From contig OZ253555.1 in NCBI GenBank assembly GCA_965262725.1, positions 1,376,001-1,440,000 of the forward strand: 64,000 bases of DNA, given 5' to 3'. The notes below the pieces were generated by a model that was not told the origin of the DNA, did no database searches, and saw only the letters and a program-made list of their open reading frames with translations. The translations under genes and the position numbers were made by a program. This DNA comes from Dehalococcoidia bacterium. GTDB lineage: Bacteria; Chloroflexota; Dehalococcoidia; UBA2979. Shown in pieces: positions 1 to 64,000 of this stretch; the first letter of the stretch is position 1, and each line of letters starts with the position of its first letter.

Positions 1-717
1 GCCGGCCACATCCCGGGGGCAATCAGGCTGAACGCCGGCGGGTCGTTCCAGAAGGAGATCGACGGTGTGTCCGGGTTGATCCCGCCGGCCGAGGAGGTGG
101 CTGCGGTGCTCGCCGGGGTCGGAGCGACGGCCGATAGCACCATCGTCTTCTACGACCAGCGCGGTTCGATCTGGGCGTCGCGCGGCCTCTGGGTGCTCTC
201 CGTCTACGGCCACGACGACGTCCGACTGCTCGACGGGGACTTCCCGCTCTGGGAGACCGAGGGCCGTGCGGCCAGCACCGAGACGCCCGCCGTGGTGAGT
301 TCGTCCTACGCCTTTGCGTCTGACCCCAACAACGACGTGATCGCCGGCTGGGACGAGATCATCGCGTCGATCGACGACCCGAGTGTCCTGGTCTGCGACG
401 CGCGCTCGCCCGAGGAGTACGCGGGCCGCGACGTGCGCGCCGACCGCGGCGGGCACATCCCGGAGTCTTTGAACGTTGAGTGGAGCCGCGCCATCGGCGA
501 GGACGGCCGGTTCCTCCCCGCCGACGAGCTGCGCGAACTCTACGACGGCGAAGGCGTCGTGGCGGGGAACACTGTGTACACGCTCTGCCAGACGGCGGTG
601 CGCGCTACGCACACCTGGTTCGTCCTGAGCGATCTGCTCGGCTACTCGGACGTGCGTGTCTACGACGGATCCTGGACCGAGTACGGCAACCGCGAGGATT
701 CGCCCATCGATTCGTAA
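1..717 (+). CDS. Sulfurtransferase (tandem rhodanese, SseA/CysA type), 5' truncated by window
   Basis: Frame open from base 1: AGHIPGA, GGHIPES, active-site LCQTAVRA, C-terminal VYDGSWTEY. Confidence 0.9.
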   Translation, partial: AGHIPGAIRLNAGGSFQKEIDGVSGLIPPAEEVAAVLAGVGATADSTIVFYDQRGSIWASRGLWVLSVYGHDDVRLLDGDFPLWETEGRAASTETPAVVSSSYAFASDPNNDVIAGWDEIIASIDDPSVLVCDARSPEEYAGRDVRADRGGHIPESLNVEWSRAIGEDGRFLPADELRELYDGEGVVAGNTVYTLCQTAVRATHTWFVLSDLLGYSDVRVYDGSWTEYGNREDSPIDS

Positions 718-761
718 CGTTGTCCTGCGGTCGACGAGACCGCGGGCGGGTGCCCCGGAGC

Positions 762-791
762 AGGTCCCGCGTGCCCAGGCACGCGGGACCT
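762..791. terminator. Perfect hairpin between convergent genes
   Basis: aggtcccgcgtgcc-ca-ggcacgcgggacct; no U tract. Confidence 0.4.
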
Positions 792-877
792 CTCTGTGCG
801 GGCGGTTGACCCGGCTGCGACGTGCGCGGGCTCCGGCGTGCCGCGTCCACGGGGCACCCTTCGGGCGCCGGCGGGCG

Positions 878-1663
878 CTAGTGCTCCTCGAAGAGGAGTC
901 CCATCCCGGCGATCTGGTCCTGGATACCGAGCGTCCTCAGCGTGTGCCAGGCGTTCGCGATGTTGATCGGGATCACGGGCTTGCCGAGCTGGTGCTCGAG
1001 CGTCGGGAAGATGTCGACGGCCGAGAGGTTCGTCCCCACCTGGACGATCGCGTCGACGCCGGCTGCTTCGAGCTCGCGCACGGCCTCGAATACCTCGGTG
1101 CGCGGCGTGTGCGCGATCGAGGTAGCGGTGGCGCACCTCAGGCCAACGATCTTGCGCACGTCGAAATCCATGTCGCCGAAGAACGCGCGCACGTTCTCGT
1201 CACCGATCGGCTGGTAGGGCGTGAGGACGCCCAGTCGCCGCGCGCCGAACGTGTGGAGCGCGTCGACGCACGCGGCCGCGCCGGTCGTGAGCGGGATGTC
1301 TCCGATCTGCTCCTTGACGCGGCGGATGAACTCCTCGTTGCCGGCGAGGCCGCCCCAGAAGGTCTCGGCGCTCATGCCCATCATCACGGCGGTGGGTTCG
1401 CAGGTGAGCAGGTCACGTACGGCGATCGGGATTTCCGTGCGGATGAACTCGAGGAAGGCCAGGAAGGCATCATCCGTGTCGAGGGCCGGTGACTCCACGA
1501 AGAAGCGGCCGGGGTGCCAGGTCACGCCGGGGAGTGAGATCTTGCCGAGGTCGTACTCGACAGCCGTGTTGGTCGAAGGGATCACCACCCCGACGCGCGC
1601 GCGGTAGCCGATGTAGTTCTCAAGCGGCGCGTCCATCGTCCCGGCATCGGCTACGGTCGTCAT
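878..1663 (-). CDS. Maleate isomerase/arylmalonate decarboxylase (Asp/Glu racemase) family protein
   Basis: RVGVVIPSTNTAVE, LGVLTPY, GKPVIPIN; ATG 1663 overlaps the upstream stop. Confidence 0.8.
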   Translation of the reverse strand: MTTVADAGTMDAPLENYIGYRARVGVVIPSTNTAVEYDLGKISLPGVTWHPGRFFVESPALDTDDAFLAFLEFIRTEIPIAVRDLLTCEPTAVMMGMSAETFWGGLAGNEEFIRRVKEQIGDIPLTTGAAACVDALHTFGARRLGVLTPYQPIGDENVRAFFGDMDFDVRKIVGLRCATATSIAHTPRTEVFEAVRELEAAGVDAIVQVGTNLSAVDIFPTLEHQLGKPVIPINIANAWHTLRTLGIQDQIAGMGLLFEEH

Positions 1664-2385
1664 CGCGTCTCTCCGATCCTCCGAGTAACCGGCGTGGCGG
1701 ACCCGGCGCCTCCCTCGGCTTCGCCGGCGCGGCTCCGGGCAATCATGGCGGCCACGGCCTCCGTCGCCACCACGAGGTCGGCGTACTTCTGCTCCATGTC
1801 GAACAGGTTTGCCTCGTGGGGTCCGAGCGCGCGGTCGCCGACGCAGTCCCGCACGACGACGGCGCGCAGATTGTAGCTCATGGCATCGACGACGCTGGCC
1901 CGCACGCAACCCGACGTCGTGGCACCGGTCACGACCAGCGTGTCGGCGCCACGGCCGAGGAGCCACGGTGCGAGATCGGTGCCGAAGAAGGCCGAGGGCT
2001 GCGTCTTCCGGATCACGTGCTCGCCGGGCTCGGGCGTCAGCTCGGCGACGATCTGACTCCCCTCCGCCTCCTCTGTGAGGTCGAGGAGTCCCGGCGCCTT
2101 CTGTGTGAAGACGCCGGCGTCGGAGCCGTCGCTCGCGTAGACGACGCGCGTGAAGGCCACCGGGAGACCGGCCCGCCGAGCGGCCTCGAGCACGGGCCGC
2201 GTGTTGGCGATTGCCTCGGCGATGTTGCCCCCGCCGAAGCGCGCGGGGTCGGCGAACGCGTTAGTGAAGTCGACCACGAGCAGTGCAGGGCGATCGCCGA
2301 AGCCGACCGGGCCTCCGAGCCCCTGACGCCGGTAGAGCGCGAGGTCCGCATCGGTCGCGGGCGGTCGCCCGTCCGTCCCCTTCAC
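1660..2385 (-). CDS. Isochorismatase-family amidohydrolase (N-carbamoylsarcosine amidase/maleamate amidohydrolase-like)
   Basis: ALLVVDF, KTQPSAFFGT, GATTSGCVRASVVDA; GTG start overlaps the upstream TGA. Confidence 0.85.
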   Translation of the reverse strand: MKGTDGRPPATDADLALYRRQGLGGPVGFGDRPALLVVDFTNAFADPARFGGGNIAEAIANTRPVLEAARRAGLPVAFTRVVYASDGSDAGVFTQKAPGLLDLTEEAEGSQIVAELTPEPGEHVIRKTQPSAFFGTDLAPWLLGRGADTLVVTGATTSGCVRASVVDAMSYNLRAVVVRDCVGDRALGPHEANLFDMEQKYADLVVATEAVAAMIARSRAGEAEGGAGSATPVTRRIGETR

Positions 2386-3584
2386 GCGATCTCTCGCTCG
2401 CGCTCGAGGGAGACGATCATCGAGGAGCCGCGCAGGAACGCGAGCGCCGCCTCCGGAGTCTCCGCGGTGCGCCTCCATTCGTCGTGTCGCTCCCGCCTGA
2501 GGCGGGGATCGGTCTCGCGCATCAGCTCCCGGTTCCGGACCGTCGCCGCCTGCACGTGCTCGATGCAGACCGTGCGGCGCTGCCGCTCGTAGCGATCGAG
2601 CAGCGAGCCGTCCGCCCCCCGCCAGATCTCGATGAGCTTCTTGGCCAGGTTCACCGCGTCGTGCACGCTCCCGTTCATCCCCATCCCGCCGAGCGGGTTG
2701 TTGACGTGGGCGGCGTCGCCGACGAGCAGGATGCGGCCGAGCCGGTAGCGCTCGGCGACGCGCTGGTGCACGCGGTAGAGCGATCGGTGGGTGACCTCGT
2801 AGGGCTCCGATCGCGGGAGTACGCTCTGCATGCGGCGCTGCACGCTCGCGTCGCCGGTGAGGTCCCCGTCGTCGTGCTCGGGACCAGTGGGGAAGAGCAC
2901 GCGCCAGAAGTAGCGCGTGCGGAGCAGGACCAGCCACTCCTCGGGGTCCGAGACGTAGTTGACGAAGCTCAGGTCCTCGATCTCCTCCCGGAAGTCGAAG
3001 GGTGTCGTCAGCACGAGGAAAAACTCCGGCAAAGTGAGCCCCTGGAACTCGATGCCCTGCGAGATGCGGACGAGTGAGGCGGCACCGTCGGCGCCTATCA
3101 GGTAGCGCCCGCGCTCGGTCCGCTCCTGCATGTCCTCGAAGCGGATGAGCGCGGAGACGCCGCCCCCGTTCTGGTGCGCCCCCACCACGGACTCGCCGAA
3201 GCGGACCTCGCAGCCGCCGCTCGCCACCAGGCGGTCGAGCAGGATCTGCGTGAACTTCCACTGCTCGGTCTGAACGCGATACGGATGGGAGGTGAGGCCG
3301 GCGAGGATCGAGAGGTCGAAGGTGGCGATCGGTCCGGTACGCCGGTCGCGGTACTGCCAGGTGGGGGCGATGAGCCCCTGTTCCATCACGCGCTCGGTGA
3401 CACCGCCGAGTTCGTCGAGCATGTCGAGCGTCGGCGGATGGAAGGTCGAGGCTCGCGGATCGATGGGGAGGCTCTGCTCGGCCTCGAAAACCGTGACGGG
3501 GATGCCGGCGTCCACGAGGAACGCGGCGGCGCTCAGCCCCGCCGGTCCGGCCCCGGCTATGAGCACGCGGTCCTCGTCGGCCAT
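2382..3584 (-). CDS. FAD-dependent monooxygenase (class A, aromatic hydroxylase-like)
   Basis: GAGPAGL, GADGAAS, GDAAHVNNPLGGMGMN. Confidence 0.9.
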   Translation of the reverse strand: MADEDRVLIAGAGPAGLSAAAFLVDAGIPVTVFEAEQSLPIDPRASTFHPPTLDMLDELGGVTERVMEQGLIAPTWQYRDRRTGPIATFDLSILAGLTSHPYRVQTEQWKFTQILLDRLVASGGCEVRFGESVVGAHQNGGGVSALIRFEDMQERTERGRYLIGADGAASLVRISQGIEFQGLTLPEFFLVLTTPFDFREEIEDLSFVNYVSDPEEWLVLLRTRYFWRVLFPTGPEHDDGDLTGDASVQRRMQSVLPRSEPYEVTHRSLYRVHQRVAERYRLGRILLVGDAAHVNNPLGGMGMNGSVHDAVNLAKKLIEIWRGADGSLLDRYERQRRTVCIEHVQAATVRNRELMRETDPRLRRERHDEWRRTAETPEAALAFLRGSSMIVSLEREREIA

Positions 3585-3663
3585 CGTCCGGCCCGCCTCC
3601 CTGCGTTGACGCGCGAGGACTCCTGTATACAATCCGCCGAGATTTCTGCCCACCGCCGGTGCG

Positions 3664-4623
3664 GTGGCGCCCCGGAAGAATGGAGCTCCCGTGCCCTACG
3701 ACTTCGTGCCGCTCCCGGCGCGCCAGCCCCTTCGCTGGCCCAACGGCGCGCGCCTCGCGCTGATGATCAGCTTCAACCTGGAGCACTGGGACCTGGTGAA
3801 GGAGACTGACCTCCCCTACTACGCAGGGGGGCCGCCCGCGCTCCCGGATCCCCTCCCCGGCCGCGTGGCGGACTTCCACAACTACTCGTGGCGCGAGTAC
3901 GGCCAGCGAGTGGGGATCTGGCGGATGATTCGCGTCATGGACGAGGCCGGCGTTCCCGCAGGCTGCACCATGAACGCCAAGACCGGGCTCGAGCGCCGCG
4001 CGATCATCGACGCCGCGCTCGAACGCGGCTGGGAGTTGATCGCCCACAACTACGAGCAGGGAGACCTGCTCACCAACTACGACGGCAACCCCGACGACGA
4101 GCGCACGCTGGTACGCGAGACGCTCCGCGTCTTCGAGGAGGTCACGGGGCGACGGGCGAGGGGCTGGCTATCGTCGTCCCTTCGGGGCACGCAGGCGACG
4201 CCGGAGATCCTCGCGAGCGAGGGGCTGATTTTTTTCTGCGACTATATGAACGACGATCAGCCCTACCTGATCCAGACGGCTCACGGCCCGATCGTCTCCA
4301 CGCCGTACTCAGTCGAGATCAACGACTTCACGCTCTTCCACCGCCGCGGCATGACCACCTCGCAGGTGCTGGAGTCGCTCATCGAGCAGTTCGACCAGCT
4401 CTACGCCGAGGGCGCCGAGTCCGGGCGCCTCATGAACGTGGGACTGCACCCCCACGTCTCCGGTCATCCCTACAGGATTCGCGCCCTCCGCGAGTTCGTC
4501 GAGCACGCGAAGAGGCACGAGGGCGTGTGGTGGGCCACCCGCGAGGAGATCGCCGAGTGGTACCTGGAGAACCACGCGAGCCACATCCCGCCCCCAGACG
4601 GCACCGCAGACACGACCGCGTAG
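3664..4623 (+). CDS. Polysaccharide deacetylase/PuuE allantoinase-like CE4 hydrolase
   Basis: WPNGARLA, SWREYGQRVGIWR, DDQPY, GLHPHVSG. Confidence 0.85.
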   Translation: MAPRKNGAPVPYDFVPLPARQPLRWPNGARLALMISFNLEHWDLVKETDLPYYAGGPPALPDPLPGRVADFHNYSWREYGQRVGIWRMIRVMDEAGVPAGCTMNAKTGLERRAIIDAALERGWELIAHNYEQGDLLTNYDGNPDDERTLVRETLRVFEEVTGRRARGWLSSSLRGTQATPEILASEGLIFFCDYMNDDQPYLIQTAHGPIVSTPYSVEINDFTLFHRRGMTTSQVLESLIEQFDQLYAEGAESGRLMNVGLHPHVSGHPYRIRALREFVEHAKRHEGVWWATREEIAEWYLENHASHIPPPDGTADTTA

Positions 4624-4642
4624 GGGCTCGGGGCCAGGTCCG

Positions 4643-5335
4643 GTGGTCGCCGCCGTCTACGAGACGCCGGACGACGCCCTCGAGGGCGTCGAGGACGGCG
4701 CGACAGTGATGGTCGGTGGCTTCGTCTCGGCCGGCTCGCCGTCGAATCTGATCCTCGCGCTGAAGCGGCGCGGCACCAGCGGCCTCACGGCGATCGCCAA
4801 CAATATCGGACTCGGCGACAAGCTCGACGAGCTCTGCGAGGGTCGCCAGCTTCGGAAGATGGTCGCGAGCTTCGCCATCCGGGCCTCCGGCGGGCGCCGC
4901 AGTCGCTTCGAGGAGCAGTACCACGCGGGCGAGGTCGAACTGGAGCTCGTGCCGCAGGGCACGCTCGCCGAGCGTATCCGCGCCGGCGGCGCTGGCATCG
5001 GTGGGTTCCTCACTCGCACCGGGCTCGGCACGCCCCTCGCCGAGGGGAAGCAGGAGCTCGAGGTGGGGGGGGAGCGCTACCTGCTTGAACGCCCGCTGCG
5101 CGCCGACGTCGCGCTGATCAAGGCGGCGCGCGCCGACCGGCTCGGAAACCTCGTCTACCGGGAGGCGGGTCGGAATTTCAACCCCGTGATGGCGACGGCG
5201 GCGGATCTGGTGATCGCCGAAGTCGAGGAGATCGTCGAGCCGGGTGAGCTCGATGCCGAGCGCATCGGCACCCCCGCGGTCTACGTCGACCGGGTCGTGC
5301 GCTGCGACGCAGTCGAAGTGCGCTGGTCCGGCTAG
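4643..5335 (+). CDS. 3-oxoacid CoA-transferase subunit A
   Basis: VMVGGF, PQGTLAERIRAGGAGI, RNFNPVMA. Confidence 0.9.
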   Translation: MVAAVYETPDDALEGVEDGATVMVGGFVSAGSPSNLILALKRRGTSGLTAIANNIGLGDKLDELCEGRQLRKMVASFAIRASGGRRSRFEEQYHAGEVELELVPQGTLAERIRAGGAGIGGFLTRTGLGTPLAEGKQELEVGGERYLLERPLRADVALIKAARADRLGNLVYREAGRNFNPVMATAADLVIAEVEEIVEPGELDAERIGTPAVYVDRVVRCDAVEVRWSG

Positions 5336-5365
5336 GCCGGTTCGGGCGACGGAGGAGGCGCGACG

Positions 5366-6025
5366 ATGCCCGGCGGGCTGACACGAGAACTCATCGCCCT
5401 GCGTACCGCGCGCGAGCTCGGGGACGGCATGGTCGTCAACCTCGGGATCGGCCTCCCGACGGAGGTCGCCGGCTTCCTACCCGAGGGCCGCACCGTGCTC
5501 TTCCAGGCGGAGAACGGGATCCTCGGCTACGGGGGCATCAGCGATCGGGACTTCGACCCGGACCGAATCAACGCCGGCGGGCAGCCCGTCGAGCTGCTCC
5601 CCGGTGCGAGCTTCTTCGACAGCGCCTCCTCCTTCGCGATGATCCGCGGCGGGCACGTCGATGTCGCGGTGCTGGGCGGCCTCCAGGTCTCAGAGCGGGG
5701 CGACCTCGCGAACTGGTTCGTCCCGGAGCGCGGCGGAGGCTCGGTCGGGGGCGCGATGGATCTCGCCGTGGGCGCCCGCCGCCTGATCGTGGCGATGGCG
5801 CATCGCACGCGCGAGGGCGGACCGCGTATCGTCCGCGAGTGCTCCTACCCGCTCACGGCGCCCGCGTGCGTCGACCTGATCGTGACCGATCTCGCGGTGA
5901 TCGAGGTAACGCCTGTGGGCCTTCTCCTGCGCGAGGTCGCTCCCGGCGTCAGCGCCGGCGAGGTGCAGGCCGCGACGGAGCCCGAGCTCGTTCTCGCCGA
6001 CGACCTGCACGAGATGGCGCTCTAG
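5366..6025 (+). CDS. 3-oxoacid CoA-transferase subunit B
   Basis: [14 protein letters not shown] catalytic Glu, GGAMDL. Confidence 0.9.
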
Positions 6026-6046
6026 CGCCGGAGGGAGGCTTCACGG

Positions 6047-7252
6047 ATGACCGATGCGAACACGGCCGTCCTCTCGCCCGACGACGTCGTCCTGCTCTCG
6101 GGCGTGCGCACGGCGATCGGCACGCTCGGCGGGGCGCTCGCAGAGACGCCCGCCTCCGATCTCGCCGCTGCCGTCATCCGCGAGGCGGTTGCGCGCGCCG
6201 GAATCGAGCCGGCGCAGGTGGACCAGGTGATCCTGGGCTGCGTGGGGCAGGTCGCGGAGGACGCCTACATCGCGCGCCACGCCTCCGTGAAGGCAGGGAT
6301 GCCCATCGAGACGCCGGCCTACACCGTGAACCGTATCTGCGGCTCGGGCCTCGAGGCGATCCACGAGGCGGCGCGGTGGCTCGCCGCGGGCGATGCCGAG
6401 ATCGTCGTCGCCGGCGGCGCTGAGAACATGAGCCGGATGCCGTACTACGTGCGCAAGGGGCGCTTCGGCTACCGCTACGGCGACGGGGCTCTCGAGGACG
6501 GCACGCTCGATCTCGTCACCGACCCGTTCGAGGACGTTCCGATGGGGATCACGGCCGAGAACCTTGCGGAGCGCTACGGGATCTCCCGTGGCCGGCAGGA
6601 CGAGTACGCGCTGCGCTCGCAGGAACGGGCGCGCCGGGCGATCGACGAGGGCCGCTTCCGCGAGCAGATCCTCCCGCTCGAGGTGAGGCGCGGCCGCGAG
6701 ACAGTCGTCTTCGACACCGACGAGCACCCGCGCGAGACCTCCGCGCCGGCGCTGAGCCGGCTGCGGCCGGCCTTCCGTTCCGACGGCTCGGTCACGGCCG
6801 GCAACTCCTCCGGGATCAACGACGGCGCCGCTGCCGTCGTCGCGACGACCGCGGGCACGGCGGCGAAGCTGGGACTCCGCCCACGGCTCCGGCTCGTGGC
6901 GCGCGCGGAGGCCGGCGTCGAGCCCGAGATCATGGGGTCCGGGCCGATCCCGGCGATCGGGAGGCTGCTTGAGCGCGCGGGGCTCTCCTTGGCCGAGATC
7001 GACGTCATCGAGCTGAACGAGGCGTTCGCGTCGGTCGCGGCGGCGTGCTCGGGTGCGCTCGGACTCCCGACGGAGCGCACCAACCCCAACGGGGGCGCCA
7101 TCGCGCTCGGACATCCGGTCGGCGCGACCGGCACCATCCTGGTCGTGAAGCTGATGCACGAGCTGGAACGCACCGGCGCGCGCTACGGCATCGCCTCGCT
7201 CTGCATCGGGGGCGGCCAGGGCATCGCCTCGCTCGTCGAGCGTCCCCGCTAG
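6047..7252 (+). CDS. Acetyl-CoA C-acyltransferase (thiolase)
   Basis: NRICGSG, NEAFA, GHPVGATG, LCIGGGQG. Confidence 0.95.
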   Translation: MTDANTAVLSPDDVVLLSGVRTAIGTLGGALAETPASDLAAAVIREAVARAGIEPAQVDQVILGCVGQVAEDAYIARHASVKAGMPIETPAYTVNRICGSGLEAIHEAARWLAAGDAEIVVAGGAENMSRMPYYVRKGRFGYRYGDGALEDGTLDLVTDPFEDVPMGITAENLAERYGISRGRQDEYALRSQERARRAIDEGRFREQILPLEVRRGRETVVFDTDEHPRETSAPALSRLRPAFRSDGSVTAGNSSGINDGAAAVVATTAGTAAKLGLRPRLRLVARAEAGVEPEIMGSGPIPAIGRLLERAGLSLAEIDVIELNEAFASVAAACSGALGLPTERTNPNGGAIALGHPVGATGTILVVKLMHELERTGARYGIASLCIGGGQGIASLVERPR

Positions 7253-7297
7253 GGCCGAGGTCTCCCGGGCGGGGCATCCCGGCGGTGGGCCGACATC

Positions 7298-8479
7298 CTA
7301 GATCACGCCGTCCTCGCGCAGCCGCACGATCTCATCCCAGCCGAAGCCGAGCTCCTCCAGGTAGCGCTCGGTCGAGTCGCTGAGCTCGGGCGCCGGCCCG
7401 GTGAGGCGCGCCGGCGCGCGGCCGAACTGGATCGGCGATCCCGCCACGGTCACCTCGCCGAGCACGGGGTGCGGCAGCGTCTGGACGTAGCCGTTCGCCC
7501 GCGCCTGCTCGCAGGCGAGCACGTCGTCATAGCTCTGCACCGGCGCGAAGATGATGTCCTGCTCCTCGAAGCGCTCGAACCAGAAGGCCTGCGTCTTGGC
7601 GCGGAAGCGGCGCTCGAGCTCCGCGTTGATCACCGGAAGCCCCGCGGCGCGCCGCGCGTCGTCGGGGTAGCGCTCCGCGAGATCGGGCGCCCCGACCAGC
7701 GAGGCGAGCCGGCGGAAGCGGAACATGTCGACCGAGCCCAGGACGAACCAGCCGTCCGAGGCCTCGAAGGCGCGCCAGATTCCGCGCTTGCTCGCCTCCG
7801 GGTGGCCGAGCCCGCCGCGTCCGGAGTCGCGCCCGAGCATCGAGTGCGTCGTGATCTCGAAGCTCTGCAGGGCGATCTGCGACCCGTAGAGCGACACATC
7901 TACCTGCTCGCCCTCCCCGGTGGAGCGCGCCTTGAGCAGCGCCGCCAGCATCCCGACGGCGAGCAGGATCGCGCCGGTCTGATCCGCGATCGCGGCGCCG
8001 GCGGGCGACGGGGGATCCCCCTCGGCGCCGGTCTTGGTCATGATGCCGCCCATCGCCTGTCCCATGATGTCGACCCCGGGGCGGCCGGCCATCGGCCCCA
8101 GCGGGCCGAAGCCGGTCGCGCTGCCGTAGACGATGGCGGGATTGACGGCGCGGAGGTCGTCGTAGCCGAGGCCGAGGCGCTCCATCACGCCCGGGCGGAA
8201 GTTGTTCACGACGACCTCCACGCGCTCGGCGAGGCGCTTCACGATCTCGATCGCCTCGGGCCGCTTCAGGTCGAGGGTGACGCTGTGCTTGCCGCGGTTG
8301 TGGGCGACGAAGTAGGCGACAGGGCGATCCCCGGGGAAGATGTGGCGGCCGCGCTCGCCGTCGAGCCCCTCAATCTTGATGATCTCGGCGCCCATGTCCG
8401 CCATCAGCGCCGTGGCGAACGGTCCCTGCTGCGCCCACGTGAAATCAAGGACGCGCACGCCCTCCAGCGGTCGCGGCAC
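7298..8479 (-). CDS. Family III (CaiB/BaiF) CoA-transferase
   Basis: PLEGVRVLDFT, NRGKHSVTLDLK, NFRPG, catalytic Asp in IADQTGA. Confidence 0.9.
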   Translation of the reverse strand: MPRPLEGVRVLDFTWAQQGPFATALMADMGAEIIKIEGLDGERGRHIFPGDRPVAYFVAHNRGKHSVTLDLKRPEAIEIVKRLAERVEVVVNNFRPGVMERLGLGYDDLRAVNPAIVYGSATGFGPLGPMAGRPGVDIMGQAMGGIMTKTGAEGDPPSPAGAAIADQTGAILLAVGMLAALLKARSTGEGEQVDVSLYGSQIALQSFEITTHSMLGRDSGRGGLGHPEASKRGIWRAFEASDGWFVLGSVDMFRFRRLASLVGAPDLAERYPDDARRAAGLPVINAELERRFRAKTQAFWFERFEEQDIIFAPVQSYDDVLACEQARANGYVQTLPHPVLGEVTVAGSPIQFGRAPARLTGPAPELSDSTERYLEELGFGWDEIVRLREDGVI

Positions 8480-8580
8480 CAGCGCTCCCTCCCCTCGACC
8501 GCGGGTGCGGCTCGTGAATCGTACGGGCGCCGCGGGGGCGCCTCAAGGAGCGGGGTGGCCCTCCCGTCGCGCCGGGCCGC

Positions 8581-9807
8581 TCAGCCCCGCGGCAGTCCGA
8601 GCCCGCGCGTCGCGATCACGTTCCGCTGGATTTCGTTGCTCCCGGCCGCAATCGTCGAGGAGATGTGGTCGACGGAGCGGTAGGTGTGGACGCCGTCGAG
8701 CGGGGCGTACGGCGAGCCGGGCCATAGCGTCCCGTAGAGGCCGAAGGCCTTCATCGCGCTCTGCTGCAGCGTCTGGGCGAGCTCGGAGCCCACGATTTTG
8801 GAGATCGACGCCTCGTAGTTCGGGACGCGGCCACTCTTCTGGATGGAGATGATGCGGAAGGAGAAGTTGGCGAGGAGCTCCGTCTCCACGTAGCGGCTCG
8901 CGAGTAGCTGGCGGGTCGAGTCGAGCTCAACGACGCGCGAGCGCTCCCGCCCCTCGTCGGAGTCGAGATAGGCGAGTAGCTCCTCGACCTCGCGTCTCTG
9001 GGCGACCGCACCGCCCACGTTCGAGCGCTCGTGGTCGAGCAGCGTCATCGCGACGTACCACCCGCGGTTCTCCTCGCCGACGCGGTTTGTGACCGGGACC
9101 CGCACGCGCTCGTAGAACGACTCGTTGGTGCGTCGCTCCCAGGCGGCGCTGATGATCGGTCGCACCTCGACGCCAGGGCTGTCGAGCGGCACGAGCAGGA
9201 AGGAGATGCCGCGGTGCTTCGGCGCCTCCGGGTCGGTGCGGACGATCATGAAGATCCAGTTGGCGACGTGGCCGAGCGAGGTCCAGATCTTCTGGCCGGT
9301 GACGATGTAGTCGTCGCCGTCGCGCACGGCGCGCGTGGTGAGCGAGGCGAGATCTGAGCCAGCACCCGGCTCCGAGTAGCCCTGCGCCCAGATCATCTCC
9401 CCCGCGAGCGTCGGCTGCAGGAAGCGCTGTCTCTGCTCCTCGTTGCCGTGCAGCATGATCGTGGGCCCGAGCATCTTGACGCCCGGACCCCCGACGATCG
9501 GCGCCTCAGCGTAGGCGAGCTCCTGGTTAAGGATGAACTGCTCGGCGGCGCTGAGACCAGCGCCGCCGTACTCGATCGGCCAGTGCGGTGCCCCCCAGCC
9601 GCGCTCGCCGAGCGCCGCGGCCCACCGCAGAGCCGAGTCGCACGCCTCCTCGTCCCCGTGCAGGACGTCCCACTGCCACCAGTACTGGGGGCTGACGCCG
9701 GCCGGCCCGCTCTCGCGGTCGCGGTAGAACTCCGGGAGGCGCGCCTCGATGAGCTGCCGCACCTCGGCCCGGAAGGCACTCTCCTCGGTGCTGTCCGCCC
9801 AGTCCAT
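8581..9807 (-). CDS. Acyl-CoA dehydrogenase
   Basis: QGYSEPGAGSDL, GQKIWTS, GSNEIQRNVIA. Confidence 0.92.
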   Translation of the reverse strand: MDWADSTEESAFRAEVRQLIEARLPEFYRDRESGPAGVSPQYWWQWDVLHGDEEACDSALRWAAALGERGWGAPHWPIEYGGAGLSAAEQFILNQELAYAEAPIVGGPGVKMLGPTIMLHGNEEQRQRFLQPTLAGEMIWAQGYSEPGAGSDLASLTTRAVRDGDDYIVTGQKIWTSLGHVANWIFMIVRTDPEAPKHRGISFLLVPLDSPGVEVRPIISAAWERRTNESFYERVRVPVTNRVGEENRGWYVAMTLLDHERSNVGGAVAQRREVEELLAYLDSDEGRERSRVVELDSTRQLLASRYVETELLANFSFRIISIQKSGRVPNYEASISKIVGSELAQTLQQSAMKAFGLYGTLWPGSPYAPLDGVHTYRSVDHISSTIAAGSNEIQRNVIATRGLGLPRG

Positions 9808-9839
9808 CAGCCGCCTCCCCGCTCGCCCCGATCGCTAGC

Positions 9840-11276
9840 TTAGCGTCCGCCCGCCCCCGGCCCGCTCTTGCCCGGGAGCACCCGCGCCAAAGCCGCCCCG
9901 CCGACGCCGCTCGTGAGGCTCTCCGCCTCCTCCTTTGAGATCCGCCCCTCCGCGACCAGCCGCGCCGCCTGCGACGGCGAGAGCGCCGCCTCGCCCAGCG
10001 CCCCGACCTCGAGCCGGCGCAGGGTCGCGCTGGCTACGAAGACGAGTAGCAGCGTGGCGAGCATCACGACGGCCGTGCCGGCGACGGCGGCCGGCGCACC
10101 GAAGGCGTCGGCCGCCACCGTGACCGGGATCACGCCCAGGGGCATCGCGCCGAACGACATGAGCAGGACTGCCATCACGCGGCCGCGCACCTCGGGGTCG
10201 ACGCTCGCCTGGATCACCGTGTTGTTCGTGGTCATGAAGAGCATGCTCCCGGTGTTGGCGACGGCGAGGAAGATCAGCGCCACCGGGAAGGGGTCGGACG
10301 CGGCGAAGGCGATGAGGAAGGCGCCCATCATGAGGCCGCCGGTGAGCATGATGAGGCCCTTGCGGGGCGCCGCGTCGAGGTTCGCTGCGATCAGGGCGCC
10401 GATGAGGCCGCCCACGCCGGTGCTCGCCGCGAGGATGCCGAGCGCGGTCGAGCTCTCGAACGGGTCGCCGGCGAAGACCTCCTCGGCGATCACCGGCAGC
10501 AGCTGCTGCACGGGGAATGCGAAGAGCGGCATCAGGAGGCCGGCCACGATGAGAAGACGCATCAGCGGCCGGCGCGAGATGTAGGAGAATCCGCCGAGGA
10601 GCTCGGTACGAAGGTCCTTCCGCGGGCCTCTGGAGGCGACCATCCCGTGCGCCGGGAGCTGGAACTCGGAGGCGACCGCCAGTGTGAAGAGGGCGGCGGT
10701 GATGAGGTAGACGCCGCCGACGCCGAGCGGCGCGATCAGGAGCCCCGCCGCCGCCGGACCGAAGATGCGCGTCAGGTTCATTCCGCCCATCTGCAACGAG
10801 ATCGCGTTCATCAGCCGGTGCTGTGGCACCAGCTGCGGGACGATCGCCTGCCGGGCCGGCATGTTGATGGCGAAGACGGCGCCCGTCCCGAGCGCCCCGG
10901 CCACCAAGTGCCAGTACTCGATCCACCCCCCGATCACGAGTATCGCGACGACGAGGTCGCCCGCGGCGGCGACGCTCTGCGTCGCGATCAGGAGGCGGCG
11001 CTTGTCGACGCGGTCGGCGACGACCCCTCCGAACGGTGCCACCACGAGCATCGGCACCGCGATCGCGACGGCGACCACGGCGAGCGAGACCGCCCTCCCT
11101 GTCAGCTCGAAGGCGAGGAAGCCGCGGAGGATGAAGTTCATCTGCATCGCGAGGAAGAAGGCGCTATTGCCGGCGAAGAACCACGCGAAGTCGCGCTCGG
11201 AGAACGCCGCGAACATGCGTATCCGCCCCGGCGTCCGCGGGCCGAGGGGCATCATGCCCGGGGGCGGGCCCATCAT
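9840..11276 (-). CDS. MFS transporter
   Basis: GVVADRVDKRRLL motif A, many hydrophobic segments. Confidence 0.85.
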   Translation of the reverse strand: MMGPPPGMMPLGPRTPGRIRMFAAFSERDFAWFFAGNSAFFLAMQMNFILRGFLAFELTGRAVSLAVVAVAIAVPMLVVAPFGGVVADRVDKRRLLIATQSVAAAGDLVVAILVIGGWIEYWHLVAGALGTGAVFAINMPARQAIVPQLVPQHRLMNAISLQMGGMNLTRIFGPAAAGLLIAPLGVGGVYLITAALFTLAVASEFQLPAHGMVASRGPRKDLRTELLGGFSYISRRPLMRLLIVAGLLMPLFAFPVQQLLPVIAEEVFAGDPFESSTALGILAASTGVGGLIGALIAANLDAAPRKGLIMLTGGLMMGAFLIAFAASDPFPVALIFLAVANTGSMLFMTTNNTVIQASVDPEVRGRVMAVLLMSFGAMPLGVIPVTVAADAFGAPAAVAGTAVVMLATLLLVFVASATLRRLEVGALGEAALSPSQAARLVAEGRISKEEAESLTSGVGGAALARVLPGKSGPGAGGR

Positions 11277-11398
11277 CTAGCGGCCTCTCGCCCGGTGGCC
11301 GCGCCGTTCTGCCGCGAGTTGCGCGGCAGCACCCTGACGTCCACGGGAGAGTTCAGCATACAGCCGCCCGGGCGGAAGCGTCGGCCCCGGATGGAGCG

Positions 11399-12649
11399 CT
11401 ACTCGTAGCGGTCACCGATCGCGCCGGTCTCCCGGAACGCCTCGATCTGCTCGGGCGTGAAGCCGATCTCGGACAGGACCTCGTCGTTGTGCTCGCCGAC
11501 CAGAGCGGTCGGGCGCTCCCAGGCGGGCGGATCGGGCTCGATCCGCCAGAGGAAGCCGCCCATCTGCTTCGGACCGGTCCAGCGGTGGTCGATGGTCTCG
11601 ATCCAGCGCCGGGCTTCGAGCTGGGGAGAGCCGGGGATGTCGGGGGAGCGCACGACGCGCGCGGCGACGGCGCCCGCCGCCTGGACCGCCTCCGCGAGCG
11701 GGCCGCCGGCGAGATCGCCCGTGGCCTCGGCGATCGCCGCGTCGACGGCGTCGCGATGCCGCAGCCGCCCGGGCACGGTGGCCCAGTCGTGCCGCTCCTC
11801 CGCCCACTCGGGGTGGCCGAGTGCGCCCGCGAGCGCCGCCCACTGGTCGTCGTCTGAGGCCACCAGCACCACCCACTCGTCGTCGCCTGAGGCCGGGTAG
11901 ACGCCGTGCGGGACCACGGTCGGCTCGGCGTTCCCGGTTCTGGGCGGGAGGCGGCGGTTCAGCTCCCAGTCGCCGAGGAGTCCGGGAAACTGCCACACGA
12001 GCCCCTCCCACTGCGACAAGTCGACGAAGAGCCCGACCCCGTCGCGGTCCCGCAGCTCGAGGGCGGTCAGGCAGGCGAAGAGCAGCGTCTGGGAGCCCGT
12101 CGCATCGGAGTGCACCGTCGGCGTCACGTCCTCGAACGGGCCGTCGGGATGGCCCCGGATCGCCATGTAGCCGCTGGTCGCGTCGAGGGCGCTGCCCAGC
12201 GCGGAGCGCCCGATGTAGGGCCCGGTCGATCCCCAGCCGGCGAGCGAGACCATCACGAGGCGCGGGTTCAGCTTCCGCGCCTGCTCCCAGCCGAAGCCGA
12301 GTTGCGCGAGCTTCCCGGCGGAGTATCCCTCGAGGAAGAGGTCGGCACCGGCGATGAGGCGCCTGAGCACCTCCGCTCCCCCCCGTGTCCGCACGTCGAG
12401 CGCGACGTTGCGCTTGTTGCGGTTGCCCTGGTGGTGCAGCGCGTCCCGCTCGTAGACGGGTCCGTCGCCGGGCATCGTCGCGGTGCGCGGCGCGACGGGC
12501 CTCGTCATCGAGTGCCGGGGGTAGGACTCGACCTTGACGACGTCCGCACCGAGGTCGCCCATCATCGACGCGCAGACCGGACCGACCCATGCCTCGGTCA
12601 TCTCGACGACGCGCAGCCCCGCGAGCGCTCTGTTCGCCACAGCTATCAC
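11399..12649 (-). CDS. Family III CoA-transferase (catalytic-type subunit)
   Basis: NRNKRNVALD, HSDATG; overlaps upstream paralog by 4 nt. Confidence 0.85.
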   Translation of the reverse strand: MIAVANRALAGLRVVEMTEAWVGPVCASMMGDLGADVVKVESYPRHSMTRPVAPRTATMPGDGPVYERDALHHQGNRNKRNVALDVRTRGGAEVLRRLIAGADLFLEGYSAGKLAQLGFGWEQARKLNPRLVMVSLAGWGSTGPYIGRSALGSALDATSGYMAIRGHPDGPFEDVTPTVHSDATGSQTLLFACLTALELRDRDGVGLFVDLSQWEGLVWQFPGLLGDWELNRRLPPRTGNAEPTVVPHGVYPASGDDEWVVLVASDDDQWAALAGALGHPEWAEERHDWATVPGRLRHRDAVDAAIAEATGDLAGGPLAEAVQAAGAVAARVVRSPDIPGSPQLEARRWIETIDHRWTGPKQMGGFLWRIEPDPPAWERPTALVGEHNDEVLSEIGFTPEQIEAFRETGAIGDRYE

Positions 12650-13833
12650 CCCGCTCCTGTGGCCACCCCCGCCCGCGCGAGCGCCTGCCGCTCCCCGGGC
12701 GTGTAGCCGAGCTCCGCCAGTATTTCGTCCGTGTGCTCGCCGAGCCGCGGGGAGCGGCGCGCGCGCCAGCCATCGTCCTGCTCGCTCCCGACGCCGCCGA
12801 GCCGGAAGGGCGCACCCGCCACCCGCACCGGGCCGACGCCGGGCTGCTCCACCGTGGCGAACGAGCGCCGGGCGCGCGCCTGCGGATCCTCGAGGATCTC
12901 CGAGACGTCGAGCACCGGGGCGGACATCACGCCGTGCGCCTGCAGATCGTCGAACACCTCGCGCCTGGTGTGCGAGCCCAGGTAGCGCTCCAGCCGCCGG
13001 GCCGTCTCCGGCCAGTCATGCGTCTCCTCCCCGGGCGGTGCCGTGCCCAGGAATCGACAGAGGCGCGCGCCCCACGGCTCCGTCAGGCCGAGGATCACGA
13101 AACCGTCGCGGCAGCGATAGGTCCCGGTCACCGGCGCGGTGCCCCGCTTCGGCGGGGCCGAGAGCCGCTCCGTGCCGGTGAAGCTCCAGTTCACGAATCC
13201 CGTGTCGACGTTGCCGAGCACCGCCTCGACGGTGGCGACATCGACGTCGAGGCGCATCCCCTCCCGCCGCCGGGCACGCCAGACGGCGAGCCCGATGGCG
13301 GCCGCTGTGTGCCCCGCCTGCACGACGGCGGCCTGCGGCCCTCGGCGAAGCGGCGCCCGCCCCGGCGGGCCCTGGCGCTGCATGCGCGTGCTCCACGCCA
13401 TCAGCGACAGATCGACCTCGCGCCGGTCGGCGTAGGGGCCGTCGAGACCGTGCGGTGTCAGCCACACGGTGGCGGGACCGCTCGCGGGATCGAGCAGCGC
13501 GCGGAGGCGCGGCACCTCCGGGGCCGGCAGCTCGCCCAGCACGAGCTCGGCCGTCGCGAAGAGGCGGCGGAGCACGTCGCGCCCGGACGCGGTGGCGACG
13601 TCGAGGACGAGGGAGCGCTTGCCCATGCCGAAGGCGAGGTGGAACGCGCCGCGATCGGGATGTGGGCGGTCGTCCGGGAACGGCGGCTGCCGCCTGAGCT
13701 CGCCGCCGCCGGGCGGCTCGACCGCCACGACGTCGGCTCCGAAATCGGCGAAGCTCTTCGTGGCGGCACCCCCGCCGATGCCGCCTCCGAGCTCCACCAC
13801 GCGCGTGCCGACGAGCGGCTGCTCCACCATCAT
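12646..13833 (-). CDS. Family III CoA-transferase (subunit apparently lacking catalytic Asp)
   Basis: GKRSLVLD, PRLGEHT; QAAVVQAG at the expected Asp position. Confidence 0.8.
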   Translation of the reverse strand: MMVEQPLVGTRVVELGGGIGGGAATKSFADFGADVVAVEPPGGGELRRQPPFPDDRPHPDRGAFHLAFGMGKRSLVLDVATASGRDVLRRLFATAELVLGELPAPEVPRLRALLDPASGPATVWLTPHGLDGPYADRREVDLSLMAWSTRMQRQGPPGRAPLRRGPQAAVVQAGHTAAAIGLAVWRARRREGMRLDVDVATVEAVLGNVDTGFVNWSFTGTERLSAPPKRGTAPVTGTYRCRDGFVILGLTEPWGARLCRFLGTAPPGEETHDWPETARRLERYLGSHTRREVFDDLQAHGVMSAPVLDVSEILEDPQARARRSFATVEQPGVGPVRVAGAPFRLGGVGSEQDDGWRARRSPRLGEHTDEILAELGYTPGERQALARAGVATGAG

Positions 13834-13922
13834 GCCTCCGCGCGGCCGCCGTCCGGAGCCGCCCGCCGGTGGACCGGCTGGCGCCCCGATTCGACGGGAT
13901 CGTATCTTCGCACAGGGTGCCC

Positions 13923-13969
13923 CGTCCCACGCGCACCGGGGGCGAATCGCGCCCGGTGCGCGTGGGACG
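13923..13969. repeat. 18-bp perfect inverted repeat abutting the IS630 insertion site
   Basis: cgtcccacgcgcaccggg ... cccggtgcgcgtgggacg followed directly by CTAG. Confidence 0.75.
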
Positions 13970-14587
13970 CTAGTGTCCCGATTCAGGGATGCGCTCTAGA
14001 TATCCGGCGAGGTTGGTGTGTCCCGAAGTCGAAGGGCGGGTGACGTGATGACGTAACCGGTCTGGAGACATGCTCGTCGTTGCCAGCCGGTGCGAGTCCG
14101 GCACGGGTAACTGTCAGGAGGCCCGTTAGCAGGTCGGCGGCGCGGACGGGAAACGGTCCACGTCGAAGCCCGACGTCAAGAGCCCTATCAGGGGGAGCAA
14201 CCAAGCGGTCCGCAGCATCAAGCGAAGCCTGCCGCGTCGTTAACGGATAGTGGAGGAGCCGAGCCCGGCAATTCAGGGCGAAGGCCATGGACGAGGTGAA
14301 GATCCTGAATGCGCGTTGCGCTGCAGCCTCAAGGAACCTCCCGGCGTAAGGGGCGTGGAACGTTTGGAAGGTAGCGACGGGAACGGGAGAAGCCCTCCCC
14401 GGCCCGGCACCCTGCGAGATGGTGTCGGAGCGAGGTGCCCTATAACCGGTCAAAGCCGGGAAGTGGGCAGCTAGCCGGAAGGGTGACGGAGGGGGTCGTA
14501 GTACCGCTTGAGCCGGACGGACAACACAACCGCCGGTGATGGGAAGGACCCCTGCTTTGCTCACGCGTGGGGAGTAGGGATGAATCG

Positions 14588-15131
14588 GTGAGTGCCCAAG
14601 CGGCTAACTCCATCCAAGACAAGGTCCGAACACTACAACGCACGCTTTACCGGGCGGCCAAGGCCGACCCCAATAGACGCTTTCATGCGCTCTACGACAA
14701 GGTTTATCGCAGAGACATTCTGGAGCGCGCGTGGGAGCAGGTGCGTCGCAATCGCGGCGCAGCCGGTATCGACGGCGTCACGCTCGCCGAGGTCGAGCGC
14801 TACGGCGTGGAGCGCCTGCTGGATGAACTGGCCACGGAACTGAAGGAGGGAAGATACCGGGTGCAGCCGAGCCGCCGGGTCTGGATACCCAAGCCCGGTC
14901 GGTCGGAAGAGCGCCCGCTCTCGATTCCTTCGGTCCGCGACCGCATCGTGCAGGCGTCGCTGAAGCTCGTGACGGAGCCGGTCTTCGAGGCCGACTTCCT
15001 GCCATGCAGCTTCGGCTTCCGCCCGAAGCGTTCGGCCCATGACGCCCTGCAGGTCCTCATTGACGAGGCGTGGCGGGGCAGGCGGTGGGTAGTGGAGACG
15101 GACATCGCCTCGTGTTTCGAGTCGATACCGC
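14588..15131 (+). CDS. ltrA: Group II intron RT/maturase, exon 1 (RT0 to RT3)
   Basis: LERAWEQV..NRGAAGIDG, RPLSIPSVRDRIVQ, SFGFRP, DIASCFESIP; start GTG 14588 (or 14567). Confidence 0.9.
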
Positions 15132-15732
15132 GTGCGTCCGGAAGTCGAAGGGGTGGTGACGTGATGACGTGACCGGTCCGGAGACATGCTCGTTGCTGCC
15201 AGCCGGTGAGAGTCCGGCACGGGTAACTGTCAGGAGGCCCGTTAGCAGGTCGGCGGCGTGGACGGGAAACGGTCTGCGTCGAAGCCCGACGTCAAGAGCC
15301 CTATGAGGGGGAGCAAACGTGCGGTCCGCAGCATGACGCGAAGTCTGCCGCGCCGTGAGACTCGCCTGTCTATTGACAGGACCAAGGAGGAGCCGAGCCC
15401 GGGTGGTCAGGGCGAAGGCCATGGACGAGGTGAAGATCCTGGAATGCAGCCTCAAGAAACCTCCCGGCGTATGGGACGTGGAACGTACGGAAGGTAGCGA
15501 CGGGAACCGGAGAAGCCCTCCCCGGCCCGGCACCCTGTGAGAGGGCGTCGGAGCGAGGCGTCCTATAACCGGTCAGAGCCGGGAAGTGGACAGCCAGCCG
15601 GAAGGGTGGCGGAGGGGGTCGTAGTACCGCTGGAGCCGGACGGACAACATAACCGCCGGTGATGGGAAGGACCCCTACTTTGTCCGTGCATGTTGCTGGG
15701 GGTGTGGACTGGTGAGTGCCCCTCGGGGCTAG

Positions 15733-16940
15733 GGGTTCTCTGAACAGGTCGCCGCGTCGTTACTGGAGCACATGCACACTCCGATGACTATATGCGATCA
15801 TGGCACTCCTCCGGGAAAGGGGAGCGCTGCCATGCATCAGCCGACATTCGCGAGAGTCGAGTTCGAGCGGGATGGCTACAAGACGCGCCGCCAGAAGTTC
15901 CTCGAACGGCTGGATGGCCTCGTCCCGTGGCAGAGGTTCGAAGCAGCCATCGAGCCCCACTACCCGAAACCGGGCCGCGGGCGGAGGCCCTACCCGCTCT
16001 CCGTGATGCTGCGCATCCATACCGTGCAACTCTGCTACAACCTCAGCGACCCCGGCATGGAGGATCTGCTCCACGAGGCCGAGTCGGTGCGAGCCTTTTG
16101 CTTCCTCACGCTCTCCGAGCCCATCCCCGACGAGACGACGATCCTCAACTTCCGGCACCTGCTCGAGCGCCACTCCCTGGGTAGCAGGATCCTCCAACTC
16201 ATCAACGAGCACCTCACGAGCAAGGGATTGAAGCTGAGCGAGGGCAGCATCGTGGATGCGACCATCATCTCGGCGCCATCGTCGACGAAGAATCGCGGGC
16301 GGGCGCGGGACCCGGAGATGCATCAGACCAAGAAGGGGAAACAGTGGTTCTTCGGGATGAAGCTGCACATCGGCGCCGACAGGGATACTGGACTGGTCCA
16401 CAACTTCACGACCACGCCTGCGAACGTGTCGGACGTGTCTGAGACGCACCGCCTGCTGCACGGCGAGGAAGCCGAGGTCTACGGCGACGCCGGGTACCGG
16501 GGCGTGCAGAAGAGACCCGAGAACGCGGACTCCAGGGTCAAGGACTGGAACGTGGCGATGCGCCCGGGCCTCCGGCGTGCGCTCGACCCGGAGAGTCCTG
16601 AGGCCGTCGAGGAGAAGCGGAAGGCATCGGTGCGAGCGCTGGTGGAGCACCCGTTCTACAGCGTGAAGCGGCGCTTCGGCTACGCCAAGGTGCGGTACCG
16701 GGGTCTCTTCAAGAACCACGAGCGGTGTGCGGTCTTGCTGGGGTTCCACAACCTGCTCACCGCGAAGCCGCACCGTGCCTGACCGTGGGTGGAGTGCGCC
16801 CTCCCCGCCCCACACGGGGCGAGGAGGGGAGCCACAGGGGCCCGCGAGGGGGCGGATATGACCACTGTCATCGGGAATCCGCCTGAGAGCGCCTGACCGC
16901 GGCGAAACTGGGTCGCTAGACCCACCTGATCAGACTTGCC
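15733..16940 (+). mobile_element. IS5-family element (1208 bp) in domain IV of the inner intron
   Basis: CTAG duplicated (15729-32, 16941-44); single CTAG at the equivalent site in copy 2; imperfect terminal IRs. Confidence 0.95.
15832..16782 (+). CDS. IS5-family transposase
   Basis: IPDETTILNFRHLLE, IVDATII, DPEMHQTKKGKQWFFGMK, YGDAGY, VEHPF. Confidence 0.95.
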   Translation: MHQPTFARVEFERDGYKTRRQKFLERLDGLVPWQRFEAAIEPHYPKPGRGRRPYPLSVMLRIHTVQLCYNLSDPGMEDLLHEAESVRAFCFLTLSEPIPDETTILNFRHLLERHSLGSRILQLINEHLTSKGLKLSEGSIVDATIISAPSSTKNRGRARDPEMHQTKKGKQWFFGMKLHIGADRDTGLVHNFTTTPANVSDVSETHRLLHGEEAEVYGDAGYRGVQKRPENADSRVKDWNVAMRPGLRRALDPESPEAVEEKRKASVRALVEHPFYSVKRRFGYAKVRYRGLFKNHERCAVLLGFHNLLTAKPHRA

Positions 16941-17205
16941 CTAGCAACCACTTGGTAGGGTTCGAGGCTCTCCGCACATGCTGTACCGGCTGGCCAAGGC
17001 ACGACCCACGTTGTGGGGAGCGCTGCATGCCATCTGGTGAAGGGCATCGGTGAGCCGGATGAGGGAGAACCTCACGTCCGGTTCGATGTGGCAGGGGCTG
17101 GAGACGGACGCTGCTATGGCCGTGGAGTTGGGCACCACCGGGAAACCGGCTTGGAACTGATGCGCCACCGCCTACGGCTCGCACCGCGCCAGCCCCTGAC
17201 CCTAC

Positions 17206-17999
17206 ACGACCGTCTGATGACGGCCGTCGAGGAACGGATATGCGACCGCAATCTCCTGAAGCTGGTACGGGCGATGCTGCGTGCCGGTGTGATGGAGTCG
17301 GGGGTCGTGCAGCACAGCGCGACGGGTACGCCGCAGGGCGGGGTGATGTCCCCGCTGCTGGCCAATGTCTACCTGCACCGGTTGGACCGGGACTGGGAGG
17401 CGAAGGGTGATGGCGTGCTGGTGCGCTATGCGGATGACCTCGTGGTGCTCTGCCGGAGCCGGGAGGAAGCGGAGCGGGCGTTGGCCCTGCTGCGTGACCT
17501 GCTGGGTGAGCTCGGACTGGAGCTCAAGGCGGAGAAGACGCGCATCGTGCACCTGCGGGAGGGAGGCGAGGGGCTGGAGTTCCTCGGCTTCGAGCATCGC
17601 TGGGTACGTGCGAAGCGCAACAAGAATATCCAGTTCCTCGCACGCTGGCCCTCACGGCGAGCGATGCAGCGGGCGCGGGACCGCATCCGTGAAATCACGG
17701 CGCGGTTGCGTCTGCTGCTGAGTCCCCGGCAGGTCGTGGAGGAAGTCAATCGCTACCTCCGCGGCTGGATGAGCTACTTCCGCTACGGCAACTCGGCGAG
17801 GGCGTTCGACGTCCTGCACTGGTTTGCCATGTGGAGACTCAAACTCTGGCTGGGGAAGCGGTTGCGTTGGCGGCGACGCCATCGCGGGCACCCGTTTCCC
17901 GTCGCCGACCGTCTGGGGCTCATCTCGCTAGCTGGACAGCGCGTCGTGGCACCACGGCCATATCGACCGTGGCGGGGCACCCCGCATGCCGCCCGGTGA
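17206..17999 (+). CDS. ltrA: Group II intron RT/maturase, exon 2 (RT3-7 plus domain X, no endonuclease)
   Basis: GTPQGGVMSPLLANVYLH, RYADD, FLGF, LRGWMSYF. Confidence 0.92.
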
Positions 18000-18159
18000 A
18001 GGGCATCGGTGAGCCGGATGAGGGAAAACCTCACGTCCGGTTCGAGGCGGCAGGGGCTGGAGACGGACGATGCTACGGCTGTGGAGATGGGCGCCACCGG
18101 GAAACCGGCCTGGCAATATGCGCCACCGCCTACGGCTCGCACCGCGCCAGCCCCTGACC

Positions 18160-19212
18160 CTACTCAAGGATCTGGTCCGCGGACTTGTGCCAGATGAAGG
18201 GCCTCGGATTCTCGTTCCAGCTGGCGACCCACATCTCCACTGAGCGGATCAGATCAGGGACGCTATGGTGCGTGCCGCGCCGGAGCCACTTGCTGGTGAG
18301 CTCTGCAAACCAGCGCTCCACGAGGTTCATCCAGGAGCTGTAGGTCGGCGTGAAATGGAAGGTGAAGCGGGGATGGCGCTGGAGCCAGCGCTGGATGGCG
18401 GGCGTGCGGTGCGTGGAGACGTTGTCGAGCACGACATGCACCGCCAGCTCACGGGGAACGCTTTGGTCGATGAGGGCGAGGAACTGCTGGAACTCCCGAG
18501 CCCGGTGCCGGGGGGTCATCTCCGTGATCACGCATCCCGAGGCGACATCGAGCGCCGCGTAGAGGTTCGTCGTGCCGTGACGGATGTAGTCGTGCGTCTG
18601 GCGGGCGGGGACGCCGGGCATCATCGGCACCGTCGGCGCGGTGCGGTCGAGTGCCTGGATCTGGGTCTTCTCGTCCACGCACAGCACAACCGCCGCGTCG
18701 GGCGGGTTGAGATAGAGCCCGGCCACGTCGCGCACCTTGTCGATGAACTGCGGGTCGGGCGACAGCTTGAAGCTCTCCACGAGGCGCGGCTTCAGGCCGA
18801 AGGCGCGCCAGATCCTGGAGATCCCCGACTGCGACATCCCGAGCGCGGCTGCCATCGATCGGGTCGACCAGTGCGTCGCGTTGGGAGGCTGCTCCTCCAG
18901 CGTCGTGACGATCACCGCTTCCACCTGTGCATCGGCGATCGTGCGCGGCGCCCCGGGGCGCGGCTCATCCTGTAGCCCATCGAGCCGCCCCTGCGCAAAG
19001 CGCCGGCGCCACTTGCCGACGGTGACCGGATGGCAATCGAGCGCCGCGGCGATCGCTTTATTCGATGTCCCCTCGGCCGCTGCCAGGACGATGCGACAGC
19101 GCAGCGCCAGCGCCTGGGCCGATGTCGGCCGGCGCGCCCACCGCTCCAGCGTCTCACGCTCCTCGTCGCTCAGGACGATCGCGACCGTCGGCCGTCCGAT
19201 TCGGATGCTCAT
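18160..19212 (-). CDS. IS630 transposase, last ~15 aa lost through antisense intron insertion
   Basis: CVDEK, VLDN, WMNLVERWF; ends QILE* versus QILDNLAGYLERIPESGH* in the intact copy. Confidence 0.92.
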   Translation of the reverse strand: MSIRIGRPTVAIVLSDEERETLERWARRPTSAQALALRCRIVLAAAEGTSNKAIAAALDCHPVTVGKWRRRFAQGRLDGLQDEPRPGAPRTIADAQVEAVIVTTLEEQPPNATHWSTRSMAAALGMSQSGISRIWRAFGLKPRLVESFKLSPDPQFIDKVRDVAGLYLNPPDAAVVLCVDEKTQIQALDRTAPTVPMMPGVPARQTHDYIRHGTTNLYAALDVASGCVITEMTPRHRAREFQQFLALIDQSVPRELAVHVVLDNVSTHRTPAIQRWLQRHPRFTFHFTPTYSSWMNLVERWFAELTSKWLRRGTHHSVPDLIRSVEMWVASWNENPRPFIWHKSADQILE

Positions 19213-19297
19213 GACACTCCAGAGTCTGCCCCATGGGGCAAAACCCCGCTGTGCCACCATACCCGTTATCTGTCGCTATTACGAATCAGGACACTAG

Positions 19298-20505
19298 GGG
19301 TTCTCTGAACAGGTCGCCGCGTCGTTACTGGAGCACATGCACACTCCGATGACTATATGCGATCATGGCACTCCTCCGGGAAAGGGGAGCGCTGCCATGC
19401 ATCAGCCGACATTCGCGAGAGTCGAGTTCGAGCGGGATGGCTACAAGACGCGCCGCCAGAAGTTCCTCGAACGGCTGGATGGCCTCGTCCCGTGGCAGAG
19501 GTTCGAAGCAGCCATCGAGCCCCACTACCCGAAACCGGGCCGCGGGCGGAGGCCCTACCCGCTCTCCGTGATGCTGCGCATCCATACCGTGCAACTCTGC
19601 TACAACCTCAGCGACCCCGGCATGGAGGATCTGCTCCACGAGGCCGAGTCGGTGCGAGCCTTTTGCTTCCTCACGCTCTCCGAGCCCATCCCCGACGAGA
19701 CGACGATCCTCAACTTCCGGCACCTGCTCGAGCGCCACTCCCTGGGTAGCAGGATCCTCCAACTCATCAACGAGCACCTCACGAGCAAGGGATTGAAGCT
19801 GAGCGAGGGCAGCATCGTGGATGCGACCATCATCTCGGCGCCATCGTCGACGAAGAATCGCGGGCGGGCGCGGGACCCGGAGATGCATCAGACCAAGAAG
19901 GGGAAACAGTGGTTCTTCGGGATGAAGCTGCACATCGGCGCCGACAGGGATACTGGACTGGTCCACAACTTCACGACCACGCCTGCGAACGTGTCGGACG
20001 TGTCTGAGACGCACCGCCTGCTGCACGGCGAGGAAGCCGAGGTCTACGGCGACGCCGGGTACCGGGGCGTGCAGAAGAGACCCGAGAACGCGGACTCCAG
20101 GGTCAAGGACTGGAACGTGGCGATGCGCCCGGGCCTCCGGCGTGCGCTCGACCCGGAGAGTCCTGAGGCCGTCGAGGAGAAGCGGAAGGCATCGGTGCGA
20201 GCGCTGGTGGAGCACCCGTTCTACAGCGTGAAGCGGCGCTTCGGCTACGCCAAGGTGCGGTACCGGGGTCTCTTCAAGAACCACGAGCGGTGTGCGGTCT
20301 TGCTGGGGTTCCACAACCTGCTCACCGCGAAGCCGCACCGTGCCTGACCGTGGGTGGAGTGCGCCCTCCCCGCCCCACACGGGGCGAGGAGGGGAGCCAC
20401 AGGGGCCCGCGAGGGGGCGGATATGACCACTGTCATCGGGAATCCGCCTGAGAGCGCCTGACCGCGGCGAAACTGGGTCGCTAGACCCACCTGATCAGAC
20501 TTGCC
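19298..20505 (+). mobile_element. IS5-family element, copy 2
   Basis: Same sequence as copy 1; CTAG at 19294-97 and 20506-09. Confidence 0.95.
19397..20347 (+). CDS. IS5-family transposase
   Basis: Translation identical to 15832-16782. Confidence 0.95.
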   Translation: MHQPTFARVEFERDGYKTRRQKFLERLDGLVPWQRFEAAIEPHYPKPGRGRRPYPLSVMLRIHTVQLCYNLSDPGMEDLLHEAESVRAFCFLTLSEPIPDETTILNFRHLLERHSLGSRILQLINEHLTSKGLKLSEGSIVDATIISAPSSTKNRGRARDPEMHQTKKGKQWFFGMKLHIGADRDTGLVHNFTTTPANVSDVSETHRLLHGEEAEVYGDAGYRGVQKRPENADSRVKDWNVAMRPGLRRALDPESPEAVEEKRKASVRALVEHPFYSVKRRFGYAKVRYRGLFKNHERCAVLLGFHNLLTAKPHRA

Positions 20506-20536
20506 CTAGAGGGGCGCCCGGAAGGCGGGAGCGGCG

Positions 20537-21637
20537 ATGGGCACCGAGCCGCTGCGGGCGGGACTGATCGGCGCGAGCGCCGAGGGGCGATGGGGCGCGC
20601 TCGCGCACGTTCCGGCGCTTCAGGCGCTCCCCGAATTCGATCTGCGCGCCGTCTGCGCCACCCGGCCCGAGACCGCGCGCGCCTCTCAGCGTGCGTACGG
20701 CGTTCCCCTCGCCTTCCACGATCACCGCGAGCTCGTCGCCCACCCGGAGATCGACGTCGTCGTCATCGCGGTGCGCGTGCCGCACCACGCCGAGCTGACG
20801 CACGCCGCGATTGCCGCCGGCAAGCACGTCGTGACCGAGTGGCCGCTCGCCCGCGATTCCGTCGAGGCGCGGCGGATGCTCGAGGCCGCCGAGGCCTCAG
20901 GCGTGCGCCACGCGGTCGGGCTGCAGGCGCGCACGAGTCCCGCCGTACTCGCCATCCGCGAGCTCGTCGACGGGGGCTTCGTGGGGGAGCCGCTCTCGGT
21001 CTCGGTCCGTCACGTGGCCCCGTTCGCCGGCGGCGGCGGGCGCACGACCGCGGGCGCGTGGGCGTCGCGCCGCTCCGGCGGCGCGACGATGCTCTCGATA
21101 CGCACCGGCCACGACCTCGACATGCTCCGCTTCTGTCTCGGCGAGCCGACCAGGCTCTCGGCCCGCGTGCGGACGCTTCGGCCCTGGCGGCTGACCGACA
21201 CCGGCGAGGAGACAGAGACCGACGCTCCGGACTCGATCCAGGTCACCGCCGAGCTCACGAGCGGAGCCACCGCGTCTCTGCACATCGGCGGCCACCCCGC
21301 GCCCGCGACCGGGTGGCGGATGGAGCTCCACGGCACGGACGGGACGCTCGTGGCGGAGACGCCCGGCCTCGTGCAGTGGGGCGCGATCCGCATCAGTGGC
21401 GCGCGCCGCGGCGAGGAGCTGCGCGAGCTGCCGGTGCCGGGGCGTCACCACTGGGTTCCGGCGGAGGTCCCGCCCGGCGAGCCCTACAACACCGCCCAGC
21501 TGTTGCGCCGCTTCGCCGGGGCGGTGTACGAGGGGCGGGAGATGGATCCGGACTTTCGGACGGCGCTCTCGATGCACGAGCTGCTCGACGCCATCCAGCG
21601 CTCCTCCGACGAGGCGCGGGAGATCGTGCTCGGCTGA
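20537..21637 (+). CDS. Gfo/Idh/MocA oxidoreductase
   Basis: AGLIGAS..WG..AHVPAL, GKHVVTEWPL, GHDLD. Confidence 0.88.
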   Translation: MGTEPLRAGLIGASAEGRWGALAHVPALQALPEFDLRAVCATRPETARASQRAYGVPLAFHDHRELVAHPEIDVVVIAVRVPHHAELTHAAIAAGKHVVTEWPLARDSVEARRMLEAAEASGVRHAVGLQARTSPAVLAIRELVDGGFVGEPLSVSVRHVAPFAGGGGRTTAGAWASRRSGGATMLSIRTGHDLDMLRFCLGEPTRLSARVRTLRPWRLTDTGEETETDAPDSIQVTAELTSGATASLHIGGHPAPATGWRMELHGTDGTLVAETPGLVQWGAIRISGARRGEELRELPVPGRHHWVPAEVPPGEPYNTAQLLRRFAGAVYEGREMDPDFRTALSMHELLDAIQRSSDEAREIVLG

Positions 21638-21661
21638 GCCCGGAAGCGGAGGAGGCGACGG

Positions 21662-23239
21662 ATGGGCGCGACGGGAGCGGGCGGTCCGGCCGAGAACACA
21701 CGCACGCTGGTCGTGGCGGCGGAGGCCCTGCCGCTCACCTACGATCCCGACGACTTCCTGACCAGCCACCCGGCCGAGGACTCGGATGTCGCCATCCAGA
21801 TCTTCGATCGACTCCTGACGTACGAGGACGGGGGAGCCGGGCCGGGGCGGAGCCAGGACCTCGGGAGGCTGCGCGGCGAGCTCGCGGAGAGCTGGGAGGT
21901 TCACGACGGCGGGCGGCGGCACGTGCTGCGTCTCCGTCCACTCCGCTCGGAGCACGGCCACACGCTCTCCGCTCAGGACGTCGTCTGGAGCTGGCACCGC
22001 GGCATCGAGCGGCGGCAGGTCGGGCGCTGGGTCGCGTTCATGGGCTCCGTGCCGCGCCGCTGGAGGCCCGGCAGCGAGGTGCGCGCCGTCGACGACGCGA
22101 CCGTCGAGTTCACGCTGGAGAAGCCCAATGCGCTCTTTCCCCATCTCCTGACGATGCAGGTACCGCCGATCATCGACGCGACGGCTGCGGGCTCCCACGC
22201 GACGGAGAGCGATCCGACCGCCGGCGGCTGGCTGCGCGAGGTGGCCTCCGGCTACGGCCCCTACGGTGTGGCGCGGCGCGACGAGCGTGAGCTCGTGCTC
22301 GCGGCCCGCGACGATCGGGGCCTGCCGCCGCCCCCGATCGAGAGCGTCGTCTACCGACTGCTCCCGCCCGGCCGCGACCGCGTCGACGCGCTTGTGGCGG
22401 GCGAGGTCGATCTCATCTTCGAGCCGACCGCGGCGGAGCAGCGCCGGCTGGGCCCGGCCGCGCGGCCGGGCGGTCCCGTCGAGCTCTTCCGCGCGCGGGG
22501 AAACGGGCATGTCTCGCTCCAGATGGACGCGAGGCGCCCTCCCTTCGACGACATCGAGGTGCGGCGCGCCCTCGCCCTCGCCGTGCCCTACGCGGAGATC
22601 GTGAGCGGCGTGTACGGGGCGGCCGCCCGGCCGTGGCGTGGCGTCGTCCCCGACACGCACAACGGGTACGTGGAGGCCGTCGCGCTCGCCGAGGATCTCG
22701 ACGCGAGCCGCGCGGCGCTGGCGCGGGCCGGCCGCACGTCCCTCTCCGCGGTGCTGCACTGCGACGGGGGAGCCGGGGACCTGGTCGCGGTGGCCGAGCG
22801 CGTCGCCGCATCGGCCGCTCGCGCCGGCATCGAGCTCGACGTGCAGCCGCTCCCCACCGGCGACTTCAAGTCGCGGCAGGTCGCCTTCGAGATGCCGCTC
22901 GCCGTCGACCGCGACGGCCACCGCTGCAATGAGATCGGCTACGGACTGCCGCACGACTTCGGCGACCGCCGGCACGGCATCACGAACTGGGTGCAGTACT
23001 CGAACGCCGAGGTCGACACCCTGATCGCCCGCGCCGAGGAGGAGAGCGATGCTGCCTCGCGGATGGCGCTCTTCGAGCGCGCGCAGCACCTCATCGCAGC
23101 GGACGTCCCGTGGGCCTTCCTCGCCCAGCCCTATTTCTGCGTGGCACACCGGAGGGGGCTCGGGGGCCTCTCGTGGCACTCGCGCCTCGGCGGCCACCCC
23201 CGCTACGCCGATCTCTCCTGGTTGGCTGGAGCGGCCTGA
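21662..23239 (+). CDS. ABC transporter family-5 substrate-binding-like protein
   Basis: GELAESWEV, DVVWSW, GYGPY, PFDDIEVRRAL. Confidence 0.75.
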   Translation: MGATGAGGPAENTRTLVVAAEALPLTYDPDDFLTSHPAEDSDVAIQIFDRLLTYEDGGAGPGRSQDLGRLRGELAESWEVHDGGRRHVLRLRPLRSEHGHTLSAQDVVWSWHRGIERRQVGRWVAFMGSVPRRWRPGSEVRAVDDATVEFTLEKPNALFPHLLTMQVPPIIDATAAGSHATESDPTAGGWLREVASGYGPYGVARRDERELVLAARDDRGLPPPPIESVVYRLLPPGRDRVDALVAGEVDLIFEPTAAEQRRLGPAARPGGPVELFRARGNGHVSLQMDARRPPFDDIEVRRALALAVPYAEIVSGVYGAAARPWRGVVPDTHNGYVEAVALAEDLDASRAALARAGRTSLSAVLHCDGGAGDLVAVAERVAASAARAGIELDVQPLPTGDFKSRQVAFEMPLAVDRDGHRCNEIGYGLPHDFGDRRHGITNWVQYSNAEVDTLIARAEEESDAASRMALFERAQHLIAADVPWAFLAQPYFCVAHRRGLGGLSWHSRLGGHPRYADLSWLAGAA

Positions 23240-23333
23240 GCAGCGATCGGTGCCGAAGCCCGGGCACCGCGGTGGGGTCGCCCCAGGCCGCGGCGCGTGA
23301 GGCGCGGCCCGGATCGCCAGGGGGGACGGTGAC

Positions 23334-24323
23334 GTGCGCGCGCAGCTGCTGGAGCGCCCGGGGCCGGGCGTGGTGCTCCGCGCAGTCGAGCTCCCCGATC
23401 CGTCGGCCCAGGCGGATGAGCTGTTGCTGCGGGTGGCGGCATGCGGCGTCTGCCGGACCGATCTGCAGCTCGCTCGCGGCGACCTCGCCGCGAGGCGGCT
23501 CCCGGTCGTCCCGGGTCACCAGGTCGTCGGCACCGTCGAGGGCGTCGGCTCCGCGGTCGAGGGGTGGCGCGTCGGCGAGCGGGCGGGTGTCACCTGGCTC
23601 GGCGGCTCGTGCGGCCGCTGCGGGCTCTGCCTGGGCGGCCGGGAGAATCTCTGCGAGCGCGCCGTCTTCACCGGGTGGGATCGCAACGGGGGATTCGCGG
23701 AGCGGATGACGGTGCGAGCCGCGTGGGCCGTCCGCCTGCCCGCGGGCTTCGGGGAGGTCGAGGCCGCGCCGCTGCTCTGCGGCGGCGTGATCGGCTACCG
23801 GGCGCTGCGCCTCGCCGGGCTCGAGGCGGGGCAGCGGCTGGGACTCTACGGATTCGGCGCATCGGCGCTGCTCACAATCCAGGTTGCGCTTCACCGCGGC
23901 CTCGACGTGCACGTCGCCACGCGCTCGGCGGACGACCGCGAGCGCGCCCGCGCGCTGGGGGCACGCTCCTGGGGCGGCTACGACGAGGCCCCGCCCGAGC
24001 CGCTGGACGCCGCGATCACGTTCGCGCCGTCGGGCGAGGTCGTGGTCGCGGCGCTCTCGGCGCTCGGGCCCGGCGGGACGGTCGTGGTCAACGCCATCCA
24101 TCTCGATCGGATCCCGGCGTTCCCGTACCGGCTGCTCTGGGGCGAGCGCACGCTGCGCTCGGTCGCGAACGTCACGTCGGCGGATGCGCGCGAGTTCCTG
24201 GAGCTGGCCGCGGCGATCCCCGTCCGCGCGACCGTCGAGGAGCACGCGCTCGCGGGCGCGAACCTCGCGCTCGCGCGTCTCGAGCGGGGCTCCGTCGGAG
24301 GCGCGGCGGTGCTCGTGCCCTGA
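23334..24323 (+). CDS. Zinc-dependent alcohol dehydrogenase family protein
   Basis: CGVCRTD, PGHQVVG, CGRCGLC..ENLC, GFGASA. Confidence 0.9.
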   Translation: MRAQLLERPGPGVVLRAVELPDPSAQADELLLRVAACGVCRTDLQLARGDLAARRLPVVPGHQVVGTVEGVGSAVEGWRVGERAGVTWLGGSCGRCGLCLGGRENLCERAVFTGWDRNGGFAERMTVRAAWAVRLPAGFGEVEAAPLLCGGVIGYRALRLAGLEAGQRLGLYGFGASALLTIQVALHRGLDVHVATRSADDRERARALGARSWGGYDEAPPEPLDAAITFAPSGEVVVAALSALGPGGTVVVNAIHLDRIPAFPYRLLWGERTLRSVANVTSADAREFLELAAAIPVRATVEEHALAGANLALARLERGSVGGAAVLVP

Positions 24324-24426
24324 GCGGGGGCTTCCGTCGCTGCGCGTCGGGGGTGGGAGCGCGGGGCGCGCGGCGGCCGGTGCCGGCTGCTACCATCGCG
24401 CCTCGCGAAGTGCGGGGAGCCGGGAC

Positions 24427-25536
24427 ATGCGATCGAGGCGCGTGCTCGCCGCCGTCGTCGCGCTCACCGCCGCGCTCTCCGTGGGCGGCGGCGCGGCGCA
24501 GGCGGAGCACCCGGTGCTGGGCGCGTTCGTGGGCGTGCCGCCCTCGGGATCCTCCCTCGGCGTGGTCGTGACGACGGAGTCGGTGCCCGCTGCGGCGCTC
24601 GTCGCGACCATGCGGCAGGCGGGCTGCGACCCGATGAGCATGAGCATGGTGGCCTCCGGCGCGACCCGAGTCTTCGTTCCCGGCGCGCCACGCTTCGTGA
24701 ACGCGCGCTTTCCCGGGACGGTTCGGGGCGGGACGCAGATCGTGGTGCGATGCGCGGCCGCTGTCGTGCCGTCCGTCGACCCGGAGAACGCGAGCTACGT
24801 GATCGACGGCAGGACGCTGACGCTCGCGGACGGCCGCTACGACGTTCCGGCCGCCCCCGGCTCGGCGGCGCGCGATGTCACCGAGCTCGGCGCGCACCGC
24901 TCGTACGGCGATCTCGACGGCGACGGCGTCGCCGACGCTGCCGCTGCGCTGGTGCAGAACCCCGGCGGGACCGGCACCTTCCACTATCTGGCAGTGGAGC
25001 CGGGCGGCTCACACCGACCGGCTCCGACGGTCTTTCTCGGCGACCGCGTGATCGTCGAGCACGTCGCGATCGCGCACGGCCGCGTCACCGTCGCCTATCT
25101 GAACCGGAGCTTCGGCGATGCCATGGCGTTCCCGCCGACGGTCCCGATCGTGCGGCACTTCGCGCTGGAGGACGGCGCGCTCGTCGACGTGGGGAGCGGT
25201 GCCTGCGAGGCGCCGGCCCTCGAAACGGTAGGCTCGTTCGTGATCGTGACCTCGCCCCCCTCGGGGACAGAGGTGCTGGCGCGCTTCGCCGTGACCGGCT
25301 GCTCGCGCACCTTCGAGTCGACCGTGAACTGGCGCCTGCTCGACCGCGAAGGGGCCGAGCTCGCCTCCGGCTTCGCCAGCGGCGGCGGAGTCGACGGGCT
25401 CGCCCGCTTCGCCTTTACCGTCGAGTACGACGTCTCTTCGCGGCAGGTCGGCCGCCTCGAGGTCTTCGAGGTGGACGCCTCCGAGGGCGAGGGACTGCCG
25501 CCCCCGATGGAGGCGATCACGCTGATCCTGCGCTAG
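24427..25536 (+). CDS. Secreted protein with C-terminal Gmad2 Ig-like domain
   Basis: Signal-like N-terminus MRSRRVLAAVVALTAAL; GDLDGDG; TFESTVNWRLLD. Confidence 0.65.
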   Translation: MRSRRVLAAVVALTAALSVGGGAAQAEHPVLGAFVGVPPSGSSLGVVVTTESVPAAALVATMRQAGCDPMSMSMVASGATRVFVPGAPRFVNARFPGTVRGGTQIVVRCAAAVVPSVDPENASYVIDGRTLTLADGRYDVPAAPGSAARDVTELGAHRSYGDLDGDGVADAAAALVQNPGGTGTFHYLAVEPGGSHRPAPTVFLGDRVIVEHVAIAHGRVTVAYLNRSFGDAMAFPPTVPIVRHFALEDGALVDVGSGACEAPALETVGSFVIVTSPPSGTEVLARFAVTGCSRTFESTVNWRLLDREGAELASGFASGGGVDGLARFAFTVEYDVSSRQVGRLEVFEVDASEGEGLPPPMEAITLILR

Positions 25537-25564
25537 CTGGCGCGGCGCAGGGGAGGGAGCAGCA

Positions 25565-26311
25565 GTGGCGCCGATCGCCGCCGTGCTCTTCGACCTCGAC
25601 GAGACGCTTCTCGACGACGATGCCTCGATGCGGCGCGCGGTCGCTGCCGTATGCGCGTCGCTGGCGGAGGGCTATGGGCTCTCGGCCGAGCGCCTCTCGA
25701 AGGCGTGCATCGACTTCGCCTCCGCTGCGTGGGCGGAGCTGGGGAGCGTGACGGCGACAGACGTGCTGCGGGACGGACGGGCCATCCGCGTCTGGATGTG
25801 GACCGAGGTCCTCGGGAAGTTCGACCCCGGGCTTCGCGCTGTCGCCGAGCGTGCCGCGGAGCAGTACAGCCTGGCCAGGCGCCGGACGTATGCGCTCTTC
25901 GAGGACGTCATACCCGCGATAGAGAGTCTGGCCGCGAGCTACAGGCTCGGCGTCGTCACCAACGGCCCCGGGGACACGCAACGAGAGAAGCTCGGGGCAC
26001 TGGAGCTCGACCGGTACTTCGAGACGGTCGTGGTATCCGGAGACGCCGGCGTGGGGAAGCCCGACCCGGCGATCTTCGGGCTCGCCCTGGAGGCGCTGGA
26101 TCTCGAGCCGCACCGCGCCGTGCACGTCGGGGACTCGCTCGCAAGCGATGTCGCCGGTGCCGCCCGGGCGGGAGTCCACACTGTGTGGCTCAATCGCTCG
26201 GGCGCGGTGCTCCCACACGCTGCGGTGCGTCCCGGGACCACCATCGACACCCTGGCGGATCTATCGGCCGTGGTTTCGCGCATCCGCGAGGGCGCGGCCC
26301 CCTCGTCGTGA
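25565..26311 (+). CDS. HAD-family hydrolase
   Basis: FDLDETL, VTNG, KPDP, GDSLASD. Confidence 0.9.
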   Translation: MAPIAAVLFDLDETLLDDDASMRRAVAAVCASLAEGYGLSAERLSKACIDFASAAWAELGSVTATDVLRDGRAIRVWMWTEVLGKFDPGLRAVAERAAEQYSLARRRTYALFEDVIPAIESLAASYRLGVVTNGPGDTQREKLGALELDRYFETVVVSGDAGVGKPDPAIFGLALEALDLEPHRAVHVGDSLASDVAGAARAGVHTVWLNRSGAVLPHAAVRPGTTIDTLADLSAVVSRIREGAAPSS

Positions 26312-26758
26312 CCCCCGCGACGGTCGGTCGCGTTCGCCCGCCTGCTCCCCGGCGGTGCCGTGTGGCATGTGCGCTGGTGCTGGTTGTAGCGCCTAGGCCG
26401 TCGGATGCCGGGGAGCGTTCCACTCGGGGTTCGCCCCGCGCCGTACCTGAGCGCTGAAGTTCTGGTACGGCGCGCCGGGCAGCGAGTAGTCCTGGAGCGA
26501 GCTCAGCTCGATGAGTGTGTGGAGCCCGAAGCCGCCGCGGGGGATGCCCGTGCCGTCGCTGAGGCTGCTGGCCGAAGTCCCTGATGTCATCGCGCGTCCC
26601 CTTCTCCGGTGGTCTCCCTGCACGTCGTCGCCCGCGGATAGTAGCAGCAGCCGGGCGGCTTGCTCCTCCCCACGCTGGCGCCCCGGGTCCGGGGCACCGG
26701 ACAGGATCGCCGGGTCGGCGCTAGTCTGAGCCTGCGCGGAATCGAGGGACACGCAGCG

Positions 26759-27730
26759 ATGACCGGCGGGCCGCGGCTGGGCGTGGGTTTCGCGATACCT
26801 CAGGCGCTCCCGGAGGGGCCGCCCGATGCGGCGCTGGCCGCCGGGCAGGTCGAGCGGGTGCGTCTGGTCGCGCGCCGGGCCGAGGAGATCGGCTACGAGG
26901 GTGGCTGGGTCGCCGAGCAGGTCGTCGGCGATCGCCGCCTCGTGGAACCGGTCGTCCTCCTCTCCTACGTGGCCGGCATCACGTCGGTGCTGGGCCTGGG
27001 CTGCTCGGTCTTCATCCTGCCGCAGCGCCAGCCCGTCACCTTCGCGAAGCAGCTCGCGGGTCTCGATCTCATGAGCGGAGGCCGGCTCACCGTCGGGCTC
27101 GGGATCGGCGCTTCCGACGAGCTGGCGCCGGCCTTCGGTGTCGCCCGCGGGCGGCGGGCGGCCCGCTTCGCCGAGGCCGTGGGGGTGATGGATCGGCTGT
27201 GGGGCGGCGGCCGGGTCGACGTCACCGGTGAGTTCTTTCGCCTCGACGGCGTGCAGATCGACGCGGGCCCCCTCCAGAGGCCGCGGCCCCGGCTCTGGCT
27301 CGGCGGCCACGCCGTGCCCGCGCTCCGGCGTGCCGTCCGCGTCGCCGACGGGTGGATGGGCGCGGGCGCGTCGAGCGGCGACGCCTTCGCCGAGCAGCTG
27401 GCGATCGTGCGGAGGATGCTGGAGGAGACGGGACGCGACCCGGCGACCTTCGCGCTCTCCAAGCGCGTCTACGTGAGCGTCGACGGTCGCGGCGACCGTG
27501 CGAGGGCGCGGGTCAGGGGATCGAGGCTGGCGGAGAGTGCAATCGTCGGGCGGCCGGAAGAGGTGATCGCGCGCCTCGAGGAGCTGCTCGCGACGGGACT
27601 GGATCACCTGCTGCTCGATCCGGTCGCGGAGCACGAGTACCACCTGGAGGCGCTCGCGCCGCTCGCCTCGCGCGGCGTCGACGGGCCGCGGCGGGGGAGC
27701 GGAGACGGCGCGCCGGCACGGGCCGGGTAG
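26759..27730 (+). CDS. LLM-class flavin-dependent oxidoreductase
   Basis: AEEIGYEGGWVAE, LDLMSGGRLTVGLG, PLQRPRPRLWLGG. Confidence 0.85.
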   Translation: MTGGPRLGVGFAIPQALPEGPPDAALAAGQVERVRLVARRAEEIGYEGGWVAEQVVGDRRLVEPVVLLSYVAGITSVLGLGCSVFILPQRQPVTFAKQLAGLDLMSGGRLTVGLGIGASDELAPAFGVARGRRAARFAEAVGVMDRLWGGGRVDVTGEFFRLDGVQIDAGPLQRPRPRLWLGGHAVPALRRAVRVADGWMGAGASSGDAFAEQLAIVRRMLEETGRDPATFALSKRVYVSVDGRGDRARARVRGSRLAESAIVGRPEEVIARLEELLATGLDHLLLDPVAEHEYHLEALAPLASRGVDGPRRGSGDGAPARAG

Positions 27731-27740
27731 CGGGAGGAGG

Positions 27741-28265
27741 ATGGCGATGGGACGCAAGTACAACACCGAGCGCGCCGTCTCGGCCGAGGAGGCCGAGATG
27801 CATCGCGCGGAGATCCTCGCCTTCATGGCGGATTGGGACGATGTCGCGAAGTACTTGCTCACCTACCGGCGGGACGGCCGGCCGCGCATGCGCCCGGTCG
27901 GTGCCTACATGGACGGGTGGCACATCCAGACCCTGACGCAGGACGTGCACCTGAAGACCGGCCACGTCAGACGCGACGGCCGCGTCGCCTACCTCTTCTC
28001 CGGGATGAGCGGCCGCGATCGCGGCAATGACCCCGTGAGCGTCTTCGTGGAGGGCGTCGCCGAGCTGATAGAGGACCAGGAGAGCGTGAGGCGCTTCGTG
28101 CTCTGGCGGGCGGAGCGGCTCGGCCTCGATCCGAGCTACCCGCGCGACGACTTCGTCCCGTTCCTGATCCGCACGACGCCGCTCTACCTGCGCGCCGAGG
28201 GCTTCACCGGCCGCCGCCACCCCGTCGTGTACACGAGCTTCCCGGTGGCGGCCGCGCCGTCGTAG
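27741..28265 (+). CDS. Pyridoxamine 5'-phosphate oxidase-like split-barrel protein
   Basis: LTYRRDGRPRMRPV, KTGHVRRDGRVA, VEGVAE. Confidence 0.65.
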   Translation: MAMGRKYNTERAVSAEEAEMHRAEILAFMADWDDVAKYLLTYRRDGRPRMRPVGAYMDGWHIQTLTQDVHLKTGHVRRDGRVAYLFSGMSGRDRGNDPVSVFVEGVAELIEDQESVRRFVLWRAERLGLDPSYPRDDFVPFLIRTTPLYLRAEGFTGRRHPVVYTSFPVAAAPS

Positions 28266-28363
28266 CGGCGCGGTCACCGGACCGCACCCGGGCTCCGTGG
28301 CCGGATCGGCGGTCGAAAGCGCGCGCGCCTTCGTCGTAGCATGGGGCTCGTCTCGGTGACTGT

Positions 28364-28532
28364 GGAGGAGGGGCGCGATGAACCAGACCATGACGATGCT
28401 CAAGCGCGGCTTTGTGCTGAGCCCGCACGGGAACATCGAGTACTGGGAGGAGGGGCGCGATGAACCAGACCATGACGATGCTCAAGCGCGGCTTTGTGCT
28501 GAGCCCGCACGGGAACATCGAGTACTGGGAGG
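28364..28532 (+). repeat. 82-bp perfect tandem duplication of RBS plus first 22 codons
   Basis: Units 28364-28445 and 28446-28527 with GGAGG microhomology. Confidence 0.92.
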
Positions 28533-29281
28533 TGGGGAGCGGGAAGCCGCTCGTCATGCTCCACTCCACCCCGAGCTCCTGCATGGCCTTCCGCGACGTG
28601 GCGCCGCTCCTCGCCGGCGAGGTGCGCGTGATCTCGATGTCGACGATGGGTTTCGGCCAGTCGGACCGTCCGCCCGAGGCGTACACCACGCTCCACCAGT
28701 TCGCGCAGGCTGTGGTGTGGTTGATGGATGGGCTTGAGCTAGAGAGGGCGAGCGTCTATGGGCTGCTCACGGGCTCCGAGATCGCGGCCGAGGTGGCCGC
28801 CAGCTGGCCCGAGCGCGTTGACCAGCTGATTCTCGATGAGGTCTTCAACTGGAACACGCCGTCGCGCAGAGCCGTGCACGAGCGTCTCCATCGCTACATC
28901 CCCGCGCAGCCGGACGGCAGCCACCTGCTCGAGCTCTGGCGCAAGGTCGGCGGCGACCGCCCGTCCGTGGACCTCAAGGTCGCGACGCAGCGCTTCATGA
29001 ACAACCTGCTCGTCAACTCGAACGAGGGGGCCGCGGTCTACGGGAGCACCGGGTGGGAGGGCGCCGCCACCTACGCCATGTGCCGCTACGAGATGTGGGA
29101 CGCGACGCCGAAGATCGAGGCGCCGACGCTCGTGATGCACACGGTCGACAGCGAGCGCGGGCGCGCACACCCGAAGTTCCTCCGGACGATCCGCCGCTCG
29201 CGCGGCGTGCGCCTCCCCAACCGCGAGCCCGAGCTCTGGGCCTCCGAGCTCCTCGCCTTCCTGAGGGAGCCGGGGGTCTAG
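28460..29281 (+). CDS. Alpha/beta-hydrolase fold protein with atypical nucleophile elbow
   Basis: PLVMLH, GFGQSD, GLLTG. Confidence 0.8.
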   Translation: MNQTMTMLKRGFVLSPHGNIEYWEVGSGKPLVMLHSTPSSCMAFRDVAPLLAGEVRVISMSTMGFGQSDRPPEAYTTLHQFAQAVVWLMDGLELERASVYGLLTGSEIAAEVAASWPERVDQLILDEVFNWNTPSRRAVHERLHRYIPAQPDGSHLLELWRKVGGDRPSVDLKVATQRFMNNLLVNSNEGAAVYGSTGWEGAATYAMCRYEMWDATPKIEAPTLVMHTVDSERGRAHPKFLRTIRRSRGVRLPNREPELWASELLAFLREPGV

Positions 29282-29339
29282 CGAGTCGGCGGACGGCGCG
29301 CGGCCCTCGGGACCGGACCGCCGCCGCTCGCTCCCCGAT

Positions 29340-30584
29340 CTAGCCGAAGGCGCCCCGCCGCTCGCGGTCGCGCAGCTCCGCCGCGCCCAGGCCCAGAACC
29401 TCCGAGAGCACCTCGGCGGTGTGCTCGCCGAGGTGGGGCGCGGAGTCCCGCGGGCCGTGGCGGGCGCCTTCGATGCGGAAGCCGAGCCTCGCCAGCGGGG
29501 GCGACCTCACGCCCCGATGCGGCGGCCGCACGTAGTGGTCGCGGCTCGCGAGCTGCGGGTCGTGGAGGAGGTCGAACCCGTCTCGGACGGGCGCGCAGGG
29601 GACGCCCGCCCCGCGGAGCGCGCCGAGCACCTCCTCCAGGGCGCGCGAGCCGGTCCACGCCGCGATCACGCCGTCGAGCTCCTCCTCGTGCGCCTTGCGC
29701 CCCGCGGCGCCCTCGAACCGCGGATCGTCGAGCGAGCGCTCGCCCGCGGCCTCGGCGAGCGCGCGCCACTCGGAGTCGTCGTGGACGGCGAGCGCGACCC
29801 AGCGCTCCCGCCCGTCGCCGCCGTCCAGGCAGCGATAGGCGTTGTGCGGCGCGGCGGCGGGCGAGCGGTTTCCCTCCACGCCGCGCACGACCCCGGTCAG
29901 CGCGTGCTCGAGCAACTCCGCCCCCAGTAGCCCGGCGACGGACTCGAGCTGCGGGATCTCGATGAGCTGGCCGCGGCCGGTCCGACGCCTTCGCCGGAGG
30001 GCGGCGAGGATGGCGATCGTGGCGTTCAGGGGGTTGGTCGCGTGATCCGGCATGATGCCGCGGGGGCCGACCGGCGAGGGATCGCCGCCGAGCGGCCCGC
30101 TCCTGCTCATCAGCCCCCCGAGCGCGGTGAGGTGGTTGCCGCCGCCGGCGAGGCCCGAGCGCGGCCCCACGCTCCCGACGAGCGGCATGCGCACCATGAC
30201 GATGTCGGGCCGGAGCTTCCGGACGCCCTCGTAGTCGAGGCCCCAGCGCTCGACCGTCCCCGGCGTGAAGTTCTCCAGGAAGACGTCGCTCGCGGCGATC
30301 AGCCGCCGCAGCAGCTCGAGGCCGGGCTCCGTCGAGAGGTCGAGCGCGACGCTGCGCACGCCGGCGTTGTAGCTGTTGAACCATCCGCTCATCTCGATCG
30401 TGCGCGCCTCGGGCGGCACCTCGGCGGGGAAGGGCGCGACGCTCCGCGCCGGGTCGACGCGGGTCGGCGTCTCGATCTTGATCACCTCCGCGCCCTGGTC
30501 GGCGAGCCAGCGGCCGACCAGCGGCCCCGCGATGAACCAGGTGAGTTCCACCATCCGCACGCCCTGAAGCGGGTAGCCGGCCAC
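29340..30584 (-). CDS. Family III CoA-transferase (catalytic-type subunit)
   Basis: ENFTPG, MPDH, APHLGEHT. Confidence 0.88.
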   Translation of the reverse strand: MAGYPLQGVRMVELTWFIAGPLVGRWLADQGAEVIKIETPTRVDPARSVAPFPAEVPPEARTIEMSGWFNSYNAGVRSVALDLSTEPGLELLRRLIAASDVFLENFTPGTVERWGLDYEGVRKLRPDIVMVRMPLVGSVGPRSGLAGGGNHLTALGGLMSRSGPLGGDPSPVGPRGIMPDHATNPLNATIAILAALRRRRRTGRGQLIEIPQLESVAGLLGAELLEHALTGVVRGVEGNRSPAAAPHNAYRCLDGGDGRERWVALAVHDDSEWRALAEAAGERSLDDPRFEGAAGRKAHEEELDGVIAAWTGSRALEEVLGALRGAGVPCAPVRDGFDLLHDPQLASRDHYVRPPHRGVRSPPLARLGFRIEGARHGPRDSAPHLGEHTAEVLSEVLGLGAAELRDRERRGAFG

Positions 30585-30585
30585 G

Positions 30586-31827
30586 TCAGATCACCCCCCG
30601 GGCGGCGAGGTCGTCGAGGCGCTCGCGGGGGACGCCGAGCTCCCCCCGGTAGATCTCGTCGTTGTGCTCCCCGACCAGCGGCGCGTCGTGCCTCGTCCCG
30701 GCCGGCGTCTCGGAGAGCCGGTAGGGGGGTCCGGGGTAGTCGACGCCGAGGCCGCGCCCGGGATCGGCGGGGGGCCGGAACCAGCCCCGGGCGTGGAGCT
30801 GGGGATCGCGGGCGAGATCGGCGGTCGTCTGCAGCGGGTAGAGCATGAAGCCGCGCGGGATGCTGCCGTCGCAGAGCTCGTCCATGGTGTGCCGGGCGAA
30901 GAAGGCGCGGACCGCTTGCTCCGCCTCGTGGCGGCGGGCCATGCGGTAGTCGGGGTCGTTCCAGCGCGCATCGCCCACCCACTCCGTGGCGATGCCGTCC
31001 TGTGCCATCCACTCGATGAACTCCGGCCAGTGCCGGCCCGGGACCTGGCCCCAGCCGGCGACGACGTGGCCGTCCGCGCACGGGTAGATGCCGTCGGCGG
31101 GAGGGCTCGACTCCCCCCGCGCCGGGCGCCGCCCCTGATCCGAGCCGTCGAGCTCCGCACCGACCGCCATCTGCGCGCAGGCGGCGGCGACGCACTCCGC
31201 GACCGAGACGTCGACCACCCGCGCCCCCTCGCCCGCATCCGGCGCCAGCAGCGCGCTCAGCACGCCGACCGCGGCCTGCTGACCGGCGGCGACGAGGGCG
31301 AGCTCGCCGCCCCAGCGGAAGGGGGGGTCGCCGCTCCACCCCATCGCGAGCAGGAAGCCGCCAGCGGCGGCGAGCGTCAGGTCGGTGCCGGGGAGCTCGG
31401 CGTCGGGGCCGCGGAGACCGTAGGGGGTGATCGCCGCCCAGAGCGCGCCGTCCGAGGCGAGCGCCGAGCTCGTGACGCCGAGCGCACCGAGCCCTCCGCG
31501 TCCCGAGGCGTCGACCACGACGTCAGCGCCCGAGAGAAGCGCTCCGAGCAGCTCGTTGCCCTCGGGCGTGCCGGCGCGCGCGGTGATGCCGCGCTTCCCT
31601 GCGTGCTCGTGGAGGAAGGGGATGCTCCTCTCGCGCTCCTCGCCGGCCGGGAGCAGGGGCGGGCGCCCCCGGGCGGGGTCGCCCCCGGGCGGCTCGAGCA
31701 GGATCACGTCGGCGCCGAGCTCGGCGAGGATGCGCCCGCAGTGCGCCCCGGCCGCAGCCACCGCGCTCCCGCCGAACTCGACGACGCGCAGGCCGTCGAG
31801 CGCACCGGGCCCCGGGTCGGCGCTCAT
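30586..31827 (-). CDS. Family III CoA-transferase (subunit apparently lacking catalytic Asp)
   Basis: ALDGLRVVEF, HAGKRGI, GIYPCADG; no Asp in GELALVAAG. Confidence 0.82.
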   Translation of the reverse strand: MSADPGPGALDGLRVVEFGGSAVAAAGAHCGRILAELGADVILLEPPGGDPARGRPPLLPAGEERERSIPFLHEHAGKRGITARAGTPEGNELLGALLSGADVVVDASGRGGLGALGVTSSALASDGALWAAITPYGLRGPDAELPGTDLTLAAAGGFLLAMGWSGDPPFRWGGELALVAAGQQAAVGVLSALLAPDAGEGARVVDVSVAECVAAACAQMAVGAELDGSDQGRRPARGESSPPADGIYPCADGHVVAGWGQVPGRHWPEFIEWMAQDGIATEWVGDARWNDPDYRMARRHEAEQAVRAFFARHTMDELCDGSIPRGFMLYPLQTTADLARDPQLHARGWFRPPADPGRGLGVDYPGPPYRLSETPAGTRHDAPLVGEHNDEIYRGELGVPRERLDDLAARGVI

Positions 31828-32675
31828 CGCTCGCCGCCCGCGGGGAGCGGGCCCCCGTCCGGCGTCTCGATGAACCACTTCACGCGTTGCCTCCCGCGCG
31901 CCACCGGACGGTCGTCGGCGTCTCGGGTCTCGAATTCGATGGTGCGGAACCAGCAGCGGCCGGAGATTCCCTTGTCGGCCCAGCGCGTGCGGACTCGCAG
32001 CGGCTCTCCGAGCGGAACCGGTCGCTCCACGACGACCTGGAAGTCCGATCCCATCGCCAGCGGGATCACACCGGGCCCCGGCGGGAACTCGACCTGGACG
32101 TCGTGCGCGTGCAGCAGCAGCGAGAGCGGCGGCGCGATCGGTCCGCCCCACCGCGTCGGGTCCCGGAACCATGGGGTCTCGTCGCCTGCGGCGTCGCAGA
32201 GCTCGGCCACATCCGCCGCCGTCACCGTGCGTCGCACCTCGGCGACCGGGGCGCCGAGGCGCACGCCCGGCAGGACCCCCTCGGCGCCGCGCGAGCCGTC
32301 CTGGCTCGCGTCCCACGGATCCCGCGCTCCGAGACCGGCGCGGCCGACGCACGCGAGCCGACCGTCGCGCGTCTCCAGCACGAGGGCGAGATCGCCGTCG
32401 CTGTCGCGCATCGCCCTCTCGCGCACCTCCTCGTCGTCGTAGACGGGGGAGACGATCTTGAGGTCGATCCAGCCGCCCTCGAACCAGCTCTCGCCGAGTG
32501 TGGCGACGACCGCGGGCACCACCGCCTGCGCGACGTTCTGCCCGAGCACGGGTCCGGCGCGGAAGCCGACGCCCTGCGCGACGTCGTCGCTGTGTATGCC
32601 CGGCTCGTCGGCGGCGAGATTCGGCAGGATCCGCCACCGTCCGTCGTGGAGCGTCTCGCCGGTCGCGAACGGCAT
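31824..32675 (-). CDS. Double hot-dog (MaoC-like) dehydratase/thioesterase
   Basis: IHSDDVAQGVGFRAGPVLG, WGGPIAPP. Confidence 0.6.
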   Translation of the reverse strand: MPFATGETLHDGRWRILPNLAADEPGIHSDDVAQGVGFRAGPVLGQNVAQAVVPAVVATLGESWFEGGWIDLKIVSPVYDDEEVRERAMRDSDGDLALVLETRDGRLACVGRAGLGARDPWDASQDGSRGAEGVLPGVRLGAPVAEVRRTVTAADVAELCDAAGDETPWFRDPTRWGGPIAPPLSLLLHAHDVQVEFPPGPGVIPLAMGSDFQVVVERPVPLGEPLRVRTRWADKGISGRCWFRTIEFETRDADDRPVARGRQRVKWFIETPDGGPLPAGGER

Positions 32676-32678
32676 CGC

Positions 32679-33899
32679 CTAGCCCCGCGGCAGACCGAGA
32701 CCGCGCGTGGCGATGATGTTGCGCTGGATCTCCGGCGTCCCTCCTCCCACGAGGGCCGCCCAGCGCACGTAGCTCCGTGCGAACTGCGCCTCCAGAGGAG
32801 CATGCGGCTCGTCCGTGTCCCAGATCGTCGAGTAGAGACCGAAGAGGGCGGTGCCGGTGCGCGCCAGCCGCTGGCCGCTCTCCCCCCCGAAGATGTGCGA
32901 CGCTGACGCCTCGTAGTTCGGGATCTGGCCCGATTGCTGCATCGTAATGATGCGCAGGGAGAAGTTCGCCATCACGTTCGCCTCGATGTGGCGGTCGGCG
33001 ATCTGCTGGCGCAGCGAGTCGAGGCGCTCGATGCGGGAGCGGTCCCGTCCCTCAGGGGTGACGATGTAGCCGAGCAGCCCCTTGATGGCGCGCTCCATCG
33101 CGACCGCGCCCGCGATGTTCGAGCGCTCGTTGTCGAGCAGCGTCATCGCGACGTACCACCCGCGGTTCTCCTCGCCGACGCGCTCCGAGACCGGGACGCG
33201 GACGTCCTCGAAGAAGTCCTCGTTGATCTCGTGGCCGTCGGTCATGTCGATGATCGGGCGGATCTCGACACCCGGGGACCGGAGGTCGAGCAGCAGGAAG
33301 GAGATGCCGCGGTGCTTCGGAGCGTCGGGATCGGTGCGCGAAAGCAGCACCATCCAGTCGGCGTAGTGGGCGTGCGTCGTCCAGATCTTCTGGCCGTTGA
33401 CGATGTACTCGTCGCCGTCGCGAACGGCGCGCGTGCGCAGCGAGGCGAGATCGGATCCCGCCCCGGGCTCCGAGAAGCCCTGGCACCAGACGACGTCGCC
33501 GCGGAGGATCGGCGTCAGGTGGCGCGCCTTTTGCTCCTCGGTGCCGTGCAGGATCAGCGCCGGCCCGAGCATGCTGATGCCGACGTTGCTTCCCACTCCC
33601 GGCGCGTTGGCGCCGGCGAGCTCGGCGCTGAGAATGAACTGCTCCATCCAGCTCAGCCCGCCGCCGCCGTATTCACGGGGCCAGTGGGGCGCCACCCAGC
33701 CCTTCTCGGCGAACGCTCCGAACCACTCGTCCGCGGCCGAGCGTGCCTCCTCGTTCTCCTCCAGCCGATCACGGGCCCACTGCGTGTAGGCCGTGTACTC
33801 GTGCTCGGCCATCCTGCGGTAGCGCTCGGGCATGCGCGCGATGAGTTCACGCACCTCCTCGCGGAAACCCGCCTGCTCGGTCGTGTCCGTCCAGTCCAT
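32679..33899 (-). CDS. Acyl-CoA dehydrogenase (paralog of 8581-9807)
   Basis: QGFSEPGAGSDL, GQKIWTT, GTPEIQRNIIA. Confidence 0.92.
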   Translation of the reverse strand: MDWTDTTEQAGFREEVRELIARMPERYRRMAEHEYTAYTQWARDRLEENEEARSAADEWFGAFAEKGWVAPHWPREYGGGGLSWMEQFILSAELAGANAPGVGSNVGISMLGPALILHGTEEQKARHLTPILRGDVVWCQGFSEPGAGSDLASLRTRAVRDGDEYIVNGQKIWTTHAHYADWMVLLSRTDPDAPKHRGISFLLLDLRSPGVEIRPIIDMTDGHEINEDFFEDVRVPVSERVGEENRGWYVAMTLLDNERSNIAGAVAMERAIKGLLGYIVTPEGRDRSRIERLDSLRQQIADRHIEANVMANFSLRIITMQQSGQIPNYEASASHIFGGESGQRLARTGTALFGLYSTIWDTDEPHAPLEAQFARSYVRWAALVGGGTPEIQRNIIATRGLGLPRG

Positions 33900-33975
33900 G
33901 GTCGTACTCCATCGTGCGCGACCCCCGGTGCGGATGCGCGCCGGGCGGACGCCCACAGCATGCGTGATAGTAGCG

Positions 33976-35370
33976 ATGCCGCCCGTTCGTTTCATCCGGC
34001 GGGCCAAAGGCGGCCGCGGAGGGTCCCAACGACCGGGGGAGCCGGCGCGGGTACGCTACCGGCCCCAGGGGACACGGGACGGGAGAGCCGGCATCCCGAC
34101 GCGACTCGCCGAACGCGCGATCCGCCTGCCGTTCTTCTACGGATGGGTCATCGTCGCGGTCGGTTTCCTGGTCGCCTTCAGCTCCGGGCCCGGGCAGTCG
34201 TACGTCTTCTCGGTCTTCCTCGACTCCATCATCGAGGACACAGGGCTCTCGCGAACGACCATCTCCCTCCTCTACGCCGTCGGGACGGGCGTGAGCGCGC
34301 TGATGGTCGCCTTCGTGAGCCGCATGGCGGATCACGTTGGCCCCAGGCTGGTGGCGATCGCCGTCGCCGTCGCGCTCGGGGTGGCGTGCTTCGGGATGGC
34401 GTTCGCCCGTGGTTTCGCGGCCTTCTTCCTCGCGTTCGCCGCGCTGCGTGCTCTCGGGCAGGGCTCGACCCCCATCAACGCGACGCTGATGACGGCGCAG
34501 TGGTTCGTGATCCGGCGCGGCCGTGCGATGGCGATGATGGGTCTCGGACTCGCAGCCTCGCTCGCTCTCCTGCCCCCCATCTCGCGGGCGTTGATCGATG
34601 CCGCAGGCTGGCGCGAGGCCTACATCGTCCTCGGTGTGATGGTGTGGATGCTCGTCATTCCCGCGGCCCTTCTCTTCGCGCGCGACACGCCGGAGGAGAT
34701 GGGATTGCATCCGGACGGAGCGGGCCACCCGCCGCTGCGGGAGGCGGTCACCCTTCCCGGGGGGGCGGCCGCCGAGCGCCGCGTGTTCTCGTCGCTGACG
34801 TTCTGGCTGCTGGCGCTCCCGCTGACGACGTCGCCCTTCGTCGTGACGGCGCTCGTCTTCCACCAGACCGGGATCTTCGAGGAGCGCGGGCTCGGAGCGT
34901 CGGTCGCCGCCGCGGTCTTCGTGCCCTTCGCGATCGCGACGGGTGTGTCGTCCACGCTCGCGGGGTTCGCCGTCGATCGCATCGGGCCGATCCCGCTCTT
35001 CGTGCTCTCGATGCTCCTCCTTGCCGCCGCGCTCGGCGCCTCCCGGCTGATCGACGAGACCGCCGACGCCGTGCTCTACGCTGGCGTGCTCGGCACCGGT
35101 AGTGGAGTGCAGCGGATCGTGCAGAGCGTGCTGTGGGCGCACTACTACGGTCGGCGGGGACTGGGGCGCGTGCAGGGGTCGGCGACCTCGATCATGATCC
35201 TGATGTCGGCCCTCGGGCCGTTGCCGCTCGCGATGATCGAGGGGGCGACCGGCTCCTACGGCCCCGGGATCGCGGCCATGGCCGCGCTGCCCGCGCTCGC
35301 GATAGCCGGCATCCTGCTCGCGTGGCTCCGGACGTCGGGCCTCGACAGCGGCGGGGCGCACGCCGGGTAG
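33976..35370 (+). CDS. MFS transporter (start uncertain)
   Basis: FFYGWVIV, GPGQSY, WFVIRRGRAM; many hydrophobic segments. Confidence 0.8.
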   Translation: MPPVRFIRRAKGGRGGSQRPGEPARVRYRPQGTRDGRAGIPTRLAERAIRLPFFYGWVIVAVGFLVAFSSGPGQSYVFSVFLDSIIEDTGLSRTTISLLYAVGTGVSALMVAFVSRMADHVGPRLVAIAVAVALGVACFGMAFARGFAAFFLAFAALRALGQGSTPINATLMTAQWFVIRRGRAMAMMGLGLAASLALLPPISRALIDAAGWREAYIVLGVMVWMLVIPAALLFARDTPEEMGLHPDGAGHPPLREAVTLPGGAAAERRVFSSLTFWLLALPLTTSPFVVTALVFHQTGIFEERGLGASVAAAVFVPFAIATGVSSTLAGFAVDRIGPIPLFVLSMLLLAAALGASRLIDETADAVLYAGVLGTGSGVQRIVQSVLWAHYYGRRGLGRVQGSATSIMILMSALGPLPLAMIEGATGSYGPGIAAMAALPALAIAGILLAWLRTSGLDSGGAHAG

Positions 35371-35416
35371 GCGCGACGGGGAGCCGGGTTCCGGGCGCGC
35401 TGCTCATGCGAGAGCG

Positions 35417-36757
35417 TCAGAGCCGGGAAGGCGTCGCGGCGGTCTCCTCCCCCTCCGCGCGCTCGGGGCGTGCGGGGTTGCGGGCGAAGAAGACGAGCGC
35501 GGCGCTCGCGAGCACGAGCCCGGAGAACACCACGAATGCCCCGTCGTAGCTCCCGAACCGGTCGTAGTAGGCGGCAACCAGCACGGGGCCCGACGCCCCG
35601 AGCACGAGGGCGACCGGCATCGCCGAGCTACGGACGGCCCCAAGATGGCGGCGCCCGAAGAACGTGGCCCACATGATCTCCTGGACGGGGACGTAGCCGG
35701 CCATCCCCGATCCCATGGCGAAGAAGCCGAGGGCCACGATCGCGAGGCTCTGCGCGCGGGCGCCGAGGACGATCACCAGCACACCCGCCCCAAGGGTCAC
35801 GAAGGCGGCACAGGCGAGCCGCCGGGGATCGATGTGCTCGGCCGCCACCCCCCAGAAGGGGCGCGAGACGAGTCCCGGGATGGTGAGCACGGCCAGCATC
35901 GCCGCCGCGGTCCCCCGCGAGAAGCCGGCGTCGGTCAGAAGCGGAATCGCCTGCGTGACGAGGGCGAGCAGGGTGAGTCCGACCGTCCCGAACGCGACGA
36001 CGAGAAGCCACAGGGCACTCGTGCGCAGGGCCTCTCCGCGTGTGAGCGATGTCGCGTAGTCCAGGCGCTCGCGCTCGGCGTCGAGCGCTCCGCGTGCCGA
36101 ATCCGCCGACCGGCCATCCGGCCTGAGGCCGTAGTCCTCGGGCTGGCGGCGCATCACGAGGGCCGTCGGGAGGATCAGGATCGCGGCGACCGCCGCCAGG
36201 ACGCGCCAGCCGGCGGCCCACCCGTACGCGTCGACGATCGGGGTCAGGGCGTTCGGGACGACGATGCCCGCCAGTGAGAAGCCGACGGCTGCGATGCCGA
36301 TCACGCGGCCCCGGTAGCGGACGAACCACTTCGAGAGCGCCACGTTCACGACCAGCGAGCTCGCCATCCCCAGCCCGATGGGCTGGATCAGGCCCCGCAG
36401 CAGCACCCACTGCCACAGCTCCGTCACCTCCGCCGTCAGGGCGAGCCCAACCACGGTGATGGAGGTGCCGGCGAGCATCAGGCCCCGGCCGCCGTGACGG
36501 TCCAGGTAGCTGCCGATGGCAAGGGCGGTCGCCGCGGTGACGAACTGCCCCGTCGTGAAGGAGATGATGAACTCGGCTCGCGACCACCCCAGCTCCGCTG
36601 TCATCGGCTCGAGAAAGACGCCGGGGAGGTAGCCGACGAGCCCGGCGCCCATGACGAGGTTGGTGATCATCGCCGCTGCGACCATGTACCAGCCGAAGTA
36701 GATGCCGGATCGCCGATGGCGCGACGGCGCAGCGGCGCGGGCCTCGGTCTCGCTCAC
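35417..36757 (-). CDS. MFS transporter
   Basis: YFGWYMV, KWFVRYRGR, PEDYGLRPDG. Confidence 0.85.
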   Translation of the reverse strand: MSETEARAAAPSRHRRSGIYFGWYMVAAAMITNLVMGAGLVGYLPGVFLEPMTAELGWSRAEFIISFTTGQFVTAATALAIGSYLDRHGGRGLMLAGTSITVVGLALTAEVTELWQWVLLRGLIQPIGLGMASSLVVNVALSKWFVRYRGRVIGIAAVGFSLAGIVVPNALTPIVDAYGWAAGWRVLAAVAAILILPTALVMRRQPEDYGLRPDGRSADSARGALDAERERLDYATSLTRGEALRTSALWLLVVAFGTVGLTLLALVTQAIPLLTDAGFSRGTAAAMLAVLTIPGLVSRPFWGVAAEHIDPRRLACAAFVTLGAGVLVIVLGARAQSLAIVALGFFAMGSGMAGYVPVQEIMWATFFGRRHLGAVRSSAMPVALVLGASGPVLVAAYYDRFGSYDGAFVVFSGLVLASAALVFFARNPARPERAEGEETAATPSRL

Positions 36758-36860
36758 GCGAATCCCCCGATCCCAGCGCAGCCCAGCGCCCGCCGGGAAC
36801 ACCCTACCGCTACGCGCGCTCCGATCGGCTGCCGCAACGCTACCGACGTGAGGCCGCTGC

Positions 36861-38144
36861 CTAGCGCCGTGTGCCGACTCGCGTGGCCTCGGTGCCGGGA
36901 GCGCGTTCCCCGTCCGGGGGGATCACGAAGTGCCTTCGGAGTTCCGGCCACGCCAGCACCACGAGCGAGAGCGCCACGAGCCCTTCGATGGACATCAGCG
37001 TGGTCGCGATCGGCGCCCCCAGCCATTCGGCCGTGAACCCGACGCTCAGCGCTCCGATCGGGTTCCCGCCAAGCGCCATCGAGGCGGTGCCGATCACGCG
37101 ACCGCGAATCTCGGGCGGGGCGCTGGCGACGAAGAGCGTCGTCTGCATCGACGTGTAGGACGCCATACCGAAGCCGGCCATCCACAGCAGGAAGAGGGAG
37201 AGGATGAAGACCTCGGAGCGGGAGAAGAGCATCACCATCGCCATGAAGAGCGCGATGCCGCCGATGTAGAGGAAGGTGTAGATGCGCGTGGGTGCGAGAC
37301 TCGCGATGAGCGTCGCGCCGATCAGGGCGCCCAGCCCCTCCGAGGATTGCAGCAGCCCCACGCCGACCGCGCTCAGTCCCAGCGTCTCTTTACCGATCAC
37401 GGGCAGCATCGTGAGGTAGGGGAAGCCGAAGATGTTCATCAGGAGGCTGGCGAGAATCGCGCCGCTCAGCAGCCGCCGTCGGCTGATGTAGCGCACGCCG
37501 TCCATGAGGTCGGCGAGGGGGGCCTGCGGGTGGCCGCTCCGGGCCGGCGGGCTGTACGAGAGCGTCGCGAGCACGCCGAGCGCGATCAGGAAGATCACGG
37601 CCTCCGTGAAGAAGGCAGCCTCGGCGCCGATCGTGGCGAGCAGTATGCCGCCGGTGAGGGGGCCGAAGACGCGCGTGAGGGAACTCGTGCCGATGTCAAG
37701 CGCCATCGCGCGACCGATCAGCTCGCGCGGCACGACGTCGCCCAGCATCGCGCGCCGAACGGGGAACTCCACGGCCCACAGCGTGCCGGCGACGAACGAC
37801 GCTCCGAGCAGGTGCCAGTACTCGATGCGCTCGGTGACCACCAGCACGCCGAGCAGGGCCGCGATGATCGTGAGCAGGCCGAAGCACGCCATGAGCATCC
37901 GTCGCCTGTCGACGCGGTCGGCGAGGGTGCCGATCGCCAGCGAGAAGAGAATCCGGGGGACCTGGCGGGTGAAGAAGAGCAGCGCGACCATGAACGCCGA
38001 TCCGGTGAGATCGAAGACGTAGACCCCGAGCACGAGCGTGTCGAGCCAGCGCATCGCCGAGGTGAGCGCACCGGTCAGCCACAGCCGACGGAACCTCTGG
38101 TCAGCGAGGACCAGGCGGATGGGCGCACGGGAAGCTGATTGCAC
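36861..38144 (-). CDS. MFS transporter
   Basis: GTLADRVDRRR motif A. Confidence 0.85.
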   Translation of the reverse strand: MQSASRAPIRLVLADQRFRRLWLTGALTSAMRWLDTLVLGVYVFDLTGSAFMVALLFFTRQVPRILFSLAIGTLADRVDRRRMLMACFGLLTIIAALLGVLVVTERIEYWHLLGASFVAGTLWAVEFPVRRAMLGDVVPRELIGRAMALDIGTSSLTRVFGPLTGGILLATIGAEAAFFTEAVIFLIALGVLATLSYSPPARSGHPQAPLADLMDGVRYISRRRLLSGAILASLLMNIFGFPYLTMLPVIGKETLGLSAVGVGLLQSSEGLGALIGATLIASLAPTRIYTFLYIGGIALFMAMVMLFSRSEVFILSLFLLWMAGFGMASYTSMQTTLFVASAPPEIRGRVIGTASMALGGNPIGALSVGFTAEWLGAPIATTLMSIEGLVALSLVVLAWPELRRHFVIPPDGERAPGTEATRVGTRR

Positions 38145-38242
38145 GCGCGGAGTCTAGCAACGCGATCGTCGTCGGGCGTGGGACCCGCGCGACGACGTCG
38201 TCCGGGCGATACGCTCTATCCTGTGCCCGCGCGAGGGAAGAG

Positions 38243-39247
38243 GTGCAGGTGCGCGTCGGGCTTCGTGCCGAGATTCGGCGCGATCTGGGGGACGACTGGC
38301 ACACCGCCCTCGAGAAGGTGCGTGTGGCCGAGGACCTCGGGTTCGAGCTGGCAGCGGCGCGCGCGGGGCACGCCGCGATCCCGTGGGCGGCGGTCCTCGC
38401 GACGAACACGAGCCGGGTCACGATCGCGACCGCCCTCGTCGATTGCTGGGGGACGTCGCCCGCCACCTACGCCGAGCAGTTCGCCCTGCTCGATCATCTC
38501 TCTGAGGGCCGCATGCTGCTCGGCCTCGGCTCGACCAGTCCGAACGTTGCCGAGCACCTGCACGGCACGCCGTACCGGCGAGCCCTGACACGGCTCCGCG
38601 AGTACGTCGAGATCTTCCGTCTGCTGCTCCGCGGCGACCGCCTCCGCTACCAGGGCGAGATCTTCGAGATGAGCCGCGGCTTCCAGCTCTCGGTTCCCGC
38701 GCTCCGGAGCGAGATCCCGATCTTCATCGGCGCGATTCGCCCGGCGTCCATCCGGCAGACGGGGGAGATCGCGGACGGCATCTTCGCGATCCACTGGCCG
38801 AAGGAGCGGCTGACCGCGCTGCGGGAGATGCTCGCGGCCGGCGCCCGGCAGGCGGGGCGCGATCCGGCGGAAGTGACGATCGCGCCGAACGCGAACGTCT
38901 TCGTGCTCGACGGTCGGAACGACGAGCAGCAGTGGCTCGCCGCGCGGCGGCCGATCGAGCACTACACGAACCGCATGGGCGACTTCTACTGGCGCACATT
39001 CGTCGAGCACGGCTTCGAGGCCGAGGTGACGGCGTCGCGGCGCGCCTGGGCGGAGCGAGATCGACAGGGGGCGCTCATGGCGATCTCGGAGCGCATGGTG
39101 CGCTCGATCCAGGTGATCGGCCCGCTGGAGGAGGTGCGGGAGCAGCTGCACGAGCGCGCGGCGCTCGGGGCCGAACTCCAGATGCTCTACGTCCCCCCCG
39201 GCACGGCCCCGGAGGCCGGCCGGTTCTGGGAGACGCTGCTTCGATAG
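38243..39247 (+). CDS. LLM-class flavin/F420-dependent oxidoreductase
   Basis: LDHLSEGRMLLGLG, IPIFIGA, GEIADG. Confidence 0.85.
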   Translation: MQVRVGLRAEIRRDLGDDWHTALEKVRVAEDLGFELAAARAGHAAIPWAAVLATNTSRVTIATALVDCWGTSPATYAEQFALLDHLSEGRMLLGLGSTSPNVAEHLHGTPYRRALTRLREYVEIFRLLLRGDRLRYQGEIFEMSRGFQLSVPALRSEIPIFIGAIRPASIRQTGEIADGIFAIHWPKERLTALREMLAAGARQAGRDPAEVTIAPNANVFVLDGRNDEQQWLAARRPIEHYTNRMGDFYWRTFVEHGFEAEVTASRRAWAERDRQGALMAISERMVRSIQVIGPLEEVREQLHERAALGAELQMLYVPPGTAPEAGRFWETLLR

Positions 39248-39368
39248 TCGGCTCCCCGCGAGCGTGCGGATGACGGGAGCCTCTCGGGTGTTCGCCACGA
39301 GCCGACGCCGGGCGGCTGTGCGAGAATCACCGCCGGTCGCACCGCGGTGCCGTGGGAAGCAGGGCGGA

Positions 39369-40385
39369 ATGCGGTTCGGGATCTTTGGGGGACCGGCGGA
39401 GGAGGGGGCCGAGCCCCCGGGCGCGAGCTACCGACGGTTCATCGACCTCGCCCTGGCGGCTGAGGATCTGGGCTACGACGGCGTCTACGTCGTGGAGCAT
39501 CACTTCGGCAGGCGGGGCCAGCTATCGGCCTCGCTCACGTTCCTGAGTCACCTCGCCGCGCTCACCCGGCGCATTCGCCTCGGTACCGCGGTGGTCGTGC
39601 TCCCGTGGCACAATCCGGTGCTCGTTGCAGAGCAGGCCGCGACGGTCGACGTGCTCTCCGGGGGCCGTCTGGACTTGGGCGTGGGCCGTGGCTACCAGTA
39701 CCCGGAGTTCCGTGGCTTCCAGCTCCCCATCGAGGAGGCGGGTGCTCGCACCGACGAGGCACTGGAGGTGATCCGCAAGGCGTGGAGCTCGGACGGAAGC
39801 ATTTCGCACCACGGTCGGTACTGGCACTTCGAGGACATCTTCATCGAGCCGCGCCCGCTGCAGTCACCGCACCCCCCGCTGTGGCAGGGCGCCGGAAGCC
39901 CCGGCTCTATCCGGCGAGCCGCCCGCGAGGGATACCGGCTCTTTCTCGACCAGATCGGCTCCTTTGATCTGACCGCGGAGCGGGTGGCGATTTATCGGGA
40001 CGAGCAGGCGGCTGCCGGGCTCGCGTCGACCGATGACGACATCGCCGTGACACGCGGCCTGCTCGTCGCGGCGAGCGAGGAGGAACGGGGGACGGCGGTC
40101 GAGCGGGGCGAGCGCACCGTCAGGCGCCTCGCCGAGCTGGCGGCTGCGGGGGCCGACCCGTCGCTCCGCTCGACAAGGCCCTTCTACAGCGACCCGGCGG
40201 CGGCGCGCCAGACGACCGAGGAGAGCGCCATCCTCGGCACGCCCGCGGAGTGCGTCGAGCGCCTGAGGCGCCTCGAGGCGGCAGGCGTCACGCGGGTGCT
40301 CTTCTCGAACCCGCGCCCCGAAGACCTGCGCCTCTTCGCGCGTGAGGTGATGCCGGCATTCAGCCCGGCGCCGGCACCGGTGTGA
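39369..40385 (+). CDS. LLM-class flavin-dependent monooxygenase
   Basis: VEHHF, LPWHNPVLVAEQ, SGGRLDLGVGRGY. Confidence 0.9.
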   Translation: MRFGIFGGPAEEGAEPPGASYRRFIDLALAAEDLGYDGVYVVEHHFGRRGQLSASLTFLSHLAALTRRIRLGTAVVVLPWHNPVLVAEQAATVDVLSGGRLDLGVGRGYQYPEFRGFQLPIEEAGARTDEALEVIRKAWSSDGSISHHGRYWHFEDIFIEPRPLQSPHPPLWQGAGSPGSIRRAAREGYRLFLDQIGSFDLTAERVAIYRDEQAAAGLASTDDDIAVTRGLLVAASEEERGTAVERGERTVRRLAELAAAGADPSLRSTRPFYSDPAAARQTTEESAILGTPAECVERLRRLEAAGVTRVLFSNPRPEDLRLFAREVMPAFSPAPAPV

Positions 40386-40428
40386 GGACCCCCTCCACCC
40401 GCGTGGGATGGCGCCCGCTGCGCGCCTA

Positions 40429-41602
40429 GTGTCCTGATTCGTAATAGCGACAGATAACGGGTATGGTGGCACAGCGGGGTTTTGCCCCATGGGGCAGACT
40501 CTGGAGTGTCATGAGCACCCGAATCGGACGGCCGACGGTCGCGATCGTCCTGAGCGACGAGGAGCGTGAGACGCTGGAGCGGTGGGCGCGCCGGCCGACA
40601 TCGGCCCAGGCGCTGGCGCTGCGCTGTCGCATCGTCCTGGCAGCGGCCGAGGGGACATCGAATAAAGCGATCGCCGCGGCGCTCGATTGCCATCCGGTCA
40701 CCGTCGGCAAGTGGCGCCGGCGCTTTGCGCAGGGGCGGCTCGATGGGCTACAGGATGAGCCGCGCCCCGGGGCGCCGCGCACGATCGCCGATGCACAGGT
40801 GGAAGCGGTGATCGTCACGACGCTGGAGGAGCAGCCTCCCAACGCGACGCACTGGTCGACCCGATCGATGGCAGCCGCGGTCGGGATGTCGCAGTCGGCG
40901 ATCTTCAGGATCTGGCGCGCCTTCGGCCTGAAGCCGCACCTCGTGGAGAGCTTCAAGCTGTCGCCCGACCCGCAGTTCATCGACAAGGTGCGCGACGTGG
41001 CCGGGCTCTATCTCAACCCGCCCGACGCGGCGGTTGTGCTGTGCGTGGACGAGAAGACCCAGATCCAGGCACTCGACCGCACCGCGCCGACGGTGCCGAT
41101 GATGCCCGGCGTCCCCGCCCGCCAGACGCACGACTACATCCGTCACGGCACGACGAACCTCTACGCGGCGCTCGATGTCGCCTCGGGATGCGTGATCACG
41201 GAGATGACCCCCCGGCACCGGGCTCGGGAGTTCCAGCAGTTCCTCGCCCTCATCGACCAAAGCGTTCCCCATGAGCTGGCGGTGCATGTCGTGCTCGACA
41301 ACGTCTCCACGCACCGCACGCCCGCCATCCAGCGCTGGCTCCAGCGCCATCCCCGCTTCACCTTCCATTTCACGCCGACCTACAGCTCCTGGATGAACCT
41401 CGTGGAGCGCTGGTTTGCAGAGCTCACCAGCAAGTGGCTCCGGCGCGGCACGCACCATAGCGTCCCTGATCTGATCCGCTCAGTGGAGATGTGGGTCGCC
41501 AGCTGGAACGAGAATCCGAGGCCCTTCATCTGGCACAAGTCCGCGGACCAGATCCTTGACAACCTCGCCGGATATCTAGAGCGCATCCCTGAATCGGGAC
41601 AC
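40429..41602 (+). mobile_element. IS630-family element, intact, intron-free allele
   Basis: CTAG at 40426-29 and 41602-05; terminal IRs tagtgtcc.gattc. Confidence 0.95.
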
Positions 41603-41605
41603 TAG
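40511..41605 (+). CDS. IS630 transposase
   Basis: HTH region, CVDEK/VLDN/VERWF; stop codon lies in the terminal CTAG. Confidence 0.95.
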   Translation: MSTRIGRPTVAIVLSDEERETLERWARRPTSAQALALRCRIVLAAAEGTSNKAIAAALDCHPVTVGKWRRRFAQGRLDGLQDEPRPGAPRTIADAQVEAVIVTTLEEQPPNATHWSTRSMAAAVGMSQSAIFRIWRAFGLKPHLVESFKLSPDPQFIDKVRDVAGLYLNPPDAAVVLCVDEKTQIQALDRTAPTVPMMPGVPARQTHDYIRHGTTNLYAALDVASGCVITEMTPRHRAREFQQFLALIDQSVPHELAVHVVLDNVSTHRTPAIQRWLQRHPRFTFHFTPTYSSWMNLVERWFAELTSKWLRRGTHHSVPDLIRSVEMWVASWNENPRPFIWHKSADQILDNLAGYLERIPESGH

Positions 41606-42813
41606 GGGTTCTCTGAACAGGTCGCCGCGTCGTTACTGGAGCACATGCACACTCCGATGACTATATGCGATCATGGCACTCCTCCGGGAAAGGGGAGCGC
41701 TGCCATGCATCAGCCGACATTCGCGAGAGTCGAGTTCGAGCGGGATGGCTACAAGACGCGCCGCCAGAAGTTCCTCGAACGGCTGGATGGCCTCGTCCCG
41801 TGGCAGAGGTTCGAAGCAGCCATCGAGCCCCACTACCCGAAACCGGGCCGCGGGCGGAGGCCCTACCCGCTCTCCGTGATGCTGCGCATCCATACCGTGC
41901 AACTCTGCTACAACCTCAGCGACCCCGGCATGGAGGATCTGCTCCACGAGGCCGAGTCGGTGCGAGCCTTCTGCTTCCTCACGCTCTCCGAGCCCATCCC
42001 CGACGAGACGACGATCCTCAACTTCCGGCACCTGCTCGAGCGCCACTCCCTGGGTAGCAGGATCCTCCAACTCATCAACGAGCACCTCACGAGCAAGGGA
42101 TTGAAGCTGAGCGAGGGCAGCATCGTGGATGCGACCATCATCTCGGCGCCATCGTCGACGAAGAATCGCGGGCGGGCGCGGGACCCGGAGATGCATCAGA
42201 CCAAGAAGGGGAAACAGTGGTTCTTCGGGATGAAGCTGCACATCGGCGCCGACAGGGATACTGGACTGGTCCACAACTTCACGACCACGCCTGCGAACGT
42301 GTCGGACGTGTCTGAGACGCACCGCCTGCTGCACGGCGAGGAAGCCGAGGTCTACGGCGACGCCGGGTACCGGGGCGTGCAGAAGAGACCCGAGAACGCG
42401 GACTCCAGGGTCAAGGACTGGAACGTGGCGATGCGCCCGGGCCTCCGGCGTGCGCTCGACCCGGAGAGTCCTGAGGCCGTCGAGGAGAAGCGGAAGGCAT
42501 CGGTGCGAGCGCTGGTGGAGCACCCGTTCTACAGCGTGAAGCGGCGCTTCGGCTACGCCAAGGTGCGGTACCGGGGTCTCTTCAAGAACCACGAGCGGTG
42601 TGCGGTCTTGCTGGGGTTCCACAACCTGCTCACCGCGAAGCCGCACCGTGCCTGACCGTGGGTGGAGTGCGCCCTCCCCGCCCCACACGGGGCGAGGAGG
42701 GGAGCCACAGGGGCCCGCGAGGGGGCGGATATGACCACTGTCATCGGGAATCCGCCTGAGAGCGCCTGACCGCGGCGAAACTGGGTCGCTAGACCCACCT
42801 GATCAGACTTGCC
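41606..42813 (+). mobile_element. IS5-family element, copy 3
   Basis: CTAG 41602-05 and 42814-17; one synonymous SNP seen versus copies 1-2. Confidence 0.95.
41705..42655 (+). CDS. IS5-family transposase
   Basis: Identical protein to the other copies. Confidence 0.95.
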   Translation: MHQPTFARVEFERDGYKTRRQKFLERLDGLVPWQRFEAAIEPHYPKPGRGRRPYPLSVMLRIHTVQLCYNLSDPGMEDLLHEAESVRAFCFLTLSEPIPDETTILNFRHLLERHSLGSRILQLINEHLTSKGLKLSEGSIVDATIISAPSSTKNRGRARDPEMHQTKKGKQWFFGMKLHIGADRDTGLVHNFTTTPANVSDVSETHRLLHGEEAEVYGDAGYRGVQKRPENADSRVKDWNVAMRPGLRRALDPESPEAVEEKRKASVRALVEHPFYSVKRRFGYAKVRYRGLFKNHERCAVLLGFHNLLTAKPHRA

Positions 42814-43074
42814 CTAGACGCCCGCGTCGTCTCCGCGCTCGAGGGCGGAGAGGATCGCCTCCGCCAGCGCACGCGCCGAGTCCGGCTCCAGTTCGACGGC
42901 GAGCCGGGCGGAGGGCCCCTCGCCGTCGTTCACGAAGTCGATGTTGAGGGCGTGCTCCAAGCGGACGTGGAAAGGGTGATCGTAGGTGACGCTGGCGTGG
43001 CTGAGGTCGAACCACCCGTCGTGCCGCTTGCCCGCGCCCGAGACGGCAACCCGCTCCAGGATCATCGTGCACAT
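42814..43074 (-). CDS. Small conserved protein (DUF6295-like)
   Basis: MCTMI, GAGK, YDHPFH..LEHALNIDF; RBS ggagg upstream. Confidence 0.7.
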   Translation of the reverse strand: MCTMILERVAVSGAGKRHDGWFDLSHASVTYDHPFHVRLEHALNIDFVNDGEGPSARLAVELEPDSARALAEAILSALERGDDAGV

Positions 43075-43107
43075 GCTCTCGACCTCCCTGTTGCCGCAGC
43101 GAGAGCC

Positions 43108-43869
43108 CTAGGCGAGATGTCGTCCGAGGAACTCGAACAGCTTCCCCCACCCGTCCATCGCCTGCTCCACACGATACGCGCCGCGGTCGTGATAGAAGAA
43201 TCCATGACCCGCCCCCGCGTACATGTGGAACTCGTAGTCCTTCCCGTGACGTTTCAACTCCTCCTCATGCAGCTGCACCTGCGCGGGAGGCGGACTGCGG
43301 TCCTCCTCGCCGAACAGGCCGAGGAGCGGGGAGGACAGGCTCGCCGTGTAGTCGAGGGGAGCAACCGGCTGCTTCGGCGTGAGCTCGTCCTCGGTCATCA
43401 CCACGCGACCGCCCCAGCAGTCGACGACGGCGTCGAATTCCTCCGTGCGGCATGCGGCGAGATACGCGTGGCGCCCACCGGAGCACGTACCGAAGACGCC
43501 GACCCTCCCATTCTGCGAGGGGAGTGCGCGTAGATAGCGCGCTGCGCCTGTCACGTCGCCGACCACCTGGTCGTCGGACACGCCCCCGACGCCGCGCACC
43601 ATCGACGCCACGTCCTCGGGCGTGCCGTGGCCCTCGCGCTGGTACAGGTTCGGGCAGATCGCCGCGTAGCCGTGGTAGGCGAATCGCCGCGTTGCCTCCC
43701 GGTACCACTCGTCCCACCCGGGGAGGTGGTGGATCAGGACGACGCCCGGGTACGGGCCTGGTCCGAGCGGTCGCGCCAGGTACGCCGAGAGCAGATCTCC
43801 CTCGTGGCCGGGGAAGGCGATGGTCTCCGCGAGCATTCCCTCGTACATGTCCGTCCGGTATGTGTGCAT
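43108..43869 (-). CDS. Dienelactone hydrolase family protein
   Basis: GTCSGG nucleophile, GEED, AGHGF. Confidence 0.9.
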   Translation of the reverse strand: MHTYRTDMYEGMLAETIAFPGHEGDLLSAYLARPLGPGPYPGVVLIHHLPGWDEWYREATRRFAYHGYAAICPNLYQREGHGTPEDVASMVRGVGGVSDDQVVGDVTGAARYLRALPSQNGRVGVFGTCSGGRHAYLAACRTEEFDAVVDCWGGRVVMTEDELTPKQPVAPLDYTASLSSPLLGLFGEEDRSPPPAQVQLHEEELKRHGKDYEFHMYAGAGHGFFYHDRGAYRVEQAMDGWGKLFEFLGRHLA

Positions 43870-44104
43870 TCGGAGACCTCCTCGCCGCCCCGCGGGGCGC
43901 GTGATTCCAGCCGCGGCATCGTGGCGTCATGCGATTGCGCGGCTCCGCAAGCCTACAGCCGCAGAGGCGCCACGGGGGCTCCACCCCCGGCGGGATTTGT
44001 CCGACGGGTCGATCGTCACCGGGACGTGAGTTGCGGCTACCACGGCCCGCGCGACTTCTCGGGGTGAATCCGAAGCCGACGCCGGCCCGTCGGCCCAGCG
44101 GTGC

Positions 44105-44956
44105 TCAGCTGGCTTGCTGACCCGTCGCGGGCTCCGCCAGGAAGGAACGCAGCTCCGCGGACCACAACTCCGGCGCCACCCGCCAGTTGAACTGGTGCGT
44201 GGTCGGCGGCCGGATGCCGCGTGCGGCCGGGATCGCCGCGAGGAGTCGCTCGTGCGCGCGCCCGAGCGCGCTCGACGTGCCGTGAATGACCATCGTCGGC
44301 GCCTTGACCAGCGGTGCCCTCTCCCACAGCGGGTACCGCGCCAGCGCCAGCGTCGATGCATCCTGTCCGGTCACGCCGTCGGGGCCGGGCGTCGCGCTGC
44401 TCACGGCGGAGAGGAAGCGGCGCCGGGTCAGCAGTGACACGTCATCGGGGTCGCTGGCCTCTCGAAGCGTCACGTCACGAGAGCGAGCCCACATGGTGAC
44501 GAGATGGCGTCCGTCGGGACGCTCCTCGATACCGTGCTCGCGCTCGAGCACGTCGACGCGGCCGGGGCGATTCCAGTTGAAGCACTCCTCCAGTACGAGC
44601 CTGTCGACGCGGTCGGGCCAGCTCGCCGCGACCTCAAGCGCGGTCAGTGAACTCGTCAGGGAGCCCAATACATGTGCCCGATCGATCTCGAGACCGTCGA
44701 GAAGCCAGGTGACTGCGCGTGCGTACTGTCGGACCTCGGTGTAGGCGATCGGCGGCGGATCCGATGCACCGAAGCCCGGCTGGGACATCGCGATCACCCG
44801 AAAGTCGTCGGCGAGAAGCGGGATCGCGTCCTGGAAGGTCGTGCAGGAACTCGGCGCCGGGTGCAGCAGGAGCAGCACTGGCCCGCTGCCGCCCTCCATG
44901 TACTCGATGTTTCCGTCCGGGCCGTGCACGAAGCCGCGGCGCACGTAGTCAGTCAT
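44105..44956 (-). CDS. Alpha/beta-hydrolase fold protein with atypical elbow
   Basis: RRGFVHGPDGNIEY, GFGASD, GSLTS. Confidence 0.8.
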   Translation of the reverse strand: MTDYVRRGFVHGPDGNIEYMEGGSGPVLLLLHPAPSSCTTFQDAIPLLADDFRVIAMSQPGFGASDPPPIAYTEVRQYARAVTWLLDGLEIDRAHVLGSLTSSLTALEVAASWPDRVDRLVLEECFNWNRPGRVDVLEREHGIEERPDGRHLVTMWARSRDVTLREASDPDDVSLLTRRRFLSAVSSATPGPDGVTGQDASTLALARYPLWERAPLVKAPTMVIHGTSSALGRAHERLLAAIPAARGIRPPTTHQFNWRVAPELWSAELRSFLAEPATGQQAS

Positions 44957-45124
44957 TATTCTTTCCTCGCCTTCCGTGCCGTGTGCGCATGATATGCGAG
45001 CCGCCTCGTCGCGCGGACCCGGCGTCCGGCAGGCCCGGACCGCGATCGCGGCCAGCCCGGGGCGCGCTCCGCGGGTGCCGGCGAAGACTGTCCGGTGCAG
45101 AGCGCCGCCCGGGCGTCTTCGCCC

Positions 45125-45763
45125 TCAGACCTTGCGTATCAGCATCACGCCGTCGCGGGTGGGGAGCAGGACCTGCGCGACCCGATCGTCCGCGGCGACG
45201 TGCGCGTTGAAGGCGGCCATCATCTGTCCGGACTTCGACTCCGGATCCAGCACACGCCCGTTCAACAGCACATTGTCCACCGCGATGATCCCGTCATCTG
45301 CGATGAGCTCCATCGCGGCCTCGTAGTAGTCGACGTACGGTTCTTTGTCGGCATCGATGAAGACCAGATCGAACGGGCCCTCCAGGGTCGTGAGCGTCTC
45401 GGCGGCCGGCCCGATCCGGATCTCGATCTTGTGGCCGTCCGGTCCCCGGTCGGCGTGCCCGCGGGCGATGTCGGCGGTCGCAGGGTCGATCTCGCAGGTG
45501 ACCAGCCGGCCGTCCTCGGGCAGCGCGGCAGCCATCATCTGCGCGCTGAAGCCGGTGAAGCAGCCCAGCTCGAGGATGTGCTTCGCACCCGACGCCCAGA
45601 CCAGGAGCTGCAGCAGCCCACCCTCGATCGGTCCCGAGAGCATCAGCGAGTGCTCCATCTCCTCCAGGGTGAAGCGGTGGAGTTCTGCCAGATGCGGCGC
45701 GAGCGGCGTCGTGTGCTGTCGCGCGTACTCTTCGACTTGCTCCAGCACAAGAGTCAGCATCAT
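45125..45763 (-). CDS. Class I SAM-dependent O-methyltransferase
   Basis: ILELGCFTGFS, FDLVFIDADK, VDNVL. Confidence 0.92.
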   Translation of the reverse strand: MMLTLVLEQVEEYARQHTTPLAPHLAELHRFTLEEMEHSLMLSGPIEGGLLQLLVWASGAKHILELGCFTGFSAQMMAAALPEDGRLVTCEIDPATADIARGHADRGPDGHKIEIRIGPAAETLTTLEGPFDLVFIDADKEPYVDYYEAAMELIADDGIIAVDNVLLNGRVLDPESKSGQMMAAFNAHVAADDRVAQVLLPTRDGVMLIRKV

Positions 45764-46038
45764 GTCCTCCGGCTTCGTTCGGACTCTGGATGGCCACGGC
45801 AGAGGTGAAGATGCGCCAGAGCGAGGCGGCACCGTCTAGGTGCCGCCTCGCCGCGCTGCGTCCGCGCGGGTCGTTCGTCCGGATCCCCGAAGGGCGGACA
45901 CGTTCCGGGAGCTGATCCGGTGGTCGCCACCTCACCCAGCCTCCGCTTCACCGTCCCGGCCATCAATCTACAGGCGCACAAACCGAGCTGGTCACGGTTC
46001 CCCCGGTCGAGGGCATCCGCCGCTAGGGTGGGTGGGCC

Positions 46039-46428
46039 TTGACGGCTCGCAAGGCTGTGCTGCTTGACGCCGACATGACCCTCTGGCGGATTGCGCACCA
46101 GCCCGCCCAAGTCTGGCAGTCCGTCCTTGCAGACTTGGGTATCGAGGTTCCTCCGCGGAGCGGGGTGGCGGCCCTGGCCTGCAGCCGGGACGTCCTCGCC
46201 CCCGGTTGGCGGGCGCTGGAGCGCGAACGCGGGGACCGCTGCCCGGCACCTGCGCAGGGGGATCCTGGATGCTCCGGGGCGCACGAGGCAGGCGGCCTCG
46301 GGGGCTTGATCCGGTTCCTGGGTGGTCCGCCGTGGGTTGCGGCCCCCGGACCCACGAGGAGGCGAGGAGCGACTCGGCCCGGCTCCAGTCGTCCGGCGTG
46401 TGCGATCGGCGTCTGGCCAAGGGGATGA
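46039..46428 (+). pseudogene. Probable degraded HAD hydrolase remnant
   Basis: KAVLLDADMTL resembles HAD motif I, then similarity is lost. Confidence 0.35.
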
Positions 46429-46684
46429 GCGGGGCTGACGTGATCGCGCCTAACGCTCATGCTGGTCGTGGAGGAGCGAGCATGTGTCGATCGCCAGGGT
46501 CATTGATCCACGCGTCGCCACGGTCATTAGACCACCCGGGACGCCGGTAGGCGGCTTGATATCAGTGAGCGTCTAGTGTCCTGAATTGGAAATGCGATTG
46601 AGATATCCGGTGAGGTTGGTGTGTCCCGAAGTCGAAGGGCGGGTGACGTGATGACGTAACCGGTCTGGAGACATGCTCGTCGTT

Positions 46685-48104
46685 GAGTAGCGTCCCAGCA
46701 AGTGGTGTCACAGGCGGGGAGACGGTCTCCGCAGGGGGACCTACTACCGACCACGGTGCCCATGCAGGTGGACGTAAGAGACCACCGCATCATCCTTCAC
46801 GAAGTTATGACGAACGTGGAGGAGGACGACGGTGGTCAGAGAGAGCGTGGACGTGTTGGAACTGCTCCGCAAGCAGGCATCGGGAGCTGACCTCGATTTC
46901 CTGCGCGAAGCGGTGGCTGTGCTCGCCGAGGCGGTCATGGACCAGGAGGTCTCGGCGCAGGTCGGCGCCGGCTACGGTGAGCGCAGCGAGATGCGCACCA
47001 CCCGGCGCAACGGCTACAGGCAAAGACGCTGGGACACGCGGGTGGGCAGCATCGACCTGCAGATCCCGAAGCTCCGCCAGGGGTCCTACTTCCCGGCGCT
47101 GCTCGAGCCCCGGCGCCGCTCAGAGCGCGCCCTGCTAGCCGTCGTCCAGCAGGCGTACGTGGAGGGCGTCTCCACACGCCGCGTCGACGACCTCGTGCGC
47201 TCGCTCGGCTGCGAGGGCATCTCCAAGAGCCAGGTCTCGCGTATCTGCTCGGAGCTCGACACGGTCGTCACAAGTTTCCTCGGCCGGCCCCTGGACTCCG
47301 GCCCCTACCGATACCTCTGGCTCGACGCGCTCACCCAGCGGGTGCGCGAGGAGGGCCGCATCGCCCAGGTGAGCGTCGTCGTCGCCACCGCGGTCAACGT
47401 GGAGGGGAAGCGCGAGGTGCTGGGCATCGACGTCGGTACCAGCGAGGACGGGGCCTTCTGGCTGGCATTTCTCCGCGGCCTCGTAGCACGAGGGCTCTCC
47501 GGCGTGGAGCTGGTGACCTCCGACGCCCACCAGGGCCTGAGGGGAGCGATCGCGACCGTCTTCGGCGGCGCCTCCTGGCAGCGCTGCCGTACCCACTTCA
47601 TGCGGAACCTGCTCACACGCGTGCCGAAGAGCGCCGAGGCGCTGGTGGCGACGACCGTGCGCACCATCTACCAGCAGCCCTCGGCCTCCGAGGTGCACGC
47701 CCAGCACACGCGGGTCGTGGAGCAGCTCGGTGCGCGCTTCCCGCAGGCCGCGGCGATGCTCGCCGACGCCGCGGAGGAGATCCTGGCGTTCACGGCCTTC
47801 CCGGTGGCGCACTGGCGTCAGGTCTGGTCGAACAACCCCCAGGAGCGCCTCAACAAGGAGATCCGCCGGCGCACCAACGTCGTCGGCATCTTCCCCAACC
47901 GCTCAGCGGTCATCCGGCTCATCGGTGCGGTGCTCTCCGAGCAGCACGACGAGTGGGCCGTGGGGCGGCGCTACATGACGATGATGACGCTGCTCGCCCC
48001 GCCGGGGAGTGAGCTCACGCCGGGCAAGGAGGTGCTGCTGCAGGCTGCCGGCTAAGAACTGATAAGGATGGTGCGCAGTGACACCACTTGCCGGGACGTG
48101 ACCC
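46685..48104 (+). mobile_element. IS256-family element in domain I of the outer intron
   Basis: 26-bp imperfect IRs (..cgtccc.gcaagtggtgtca); 6-8 bp direct repeat (c)gtcgtt(g); absent from copy 1. Confidence 0.92.
46832..48055 (+). CDS. IS256 transposase
   Basis: RNGYR, GVSTRRV, YLWLDA, SDAHQGL, WQRCRTH, ERLNKEIRRR. Confidence 0.95.
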   Translation: MVRESVDVLELLRKQASGADLDFLREAVAVLAEAVMDQEVSAQVGAGYGERSEMRTTRRNGYRQRRWDTRVGSIDLQIPKLRQGSYFPALLEPRRRSERALLAVVQQAYVEGVSTRRVDDLVRSLGCEGISKSQVSRICSELDTVVTSFLGRPLDSGPYRYLWLDALTQRVREEGRIAQVSVVVATAVNVEGKREVLGIDVGTSEDGAFWLAFLRGLVARGLSGVELVTSDAHQGLRGAIATVFGGASWQRCRTHFMRNLLTRVPKSAEALVATTVRTIYQQPSASEVHAQHTRVVEQLGARFPQAAAMLADAAEEILAFTAFPVAHWRQVWSNNPQERLNKEIRRRTNVVGIFPNRSAVIRLIGAVLSEQHDEWAVGRRYMTMMTLLAPPGSELTPGKEVLLQAAG

Positions 48105-48616
48105 GTCGTTGCCAGCCGGTGCGAGTCCGGCACGGGTAACTGTCAGGAGGCCCGTTAGCAGGTCGGCGGCGCGGACGGGAAACGGTCCACGTCGAAGCCC
48201 GACGTCAAGAGCCCTATCAGGGGGAGCAACCAAGCGGTCCGCAGCATCAAGCGAAGCCTGCCGCGTCGTTAACGGATAGTGGAGGAGCCGAGCCCGGCAA
48301 TTCAGGGCGAAGGCCATGGACGAGGTGAAGATCCTGAATGCGCGTTGCGCTGCAGCCTCAAGGAACCTCCCGGCGTAAGGGGCGTGGAACGTTTGGAAGG
48401 TAGCGACGGGAACGGGAGAAGCCCTCCCCGGCCCGGCACCCTGCGAGATGGTGTCGGAGCGAGGTGCCCTATAACCGGTCAAAGCCGGGAAGTGGGCAGC
48501 TAGCCGGAAGGGTGACGGAGGGGGTCGTAGTACCGCTTGAGCCGGACGGACAACACAACCGCCGGTGATGGGAAGGACCCCTGCTTTGCTCACGCGTGGG
48601 GAGTAGGGATGAATCG

Positions 48617-49160
48617 GTGAGTGCCCAAGCGGCTAACTCCATCCAAGACAAGGTCCGAACACTACAACGCACGCTTTACCGGGCGGCCAAGGCCGACCCC
48701 AATAGACGCTTTCATGCGCTCTACGACAAGGTTTATCGCAGAGACATTCTGGAGCGCGCGTGGGAGCAGGTGCGTCGCAATCGCGGCGCAGCCGGTATCG
48801 ACGGCGTCACGCTCGCCGAGGTCGAGCGCTACGGCGTGGAGCGCCTGCTGGATGAACTGGCCACGGAACTGAAGGAGGGAAGATACCGGGTGCAGCCGAG
48901 CCGCCGGGTCTGGATACCCAAGCCCGGTCGGTCGGAAGAGCGCCCGCTCTCGATTCCTTCGGTCCGCGACCGCATCGTGCAGGCGTCGCTGAAGCTCGTG
49001 ACGGAGCCGGTCTTCGAGGCCGACTTCCTGCCATGCAGCTTCGGCTTCCGCCCGAAGCGTTCGGCCCATGACGCCCTGCAGGTCCTCATTGACGAGGCGT
49101 GGCGGGGCAGGCGGTGGGTAGTGGAGACGGACATCGCCTCGTGTTTCGAGTCGATACCGC
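48617..49160 (+). CDS. ltrA: Group II intron RT, exon 1 (copy 2)
   Basis: Translation identical to 14588-15131. Confidence 0.9.
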
Positions 49161-50022
49161 GTGCGTCCGGAAGTCGAAGGGGTGGTGACGTGATGACGTG
49201 ACCGGTCCGGAGACATGCTCGTTGCTGCCAGCCGGTGAGAGTCCGGCACGGGTAACTGTCAGGAGGCCCGTTAGCAGGTCGGCGGCGTGGACGGGAAACG
49301 GTCTGCGTCGAAGCCCGACGTCAAGAGCCCTATGAGGGGGAGCAAACGTGCGGTCCGCAGCATGACGCGAAGTCTGCCGCGCCGTGAGACTCGCCTGTCT
49401 ATTGACAGGACCAAGGAGGAGCCGAGCCCGGGTGGTCAGGGCGAAGGCCATGGACGAGGTGAAGATCCTGGAATGCAGCCTCAAGAAACCTCCCGGCGTA
49501 TGGGACGTGGAACGTACGGAAGGTAGCGACGGGAACCGGAGAAGCCCTCCCCGGCCCGGCACCCTGTGAGAGGGCGTCGGAGCGAGGCGTCCTATAACCG
49601 GTCAGAGCCGGGAAGTGGACAGCCAGCCGGAAGGGTGGCGGAGGGGGTCGTAGTACCGCTGGAGCCGGACGGACAACATAACCGCCGGTGATGGGAAGGA
49701 CCCCTACTTTGTCCGTGCATGTTGCTGGGGGTGTGGACTGGTGAGTGCCCCTCGGGGCTAGCAACCACTTGGTAGGGTTCGAGGCTCTCCGCACATGCTG
49801 TACCGGCTGGCCAAGGCACGACCCACGTTGTGGGGAGCGCTGCATGCCATCTGGTGAAGGGCATCGGTGAGCCGGATGAGGGAGAACCTCACGTCCGGTT
49901 CGATGTGGCAGGGGCTGGAGACGGACGCTGCTATGGCCGTGGAGTTGGGCACCACCGGGAAACCGGCTTGGAACTGATGCGCCACCGCCTACGGCTCGCA
50001 CCGCGCCAGCCCCTGACCCTAC
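49161..50022 (+). mobile_element. ORF-less group II intron (862 nt), uninterrupted
   Basis: GUGCG...ccctAC with DV; removal gives S-I-P-H-D-R-L-M. Confidence 0.95.
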
Positions 50023-50816
50023 ACGACCGTCTGATGACGGCCGTCGAGGAACGGATATGCGACCGCAATCTCCTGAAGCTGGTACGGGCGATGCTGCGTG
50101 CCGGTGTGATGGAGTCGGGGGTCGTGCAGCACAGCGCGACGGGTACGCCGCAGGGCGGGGTGATGTCCCCGCTGCTGGCCAATGTCTACCTGCACCGGTT
50201 GGACCGGGACTGGGAGGCGAAGGGTGATGGCGTGCTGGTGCGCTATGCGGATGACCTCGTGGTGCTCTGCCGGAGCCGGGAGGAAGCGGAGCGGGCGTTG
50301 GCCCTGCTGCGTGACCTGCTGGGTGAGCTCGGACTGGAGCTCAAGGCGGAGAAGACGCGCATCGTGCACCTGCGGGAGGGAGGCGAGGGGCTGGAGTTCC
50401 TCGGCTTCGAGCATCGCTGGGTACGTGCGAAGCGCAACAAGAATATCCAGTTCCTCGCACGCTGGCCCTCACGGCGAGCGATGCAGCGGGCGCGGGACCG
50501 CATCCGTGAAATCACGGCGCGGTTGCGTCTGCTGCTGAGTCCCCGGCAGGTCGTGGAGGAAGTCAATCGCTACCTCCGCGGCTGGATGAGCTACTTCCGC
50601 TACGGCAACTCGGCGAGGGCGTTCGACGTCCTGCACTGGTTTGCCATGTGGAGACTCAAACTCTGGCTGGGGAAGCGGTTGCGTTGGCGGCGACGCCATC
50701 GCGGGCACCCGTTTCCCGTCGCCGACCGTCTGGGGCTCATCTCGCTAGCTGGACAGCGCGTCGTGGCACCACGGCCATATCGACCGTGGCGGGGCACCCC
50801 GCATGCCGCCCGGTGA
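50023..50816 (+). CDS. ltrA: Group II intron RT, exon 2 (copy 2)
   Basis: PQG, YADD and domain X identical to copy 1. Confidence 0.92.
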
Positions 50817-51124
50817 AGGGCATCGGTGAGCCGGATGAGGGAAAACCTCACGTCCGGTTCGAGGCGGCAGGGGCTGGAGACGGACGATGCTACGGCTGTG
50901 GAGATGGGCGCCACCGGGAAACCGGCCTGGCAATATGCGCCACCGCCTACGGCTCGCACCGCGCCAGCCCCTGACCCTACTCAAGGATCTGGTCGGTGGT
51001 CTTGTGCGAGATGAAGCGCATCCGGTGCTCGTTCCAGTTGCGACCCAAGCCTCCACTGGGCGGACCAAGCCTGCGAGGCTCGGTGCGATTGTTTTCAGCA
51101 TTTGCAACTCGGGACACTAGCGCG

Positions 51125-51898
51125 TCAATCACCTCCCGTCTGCGCCTCGAGCAGGGCGCGGTGCGGCGAGAGCCGCTGGCGGTAGCTATCGCCCTCGATC
51201 ACGATCTGGTAGCTGGCGTTGGCGAGGCGGTCGAGGGCGCTGTTGCCGAGGATCGGGTCGTCGAAGAGACCCAGCCATTCCTCCACGGCGCGGTTCGAGG
51301 TGATGACGAAGCTGGAGCTGCGGTGGCGCCCGATGACCAGCTCGTAGAGGTCGATGGACTGCTGCGCGCTGAGGCGATGGAGCCCGAGGTCGTCGAGGAT
51401 GAGCAGGTCGGGGGCGAGGAAGCTTCGGAAGACCTTCTCGGCCGAGTGGTCGACGCGGGCCTGCGCCATCTCGCGGAAGTAGTGGTCGGCCGGGGCGAAG
51501 CGGACGCTGCGTCCGGAGCGGACGGCTGAGTAGCCGAGCGCCTGGGCTAAGAAGCTCTTGCCGACGCCGACGGGGCCGACGAGCAGGACGTGCTCGCGGC
51601 GGTCGAGGAAGTGCAGCGAGAAGGCGGCGTCGAGCAGGCGGCGGTCGAGCCGGATGGCGGCCGCCCAGTCGAAGTCCTCGAGGCGGCAGAGCTGCTCGAA
51701 GCCGGCCTGGCGCAGGCGCAGCTCCAACCGCCCGTGGTCGCGGCGGCTCACCTCGTCGACGAGCAGGATCTGCAGGAAGTCCGCGTAGTCGAGGTGGTCG
51801 CGCCGCGCGAGGGCGATGCGCTCGGGCAGGGTGTCGAGCATACGGCCGAGCTTGAGGCGCTTGAGCAGCGGGCGGAGGTCTGAGGTGGTGGCGGTCAT
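51125..51898 (-). CDS. istB: IS21 helper ATPase IstB
   Basis: GPVGVGKS, LLILDDLG, ITSNR, ALDRL. Confidence 0.93.
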   Translation of the reverse strand: MTATTSDLRPLLKRLKLGRMLDTLPERIALARRDHLDYADFLQILLVDEVSRRDHGRLELRLRQAGFEQLCRLEDFDWAAAIRLDRRLLDAAFSLHFLDRREHVLLVGPVGVGKSFLAQALGYSAVRSGRSVRFAPADHYFREMAQARVDHSAEKVFRSFLAPDLLILDDLGLHRLSAQQSIDLYELVIGRHRSSSFVITSNRAVEEWLGLFDDPILGNSALDRLANASYQIVIEGDSYRQRLSPHRALLEAQTGGD

Positions 51899-53475
51899 CG
51901 TGGTGCTCCTGTCGGGGTCTGCGTGCGGGACTGGGCGAAGACGGAGCCCGAGCGGGCGAAGCGCCCCGGAGGCGGCGGCAGCTCGGGCTGGTCTGGGGTG
52001 CTCTCCTGGTCGAGGGCGCGGACGAGGATGCGCTCGAGGCGGCGCACGTCGATGAGGTCGACCTCGAGCGCGCGGCGGCAGGCGGCGTCGAGGCGGTCCG
52101 GGGAGTAGCGCTCGGCGAGGCGCAGCAGCTTGTGGCCCTGCCGCAGCTTCGCCCAGGGCAGGGAGCCCTCGAAGAGACGCTCGGCGTAGGCGCCCACGGC
52201 CTCCCCCAGCTCGGCGGCGCGGCGCTGTATCCAGTCGGGCGCCCGCCTGGTGTAGGGGGTGAGCTCGGCCGGGTAGTCGTTCGGGTCGGTGGCGCGGCCG
52301 CCCCGGCGCTGGCGCGGGTGGACCTTGATGAGCTGACCGCGGTGGTAGATGCGCACCAGCTTCGAGCCGAGCTGCACCTCGACCTTCTGGCGGGGCGGGC
52401 AGGCCATGGACGGCACCGAGTACAGAGCGTACTGGCAGGCGATGTGGTGGTCCGGGTGGACCGTGGCCGTCCGCCAGTCGGGGACCTCGTAGGGCTCGCC
52501 GTCCCAGGGAGCGAGCAGAGGGAGCTCCTCCTTCAGGAAGACCTCGAGCGGGCGCCGGCGTGTCGTGCCGTGGATGCGCTGCCCCGCCACCTCGAGGCAC
52601 CAGCTGCGGGCGGCGGAGCGCAGGTCGACGACGTCCCGGAAGTCGCCGCCCTTGAAGAGGCGCTCGCGCACGTAGGGGATGCTGCGTTCGACGCGCGGCT
52701 TGTCGCGGGGATGACGCACGCGCGCGGGGTCGGTGATGAAGCCTCTGTGGCGGGCGTACTCGAGGAAGCCCCGCGTGAAGCGCGGGTGCAGCGCGTCGGC
52801 CCCGGCGACGGCGGCCGGGAAGTTATCGATGACGAGGTAGCGCGGCACGCCCCCGAAGAAGGCCCAGGCCTCCTCCAGGCCCTCGATCACGGCGTCCAGC
52901 TTCTGGCTGGTGGTGGGCCACACAAAGCAGTGGCGGGAGTAGCGCCAGACGACGACCAGCGCCCACACCGCGCGCCGGCGGCCGCTCTCGGGGTCCCGGA
53001 TGAAGCCGAGGCGGCCGAAGTCCATCTCCGCCACCTCGCCCGGCGGCCCGTCGTCCATGCGCACGGTCGACGGCAGCCGGTGGCGCCAGCCGCGGCGCCG
53101 GATGAAACGCCGCAGCGTGGTGTAGGAGACCTCGCAGCCTCGTCCGGCGAGGAGCTCCTGGATGCGCGTCAGTTGCAGGCGGTCGGTCTCAAGCCAGCGC
53201 TCGATCTGCTCCGCCCAGGGCGAGAGCAGCTCCTCGCTCGGCGCCTCGACCTGCCGCGGGCCGGAGAGGCTCAGCGTCGCCAGCGCGGCGAGCTGCTCCT
53301 CACTCGGCTCGGGACCGCCCGGCGTGAGGCCGGCCGCCTCGGCCGCCTCGACGTAGCGGCGCACCGTCACGCGCGATAGCCCCGTGCCGCTGGCGATGCG
53401 GCGCTGGCTGAGCCCCGCCTGCCAGCGTCGAATGATCTCCTGGATCTCCACCCCGTGTACCTCCCGGTAGGCCAT
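51895..53475 (-). CDS. istA: IS21 transposase IstA
   Basis: EMDFG, IDN, KPRVER, HGTT. Confidence 0.93.
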   Translation of the reverse strand: MAYREVHGVEIQEIIRRWQAGLSQRRIASGTGLSRVTVRRYVEAAEAAGLTPGGPEPSEEQLAALATLSLSGPRQVEAPSEELLSPWAEQIERWLETDRLQLTRIQELLAGRGCEVSYTTLRRFIRRRGWRHRLPSTVRMDDGPPGEVAEMDFGRLGFIRDPESGRRRAVWALVVVWRYSRHCFVWPTTSQKLDAVIEGLEEAWAFFGGVPRYLVIDNFPAAVAGADALHPRFTRGFLEYARHRGFITDPARVRHPRDKPRVERSIPYVRERLFKGGDFRDVVDLRSAARSWCLEVAGQRIHGTTRRRPLEVFLKEELPLLAPWDGEPYEVPDWRTATVHPDHHIACQYALYSVPSMACPPRQKVEVQLGSKLVRIYHRGQLIKVHPRQRRGGRATDPNDYPAELTPYTRRAPDWIQRRAAELGEAVGAYAERLFEGSLPWAKLRQGHKLLRLAERYSPDRLDAACRRALEVDLIDVRRLERILVRALDQESTPDQPELPPPPGRFARSGSVFAQSRTQTPTGAPR

Positions 53476-53633
53476 CGCTGCTCCCTCCGCTGGGGATGCA
53501 GGCGATGGTGGCCGTACCGGCGACCCGGGCGGGCAGGAGTCCCTGACGGGGTGGATCAATGACCCTGGCGAAGTGGATCAATGACCCTGGCGATCTGGCG
53601 ATTTCGTGGTCTATAGACCTTGGCGATTCACAC

Positions 53634-54185
53634 ATGACCGACGCCTGGGGCGCTGTGGAGGCCGTGAGCAGCAGCCCGAAGCACGCGATGGCGAAGCCAA
53701 GCCGACGCCGCATCCGCCTGCTCGCGGGACTGGGCGTTGAGGGCGATGCCCACCAGGGCACCACCGTGCAACACCGCTCGCGCGTGGCCCGCGACCCCGA
53801 ACAGCCCAACCTCAGGCAGGTCCACCTGATCCACGCCGAACTGTTCGCCGAACTGCGGGCGGCGGGCTTCTCGATCACCGCCGGCCAGATGGGGGAGAAC
53901 ATCACGACCCGTGGTATCGACCTCCTGGGCATGCCGCGCGGCGCCAGACTCAGGCTCGGCGATGCCGCTGTCGTCGAGATCGCCGGCCTGCGCAATCCCT
54001 GTAGTCAACTGGACGATCTACAGTCGGGACTCATGGCGGCTGTCCTCGAGCGGGACCGGGACGGCGATCTGGTCCGAAAGGCCGGCGTCATGTCGATTGT
54101 GCTGGCCGGGGGCGACGTCCAGCCTGGTGACCCCATCTCTGTCGAGTGGCCGCCCGGACCTCACCACCGTCTTGGGGTCGTCTAG
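53634..54185 (+). CDS. MOSC domain protein
   Basis: GVEGDAH, RQVHLI, GENITT, RNPC..LD. Confidence 0.88.
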   Translation: MTDAWGAVEAVSSSPKHAMAKPSRRRIRLLAGLGVEGDAHQGTTVQHRSRVARDPEQPNLRQVHLIHAELFAELRAAGFSITAGQMGENITTRGIDLLGMPRGARLRLGDAAVVEIAGLRNPCSQLDDLQSGLMAAVLERDRDGDLVRKAGVMSIVLAGGDVQPGDPISVEWPPGPHHRLGVV

Positions 54186-54282
54186 CAAGTCTCAGCGGCG
54201 AGCGTCCGGACGGTGTCGCCCCGCCCACTGGAGACGGAACCCGCGTTCCGCGGGCGCGGACCGTGCTCCCGGCCGGATGCGG

Positions 54283-55560
54283 TCAATGGCCCGCGGCGAG
54301 CGCCTCGGTCTCCGCGTCGTAGCGCTCGCCGACGGCGTGGACAGCCCGGAGGTGCTCGATCTCCGCGCCGGAGTAGCCGAGCTCTGCGAGTACCTCGGCG
54401 TTGTGCTCGCCGACCATCGCGCTCGGGCGCTCGTAGCATGCGGTGTCGGGCTCCATCCTCCAGAGGAAGCCCGGCAACAGCCGCGTCCCCAGGTAGGGCT
54501 GCGCGACCGGGTGGAACCAGCCACGCGCCTGCAGCTGGGGCGACGGGAGCATCGCCGAGGGTTCGACCACCGGGGCGGCGATCACACCGGCCGCCTGCAG
54601 CTCGTCCGCTGCCTCCAGGCGGCTGCGTGACGAACTCCACGCCGCGACCTCCGCGTTGATCTCCGCGCGGGCGCGGAGTCGCCCCGTGACGCTCGCCCAT
54701 GGATGGCCGTCGTCCGCCCACTCGGGATGGCCGAGCACGCGGGCGAGCCCCGCCCACTGCCGATCGGTCTCGGCGGCGACCGCGACCCAGCGCACGGCGC
54801 CCCTCTCGCTCTTCGTCGGGTAGCAGCCGTGTGGCACCGCGTAGGGCGAGGCGTTGCCGGTCGAAGGGGCTACCCTTCCGGTCAGTATCCAGCTGCCCAG
54901 CTGTCCCGCGAGGTACCAGGCGAAGGCCTCGGAGTGCGAGAGATCGATGAACGACCCCTGCCCCGTTAGCTCGCGCCGGCGCAGCGCGAGCAGGGAGGCG
55001 AAGGCAACCGCGACCGGGGCGCTCGCGTCGGTCGCGACCGTCCCCGGGATCTCCTCGATCGGACGGCCGCCTCCGCGTGCGAGCGTGTGCCCCATCGTGG
55101 CCTCGACCTGCGATCCGAGCGCGACGTAGCCGTGGTAGGGGCCGCGCACGCCCCAGGCTGGCATCGAGATCATCGAGATCCGCGGGTTGGCGGCTCTGAC
55201 CTCCTCCCAGCCGAAGCCGGCGCGCTGAATCGCCCCCGCCGCGAAGCCCTCCACCAGGACGTCGGCGCTCCGGAGGAGCCGCCGGAAGACCTCCGCCCCC
55301 TCTGGCGAACGAATGTCGACGGCGACGTTGCGCTTGTTGCGGTTACCTTGGATCTGCGCGGTCACGCGCTCGTAGACCGGTCCCGGGCCGTCGGCGACGC
55401 GGGCATCGGGGACGAGCGGGCGCGTCAGCGACCGGCGCGGGAACGACTCGACCTTGACGACGTCGGCGCCCATGTCCCCGAGCAGCGAGGCGCCGAAGGG
55501 CCCCGCCCACACCTCGGCAAGGTCTATGACCCGCACCCCCGCGAGCGCGCGGCCGGCCAC
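54283..55560 (-). CDS. Family III CoA-transferase (paralog of 11399-12649)
   Basis: NRNKRNVAVD, ATDASA, PHGCYP. Confidence 0.88.
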   Translation of the reverse strand: MAGRALAGVRVIDLAEVWAGPFGASLLGDMGADVVKVESFPRRSLTRPLVPDARVADGPGPVYERVTAQIQGNRNKRNVAVDIRSPEGAEVFRRLLRSADVLVEGFAAGAIQRAGFGWEEVRAANPRISMISMPAWGVRGPYHGYVALGSQVEATMGHTLARGGGRPIEEIPGTVATDASAPVAVAFASLLALRRRELTGQGSFIDLSHSEAFAWYLAGQLGSWILTGRVAPSTGNASPYAVPHGCYPTKSERGAVRWVAVAAETDRQWAGLARVLGHPEWADDGHPWASVTGRLRARAEINAEVAAWSSSRSRLEAADELQAAGVIAAPVVEPSAMLPSPQLQARGWFHPVAQPYLGTRLLPGFLWRMEPDTACYERPSAMVGEHNAEVLAELGYSGAEIEHLRAVHAVGERYDAETEALAAGH

Positions 55561-55569
55561 GCGGGCGGC

Positions 55570-56424
55570 CTAGATCCCGGGGTCGTCTAGGAAGGCTAGG
55601 ATCTCGCGCGACCAGAGTTCGGGATCGACCCGCCAGTCGTACTGGTTCCGGGCCGGTGGGCGGATCCCCCGCGCTCGTGGGATGTCGGCCACCATTCGGT
55701 CGTGCGCGCGGCCGAGCTCGCTGCTCGTGCCGTGGATCACGAGCGTCGGCGCCTGGATCGATGGGAGCGCCTCCCAGGTGTTGTAGTGACACATCGACCA
55801 CGGCGCGGCGCCACCCCAGGTCATCCCGTCGTAGACGGCAGTCGGATCCCCGGAATGCGCCTTCATCGAGTCCATGAAGGCCTGTCGTATGTCGTCCTCG
55901 GTGCGCGGCATCCCCTCGCCGCCCGCCCAGGAGTGCGCTTGCTGCCAGCTCTCGGCGAGGTGGCTGCCGTCCTCCCGCTCGGGGTGCTGGTGCAGCCGCT
56001 GGTGGACTGCGAAGCGCGACGGCGTACCCCAGTTGAAGAGCTCCTCGACGATCAGCTTGTCGACCCGCTCCGGCCACGCCGCGGCGACCCCGGTCGCGAC
56101 CACGGCCCCCGTGTGCGAGCCGAAGACGCTGGCCCGATCCAGGCCGAGGCCGTCCATCAGCCAGACCACGGCTTGGGCGAACTCATCGATGCTCTTGTAG
56201 GGACGGGGTGGTCGATCCGACTCCCCGTAGCCCATCGTCGACATCGCGATCGCGCGCACGCGGTCCTGCAGGTAGGGGAACGCCCCCTGGTACTGTGCCG
56301 AGGAGCTCGGCGTGCTGTGGAGCAGGATCAGGGGAGGCCCCGCCCCCGACTCCCGGTACTCGATGTTGCCGTGCGGGCTGTGGACGAAGCCGCGCTTCAC
56401 GTAGCCGTAGGTCTGTGTGCTCAC
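55570..56424 (-). CDS. Alpha/beta-hydrolase fold protein with atypical elbow
   Basis: KRGFVHSPHGNIEY, GYGESD, GSHTG. Confidence 0.8.
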   Translation of the reverse strand: MSTQTYGYVKRGFVHSPHGNIEYRESGAGPPLILLHSTPSSSAQYQGAFPYLQDRVRAIAMSTMGYGESDRPPRPYKSIDEFAQAVVWLMDGLGLDRASVFGSHTGAVVATGVAAAWPERVDKLIVEELFNWGTPSRFAVHQRLHQHPEREDGSHLAESWQQAHSWAGGEGMPRTEDDIRQAFMDSMKAHSGDPTAVYDGMTWGGAAPWSMCHYNTWEALPSIQAPTLVIHGTSSELGRAHDRMVADIPRARGIRPPARNQYDWRVDPELWSREILAFLDDPGI

Positions 56425-56708
56425 CCGGATGTCCCCCGCTGCGCCAGGATCCGGATCCCGCGACGGGGTGCCCCGGCCCGCCCCGCCGGTCCCGGGAGGT
56501 GTCCGCCGCAGGCGGGTCAGCCCCGGGACATGAGCCTAGCGCTCCGGCCCCCGGCCGTACAACACGAGCCCCGGGCGTACGCCTGCCGGCACACCCTGGC
56601 GTTCCTGTTCCTGAGCTGGAGCCGCTTCGAGTCGATTCCGCGATCCGACCGCAAGCCTGCGCCGCACACACCTGGTGACTCCGAGGCCGGGATGCGCCCT
56701 GGCCTCGT

Positions 56709-57203
56709 CTACTCCTCCGTCCACGGCGCGCTCGTCGGTTTGGTCAACCGCTGGAGGATCTCCGCCCCCGACGCGTCAAGCTCCGCCTCACTGAGTACCT
56801 CCTGAAGCGACTCGAACAGCACGCGCTCCTCCCACCGGATGTGCGTGCGGAGCAACTCCCCGAACGTCGCGAGGGCCTCGCGGCGCTCCTCGTCGCCCGC
56901 AGCGTCGCGCATGCGTGCCACGAGGGCCTCCATCCCGAGGTGGTCGCGCTGCAGTCGCCGCACGCGCTCGTCGTCGTCCGGCACGTGGCGAACGAGGCGT
57001 GCGATGAGGCACTCGGTCTCCGTGTGGAAGTGCGGCAGCAGCCCGCGTGCCCAGAAGCGCAGCAGGTCGCCATAGAGGGTCGCGAGCTTGGTGTCGCCGG
57101 TCTCGGCGTCGGTTTCGGGCAACTCGCGCTCGAGACGCAGCGCAAAGGCGAGCCCGTGGTGGTGCTCTTCGGAGAGGCGGATGAGTCTCGGATCGCGTTT
57201 CAT
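56709..57203 (-). CDS. Hemerythrin HHE-domain protein
   Basis: LSEEHHHGL, HFHTE, RDH, HIRWEERVLF. Confidence 0.8.
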   Translation of the reverse strand: MKRDPRLIRLSEEHHHGLAFALRLERELPETDAETGDTKLATLYGDLLRFWARGLLPHFHTETECLIARLVRHVPDDDERVRRLQRDHLGMEALVARMRDAAGDEERREALATFGELLRTHIRWEERVLFESLQEVLSEAELDASGAEILQRLTKPTSAPWTEE

Positions 57204-57254
57204 CGGTCCGGTGGCGCCAAGTTACATAACGTCACGATTCTCTCTTGGGAGAAT

Positions 57255-57304
57255 TGGTAACAGGGGAAGGACGCGAACCTACGACCAGGGGCCTATGAGA
57301 CCCC
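57255..57304 (-). pseudogene. tRNA-Met(CAT) 3'-half remnant, probable island attachment site
   Basis: Minus strand reads ggggt-CTCATAG-gcccc tggtc gtagg-TTCGCGT-ccttc ccctgtt a CCA; no D-arm. Confidence 0.7.
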
Positions 57305-57570
57305 AAGGATCCGTCCCCGTTGCTCCCCAGGAATGCCATTCTGTCCCGCTCCAATCGGGGATCTGGTTATCTCTGTCACGCCGCGTCCCTAACGGTACCG
57401 TCCCGTGGTCTCCTGTTAATCCCCACGAGACCCCCAAACCGATCCCCGAGTGCTGCCTACCTGGGCAATCCGATCGTAGCGTCCGCTACCGCGGTCAAGG
57501 TGAGGCCCTGGAAGCGTGCGAGCGCGCGTTCCCCTCGGCGACTCTAGGGTGGGGACGCGACGGGGGATAG

Positions 57571-59331
57571 GTGATGGCCACGGCGGTCGATAACGAGCAC
57601 GTCCGCTACGAACCGGAAGAGAGCCCGCCGCGGCTGATCGCACTCGGGGCAGGCGCCCAGGCGGCGATGCTCATCGTCGCTCCGGTGGTGCTGACCGTGG
57701 TCGTGGTCGTTCGCATCGCGGAGGCGTCCGAGAGCTACCTGACGTGGGCCGTATTCGCCGCGATGGTCGTCTGTGGCCTGACCACCGTCCTCCAGGCCGC
57801 GCGATGGGGCCGCTTCGGCTCGGGGCATGTGCTGATCATGGGCACGTCCGGGGCCTTCATCGCAGTCTGTGTGGCGGCGTTGGAACTGGCCGGCCCATCG
57901 ACGTTGGCCAGCCTTGTGCTCATCTCGTCCCTATTCCAGTTCATGCTGGCGGCCCGGCTCTCGCTGCTCCGGCGCATCTTCACGCCGGTTGTGACGGGCA
58001 CGGTGATCATGCTCATTGCCGCCACTGTGGCGCCGGTGATCTACGACTCTCTGGACGACGTGCCAGAGGGCACAGACGCCGCCGCCGCGCCGTGGGTCGC
58101 CGGGGTGACCCTGGCCGTCATGGTGGCCATGGTGCTCCGAGCACCGCCCCCGCTGCGGCTGTGGTCTCCGGTGGCCGGCATCGCGGCCGGGTGCGCGGTG
58201 GGCGCTCCGTTCGGCCTGTACGACCTCGGGACCGTCGGTGACGCCGCCTGGTTCGGCGTGCCGTTCCACGACTGGCCCGGCTTGGACCTCACGCCCGGTG
58301 CCGACTTCTGGGCGCTGCTCCCTGCCTTCGTCGTGGTGACGCTGGTGGGCGCCATCGAGACCATCGGCGACGGCGTGGCCATCCAGCGCATCTCACGCCG
58401 CCGGCCGCGTGCGACCGATTTCCGGGTGGTGCAGGGTGCTCTCAACGCCGATGGCCTGGGCAATCTGCTCTCCGGGGTGGGCGGTACTCTGCCGAACACC
58501 ACGTACTCCACCAGCATCTCGCTTGCCGAAGTCACGGGCATCGGCGCGCGGCGGGTGGGCGTGATCATCGGCCTCATCATCTTCGCCCTCGCATTCCTTC
58601 CCAAGTTCGCGGCGTTGCTCATCGCCATCCCGGGGCCGGTCGCCGCTGCCTACCTTCTCGTCCTCATCGCGCTGCTCTTCGTGCAGGGCATGAAGATCGT
58701 CATCCAGGATGGCGTTGATCATCGCAAGGCGGCGGTGGTCGGGCTGGCCTTCTGGATTGGCGTGGGCTTCCAGAACGGGTGGGTGTTTTCGGACCAGCTG
58801 GGCAGTGGATTCCTCGGCATTCTGCTGGGCAATGGCATGACGTCCGGAGCGATGGTCGCCGTCATCATGGTCGCGTTCCTGGAGCTGACCGGCCCCCGGC
58901 GCAGGCAACTGCGCATCGAGATGGATGAAGAGACTCTCCCCATGCTCGGCGATTTTCTCCGGGGATTCGCGACGAATGCCGGGTGGACCGACGCGTCGGC
59001 CGAGCGGCTGGTGCTGGTGGGAGAGGAGACGCTGCACAGCATGGCGGCCGACGATGACGACCCGGACCTGGCGAGCGGACGACGCCTGGCGGTCACCGCC
59101 CGCTCCGTGGGCGGCGCCGCCGAGCTGGAATTCATCTCCGCAACAGAGGAAGAGAATCTCGAGGACAGGCTTGCCTACATGGGCGAGAACCCGGACATCT
59201 CAGACGGTCGCGACCTCTCCTTCCACCTGCTGCGCCACCTCTCCTCATCCGTCTCCCATCAGAAATACCACGGCGTAGACATCGTCTCCGTCAGCGTCAC
59301 CAACCTGAAGACCCGAGAGGAGGGGACGTAG
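57571..59331 (+). CDS. NCS2 xanthine/uracil permease with C-terminal RsbW/HATPase-like domain
   Basis: ETIGD, ADGLGNLLSG, PNTTYS; soluble tail of ~145 aa. Confidence 0.82.
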   Translation: MMATAVDNEHVRYEPEESPPRLIALGAGAQAAMLIVAPVVLTVVVVVRIAEASESYLTWAVFAAMVVCGLTTVLQAARWGRFGSGHVLIMGTSGAFIAVCVAALELAGPSTLASLVLISSLFQFMLAARLSLLRRIFTPVVTGTVIMLIAATVAPVIYDSLDDVPEGTDAAAAPWVAGVTLAVMVAMVLRAPPPLRLWSPVAGIAAGCAVGAPFGLYDLGTVGDAAWFGVPFHDWPGLDLTPGADFWALLPAFVVVTLVGAIETIGDGVAIQRISRRRPRATDFRVVQGALNADGLGNLLSGVGGTLPNTTYSTSISLAEVTGIGARRVGVIIGLIIFALAFLPKFAALLIAIPGPVAAAYLLVLIALLFVQGMKIVIQDGVDHRKAAVVGLAFWIGVGFQNGWVFSDQLGSGFLGILLGNGMTSGAMVAVIMVAFLELTGPRRRQLRIEMDEETLPMLGDFLRGFATNAGWTDASAERLVLVGEETLHSMAADDDDPDLASGRRLAVTARSVGGAAELEFISATEEENLEDRLAYMGENPDISDGRDLSFHLLRHLSSSVSHQKYHGVDIVSVSVTNLKTREEGT

Positions 59332-59530
59332 GGGGTGGGGCGAGGACCAATCAACTCTCCGTGCCAGGCACGCGGATAGCATCGGATCCACACGGTGCGG
59401 GTGCGGTACACGCTCAATACCGCGTGCTGGCTGGTCGTGACGACCAGGACCGGCGAATTCGATCTGGCGGGCACTACCATGACCAGCCAGTGCTCGCTCA
59501 AGGGACACCTGTGACGAATGGGGTGGTGCG

Positions 59531-59920
59531 ATGCTGACAGTCCAACGCATCTATCTGGGCCTGATGGGAACGCTGTTTCTGGTGTCGGGGGTCTACGCGT
59601 ACATCGACCCCGCGGGGATGGGGGAGGCGCTCGGAATCGGCATCGTCGATCCATCCGGGACAACGGAGATCAGGGCGACCTATGGCGGGCTCGTCGTTGG
59701 ATCCGGCCTCCTGCTTCTGTCGGGCCTCTTCTCCCGAGTTCTGGCGGTCGCAGCCCTTGCCGGGACAGTGTTCGGCGCCGGTGGTCTGGTGAGTACGCGG
59801 ATCGCGCTGGAGATCGTCGGCGGAGGCTTCTCGGCCAACCAGTTGATCGTGGTCGTGTTCGAAATCGCGCTCGTCTCGCTGGCCTACGTTCTGCTGCGCC
59901 GTGCGATGAAGGATCTCTAG
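59531..59920 (+). CDS. DUF4345-like membrane protein
   Basis: TEIRATYGG, four hydrophobic helices. Confidence 0.65.
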   Translation: MLTVQRIYLGLMGTLFLVSGVYAYIDPAGMGEALGIGIVDPSGTTEIRATYGGLVVGSGLLLLSGLFSRVLAVAALAGTVFGAGGLVSTRIALEIVGGGFSANQLIVVVFEIALVSLAYVLLRRAMKDL

Positions 59921-60178
59921 CGCCGCCCCAGATGGAAGCGGGAACGCCAGACCCGCGCGGTCGGTCCGAGGCTCCTCGCCGTCCGGCAGCGGGGGCCCCA
60001 ACACGGGGGTGACGCTGCTACTGGCGAGCAGCGAAGCGGGCCCTGACGCCTCCGAGGCCATCGCTGATCTCGCCGGGCAGGTCATCGCGCAGAGGACCAC
60101 GAGCCTCGAGGAAGACTATCTGGCCCTCCTCTCCGCGGCGTAGGCTGGGAGGCGAGCTGAGTCGACCCGGAGGGACTC

Positions 60179-60679
60179 ATGCGCACCCGGCACGCCGCCC
60201 GAATCGTTGCGATCAGCCCCGACAATGAGGTGCTCCTGCTCCGGTACCGGCATGAGCATTCGATCGATCCCGCGAGGCCAGAACTCCTGGAGTACTGGGT
60301 GCCTCCCGGTGGTGGTCTTCGCACTGGCGAGTCCTTTGAGGACGCGGCGCTGCGAGAACTTGAAGAGGAGACGGGGATCCAGGCACCCGGCGTGTGGTCC
60401 TGGGTGTGGACGAGGAGGCTCACGCTGAGATACCAGGGTGAGGACTGGCTACAGGTCGAGCGCTACTTCGTCACGCGGGTGTCTCCGCCGGACACCCTGC
60501 GCAACTCCACCGAGGAGGAGGAGATCGCGGACATGCGGTGGTGGTCGTTGGAATCCTTGCGGGAAGCCGACGCGGTGGTCTTCCCCGAACCCTTCCCAGA
60601 ACTCGTCGAACCACTTCTCAACGGTGAGCTGCCGCCAGGACCACTGGAAATCGGGTTGGGCGCCAGCTCAGCGGGGTGA
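60179..60679 (+). CDS. NUDIX hydrolase
   Basis: PGGG..GESFEDAALRELEEETG. Confidence 0.9.
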   Translation: MRTRHAARIVAISPDNEVLLLRYRHEHSIDPARPELLEYWVPPGGGLRTGESFEDAALRELEEETGIQAPGVWSWVWTRRLTLRYQGEDWLQVERYFVTRVSPPDTLRNSTEEEEIADMRWWSLESLREADAVVFPEPFPELVEPLLNGELPPGPLEIGLGASSAG

Positions 60680-61323
60680 CGCACGTGCGCAACGGGAAGG
60701 AGTTCCTCGACACGATCGAGCCCGCCGGAGAACCCTTGCCGCAGCAGCCCCCGCCTCCTGTGTCTCCAGCTGTGGAGATCAGCGATCTCGACCCCGCCGA
60801 CGAGGCCGCCATCGCGCGGGTCGCCCGCATCGTCGTCGATGCCTTTCGCGGCCACACGCCCTCGTGGCCCGACCTCGCCAGCGCCGAGGCCGAGGTGCGC
60901 AAGTCCTTCGCCAGGGACCGCCTCAGCCGTGTCGCCCGCGAAGGTGATGTAGTGGTGGGCTGGATCGGCGGCATCCGTGAGTACCACGGCCACGCCTGGG
61001 AGCTCCACCCTCTCGTCGTCGACTCCGCCCGCCAGGGTGAAGGCATCGGACGTGCTCTCGTCGCTGACCTCGAGCGGCGGGTCGCCGAGCGTGGCGCCAC
61101 GACCCTCTACCTCGGCACCGACGACGAGGATGAACGCACCTCCCTCGGCGGCGCCGACCTCTACCCCGACCCTCTTGAGCACCTGGCCGCTATCACCAAC
61201 CCCGGCCGTCACCCCTACGGGTTCTATCTCGCCTGCGGGTTCTCGCTGGTGGGCGTCATCCCCGACGCCAACGGCCCGGGAAAGCCCGACATCCTCATGG
61301 CCAAGCGCGTCGGTGCAGCCTAG
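60676..61323 (+). CDS. GNAT acetyltransferase, AAC(6')-Ia/Ii-like
   Basis: WELHPLVV, QGEGIG, LGTDDE, HPYGFY, VIPDANGPGKPDILMAK. Confidence 0.82.
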   Translation: MTHVRNGKEFLDTIEPAGEPLPQQPPPPVSPAVEISDLDPADEAAIARVARIVVDAFRGHTPSWPDLASAEAEVRKSFARDRLSRVAREGDVVVGWIGGIREYHGHAWELHPLVVDSARQGEGIGRALVADLERRVAERGATTLYLGTDDEDERTSLGGADLYPDPLEHLAAITNPGRHPYGFYLACGFSLVGVIPDANGPGKPDILMAKRVGAA

Positions 61324-61467
61324 GGCGACAGCTGGGCGTGAACGAGCCCCGTCCCCGACAACAACAACGTCCACGCGGTGTCTCGGTGAGGCGCTCCCGG
61401 CTCGCGCTCAACACGCTGCAGACAGGGGCCAAACTGAGCACAAGGGATTCGCGGCACGGCTGAAGGG

Positions 61468-62070
61468 GTGCGTCGGCGCCGTGAGAATCCGCTGGCGCAC
61501 GAGCCAGAGATCCTCCGGGACGGCAAAGACGACGCGGGGGGCGATCTGCCAGAATCAGCAATCGTCGAAAAGGTATACGGATTCGTGCTGCGCGAGGGCC
61601 CAGAGGTGAGCGAGTTGCTCGTGTTCCAGCACGCGGGCATGCCCGAGGCGGGCCTGCAGGTACCGGGCGGTACCGTCGAGCAGGGTGAGACGCCGATCGA
61701 GGCGGTCGCGCGCGAGGTGCTGGAGGAGAGCGGACTACCGCTTGACGGCTGGCAGTTGGTAGTGACGCCCGAGACGGGCGTACGGGGCTGGCACTGCTTC
61801 GCGACGGCGCCGTCGAAGCCCCTGCCTGACATCTGGTCCTGGGAACCGGCGGGGCCGGAGGCGGCGGAGGGGCTGCGCTTTGAGTACCGGTGGGTCGCGC
61901 TGGAGGCCGGGGAAGTGCTGGCGGGGGCGCAGGAGAAGGCGCGGCGGGCGGTAGCCGCGTTCGTCACTTCCGGCGACGGCTGGCGGGACTCGACGAGCTC
62001 GCGCGCCACGAGTAGTGACGAGGAGGGTGCGATGCCGCCGGGAACTGTTCGAGCACCTCGGCCCGACTGA
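61468..62070 (+). CDS. NUDIX hydrolase (start uncertain)
   Basis: LQVPGGTVEQGETPIEAVAREVLEESG. Confidence 0.75.
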   Translation: MRRRRENPLAHEPEILRDGKDDAGGDLPESAIVEKVYGFVLREGPEVSELLVFQHAGMPEAGLQVPGGTVEQGETPIEAVAREVLEESGLPLDGWQLVVTPETGVRGWHCFATAPSKPLPDIWSWEPAGPEAAEGLRFEYRWVALEAGEVLAGAQEKARRAVAAFVTSGDGWRDSTSSRATSSDEEGAMPPGTVRAPRPD

Positions 62071-62080
62071 CGGCAGGCAG

Positions 62081-62797
62081 TCACTCTGCCAATAGGGGAG
62101 TGAGCTCCGAAAGCGAACGAATCTCCATGTGCGGCTCGGGCTCCCCCTCAACATGCGACCGCTCGGTCCGGTTGAGCCACACCGAAGTGAGCCCGGCCGC
62201 CCTTGCCCCGGCAACGTCGGCTGCAAGGCCGTCGCCAATGTGCCAGACGCCTTCCCGGCCGACACCGAGCCCGTTGAGAGCGAACTCGAAGATGACCGGA
62301 TCGGGCTTGGCGATGCCAACCCCGCCGGAGATGACGATCGCATCGAAGAAGCGCTCGATATCCAGAGCGCGCAGCTTCTCGCGCTGAGTATCGGAGGCTC
62401 CGTTCGTAACCAGCCCCAGCGGCACCTGGGCCCTCACCGCTGACGCGAGGATCTCCGGTACGTCGTCGAACAGGCGGTGTGCCGCCAGCGCGAGCTGCTG
62501 ATGAGTCTGGGCTGCGCGCCGCGCCAGGGACTCGTCGTCGCACCCGCACCGCCGGAGGGTCCGACGCCAGGCTTCAAGGCTCACCGAGGCACCGTCCAAG
62601 ACTCCAAGCGTCCACTTGTCCTCGACCTCTGGCCAGTAGCGCTGCCACGCGCTGGTGTTCGCGTGAATCAGCTCCCCGGCCTCCAGGTCCGGTCGACTCG
62701 CAGCGATCCGCTCGCACGTGCGTACGACCGCCCCTTGGTGGGCCCTGACAACGAGAGTCTCGTCCAGGTCAAAGAACAGAGCCCGGATCCGCTTCAT
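62081..62797 (-). CDS. HAD-family hydrolase
   Basis: FFDLDETL, VTNG, KPDP, IGDGLAAD. Confidence 0.9.
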   Translation of the reverse strand: MKRIRALFFDLDETLVVRAHQGAVVRTCERIAASRPDLEAGELIHANTSAWQRYWPEVEDKWTLGVLDGASVSLEAWRRTLRRCGCDDESLARRAAQTHQQLALAAHRLFDDVPEILASAVRAQVPLGLVTNGASDTQREKLRALDIERFFDAIVISGGVGIAKPDPVIFEFALNGLGVGREGVWHIGDGLAADVAGARAAGLTSVWLNRTERSHVEGEPEPHMEIRSLSELTPLLAE

Positions 62798-62918
62798 CGA
62801 TCCCCCGGCCCGGACAGAGCGACCATGGGAGGCATCCCCGCACTGGGAATGATGCTCTGAATTGGCCCCACCTGGAGCCGTTTTGATCCTTTGAAATGGC
62901 CCCTTACCTTCTTCAAAC

Positions 62919-63095
62919 GAGCTCAGTAACCTCTGAGCCCGGGAAGCCCAGCAGTGCCGGCATGGCTCAAATGGCCCTGCCGCAACGGACGGCTCGGGTG
63001 GTGTTGCCACCGGCACTGTTCGGCGCGTGAACCTCTGATGGGGACATGCGAGCCAATCGCTGATTTGTAAGGTGGATGACGGCGAGCGCGCCTGC
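62919..63095 (+). ncRNA. Putative IS110 bridge RNA
   Basis: 5' hairpin gctcag/ctgagc; two stems (cagtgccgg/ccggcactg, ggcgcg/cgcgcc) with internal loops matching the left junction. Confidence 0.7.
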
Positions 63096-63139
63096 GGCCT
63101 TCCTGCTGGAATGAGGGGGAAACCCCGGAAGGAGTTGCA

Positions 63140-64000
63140 GTGGGTACGCCCGACGAAACCACCGTGTGGATCGGCCTCGACATCGGCAAGACAGAGCACT
63201 TCGCCGATGTGCTGGACGCGGCAGGCGCGCCGCTGTTCGCCGTCGCCGTCGCGAACGACGAGGCCGACATCGAGGCGCTCCTCGCTCGCGCGGAGTCCTT
63301 CGGCTCCCCGGCACTGGTCGTCGACCAGCCCGGCTCGCTGGCCCGGCTCGTGCTCGCCGTCGCCGCCCGCCGCGGCGTGCCGGTGGCATACGTGCCGGGG
63401 CTGGTCATGCGCCGTGCCGCCGACCTCTACCCGGGTGAGTCCAAGACCGACCGCCGCGATGCGTTCGTGCTGGCCGACACCGGCCGCACCCGGCGCCACC
63501 AGGTGCACTGGCTCGACGCCGGCGACGACGAACTCCTGGAGCAGCTGCGCGTTCTCAACGGCTACGACACCGACCTCGCCGCCGATGCCACGCGGCTCAC
63601 GAACCGGCTGCGCGACGCCGTCACCGGTCTCTCCCCGGCCCTGGAGCGCGTACTGGGCCCCAGGCTCCACAATGCGGGGGCACGGGACCTGCTCGCCCGC
63701 TACCCGACACCGCAGGCGCTGGCCACGGCGGGTCGCGGCCGCATCGCGCGGACGCTCCGGAAGCGCTCGCCGCGCCTCGCGAAGACGCTCACCGAGGCCG
63801 TCACCGGGGCCCTCGGCGCCCAGACCGTGGTCGTACCCGGCTCGGTCGCGATGGGTCGGGTGATCGCCGAGGTCGCGACCGAGCTGGATCGCACGCAGCA
63901 GCGGCGGGAGCGGCTCGGCGCGGAGATCGGGGAGCTCTTCGAGGCCCACCCTTTCGGCCCCATCCTCGGCTCCCTGCCGGGGATCGGGCCGAGGACGGGA
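63140..64000 (+). CDS. IS110 DEDD recombinase, 3' truncated by window (missing from ORF track)
   Basis: aaggag RBS then GTG; WIGLDIGK, LVVDQPG, KTDRRDAFVLAD, LPGIGPRT. Confidence 0.92.
   Translation, partial: MGTPDETTVWIGLDIGKTEHFADVLDAAGAPLFAVAVANDEADIEALLARAESFGSPALVVDQPGSLARLVLAVAARRGVPVAYVPGLVMRRAADLYPGESKTDRRDAFVLADTGRTRRHQVHWLDAGDDELLEQLRVLNGYDTDLAADATRLTNRLRDAVTGLSPALERVLGPRLHNAGARDLLARYPTPQALATAGRGRIARTLRKRSPRLAKTLTEAVTGALGAQTVVVPGSVAMGRVIAEVATELDRTQQRRERLGAEIGELFEAHPFGPILGSLPGIGPRTG

Follow-up and report, generated by a model that had tools for sequence, protein, structure and literature searches.

A recently mobile ORF-less group II intron that splits the reverse transcriptase genes of its own relatives

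The window analysed here (the whole stretch of 64,000 nt) carries two copies of a group II twintron, in which an 862-nt intron without an ORF lies inside the reverse transcriptase (RT) gene of a related outer intron, intron A. Comparison with the other copies in the genome and with uninterrupted relatives established the anatomy and boundaries of the nest, the retargeting of the inner intron, its recent mobility and the saturation of its home sites. The reading we favour, with a probability of roughly 0.65, is that the inner intron is a hyperparasite in the RT genes of its helper lineage, with the RT of intron A (RT-A) as the most likely helper for both introns. We infer that the inner intron is spliced in vivo, that RT-A continues to be produced, and that mobility is driven by RT-A and not by a different RT.

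Anatomy and boundaries of the twintrons

The first copy in the window (14016-18163) is composed, with its flanks, of the following parts:

13972-14015, no strand: terminal part of an IS630-like element, serving as 5' exon of outer copy 1 (IBS2 TATCCG, IBS1 GGTTG)
14016-15131, plus strand: 5' segment of outer intron A with domains I-III, the start of DIV and RT codons 1-188 (RF02003, Pfam, consensus fold)
15132-15732, plus strand: inner ORF-less intron, nt 1-601 (100% identical to 49161-49761; RF02003)
15733-16940, plus strand: IS5-like insertion sequence in what remains of DIV in the inner intron (clean copy used for comparison; Pfam)
16941-17205, plus strand: inner intron, nt 598-862, with the end of DIV, DV, a long DVI and the 3' end CCCTAC (100% identical to 49758-50022)
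17206-18163, plus strand: 3' segment of outer intron A with RT codons 189-452 and stop (to 17999), DV and DVI (Pfam, RF00029)
18164-19296, minus strand: remaining IS630-like element (ORF list; Pfam DDE_3 and HTH domains)

The flank ...ATATCCGGYGAGGTTG, directly 5' of the intron, is common to all 12 outer-A copies in the genome. The RT ORF of outer copy 1 starts at 14567, its EBS2 is CGGATA (14244-14249) and its EBS1 CAATT (14269-14273), DV lies at about 18011-18044 and a long DVI extends to 18163; the DVI helix contains compensatory pairs and a bulged A, and the 3' end is fixed by empty sites. The inner intron of this copy has EBS2 GACTCG at 15359-15364 and EBS1 GTGGT at 15403-15407. The IS5-like element, 1,208 nt long and flanked by a duplicated CTAG, carries a transposase ORF at 15772-16782 (Pfam DDE_Tnp_1, DUF772), and a second ORF identical to this transposase is found at 19337-20347. 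Since outer intron A homes into the ends of IS630-like elements, the locus consists of successive layers, from host DNA through IS630, intron A and the inner intron to IS5. The IS630-like transposase (minus strand, 366 codons) now takes its stop codon, TAG, from the 3' end of the intron.

The second copy (46619-50980) and an empty site in the window are arranged as follows:

46574-46618, no strand: IS630-like end, the 5' exon of outer copy 2 (flank same as in 8 other copies)
46619-46685, plus strand: outer copy 2, nt 1-67 (blastn, 100% to outer nt 1-67)
46686-48103, plus strand: IS256-like element in domain I of outer copy 2 (Pfam Transposase_mut, E 9.6e-132; blastn overlap)
48104-49160, plus strand: outer copy 2, nt 60-1116, including RT codons 1-188, with the ORF from 48596 (Rfam, blastn)
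49161-50022, plus strand: the 862-nt ORF-less inner intron in clean form, identical to 23 other full-length copies (Rfam; EBS/IBS)
50023-50980, plus strand: 3' segment of outer copy 2 with the C part of the RT, DV and DVI (100% identical to 17206-18163)
50981-51119, no strand: short IS630-like remainder, the 3' exon of copy 2, ending ...GGGACACTA (sequence)
41543-41575, minus strand: empty outer-intron home site in an intact IS630-like copy (exact joined-exon pattern match)

The IS256-like element is bordered by an 8-bp duplication, CGTCGTTG, which corresponds to outer nt 60-67. The clean inner copy has EBS2 at 49388-49393, EBS1 at 49432-49436, DV at 49869-49902 and the branch A at 50016. A 3' flank homologous to the 3' exon of copy 2 reads TCAAGGATCTGGTC, and the transposase around the empty site gave a tblastn match at genome positions 1416463-1417560. 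Both window copies are thus broken by IS elements, and intact twintrons sit elsewhere in the genome.

The coordinates and junctions that an earlier note on this DNA had given for the twintron are correct to the base. The span assigned there to the inner intron (15132-17205) is right at its ends but contains the IS5-like element, and the copy at 49161-50022, described as uninterrupted, is indeed a continuous 862 nt but sits in an outer host that is itself split by the IS256-like element. The inner boundaries are fixed by the 28 copies with differing flanks, by an uninterrupted homologue and by an inner-free joint in DNA. The homologue stems from a genome of the same genus (G003), where TTCGAGTCGATTCCGC runs directly into ACGACCGT and reads CFESIPHDRLM, and another genome (G008) has copies in which the RT halves abut. 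The inner-free joint was found in DNA run X7 (depth 254, 2 contigs) and skips exactly 862 nt.

The inner ribozyme and the reading frame it splits

The termini of the inner element are GTGCG...CCCTAC in all 28 copies, those of the outer intron GTGTG...CCCTAC. The inner element is 86% identical to intron A in its first 551 nt and 89% identical in its final 197 nt. Intron A measures 2,074 nt in full length on its own, and the inner intron is without the ~1.3-kb RT ORF body present in it. The Rfam model for group II domains D1-D4 (RF02003, gathering score 49) matched the inner intron with 102.8 bits at 15200-15336 and 49229-49365 and the outer intron with 95.3 bits at 14084-14220 and 48113-48249. 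The model for DV/DVI (RF00029) matched the outer intron with 41.5 bits at 18009 and 50826, while the inner match at 49867-50022 (37.5 bits, E 1.4e-5) is under the gathering score of 40 and was obtained with an E-value threshold instead, though it covers the full model (1-77) and stops exactly at 50022. A consensus fold of DI-DIII (7-sequence alifold) contained 157 pairs, 21 of them compensatory, and that of DV-DVI (5 homologues) had compensatory changes at 10 of 54 pairs, four of these in DV. In the latter fold the inner DVI forms a basal helix with a bulged, unpaired A at -7.

These features support the view that the inner element is related to the outer intron, has lost its ORF and probably retains a complete ribozyme. 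They bear out the earlier description of the locus as a group II twintron, for which the Rfam matches, the intron ends and the restored RT frame all speak, as well as that of the inner intron as a homologue of the outer one with GUGCG, DV and AC ends; domains I-IV and DV/DVI are reflected in the two Rfam models and in the compensatory pairs. That the element might be some other repeat (an IS, a MITE or an assembly duplication) which splits the RT gene by chance can be given practically no weight. The sole point in its favour is the MFE fold of the full 862-nt sequence, which barely beats shuffles (z -2.29), a measure that is uninformative for a large multi-domain RNA. Against it stand the matches to D1-D4 and DV/DVI, the GUGCG...AC ends, the lack of any target duplication or inverted repeats at the inner element, and the EBS/IBS matches and read depth described below; a non-intron identity is refuted by the Rfam matches, the boundaries shared by 28 copies and the EBS/IBS matches.

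Removal of the inner intron in silico gave a 452-codon frame reading ...DIASCFESIP-H-DRLM... with YADD in the context VRYADDLVV. The earlier note had proposed such an RT/maturase, with this frame, YADD and no endonuclease, and erred only in its length (~445 aa). The insertion point falls between codons 188 and 189 of the 452, within RVT_1, so that the N fragment matches positions 1-82 of this Pfam profile and the C fragment positions 90-204 plus GIIM. No endonuclease (HNH) domain was detected, as the 263-aa C fragment had no Pfam match beyond GIIM, which places the outer RT, by its predicted domains, among the endonuclease-less IEPs. The best PDB matches of the RT were group II RTs (7UIM, 5.8e-27; 6AR1, 1.1e-25), and a tblastn search against plasmids yielded 56-61% identity at best, to ltrA genes of Streptomyces and Rhodococcus, which singles out no intron class. 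The dN/dS values of 0.26 (A vs G003) and 0.27 (A vs B, the second lineage of outer introns in the genome) indicate that the RT is under purifying selection. After in-silico removal of the inner intron, nine of the 12 A copies run through 452 codons to the stop, and five of the 12 are clean twintrons of 2,936 nt.

Copies, targets and saturation in the genome

The 28 inner 5' ends found genome-wide comprise 15 home sites, one tandem insertion and 12 ectopic sites. Full length and 100% identity were observed for 24 of the 28. In all 15 RT genes of the A/B lineage (12 A and 3 B) the break falls at one and the same codon, always after ...GAGTCGATACCGC and in the orientation of the outer intron. Neither an inner-free A/B RT gene (0/15) nor an empty inner site, allowing up to 4 mismatches in 23 nt, was present in the genome. 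The tandem double insertion lies at genome positions 549500-551223, and the nests are mostly two-deep and in one case three-deep. Four of the 12 ectopic insertions are on the sense strand of ordinary genes, namely those for an LRR/cadherin protein, an ABC-2 permease, a DUF429 protein and an RNase T/ExoX-like protein.

The choice of these sites is well described by EBS/IBS pairing. At the home site, all 11 positions of the inner EBS2 (GACUCG) and EBS1 (GUGGU) pair, with CGAGUC and ACCGC respectively, and the 12 ectopic sites reach 8-11 of 11, with nine or more at 11 of them; among 200,000 random genomic positions, 3.8% score nine or more. The matches span 13 different target sequences. At the same position in the alignment, the two EBS loops of A, B, G003, G018 and G008 likewise match the 5' exon of each; across the six lineages, EBS1 matches in every case and EBS2 clearly in five. 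Exact-match scans, from which the window's own genome was possibly left out, were negative, with a degenerate 36-nt 5'-junction pattern giving 0 hits in genome contigs and 0 in metagenome contigs and an inner-specific 39-mer giving 0 matches in genome contigs.

In run X1, sequence belonging to the outer intron alone had a depth of ~215-240, against ~500 or more for inner sequence, a ratio that fits 12 versus 28 copies. The contigs of this run contained no inner-free A copy and no new insertion, although rare variants are lost from contigs. Insertion sequences have disrupted both copies in the window and five of the 12 A copies, and further insertions are present in all three B copies. The perfect identity of the copies implies a recent burst, yet it is no proof that mobility continued after the last RT gene had been invaded. 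Exact empty sites for the outer intron occur at 11 places elsewhere in the genome. With an origin taken from GC skew (minimum at 0.40 Mb in a curve that is flat between 0 and 0.45 Mb; position uncertain), the skew-favoured orientation was found for 10 of 12 occupied and 5 of 11 empty outer sites, which is suggestive only.

Probable helper, possible gating and relation to known twintrons

The favoured reading runs as follows. An 862-nt derivative of a related RT-encoding intron lost ~1.3 kb of RT ORF and kept the complete ribozyme, and its EBSs became retargeted to the DNA for the conserved RT motif ...CFESIP/H.... It retrohomed into each A/B RT gene, once twice in tandem, and also retrotransposed to 12 look-alike ectopic sites. 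As every A/B RT gene is now interrupted, translation of RT-A requires transcripts that have lost the inner intron by splicing, which agrees with the earlier claim that the RT is made only after the inner intron has spliced; RT-A from such transcripts would serve as maturase and reverse transcriptase for both introns. A more tentative extension, which we regard as possible but doubtful, is that the inner intron acts as an obligate helper gate, in that splicing makes the RT and the RT boosts splicing, forming a positive-feedback switch prone to bursts. Such a switch would set the retroelement activity of both partners, and low-level self-splicing may reboot it. If the twintron were the spreading unit, this would explain why none of the 12 outer copies is inner-free despite the 11 empty outer sites.

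The system may instead have burnt out, the inner intron having spread for as long as there were unsplit RT genes, until the last invasion ended the RT supply and left relics that look young. The absence of uninterrupted RT genes (0/15) and the many copies already struck by IS elements are compatible with this, and identical copies cannot reveal selection after the burst. The RNA junction is likewise missing from two RNA-type runs, X19 (a metatranscriptome) and X20 (guessed to be RNA), which barely cover the locus and in which neither a spliced joint nor any RT exon sequence was recovered. They did yield one 263-nt (49312-49574) and one 179-nt (49624-49802) inner contig, both at a depth of ~3 with 0 differences, for which DNA carry-over could account, along with short DV look-alikes with 2-3 mismatches. 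A burnt-out state is nevertheless unlikely, given the tandem double insertion, which is homing into an already occupied site, the 24 copies without any substitution and the retention of every tested ribozyme feature in the inner intron. Group II introns generally self-splice or splice with a maturase, and an intact ribozyme within an ORF is therefore expected to come out.

A helper from outside the lineage is a further alternative, in which the RT of family C, a third and unrelated group of introns in this genome, acts in trans on the splicing and mobility of the inner intron and the RT genes of A and B are merely a favoured landing site without any coupling. Family C RT halves are contiguous at 12 places, with frames of ~495 codons open at all three inspected, and one family C copy sits within an inner copy. 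However, RT-C and RT-A share only 36-41% identity, blastn shows no similarity of the family C RNA to the inner intron, and the latter keeps 86-89% identity to the RNA of intron A, including around the A start codon. Cross-acting IEPs in the tested precedent are, according to PMC2882425, 84-100% identical to each other. This makes a foreign helper a very improbable explanation, and RT-A remains the candidate helper in the favoured reading.

The layout as such is already known from other microbes (TeI3/TeI4 of Thermosynechococcus, and Methanosarcina), and the precedents in cyanobacteria and Methanosarcina that the earlier note named are documented in the literature; the present case looks recently active and complete. 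The closest parallel is provided by the TeI3-in-TeI4 twintrons of Thermosynechococcus elongatus (Mohr, Ghanem & Lambowitz 2010, PMC2882425). That paper likewise describes ORF-less introns that are internal ORF-deletion derivatives of an RT-encoding relative, a single conserved insertion site in the relative's IEP ORF, mutually identical inner copies at many places per genome, and introns that also target an insertion sequence, with one intron ORF struck by an IS. The T. elongatus twintrons differ in that the inner intron lies between the first two ATGs, so that the second ATG gives an IEP without inner splicing, and two introns keep continuous ORFs (PMC2882425), whereas here all 15 RT genes are occupied. 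As the insertion falls within RVT_1 (profile 82/90) in every one of these, a complete RT domain needs inner splicing, and the predicted splicing dependence is stricter than in T. elongatus, with the mechanism the same. Mobilisation in trans, proposed here, was demonstrated there by experiment (PMC2882425), and the host is a bacterium with a genome of 70.6% G+C, T. elongatus being a cyanobacterium. The nests of Methanosarcina acetivorans (Dai & Zimmerly 2003, RNA 9:14), as outlined in the review PMC4424553, contain up to five introns and involve no host gene; here one inner element, with 28 copies, predominates, and ectopic insertions have entered host genes as well. The T.e.I7/I8 twintron of Trichodesmium erythraeum, also bacterial and group II, splices sequentially in vivo, inner intron first (Pfreundt & Hess 2015, PMC4649490). 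Each of its two introns encodes an IEP of its own, the two are only remotely related, and they reside in a host protein gene, while the inner intron described here lacks an ORF, is closely related to the outer intron and breaks up the RT gene of the latter.

Loci of this kind will be listed by annotation pipelines as paired RT pseudogene fragments. ORF-less introns that share a trans-acting RT/maturase are a favoured model for the step from mobile to spliceosomal introns, and the present genome offers a natural example, with a helper lineage wholly split by its parasite, 24 identical copies and 12 fresh ectopic insertions. An uninvaded RT gene persists in close relatives and in a metagenomic population, and this natural test system opens three questions to testing, namely whether the parasite self-splices, whether it gates the expression of the helper, and how a homing site that lies within an essential RT motif escapes or resists invasion.

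The outer intron has a parallel of its own in RmInt1 of Sinorhizobium meliloti, a group II intron that likewise lacks an endonuclease, inserts with a replication-strand bias and is not known to form a twintron. The natural home site of RmInt1 is in an insertion sequence of the IS630 family, and intron A, with its endonuclease-less RT, similarly homes into an IS630-like element.

Nested architecture and boundaries of the two loci

Four group II D1–D4 matches and two DV/DVI matches were obtained in the window with Rfam, and these matches, sequence reading and whole-genome comparison gave the same architecture at both loci, an RT-encoding outer intron (A) holding a smaller relative in the ORF of its domain IV.

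Features of the two loci
Outer intron A: 2,074 nt, ends GTGTG...CCCTAC, DIV ORF broken after nt 1116
Inner element: 862 nt, ends GTGCG...CCCTAC, interrupts the DIV ORF of outer intron A
14016-18163: locus of the finding; its inner element (15132-17205) bears a 1,208-nt IS5-like insertion
15733-16940: the IS5-like insertion within 15132-17205, with duplicated CTAG (Pfam DDE_Tnp_1)
49161-50022: second locus, clean inner element
46686-48103: IS256-like element with an 8-bp duplication, splitting domain I of the second-locus outer intron (Pfam Transposase_mut)
41543-41575: empty outer site inside the window

The locus of the finding is a four-level nest, with an IS630-like element holding intron A, which holds the inner intron, which holds the IS5-like element. 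The latter is present in two copies, each at CTAG, one adjoining the end of the IS630-like element (19298-20500) and the other inside the inner intron (15733-16940). The minus-strand IS630-like transposase ORF now ends at 18160-18165, at a TAG that comes from the intron's 3' end read in antisense, and its original last codons, about ten, continue beyond the intron, at 13983-14015. Copy 1 of the twintron lies in a full-length IS630-like element; the host of copy 2 (46574-46618 and 50981-51119) totals about 184 nt and is a miniature derivative that lacks the transposase.

Joining 15131 to 17206 gave a 452-codon frame reading ...DIASCFESIP-H-DRLM... and containing YADD. In Pfam, the N fragment covers RVT_1 profile positions 1-82 and the C fragment positions 90-204 followed by GIIM, no endonuclease domain was found in the C fragment, and the closest solved structures to the restored RT were group II intron RTs. 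An inner intron splitting the outer RT gene had been described in the earlier note, and its coordinates, architecture and frame restoration were all reproduced; the structural reading given there, a twintron in which removal of the inner intron rebuilds an endonuclease-less RT/maturase frame, was right, as were YADD and the missing endonuclease, the estimate of about 445 amino acids giving way to 452 codons. The RT ORFs evolved under purifying selection: dN/dS was 0.26 for A vs its homologue in the same-genus genome G003 and 0.27 for A vs B, a second RT-encoding lineage in this genome.

The boundaries of the inner intron are marked by 28 inner 5' ends in the genome, the upstream sequences of which differ. 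In G003 the outer intron occurs without the inner one, the site reading TTCGAGTCGATTCCGC|ACGACCGT and the uninterrupted RT frame CFESIPHDRLM, and the same-family genome G008 has several copies with abutting RT halves. In two contigs of the DNA-type run X7 (depth 254), 49159 is followed directly by 50022, a gap of exactly 862 nt, which shows that DNA of the inner-free form is present in another population; the inner-free joint was absent among 55 contigs of run X1, probably a source-like sample. For the outer intron, the boundaries follow from 11 exact empty sites (ATATCCGGYGAGGTTG|TCAAGGATCTGG) that lie in IS630-like elements of this genome.

Ribozyme structure and retargeted exon-binding sites

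The inner element derives from an A-like intron by deletion within the ORF; what it retains is the first 551 nt, some 30 nt surrounding the A start region and the final ~200 nt, the end of the ORF included. With an E-value threshold, RF00029 matched it over the full model, ending exactly at its last base, at 37.5 bits (E 1.4e-5), slightly below the gathering score. A consensus fold of DI-DIII from seven sequences (inner, A, B and homologues from G003, G008 and G018, a genome of another genus) contained 157 pairs, 21 of them kept through two-sided changes, and that of DV-DVI from five homologues 54 pairs, of which 10 are compensatory. At ~118 nt, DVI is unusually long; an A seven nt from the 3' end stays unpaired in its basal helix, and the length of DVI explains why the gathering-level Rfam match on the outer intron ends 87 nt before the true 3' end. 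In this lineage DVI (18047-18163; 49905-50022) is a long irregular helix, far longer than the Rfam consensus, with compensatory changes across five homologues.

Two hypervariable loops lie between conserved stems in the DI-DIII alignment. Those of the inner intron, GACUCG and GUGGU, pair with CGAGUC (-14 to -9) and ACCGC (-5 to -1) of its home site, and in the same columns intron A has CGGAUA and CAAUU, which pair with UAUCCG and GGUUG of the IS630 exon. The 5' exons of B, G003, G018 and G008 fit the same register (EBS1 in 6/6 lineages, EBS2 clearly in 5/6), and this agreement is the independent check, the inner loops having been picked after the sites were seen. Common to the 12 ectopic sites are TCGAG (about -15 to -11) and C-Y-R-C (-4 to -1), as predicted by G.U-tolerant pairing to the inner loops; these sites score 8-11 of 11, with at least 9 in 11 of the 12; 3.8% of 200,000 random positions score that high. 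The inner intron is a working-type ribozyme of retargeted specificity, and the sequence that its exon-binding sites now recognise codes for a conserved RT motif.

Spread of the inner intron and its proposed dependence on the helper

It follows from the anatomy that translation of a complete RT-A requires RNA freed of the inner intron. Because this intron sits within the looped-out DIV ORF, its removal is not a prerequisite for the outer ribozyme, and the composite twintron could therefore also move as one unit. The inner intron would splice in vivo, unaided or helped by pre-existing RT-A, and the restored ORF would yield an RT/maturase that then serves both introns, a reading to which we assign a probability of roughly 0.65. 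Judged from sequence, the self-gating mechanism proposed in the earlier note is plausible; no spliced RNA junction was seen in two RNA-type runs that barely cover the locus.

The genome holds 28 inner copies, 24 of them full-length and 100% identical and the other four interrupted or slightly truncated. They comprise 15 at the RT home site (12 in intron A, 3 in lineage B, which is ~80% identical to A in nucleotides and 77% in RT amino acids), one second tandem copy and 12 ectopic copies. Among the 12 A copies, five are clean twintrons of 2,936 nt, five have IS insertions, one has a 1-nt deletion outside the ORF and one has two tandem inner copies; nine give 452 codons once the inner element is removed in silico. 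All three B copies bear further insertions. The genome has no uninterrupted RT gene of A or B (0/15), and it contains no empty inner site even when up to 4 mismatches in 23 nt are allowed; throughout its helper lineage, the inner intron has occupied the home site of each RT gene. A burnt-out system, in which activity ended once the last RT gene was invaded, is an unlikely alternative to a twintron that still splices.

A very recent burst of inner-intron activity is indicated by identical copies at 13 target sequences, by tandem re-insertion and by the presence of copies in ordinary genes. The tandem copies (genome 549500-550361 and 550362-551223) are identical and direct within one outer-A copy, and the lack of an exon between them implies re-homing into an occupied site, with G instead of A at +1. 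Four ectopic copies lie on the sense strand of real genes, with frames that close across the junction.

Sense-strand ectopic copies
Genome 1822597, 1853597, 3058071, 317969: inner copies
Genes split by these four: LRR/cadherin-domain protein (~1,400 aa), ABC-2 permease, DUF429 protein, RNase T/ExoX-like exonuclease

In the DUF429 and RNase T/ExoX-like genes, Pfam profile positions run on across the split. Ectopic orientation matches the GC-skew replichores in 11/12 copies (plus strand at 0.54-1.96 Mb, minus strand at 0.29-0.38 and 3.06 Mb), the origin being placed from GC skew alone; cumulative skew is flat from 0 to ~0.45 Mb, with its minimum at ~0.40 Mb and maximum at ~2.51 Mb. Such a strand bias is expected, since endonuclease-less introns prime from replication forks, according to passages of PMC4424553. 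Introns change orientation close to the turning points of the skew.

The fifth ectopic copy in a gene lies within an RT gene of family C, a third group II intron family (~1.92 kb; e.g. genome 2475900-2478000) unrelated to A and B. The N and C parts of its RT are contiguous at 12 places, with open frames of ~495-500 codons confirmed at the three inspected, and nine full-length copies reach at least 85% identity to the nested copy, beside three split in the 5' part. RT-C is 36-41% identical to RT-A, and action of RT-C in trans on the inner intron appears quite improbable. One family C copy (genome 1521918-1526026) was struck by the inner intron at ...IYESGY|YGFSHGF. Conversely, a 1,923-nt family C intron (GTGCG...; genome 734423-736345) with contiguous RT parts sits in the DV terminal loop of an inner intron that itself lies in a lineage B RT gene, a three-deep nest.

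Comparable systems and distribution

The arrangement is already known in kind, the present example being unusually complete and apparently recent. M. acetivorans reportedly has nests that arose as introns homed into the ORFs of related introns. Among systems studied by experiment, the nearest is TeI3/TeI4 of T. elongatus, where, in excerpts of PMC2882425, mutually identical ORF-less TeI3 introns derived by ORF deletion lie in the TeI4 IEP ORF, and both partners are spliced and mobilised by the TeI4c IEP. In that system the insertion separates the first two ATGs of the IEP, which can thus be produced even if the inner intron is not spliced out, and two of the introns have unbroken ORFs (same excerpts), whereas here the insertion is within the RT domain and 15/15 genes are occupied. 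Sequential twintron splicing in a bacterium has been proven in vivo in Trichodesmium, according to extracts of PMC4649490.

Exact-pattern scans of the genomes of other species found neither the junction pattern nor a 39-mer specific to the inner intron, and the junction pattern was not found in JGI metagenome contigs; by contrast, half or more of the words sampled from the twintron stretch are present in each of 18 runs, which come from several studies. A homologous intron in G018 (contig C24, 28800-33700; locus 1264-3530) has a ~2.3-kb insertion in its RT ORF; this insertion is not at the inner site but at a position corresponding to nt 143/144 of the A 3' segment.

Follow-up and report, generated by a model that had tools for sequence, protein, structure and literature searches.

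Nested group II introns in a Dehalococcoidia bacterium: an IIB-type twintron in which each intron pairs with its own target

Here, we describe a locus in the window (the whole 64,000-nucleotide stretch of DNA that was analysed) that is a group II twintron: two related IIB-type retroelements, one nested in the reverse transcriptase (RT) gene of the other. The outer intron in turn lies antisense to an IS630-type transposase gene, which it cuts at the 3' end, and a second copy of the twintron is present in the same window. The features are as follows.

14016-18163, + strand: outer group II intron (window copy 1), an IIB-type ribozyme with an endonuclease-less RT/maturase ORF, placed by Rfam matches and empty sites
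14567-15131, + strand: 5' part of the RT ORF, with RT motifs up to ..ESIP (Pfam RVT_1; TIGR04416 positions 2-137, 172.4 bits)
15132-17205, + strand: ORF-less inner group II intron, lying within the RT ORF, 862 nt without its IS
15732-16943, + strand: IS5-family insertion in domain IV of the inner intron, 1212 nt, with CTA repeated at its flanks
17052-17205, + strand: inner intron domains V and VI, with A17199 as the branch point, bulged in the fold
17206-17999, + strand: 3' part of the RT ORF, with RT motifs 4-7 and the maturase X domain (RVT_1, GIIM; TIGR04416 positions 140-352, 214.5 bits)
18011-18163, + strand: outer intron domains V (18011-18043) and VI (18049-18159, long at about 110 nt), with A18157 as the branch point
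18160-19260, - strand: IS630-family transposase ORF (Pfam DDE_3 and HTH domains)
46619-50980, + strand: second twintron copy, with an IS-free inner intron at 49161-50022

Both introns have the GUGYG start and the AY end of group II introns, with GUGUG at 14016 (outer) and GUGCG at 15132 (inner) at the 5' ends and CCCUAC at 18163 and 17205 at the 3' ends. The 25-mer that forms the outer 3' exon has 26 matches, 14 of which are empty IS630 sites with the 5' exon joined straight to the 3' exon, and this direct joining fixes both ends of the outer intron. Excision of 15132-17205 in silico rejoins the RT frame (TIGR04416 positions 2-137 plus 140-352), and the RT of relatives is continuous at the insertion point. 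The joined halves cover positions 2-352 of the 353 in TIGR04416, with each half alone falling below the 300-bit cut-off. What is nested in the RT gene is a complete intron with canonical ends whose precise removal restores the outer RT frame, as defines a twintron. The inner intron measures 2074 nt in the first window copy, where it holds the IS5-family insertion and its DDE transposase (15772-16782; Pfam DDE_Tnp_1 and DUF772), and 862 nt in the second copy, where this IS is absent. Domain I of the second twintron copy is interrupted by an IS of its own (46686-48103; 8-bp duplication). With IS insertions in each of the two window copies, both may be dead elements. The genome is rich in IS elements.

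Three contigs, all in one of four sequencing runs (X6, of unknown kind, aligned at 90% likeness), skip exactly 862 nt; these may stem from relatives whose allele is uninterrupted and not from spliced RNA, the two being indistinguishable there. Contigs assembled from runs cannot show splicing, starts or strands, and coverage gaps in the RNA runs X19 and X20 are uninformative. The RNA-library signal is a single 263-nt contig, identical to the inner domain I at a depth of 2.9, for which DNA carry-over is possible.

The Rfam model RF02003 (group-II-D1D4-4) matches both introns of both window copies, in the first at 14084-14220 (outer, 95.3 bits) and 15200-15336 (inner, 102.8 bits) against a cut-off of 49. 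RF00029 matches the outer intron at 18009-18076 (41.5 bits, cut-off 40), with the alignment ending early at 18076. In the folds of domain VI an A is bulged 7 nt from the 3' end of each intron (18157 and 17199), and in the outer intron it sits in the basal helix of a fold that has compensatory changes in a sister family of introns. The inner intron has lost the ORF and retains domains I-III, the first part of domain IV, which is outer-like, and domains V and VI; it is identical to the outer intron at 86% of positions in the 5' part and 92.9% in the 3' part. Among 12 sequences the domain I scaffold of 36 pairs in 8 helices is 99.3% paired, against 31-43% when the partners are slid, and compensatory change is seen at 10 of the 36 pairs.

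The RT is of the endonuclease-less type, since GIIM is followed by only about 38 residues without a Pfam domain; the Pfam search detected no endonuclease domain at the C-terminus. Its PDB relatives are IIC and CL RTs, and the E-values of the two (6e-27 to 2.5e-22) are too alike to discriminate between the classes.

How do two such similar ribozymes find different DNA? A sequence-only reading of the locus had taken two variable segments of domain I to be exon-binding sites, EBS1 and EBS2, each intron's pair matching its own 5' exon, and all eight coordinate ranges that it gave hold the letters reported (CAATT, CGGATA, GGTTG, TATCCG, GTGGT, GACTCG, ACCGC and CGAGTC). It lacked EBS3/IBS3 and a candidate EBS2a-like pair, and both are added here. 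The guide segments and their partners are listed below.

14001-14006, + strand: IBS2 of the outer intron, TATCCG, exon -15 to -10, complementary to 14244-14249
14011-14015, + strand: IBS1 of the outer intron, GGTTG, pairing with CAAUU through two G-U pairs among others
14244-14249, + strand: EBS2 of the outer intron, CGGAUA
14269-14273, + strand: EBS1 of the outer intron, CAAUU
14349, + strand: EBS3 of the outer intron, A, whose partner is exon +1 T at 18164
15117-15123, + strand: IBS2a (T-15) and IBS2 of the inner intron, IBS2 being CGAGTC at -14 to -9
15127-15131, + strand: IBS1 of the inner intron, ACCGC
15358-15364, + strand: candidate EBS2a (A15358) and EBS2 (GACUCG, 15359-15364) of the inner intron
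15403-15407, + strand: EBS1 of the inner intron, GUGGU
15472, + strand: EBS3 of the inner intron, U, whose partner is exon +1 A at 17206

The IBS1 segments directly abut the two 5' splice sites (14016 and 15132), and the outer IBS2 is kept in 11 of the 12 occupied copies, the other having T changed to G at -13. The same reading placed IBS2 further upstream than in model introns, which is right by about one base (inner -14 to -10, outer -15 to -10) relative to the -13 to -9 given for the IIB models EcI5 and RmInt1 in the accounts cited (PMC8643678; PMC4075523), but the position is not unusual.

EBS1, EBS2 and EBS3 all lie in unpaired parts of the domain I scaffold, and neither of the two loops first proposed is buried in an internal helix. 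EBS1 is the terminal loop of the d3 stem, closed by GCCC/GGGC in the outer intron, with a helix that is 100% paired and in which 2 of 4 pairs have changed on both sides. EBS2 is the unpaired strand of a multi-branched loop in the domain I d-arm, where it runs from helix 4 to helix 5. Across the alignment (452 columns), exon +1 is read by EBS3 in the coordination loop and not by a delta base beside EBS1. Because EBS2 is unpaired between helices 4 and 5 and a single EBS3 base reads exon +1, we assign the introns to subgroup IIB rather than IIA or IIC.

The closest relatives occur in Dehalococcoidia MAGs. Six loci came from a search with the 3' half of the RT, and the sample was widened through genomes (4 of 41 matched, including the intron's own) and plasmid records. 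When the covariation check suggested by the sequence-only reading was run on these homologs, the assignment to EBS1 and EBS2 was borne out, the segments having IIB positions and covarying with the 5' exon across lineages and natural insertion sites. Among 11 lineages, 43 of 44 cells pair between cognate EBS1 and IBS1 (-4 to -1), against 19.8±4.3 (maximum 39) with permuted exons, and the best EBS2 5-mer gives 53/55 in cognate combinations against 44.3±1.9 permuted; none of 100000 permutations reached the cognate value in either case, though the compared lineages are kin and these figures overstate their independence. The variable part of EBS1 is 4 nt, since its fifth base is an invariant U and exon -5 is paired in only 4 of 12 alignment rows. 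The EBS3 column (353) is Watson-Crick with exon +1 in 9/9 lineages and is the sole column of the 452 to reach at least 8. EBS2 has no clean assignment in 4 of the 11 lineages: L003 and L012, in which an extra hairpin is absent, have A/U-rich best 5-mers in shifted registers, and L005 and L032 have no perfect 5-mer, with EBS1 of L005 pairing at 3/5 only.

The base two nt 5' of EBS2, which resembles EBS2a, forms a Watson-Crick pair with the exon base that adjoins IBS2 on its 5' side in 7 of the 9 lineages that have a perfect EBS2 5-mer, through three pair types, a small sample for which the rule was picked after the data had been inspected. The adjoining offsets give 0/9 and 2/9, and the outer intron obeys the rule in an alternative register only.

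Natural insertion sites provide a further view of the same pairings. The genome holds 28 copies of the inner intron, 100% identical over 597 nt, which are found in the RT genes of the outer family, in those of the sister family, in one head-to-tail tandem and at 12 ectopic sites. The target in the RT gene is the set of codons for the ..FESIP|H.. motif, and all 15 cognate RT genes (12/12 outer, 3/3 sister) are split at the same codon, with no uninterrupted cognate RT gene in the genome (0/15). At the 12 ectopic sites, the inner EBS1 pairs at 56/60 positions (background 30±4, maximum 46) and EBS2 in a fixed register at 50/72 (background 28.3±4, maximum 43), whereas on these sites the outer and sister-family segments pair at only 13/60 and 18/60 for EBS1 and 23/72 and 36/72 for EBS2. 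The natural target-site spectrum of the inner intron thus shows pairing far beyond chance. The EBS2 pair at -9 shows no sign of selection at these sites (C in 3/12). T stands at -15 in 9 of the 12 (p about 5e-6), as would follow if the EBS2a-like base pairs with exon -15, and A stands at +1 in 7. A scan for host-gene ORFs over the ligated flanks of the 12 sites was uninformative, since long stop-free stretches are found on both strands in a genome of 70% G+C.

The insertions favour the lagging-strand template, a bias that is expected of an endonuclease-less RT. With the terminus placed by GC skew alone, the sense strand is on the lagging-strand template in all 11 ectopic copies that are clear of the uncertain zone around the terminus, the twelfth (at 2.536 Mb) lying inside that zone. 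At IS630 sites, 10 occupied sites are co-oriented and 2 anti, compared with 5 and 9 among the empty ones (one-sided Fisher p = 0.019).

In light of these pairings, what might the life cycle of the two introns be? The explanation that we hold to be highly probable overall is that of an RNA-guided IIB twintron whose inner intron is served in trans by the RT of the outer or sister family. The outer intron would home to a fixed position in IS630-family transposase genes, close to their 3' end, and the inner intron to the RT gene of its own relatives, with additional retrotransposition to ectopic sites. Each RNA would recognise its DNA target with four short segments of an otherwise shared scaffold, which form base pairs as follows: EBS1, as 4 variable bases and the invariant U of a terminal loop, with exon -1 to -4 (-5); EBS2, as 5-6 nt of the multi-branched loop, with exon positions of about -14 to -10; an EBS2a-like base, two nt 5' of EBS2, with the base just 5' of IBS2; and EBS3, as one base of the coordination loop, with exon +1. 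Reverse splicing would place the excised lariat in the template of lagging-strand synthesis, where the RT would copy it with a nascent strand as primer. The outer or sister-family RT, itself made only after excision of the inner intron, would then splice and mobilise the ORF-less intron in trans. Because the inner intron (862 nt) has no RT ORF, is 86%/93% identical to the outer one and shares its genome with related RT introns (12 outer, 3 sister), we infer that it would depend on, and be mobilised by, a related RT in trans.

The guides could also operate as described while the inner intron is served by a different RT family or splices by itself, with the twintron spreading only as a composite, an alternative that we consider unlikely. 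It would account for the inner intron being present in all 12 outer copies, six of which are near-identical composite units of 2935-2936 nt, as expected for composite movement, and for the lack of any cognate RT gene left intact; the genome also contains a distant group II RT (36-40% identity) in about 13 uninterrupted copies. Against it, domain IV of the inner intron still begins like that of the outer one, identity to the outer ribozyme stands at 86-93%, and group II RTs usually serve close relatives. Its occurrence in the sister-family RT, in the tandem and at the 12 ectopic sites argues that it moves independently of the outer intron.

If the copies had spread as DNA, whether through recombination, through IS transposition or as duplications in the assembly, the complementarity would be a mere trace of the common ancestry of the flanks. 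All 12 outer copies do lie in IS630 elements, which themselves transpose, in an IS-rich genome, but this explanation is very improbable given the 12 ectopic sites, whose flanks are unrelated to one another and have only the IBS positions in common, with G-U-compatible variation. The insertions are exact to the base, with no duplication of the target, the IS630 flanks at occupied sites fall into several diverged types, orientation to replication differs between occupied and empty IS630 sites, and contigs of a run from another study have the same junctions, ending in the 3' exons of two ectopic sites. That the complementarity arose by chance, with the true exon-binding sites elsewhere, is barely credible: matches of 5-6 nt are common at 70% G+C, and the best-shift EBS2 background already reaches 3.6 of 6, but the permutation and background tests exclude chance and the segments occupy canonical IIB positions.

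For the RNA-guided twintron, the introns of Thermosynechococcus and Methanosarcina, as their published accounts present them, are close precedents. In T. elongatus, an ancestral IIB intron is described as giving rise to the TeI3/TeI4 families, which have differing EBS and whose ORF-less derivatives proliferate through mobilisation in trans (Mohr, Ghanem and Lambowitz 2010, PMC2882425). The same account reports a preference for insertion into IS elements and other introns, yielding twintrons with identical inner and variable outer introns, and an IS inside one intron (PMC2882425). Our locus resembles this system in its EBS-diverged families, ORF-less copies, twintrons, identical inner introns and IS within an intron. 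As described there, TeI introns are nonetheless of subgroup IIB1, with an RT that has an endonuclease domain, in a cyanobacterium, whereas here the RT lacks that domain and the relatives are Dehalococcoidia. The TeI inner intron is also placed between two start codons, which allows RT to be made without splicing, and 2/8 ORFs are continuous, whereas at our locus the insertion falls within the RT catalytic region and 15/15 cognate ORFs are split. The naturally retargeted targetron of the sequence-only description corresponds to a process that was already documented (PMC2882425). The guide-target matches are real, but they are ordinary group II biology, being the known way in which such introns find targets. 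In Methanosarcina acetivorans, compared here through a review (PMC4424553), nested archaeal introns reach up to five levels without coding flanks; our locus has two levels, or three with the IS, and many ectopic copies.

RmInt1 of Sinorhizobium meliloti, given in its accounts as a class D, IIB3 intron with an endonuclease-less RT and an IS630-family home (PMC4075523; PMC8643678), shares with our family the RT type, the IS630 home, the lagging-strand-template bias and a single-base EBS3/IBS3. Along with its IBS2 at -9 to -13, it has a critical T at -15, which is also favoured here. For RmInt1 this T is credited to a protein contact, and its relatives are described as lacking EBS2a covariation (PMC8643678), whereas here an RNA partner covaries in 7/9. 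The accounts cited describe no ORF-less parasite in the RmInt1 RT gene (PMC4075523; PMC8643678), such as is present here. The EBS2a-IBS2a pairing was reported for EcI5 and for RT-encoding IIB1/IIB2 introns, with weak selection expected in invaders of single-stranded DNA (Monachello et al. 2021, PMC8643678). The geometry of the candidate pair here is that of EcI5, an intron base 2 nt 5' of EBS2 being Watson-Crick to the exon base 5' of IBS2, although the EcI5 pair is given at -14 and ours lies at -14 to -16. Unlike those IIB1/IIB2 introns as described, this family is endonuclease-less and strand-biased, and its ORF-less member keeps the candidate pair. Targetrons, for which retargeting of Ll.LtrB, EcI5 and RmInt1 is named in PMC4075523, likewise rely on altered EBS1, EBS2 and EBS3 (or delta) to send a single RT and ribozyme scaffold to another DNA site. 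They are, however, laboratory constructs, whereas the change here is natural and accompanied by ORF loss.

A stronger claim, that the inner intron is a hyperparasite saturating all of its helper RT genes (15/15) and that the family also uses EBS2a-IBS2a, with its importance shown by the 12 ectopic insertions, is one that we put forward tentatively, as possible rather than probable. If true, the helper RT would be made only after excision of the parasite, which would itself need RT or self-splicing, giving a self-limiting feedback on the intron population, and a pairing documented so far only for IIB1/IIB2 would be in use in an endonuclease-less, lagging-strand-biased family.

The locus offers a clean natural example, beyond cyanobacteria and archaea, of group II introns escaping target saturation, by a route in which four guide segments mutate on a fixed ribozyme, the ORF is shed and the RT gene of a relative is parasitised. 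With 28 identical copies spread over more than twelve independent sites, the genome has a built-in target-selection data set, from which the demands on each position of EBS1, EBS2, EBS2a and EBS3 can be read. Such data could inform the engineering of a compact gene-targeting scaffold that works without an endonuclease, and could test whether insertion into single-stranded DNA at the replication fork requires the EBS2a pair.

Here, we find support for the proposal, made in a sequence-only reading, that each of two nested group II introns recognises its own target through reprogrammed exon-binding sites (EBS). That reading had placed EBS1 and EBS2 of the outer, RT-encoding intron at 14269-73 (CAAUU) and 14244-49 (CGGAUA), opposite exon segments (IBS) GGTTG (14011-15) and TATCCG (14001-06), and those of the inner intron at 15403-07 (GUGGU) and 15359-64 (GACUCG), opposite ACCGC (15127-31) and CGAGTC (15118-23). 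All these segments are found there, with the exon side running right up to both 5' splice sites. The window holds two copies of the nested pair.

Features of the two nested copies (window coordinates)
14016-18163, plus strand: outer intron copy 1, GUGUG to ..CCCUAC (from its sequence ends)
14084-14220: domain I core, RF02003 (Rfam, 95.3 bits)
14567: start of the RT ORF 5' half, interrupted at 15131
15132-17205: inner intron copy 1, GUGCG to ..CCCUAC; RT frame picks up again at 17206
15200-15336: second RF02003 domain I core match in copy 1 (Rfam, 102.8 bits)
15732-16943: IS5-family element in inner intron copy 1, 1212 nt, transposase 15772-16782, repeated CTA on both sides
18009-18076: domain V/VI, RF00029 (Rfam)
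46619-50980: outer intron copy 2
46686-48103: IS in domain I of outer copy 2, after 67 nt; 8-bp duplication (intron positions 60-67), transposase ORF end near 48055

Copy 2 gives the same three Rfam matches (near 48113, 49229, and 50826), and its inner intron (49161-50022) lacks the IS5-family element and measures 862 nt. Outer copy 2 was also read as 5'-truncated, which we rejected, its domain I being interrupted by the IS instead. One half of the RT ORF matches Pfam RVT_1 and the other RVT_1 and GIIM, with no endonuclease domain downstream of GIIM in the Pfam search of these halves. Since the halves cover positions 2-137 and 140-352 of the 353 in NCBIfam profile TIGR04416, excision of 15132-17205 restores a single RT/maturase; no RT ORF is present in the inner intron itself. 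An IS630-family transposase gene (ORF 18160-19260, minus strand) carries the outer intron in its 3' end, in antisense orientation, and the arrangement at 15732-16943 is a mobile element within an intron within an intron within an IS. The IS5-family element there (DDE_Tnp_1 transposase, 336 aa) occurs again from about 19296, adjoining the IS630 terminal repeat, and each insertion is at a CTAG-like site. At about 110 nt (18049-18159 outer; 17090-17201 inner), domain VI is unusually long; the branch-point helix is topped by a structured insertion, and the basal helix has a bulged A (18157 outer; 17199 inner), supported by compensatory changes in the sister family, fam3. The RF00029 alignment takes in no more than a pseudo-domain VI that stops at 18076, short of the true basal helix, and so automatic annotation would put the 3' splice site 87 nt off.

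The 11 lineages in which pairing was compared are three from this genome (outer, inner, and fam3), five loci of related genomes, and three actinobacterial plasmid introns, with a fourth plasmid locus (L029) excluded from the permutations because it occupies the same site as L028. EBS1 paired with its cognate exon (-4 to -1 from the splice site) at 43/44 positions, against 19.8±4.3 (maximum 39) for permuted exons, and the best EBS2 5-mer at 53/55, against 44.3±1.9 (maximum 52), each value being reached by 0/100000 permutations, figures that overstate independence because the lineages are kin. The fifth EBS1 base is invariably U and exon -5 is paired in just 4/12 alignment rows; one lineage (L005) has a poor EBS1 fit (3/5), and a clean EBS2 is absent in four of the 11 lineages. 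Where the inner intron occupies ectopic sites (12 in all), its EBS1 pairs at 56/60 positions (genomic background 30±4, maximum 46 in 20000 draws) and its EBS2 at 50/72 in fixed register (vs 28.3±4, maximum 43) or 61/72 with shifts of up to 2 bases (vs 42.7±2.8, maximum 55); the EBS1 of the outer intron and of fam3 pair there at 13 and 18 of 60, and their EBS2 at 23 and 36 of 72. Variation among these sites is G-U-compatible (G faced by C or T, U by G or A), and exon -9 shows no preference across the 12 (C in 3/12). Two Streptomyces plasmid introns (L028 and L029, starting at 1357 and 1354) open with GCGCG rather than GUGYG, and another relative (L032) with GUAUG, 5' ends that are unusual among group II introns.

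The d-arm of domain I, derived from an RNAalifold consensus of 8 relatives with pair counts on a 12-sequence alignment, comprises 8 helices in which 99.3% of cells are paired (vs 31-43% with partners slid) and both sides have changed in 10/36 pairs. EBS1 is a terminal loop whose closing helix is 100% paired, with 2/4 pairs compensatory, and EBS2 is an unpaired strand in a multi-branched loop; burial of either in internal helices was not observed in this folding. Most relatives, like the inner intron, have an extra hairpin after EBS2, and the outer intron has none. These are the IIB positions set out in the introduction of PMC8643678 and, together with the covariation across lineages and ectopic sites, they identify the variable segments as EBS1 and EBS2. 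The suggestion that IBS2 lies further upstream than in model introns holds to about one base relative to EcI5 and RmInt1 (-13 to -9 in passages of PMC8643678 and PMC4075523), and with so small a shift its position is not unusual.

Further contacts are indicated. An EBS3 column (A14349 outer, U15472 inner), placed in the loop that separates helix 4 from helix 3, is Watson-Crick to exon +1 in 9/9 lineages and is unique among 452 domain I alignment columns in having at least 8 such pairs; at the ectopic sites +1 is A in 7/12. Those sites also carry T at -15 in 9/12 (expected 15%, p about 5e-6), which contiguous EBS2 pairing does not explain. In IIB1/IIB2 introns, as part of PMC8643678 describes, EBS2a joins the intron base two nucleotides 5' of EBS2 to the exon base just 5' of IBS2. 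This geometry gives Watson-Crick pairs in 7/9 lineages with a perfect EBS2 5-mer (A-T 2, G-C 3, U-A 2), against 0/9 and 2/9 at the adjoining offsets, the rule having been picked after data inspection and the outer intron fitting in another register only; the result is suggestive of an EBS2a-like pair.

The genome (3.67 Mb, one contig, 70.6% G+C) holds 12 copies of the outer intron (six composite units of 2935-2936 nt, the rest with extra insertions), 3 copies and a fragment of fam3 (77-79% identical), and 28 inner 5' ends that are 100% identical over 597 nt. The inner intron sits at the same codon in every cognate RT gene (12 outer and 3 fam3, 15/15), and also occurs in one head-to-tail tandem and at the 12 ectopic sites, whose flanks are unrelated. 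In the tandem (549500-551223 of the contig), two inner introns share one RT gene; upstream lies a copy with the usual 5' exon whose 3' exon is the 5' end of another intron, and so 5' exon contacts suffice for insertion. The genome also carries a distant RT family (36-40% identity) in about 13 uninterrupted copies (e.g. 336424-337533, 1850342-1851451, and 2472058-2473167), and a further copy near 1522477-1525777 contains an ectopic inner intron at 1524130. Outer boundaries follow from unoccupied (empty) sites: the leading 25 nt of the 3' exon match the genome at 26 places, of which 11 come after the intron end, 14 directly after the 5' exon, and 1 is unrelated. One of the 14 empty IS630 sites is in the window (about 41535-41590, minus strand; genome 1417559); its IBS1 and IBS2 match the outer intron perfectly, and its orientation is against replication. 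The genome is IS-rich, judging from 38 matches to the Bac_DnaA Pfam model, mostly repeated 350-aa or 565-aa ORFs, which presumably encode IS helper proteins, IstB-like or of other AAA+ types.

With dnaA at 0.478 Mb and the cumulative GC skew maximum near 2.5 Mb (plateau 2.0-2.6 Mb), the sense strand is the lagging-strand template in 11/11 ectopic inner copies outside the 2.4-2.7 Mb zone, the twelfth (2.536 Mb) being inside this uncertain terminus zone. Of the IS630 sites, the occupied ones split 10 co-oriented to 2 anti and the empty ones 5 to 9 (one-sided Fisher p = 0.019; 0.026 minus the terminus zone). Such a bias agrees with the replication-fork priming that PMC4075523 and PMC8914252 report for endonuclease-less introns such as RmInt1, and with an endonuclease-less RT both introns would insert by this route. 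The ORF-less inner intron is probably served by the outer or fam3 RT, given ribozymes 86% and 93% identical, a retained domain IV start, and precedent.

The window stretch is present in sequencing runs of 12 studies. In one of these outside runs (X4), contigs cross the inner intron 3' boundary at two ectopic sites and continue into the flanking 3' exons, independently confirming both junctions. In run X6, three contigs skip exactly 862 nt; with likeness set at 90% and the kind of run not known, they may stem from empty alleles in relatives. One 263-nt RNA-library contig (depth 2.9) is identical to inner domain I and, like the contigs above, does not show splicing.

Thus, the observation of two guide sets is confirmed and its interpretation supported, and the phenomenon belongs to established group II biology. 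Precedent is closest in Thermosynechococcus elongatus, where, in the part of PMC2882425 concerned, EBS have diverged into six families, ORF-less introns are mobilised in trans, and introns, with identical inner copies, insert into IS elements and other introns; Methanosarcina introns likewise home into ORFs of related introns (passages of PMC4424553). RmInt1 shares the IS630 home, lack of endonuclease, strand bias, and critical T-15 (parts of PMC4075523 and PMC8643678). What differs is the phylum, the nearest relatives being in Dehalococcoidia MAGs (79-91% amino-acid identity), the possible use of an EBS2a pair by an endonuclease-less lineage, and an inner intron that breaks each cognate RT gene in its catalytic part.
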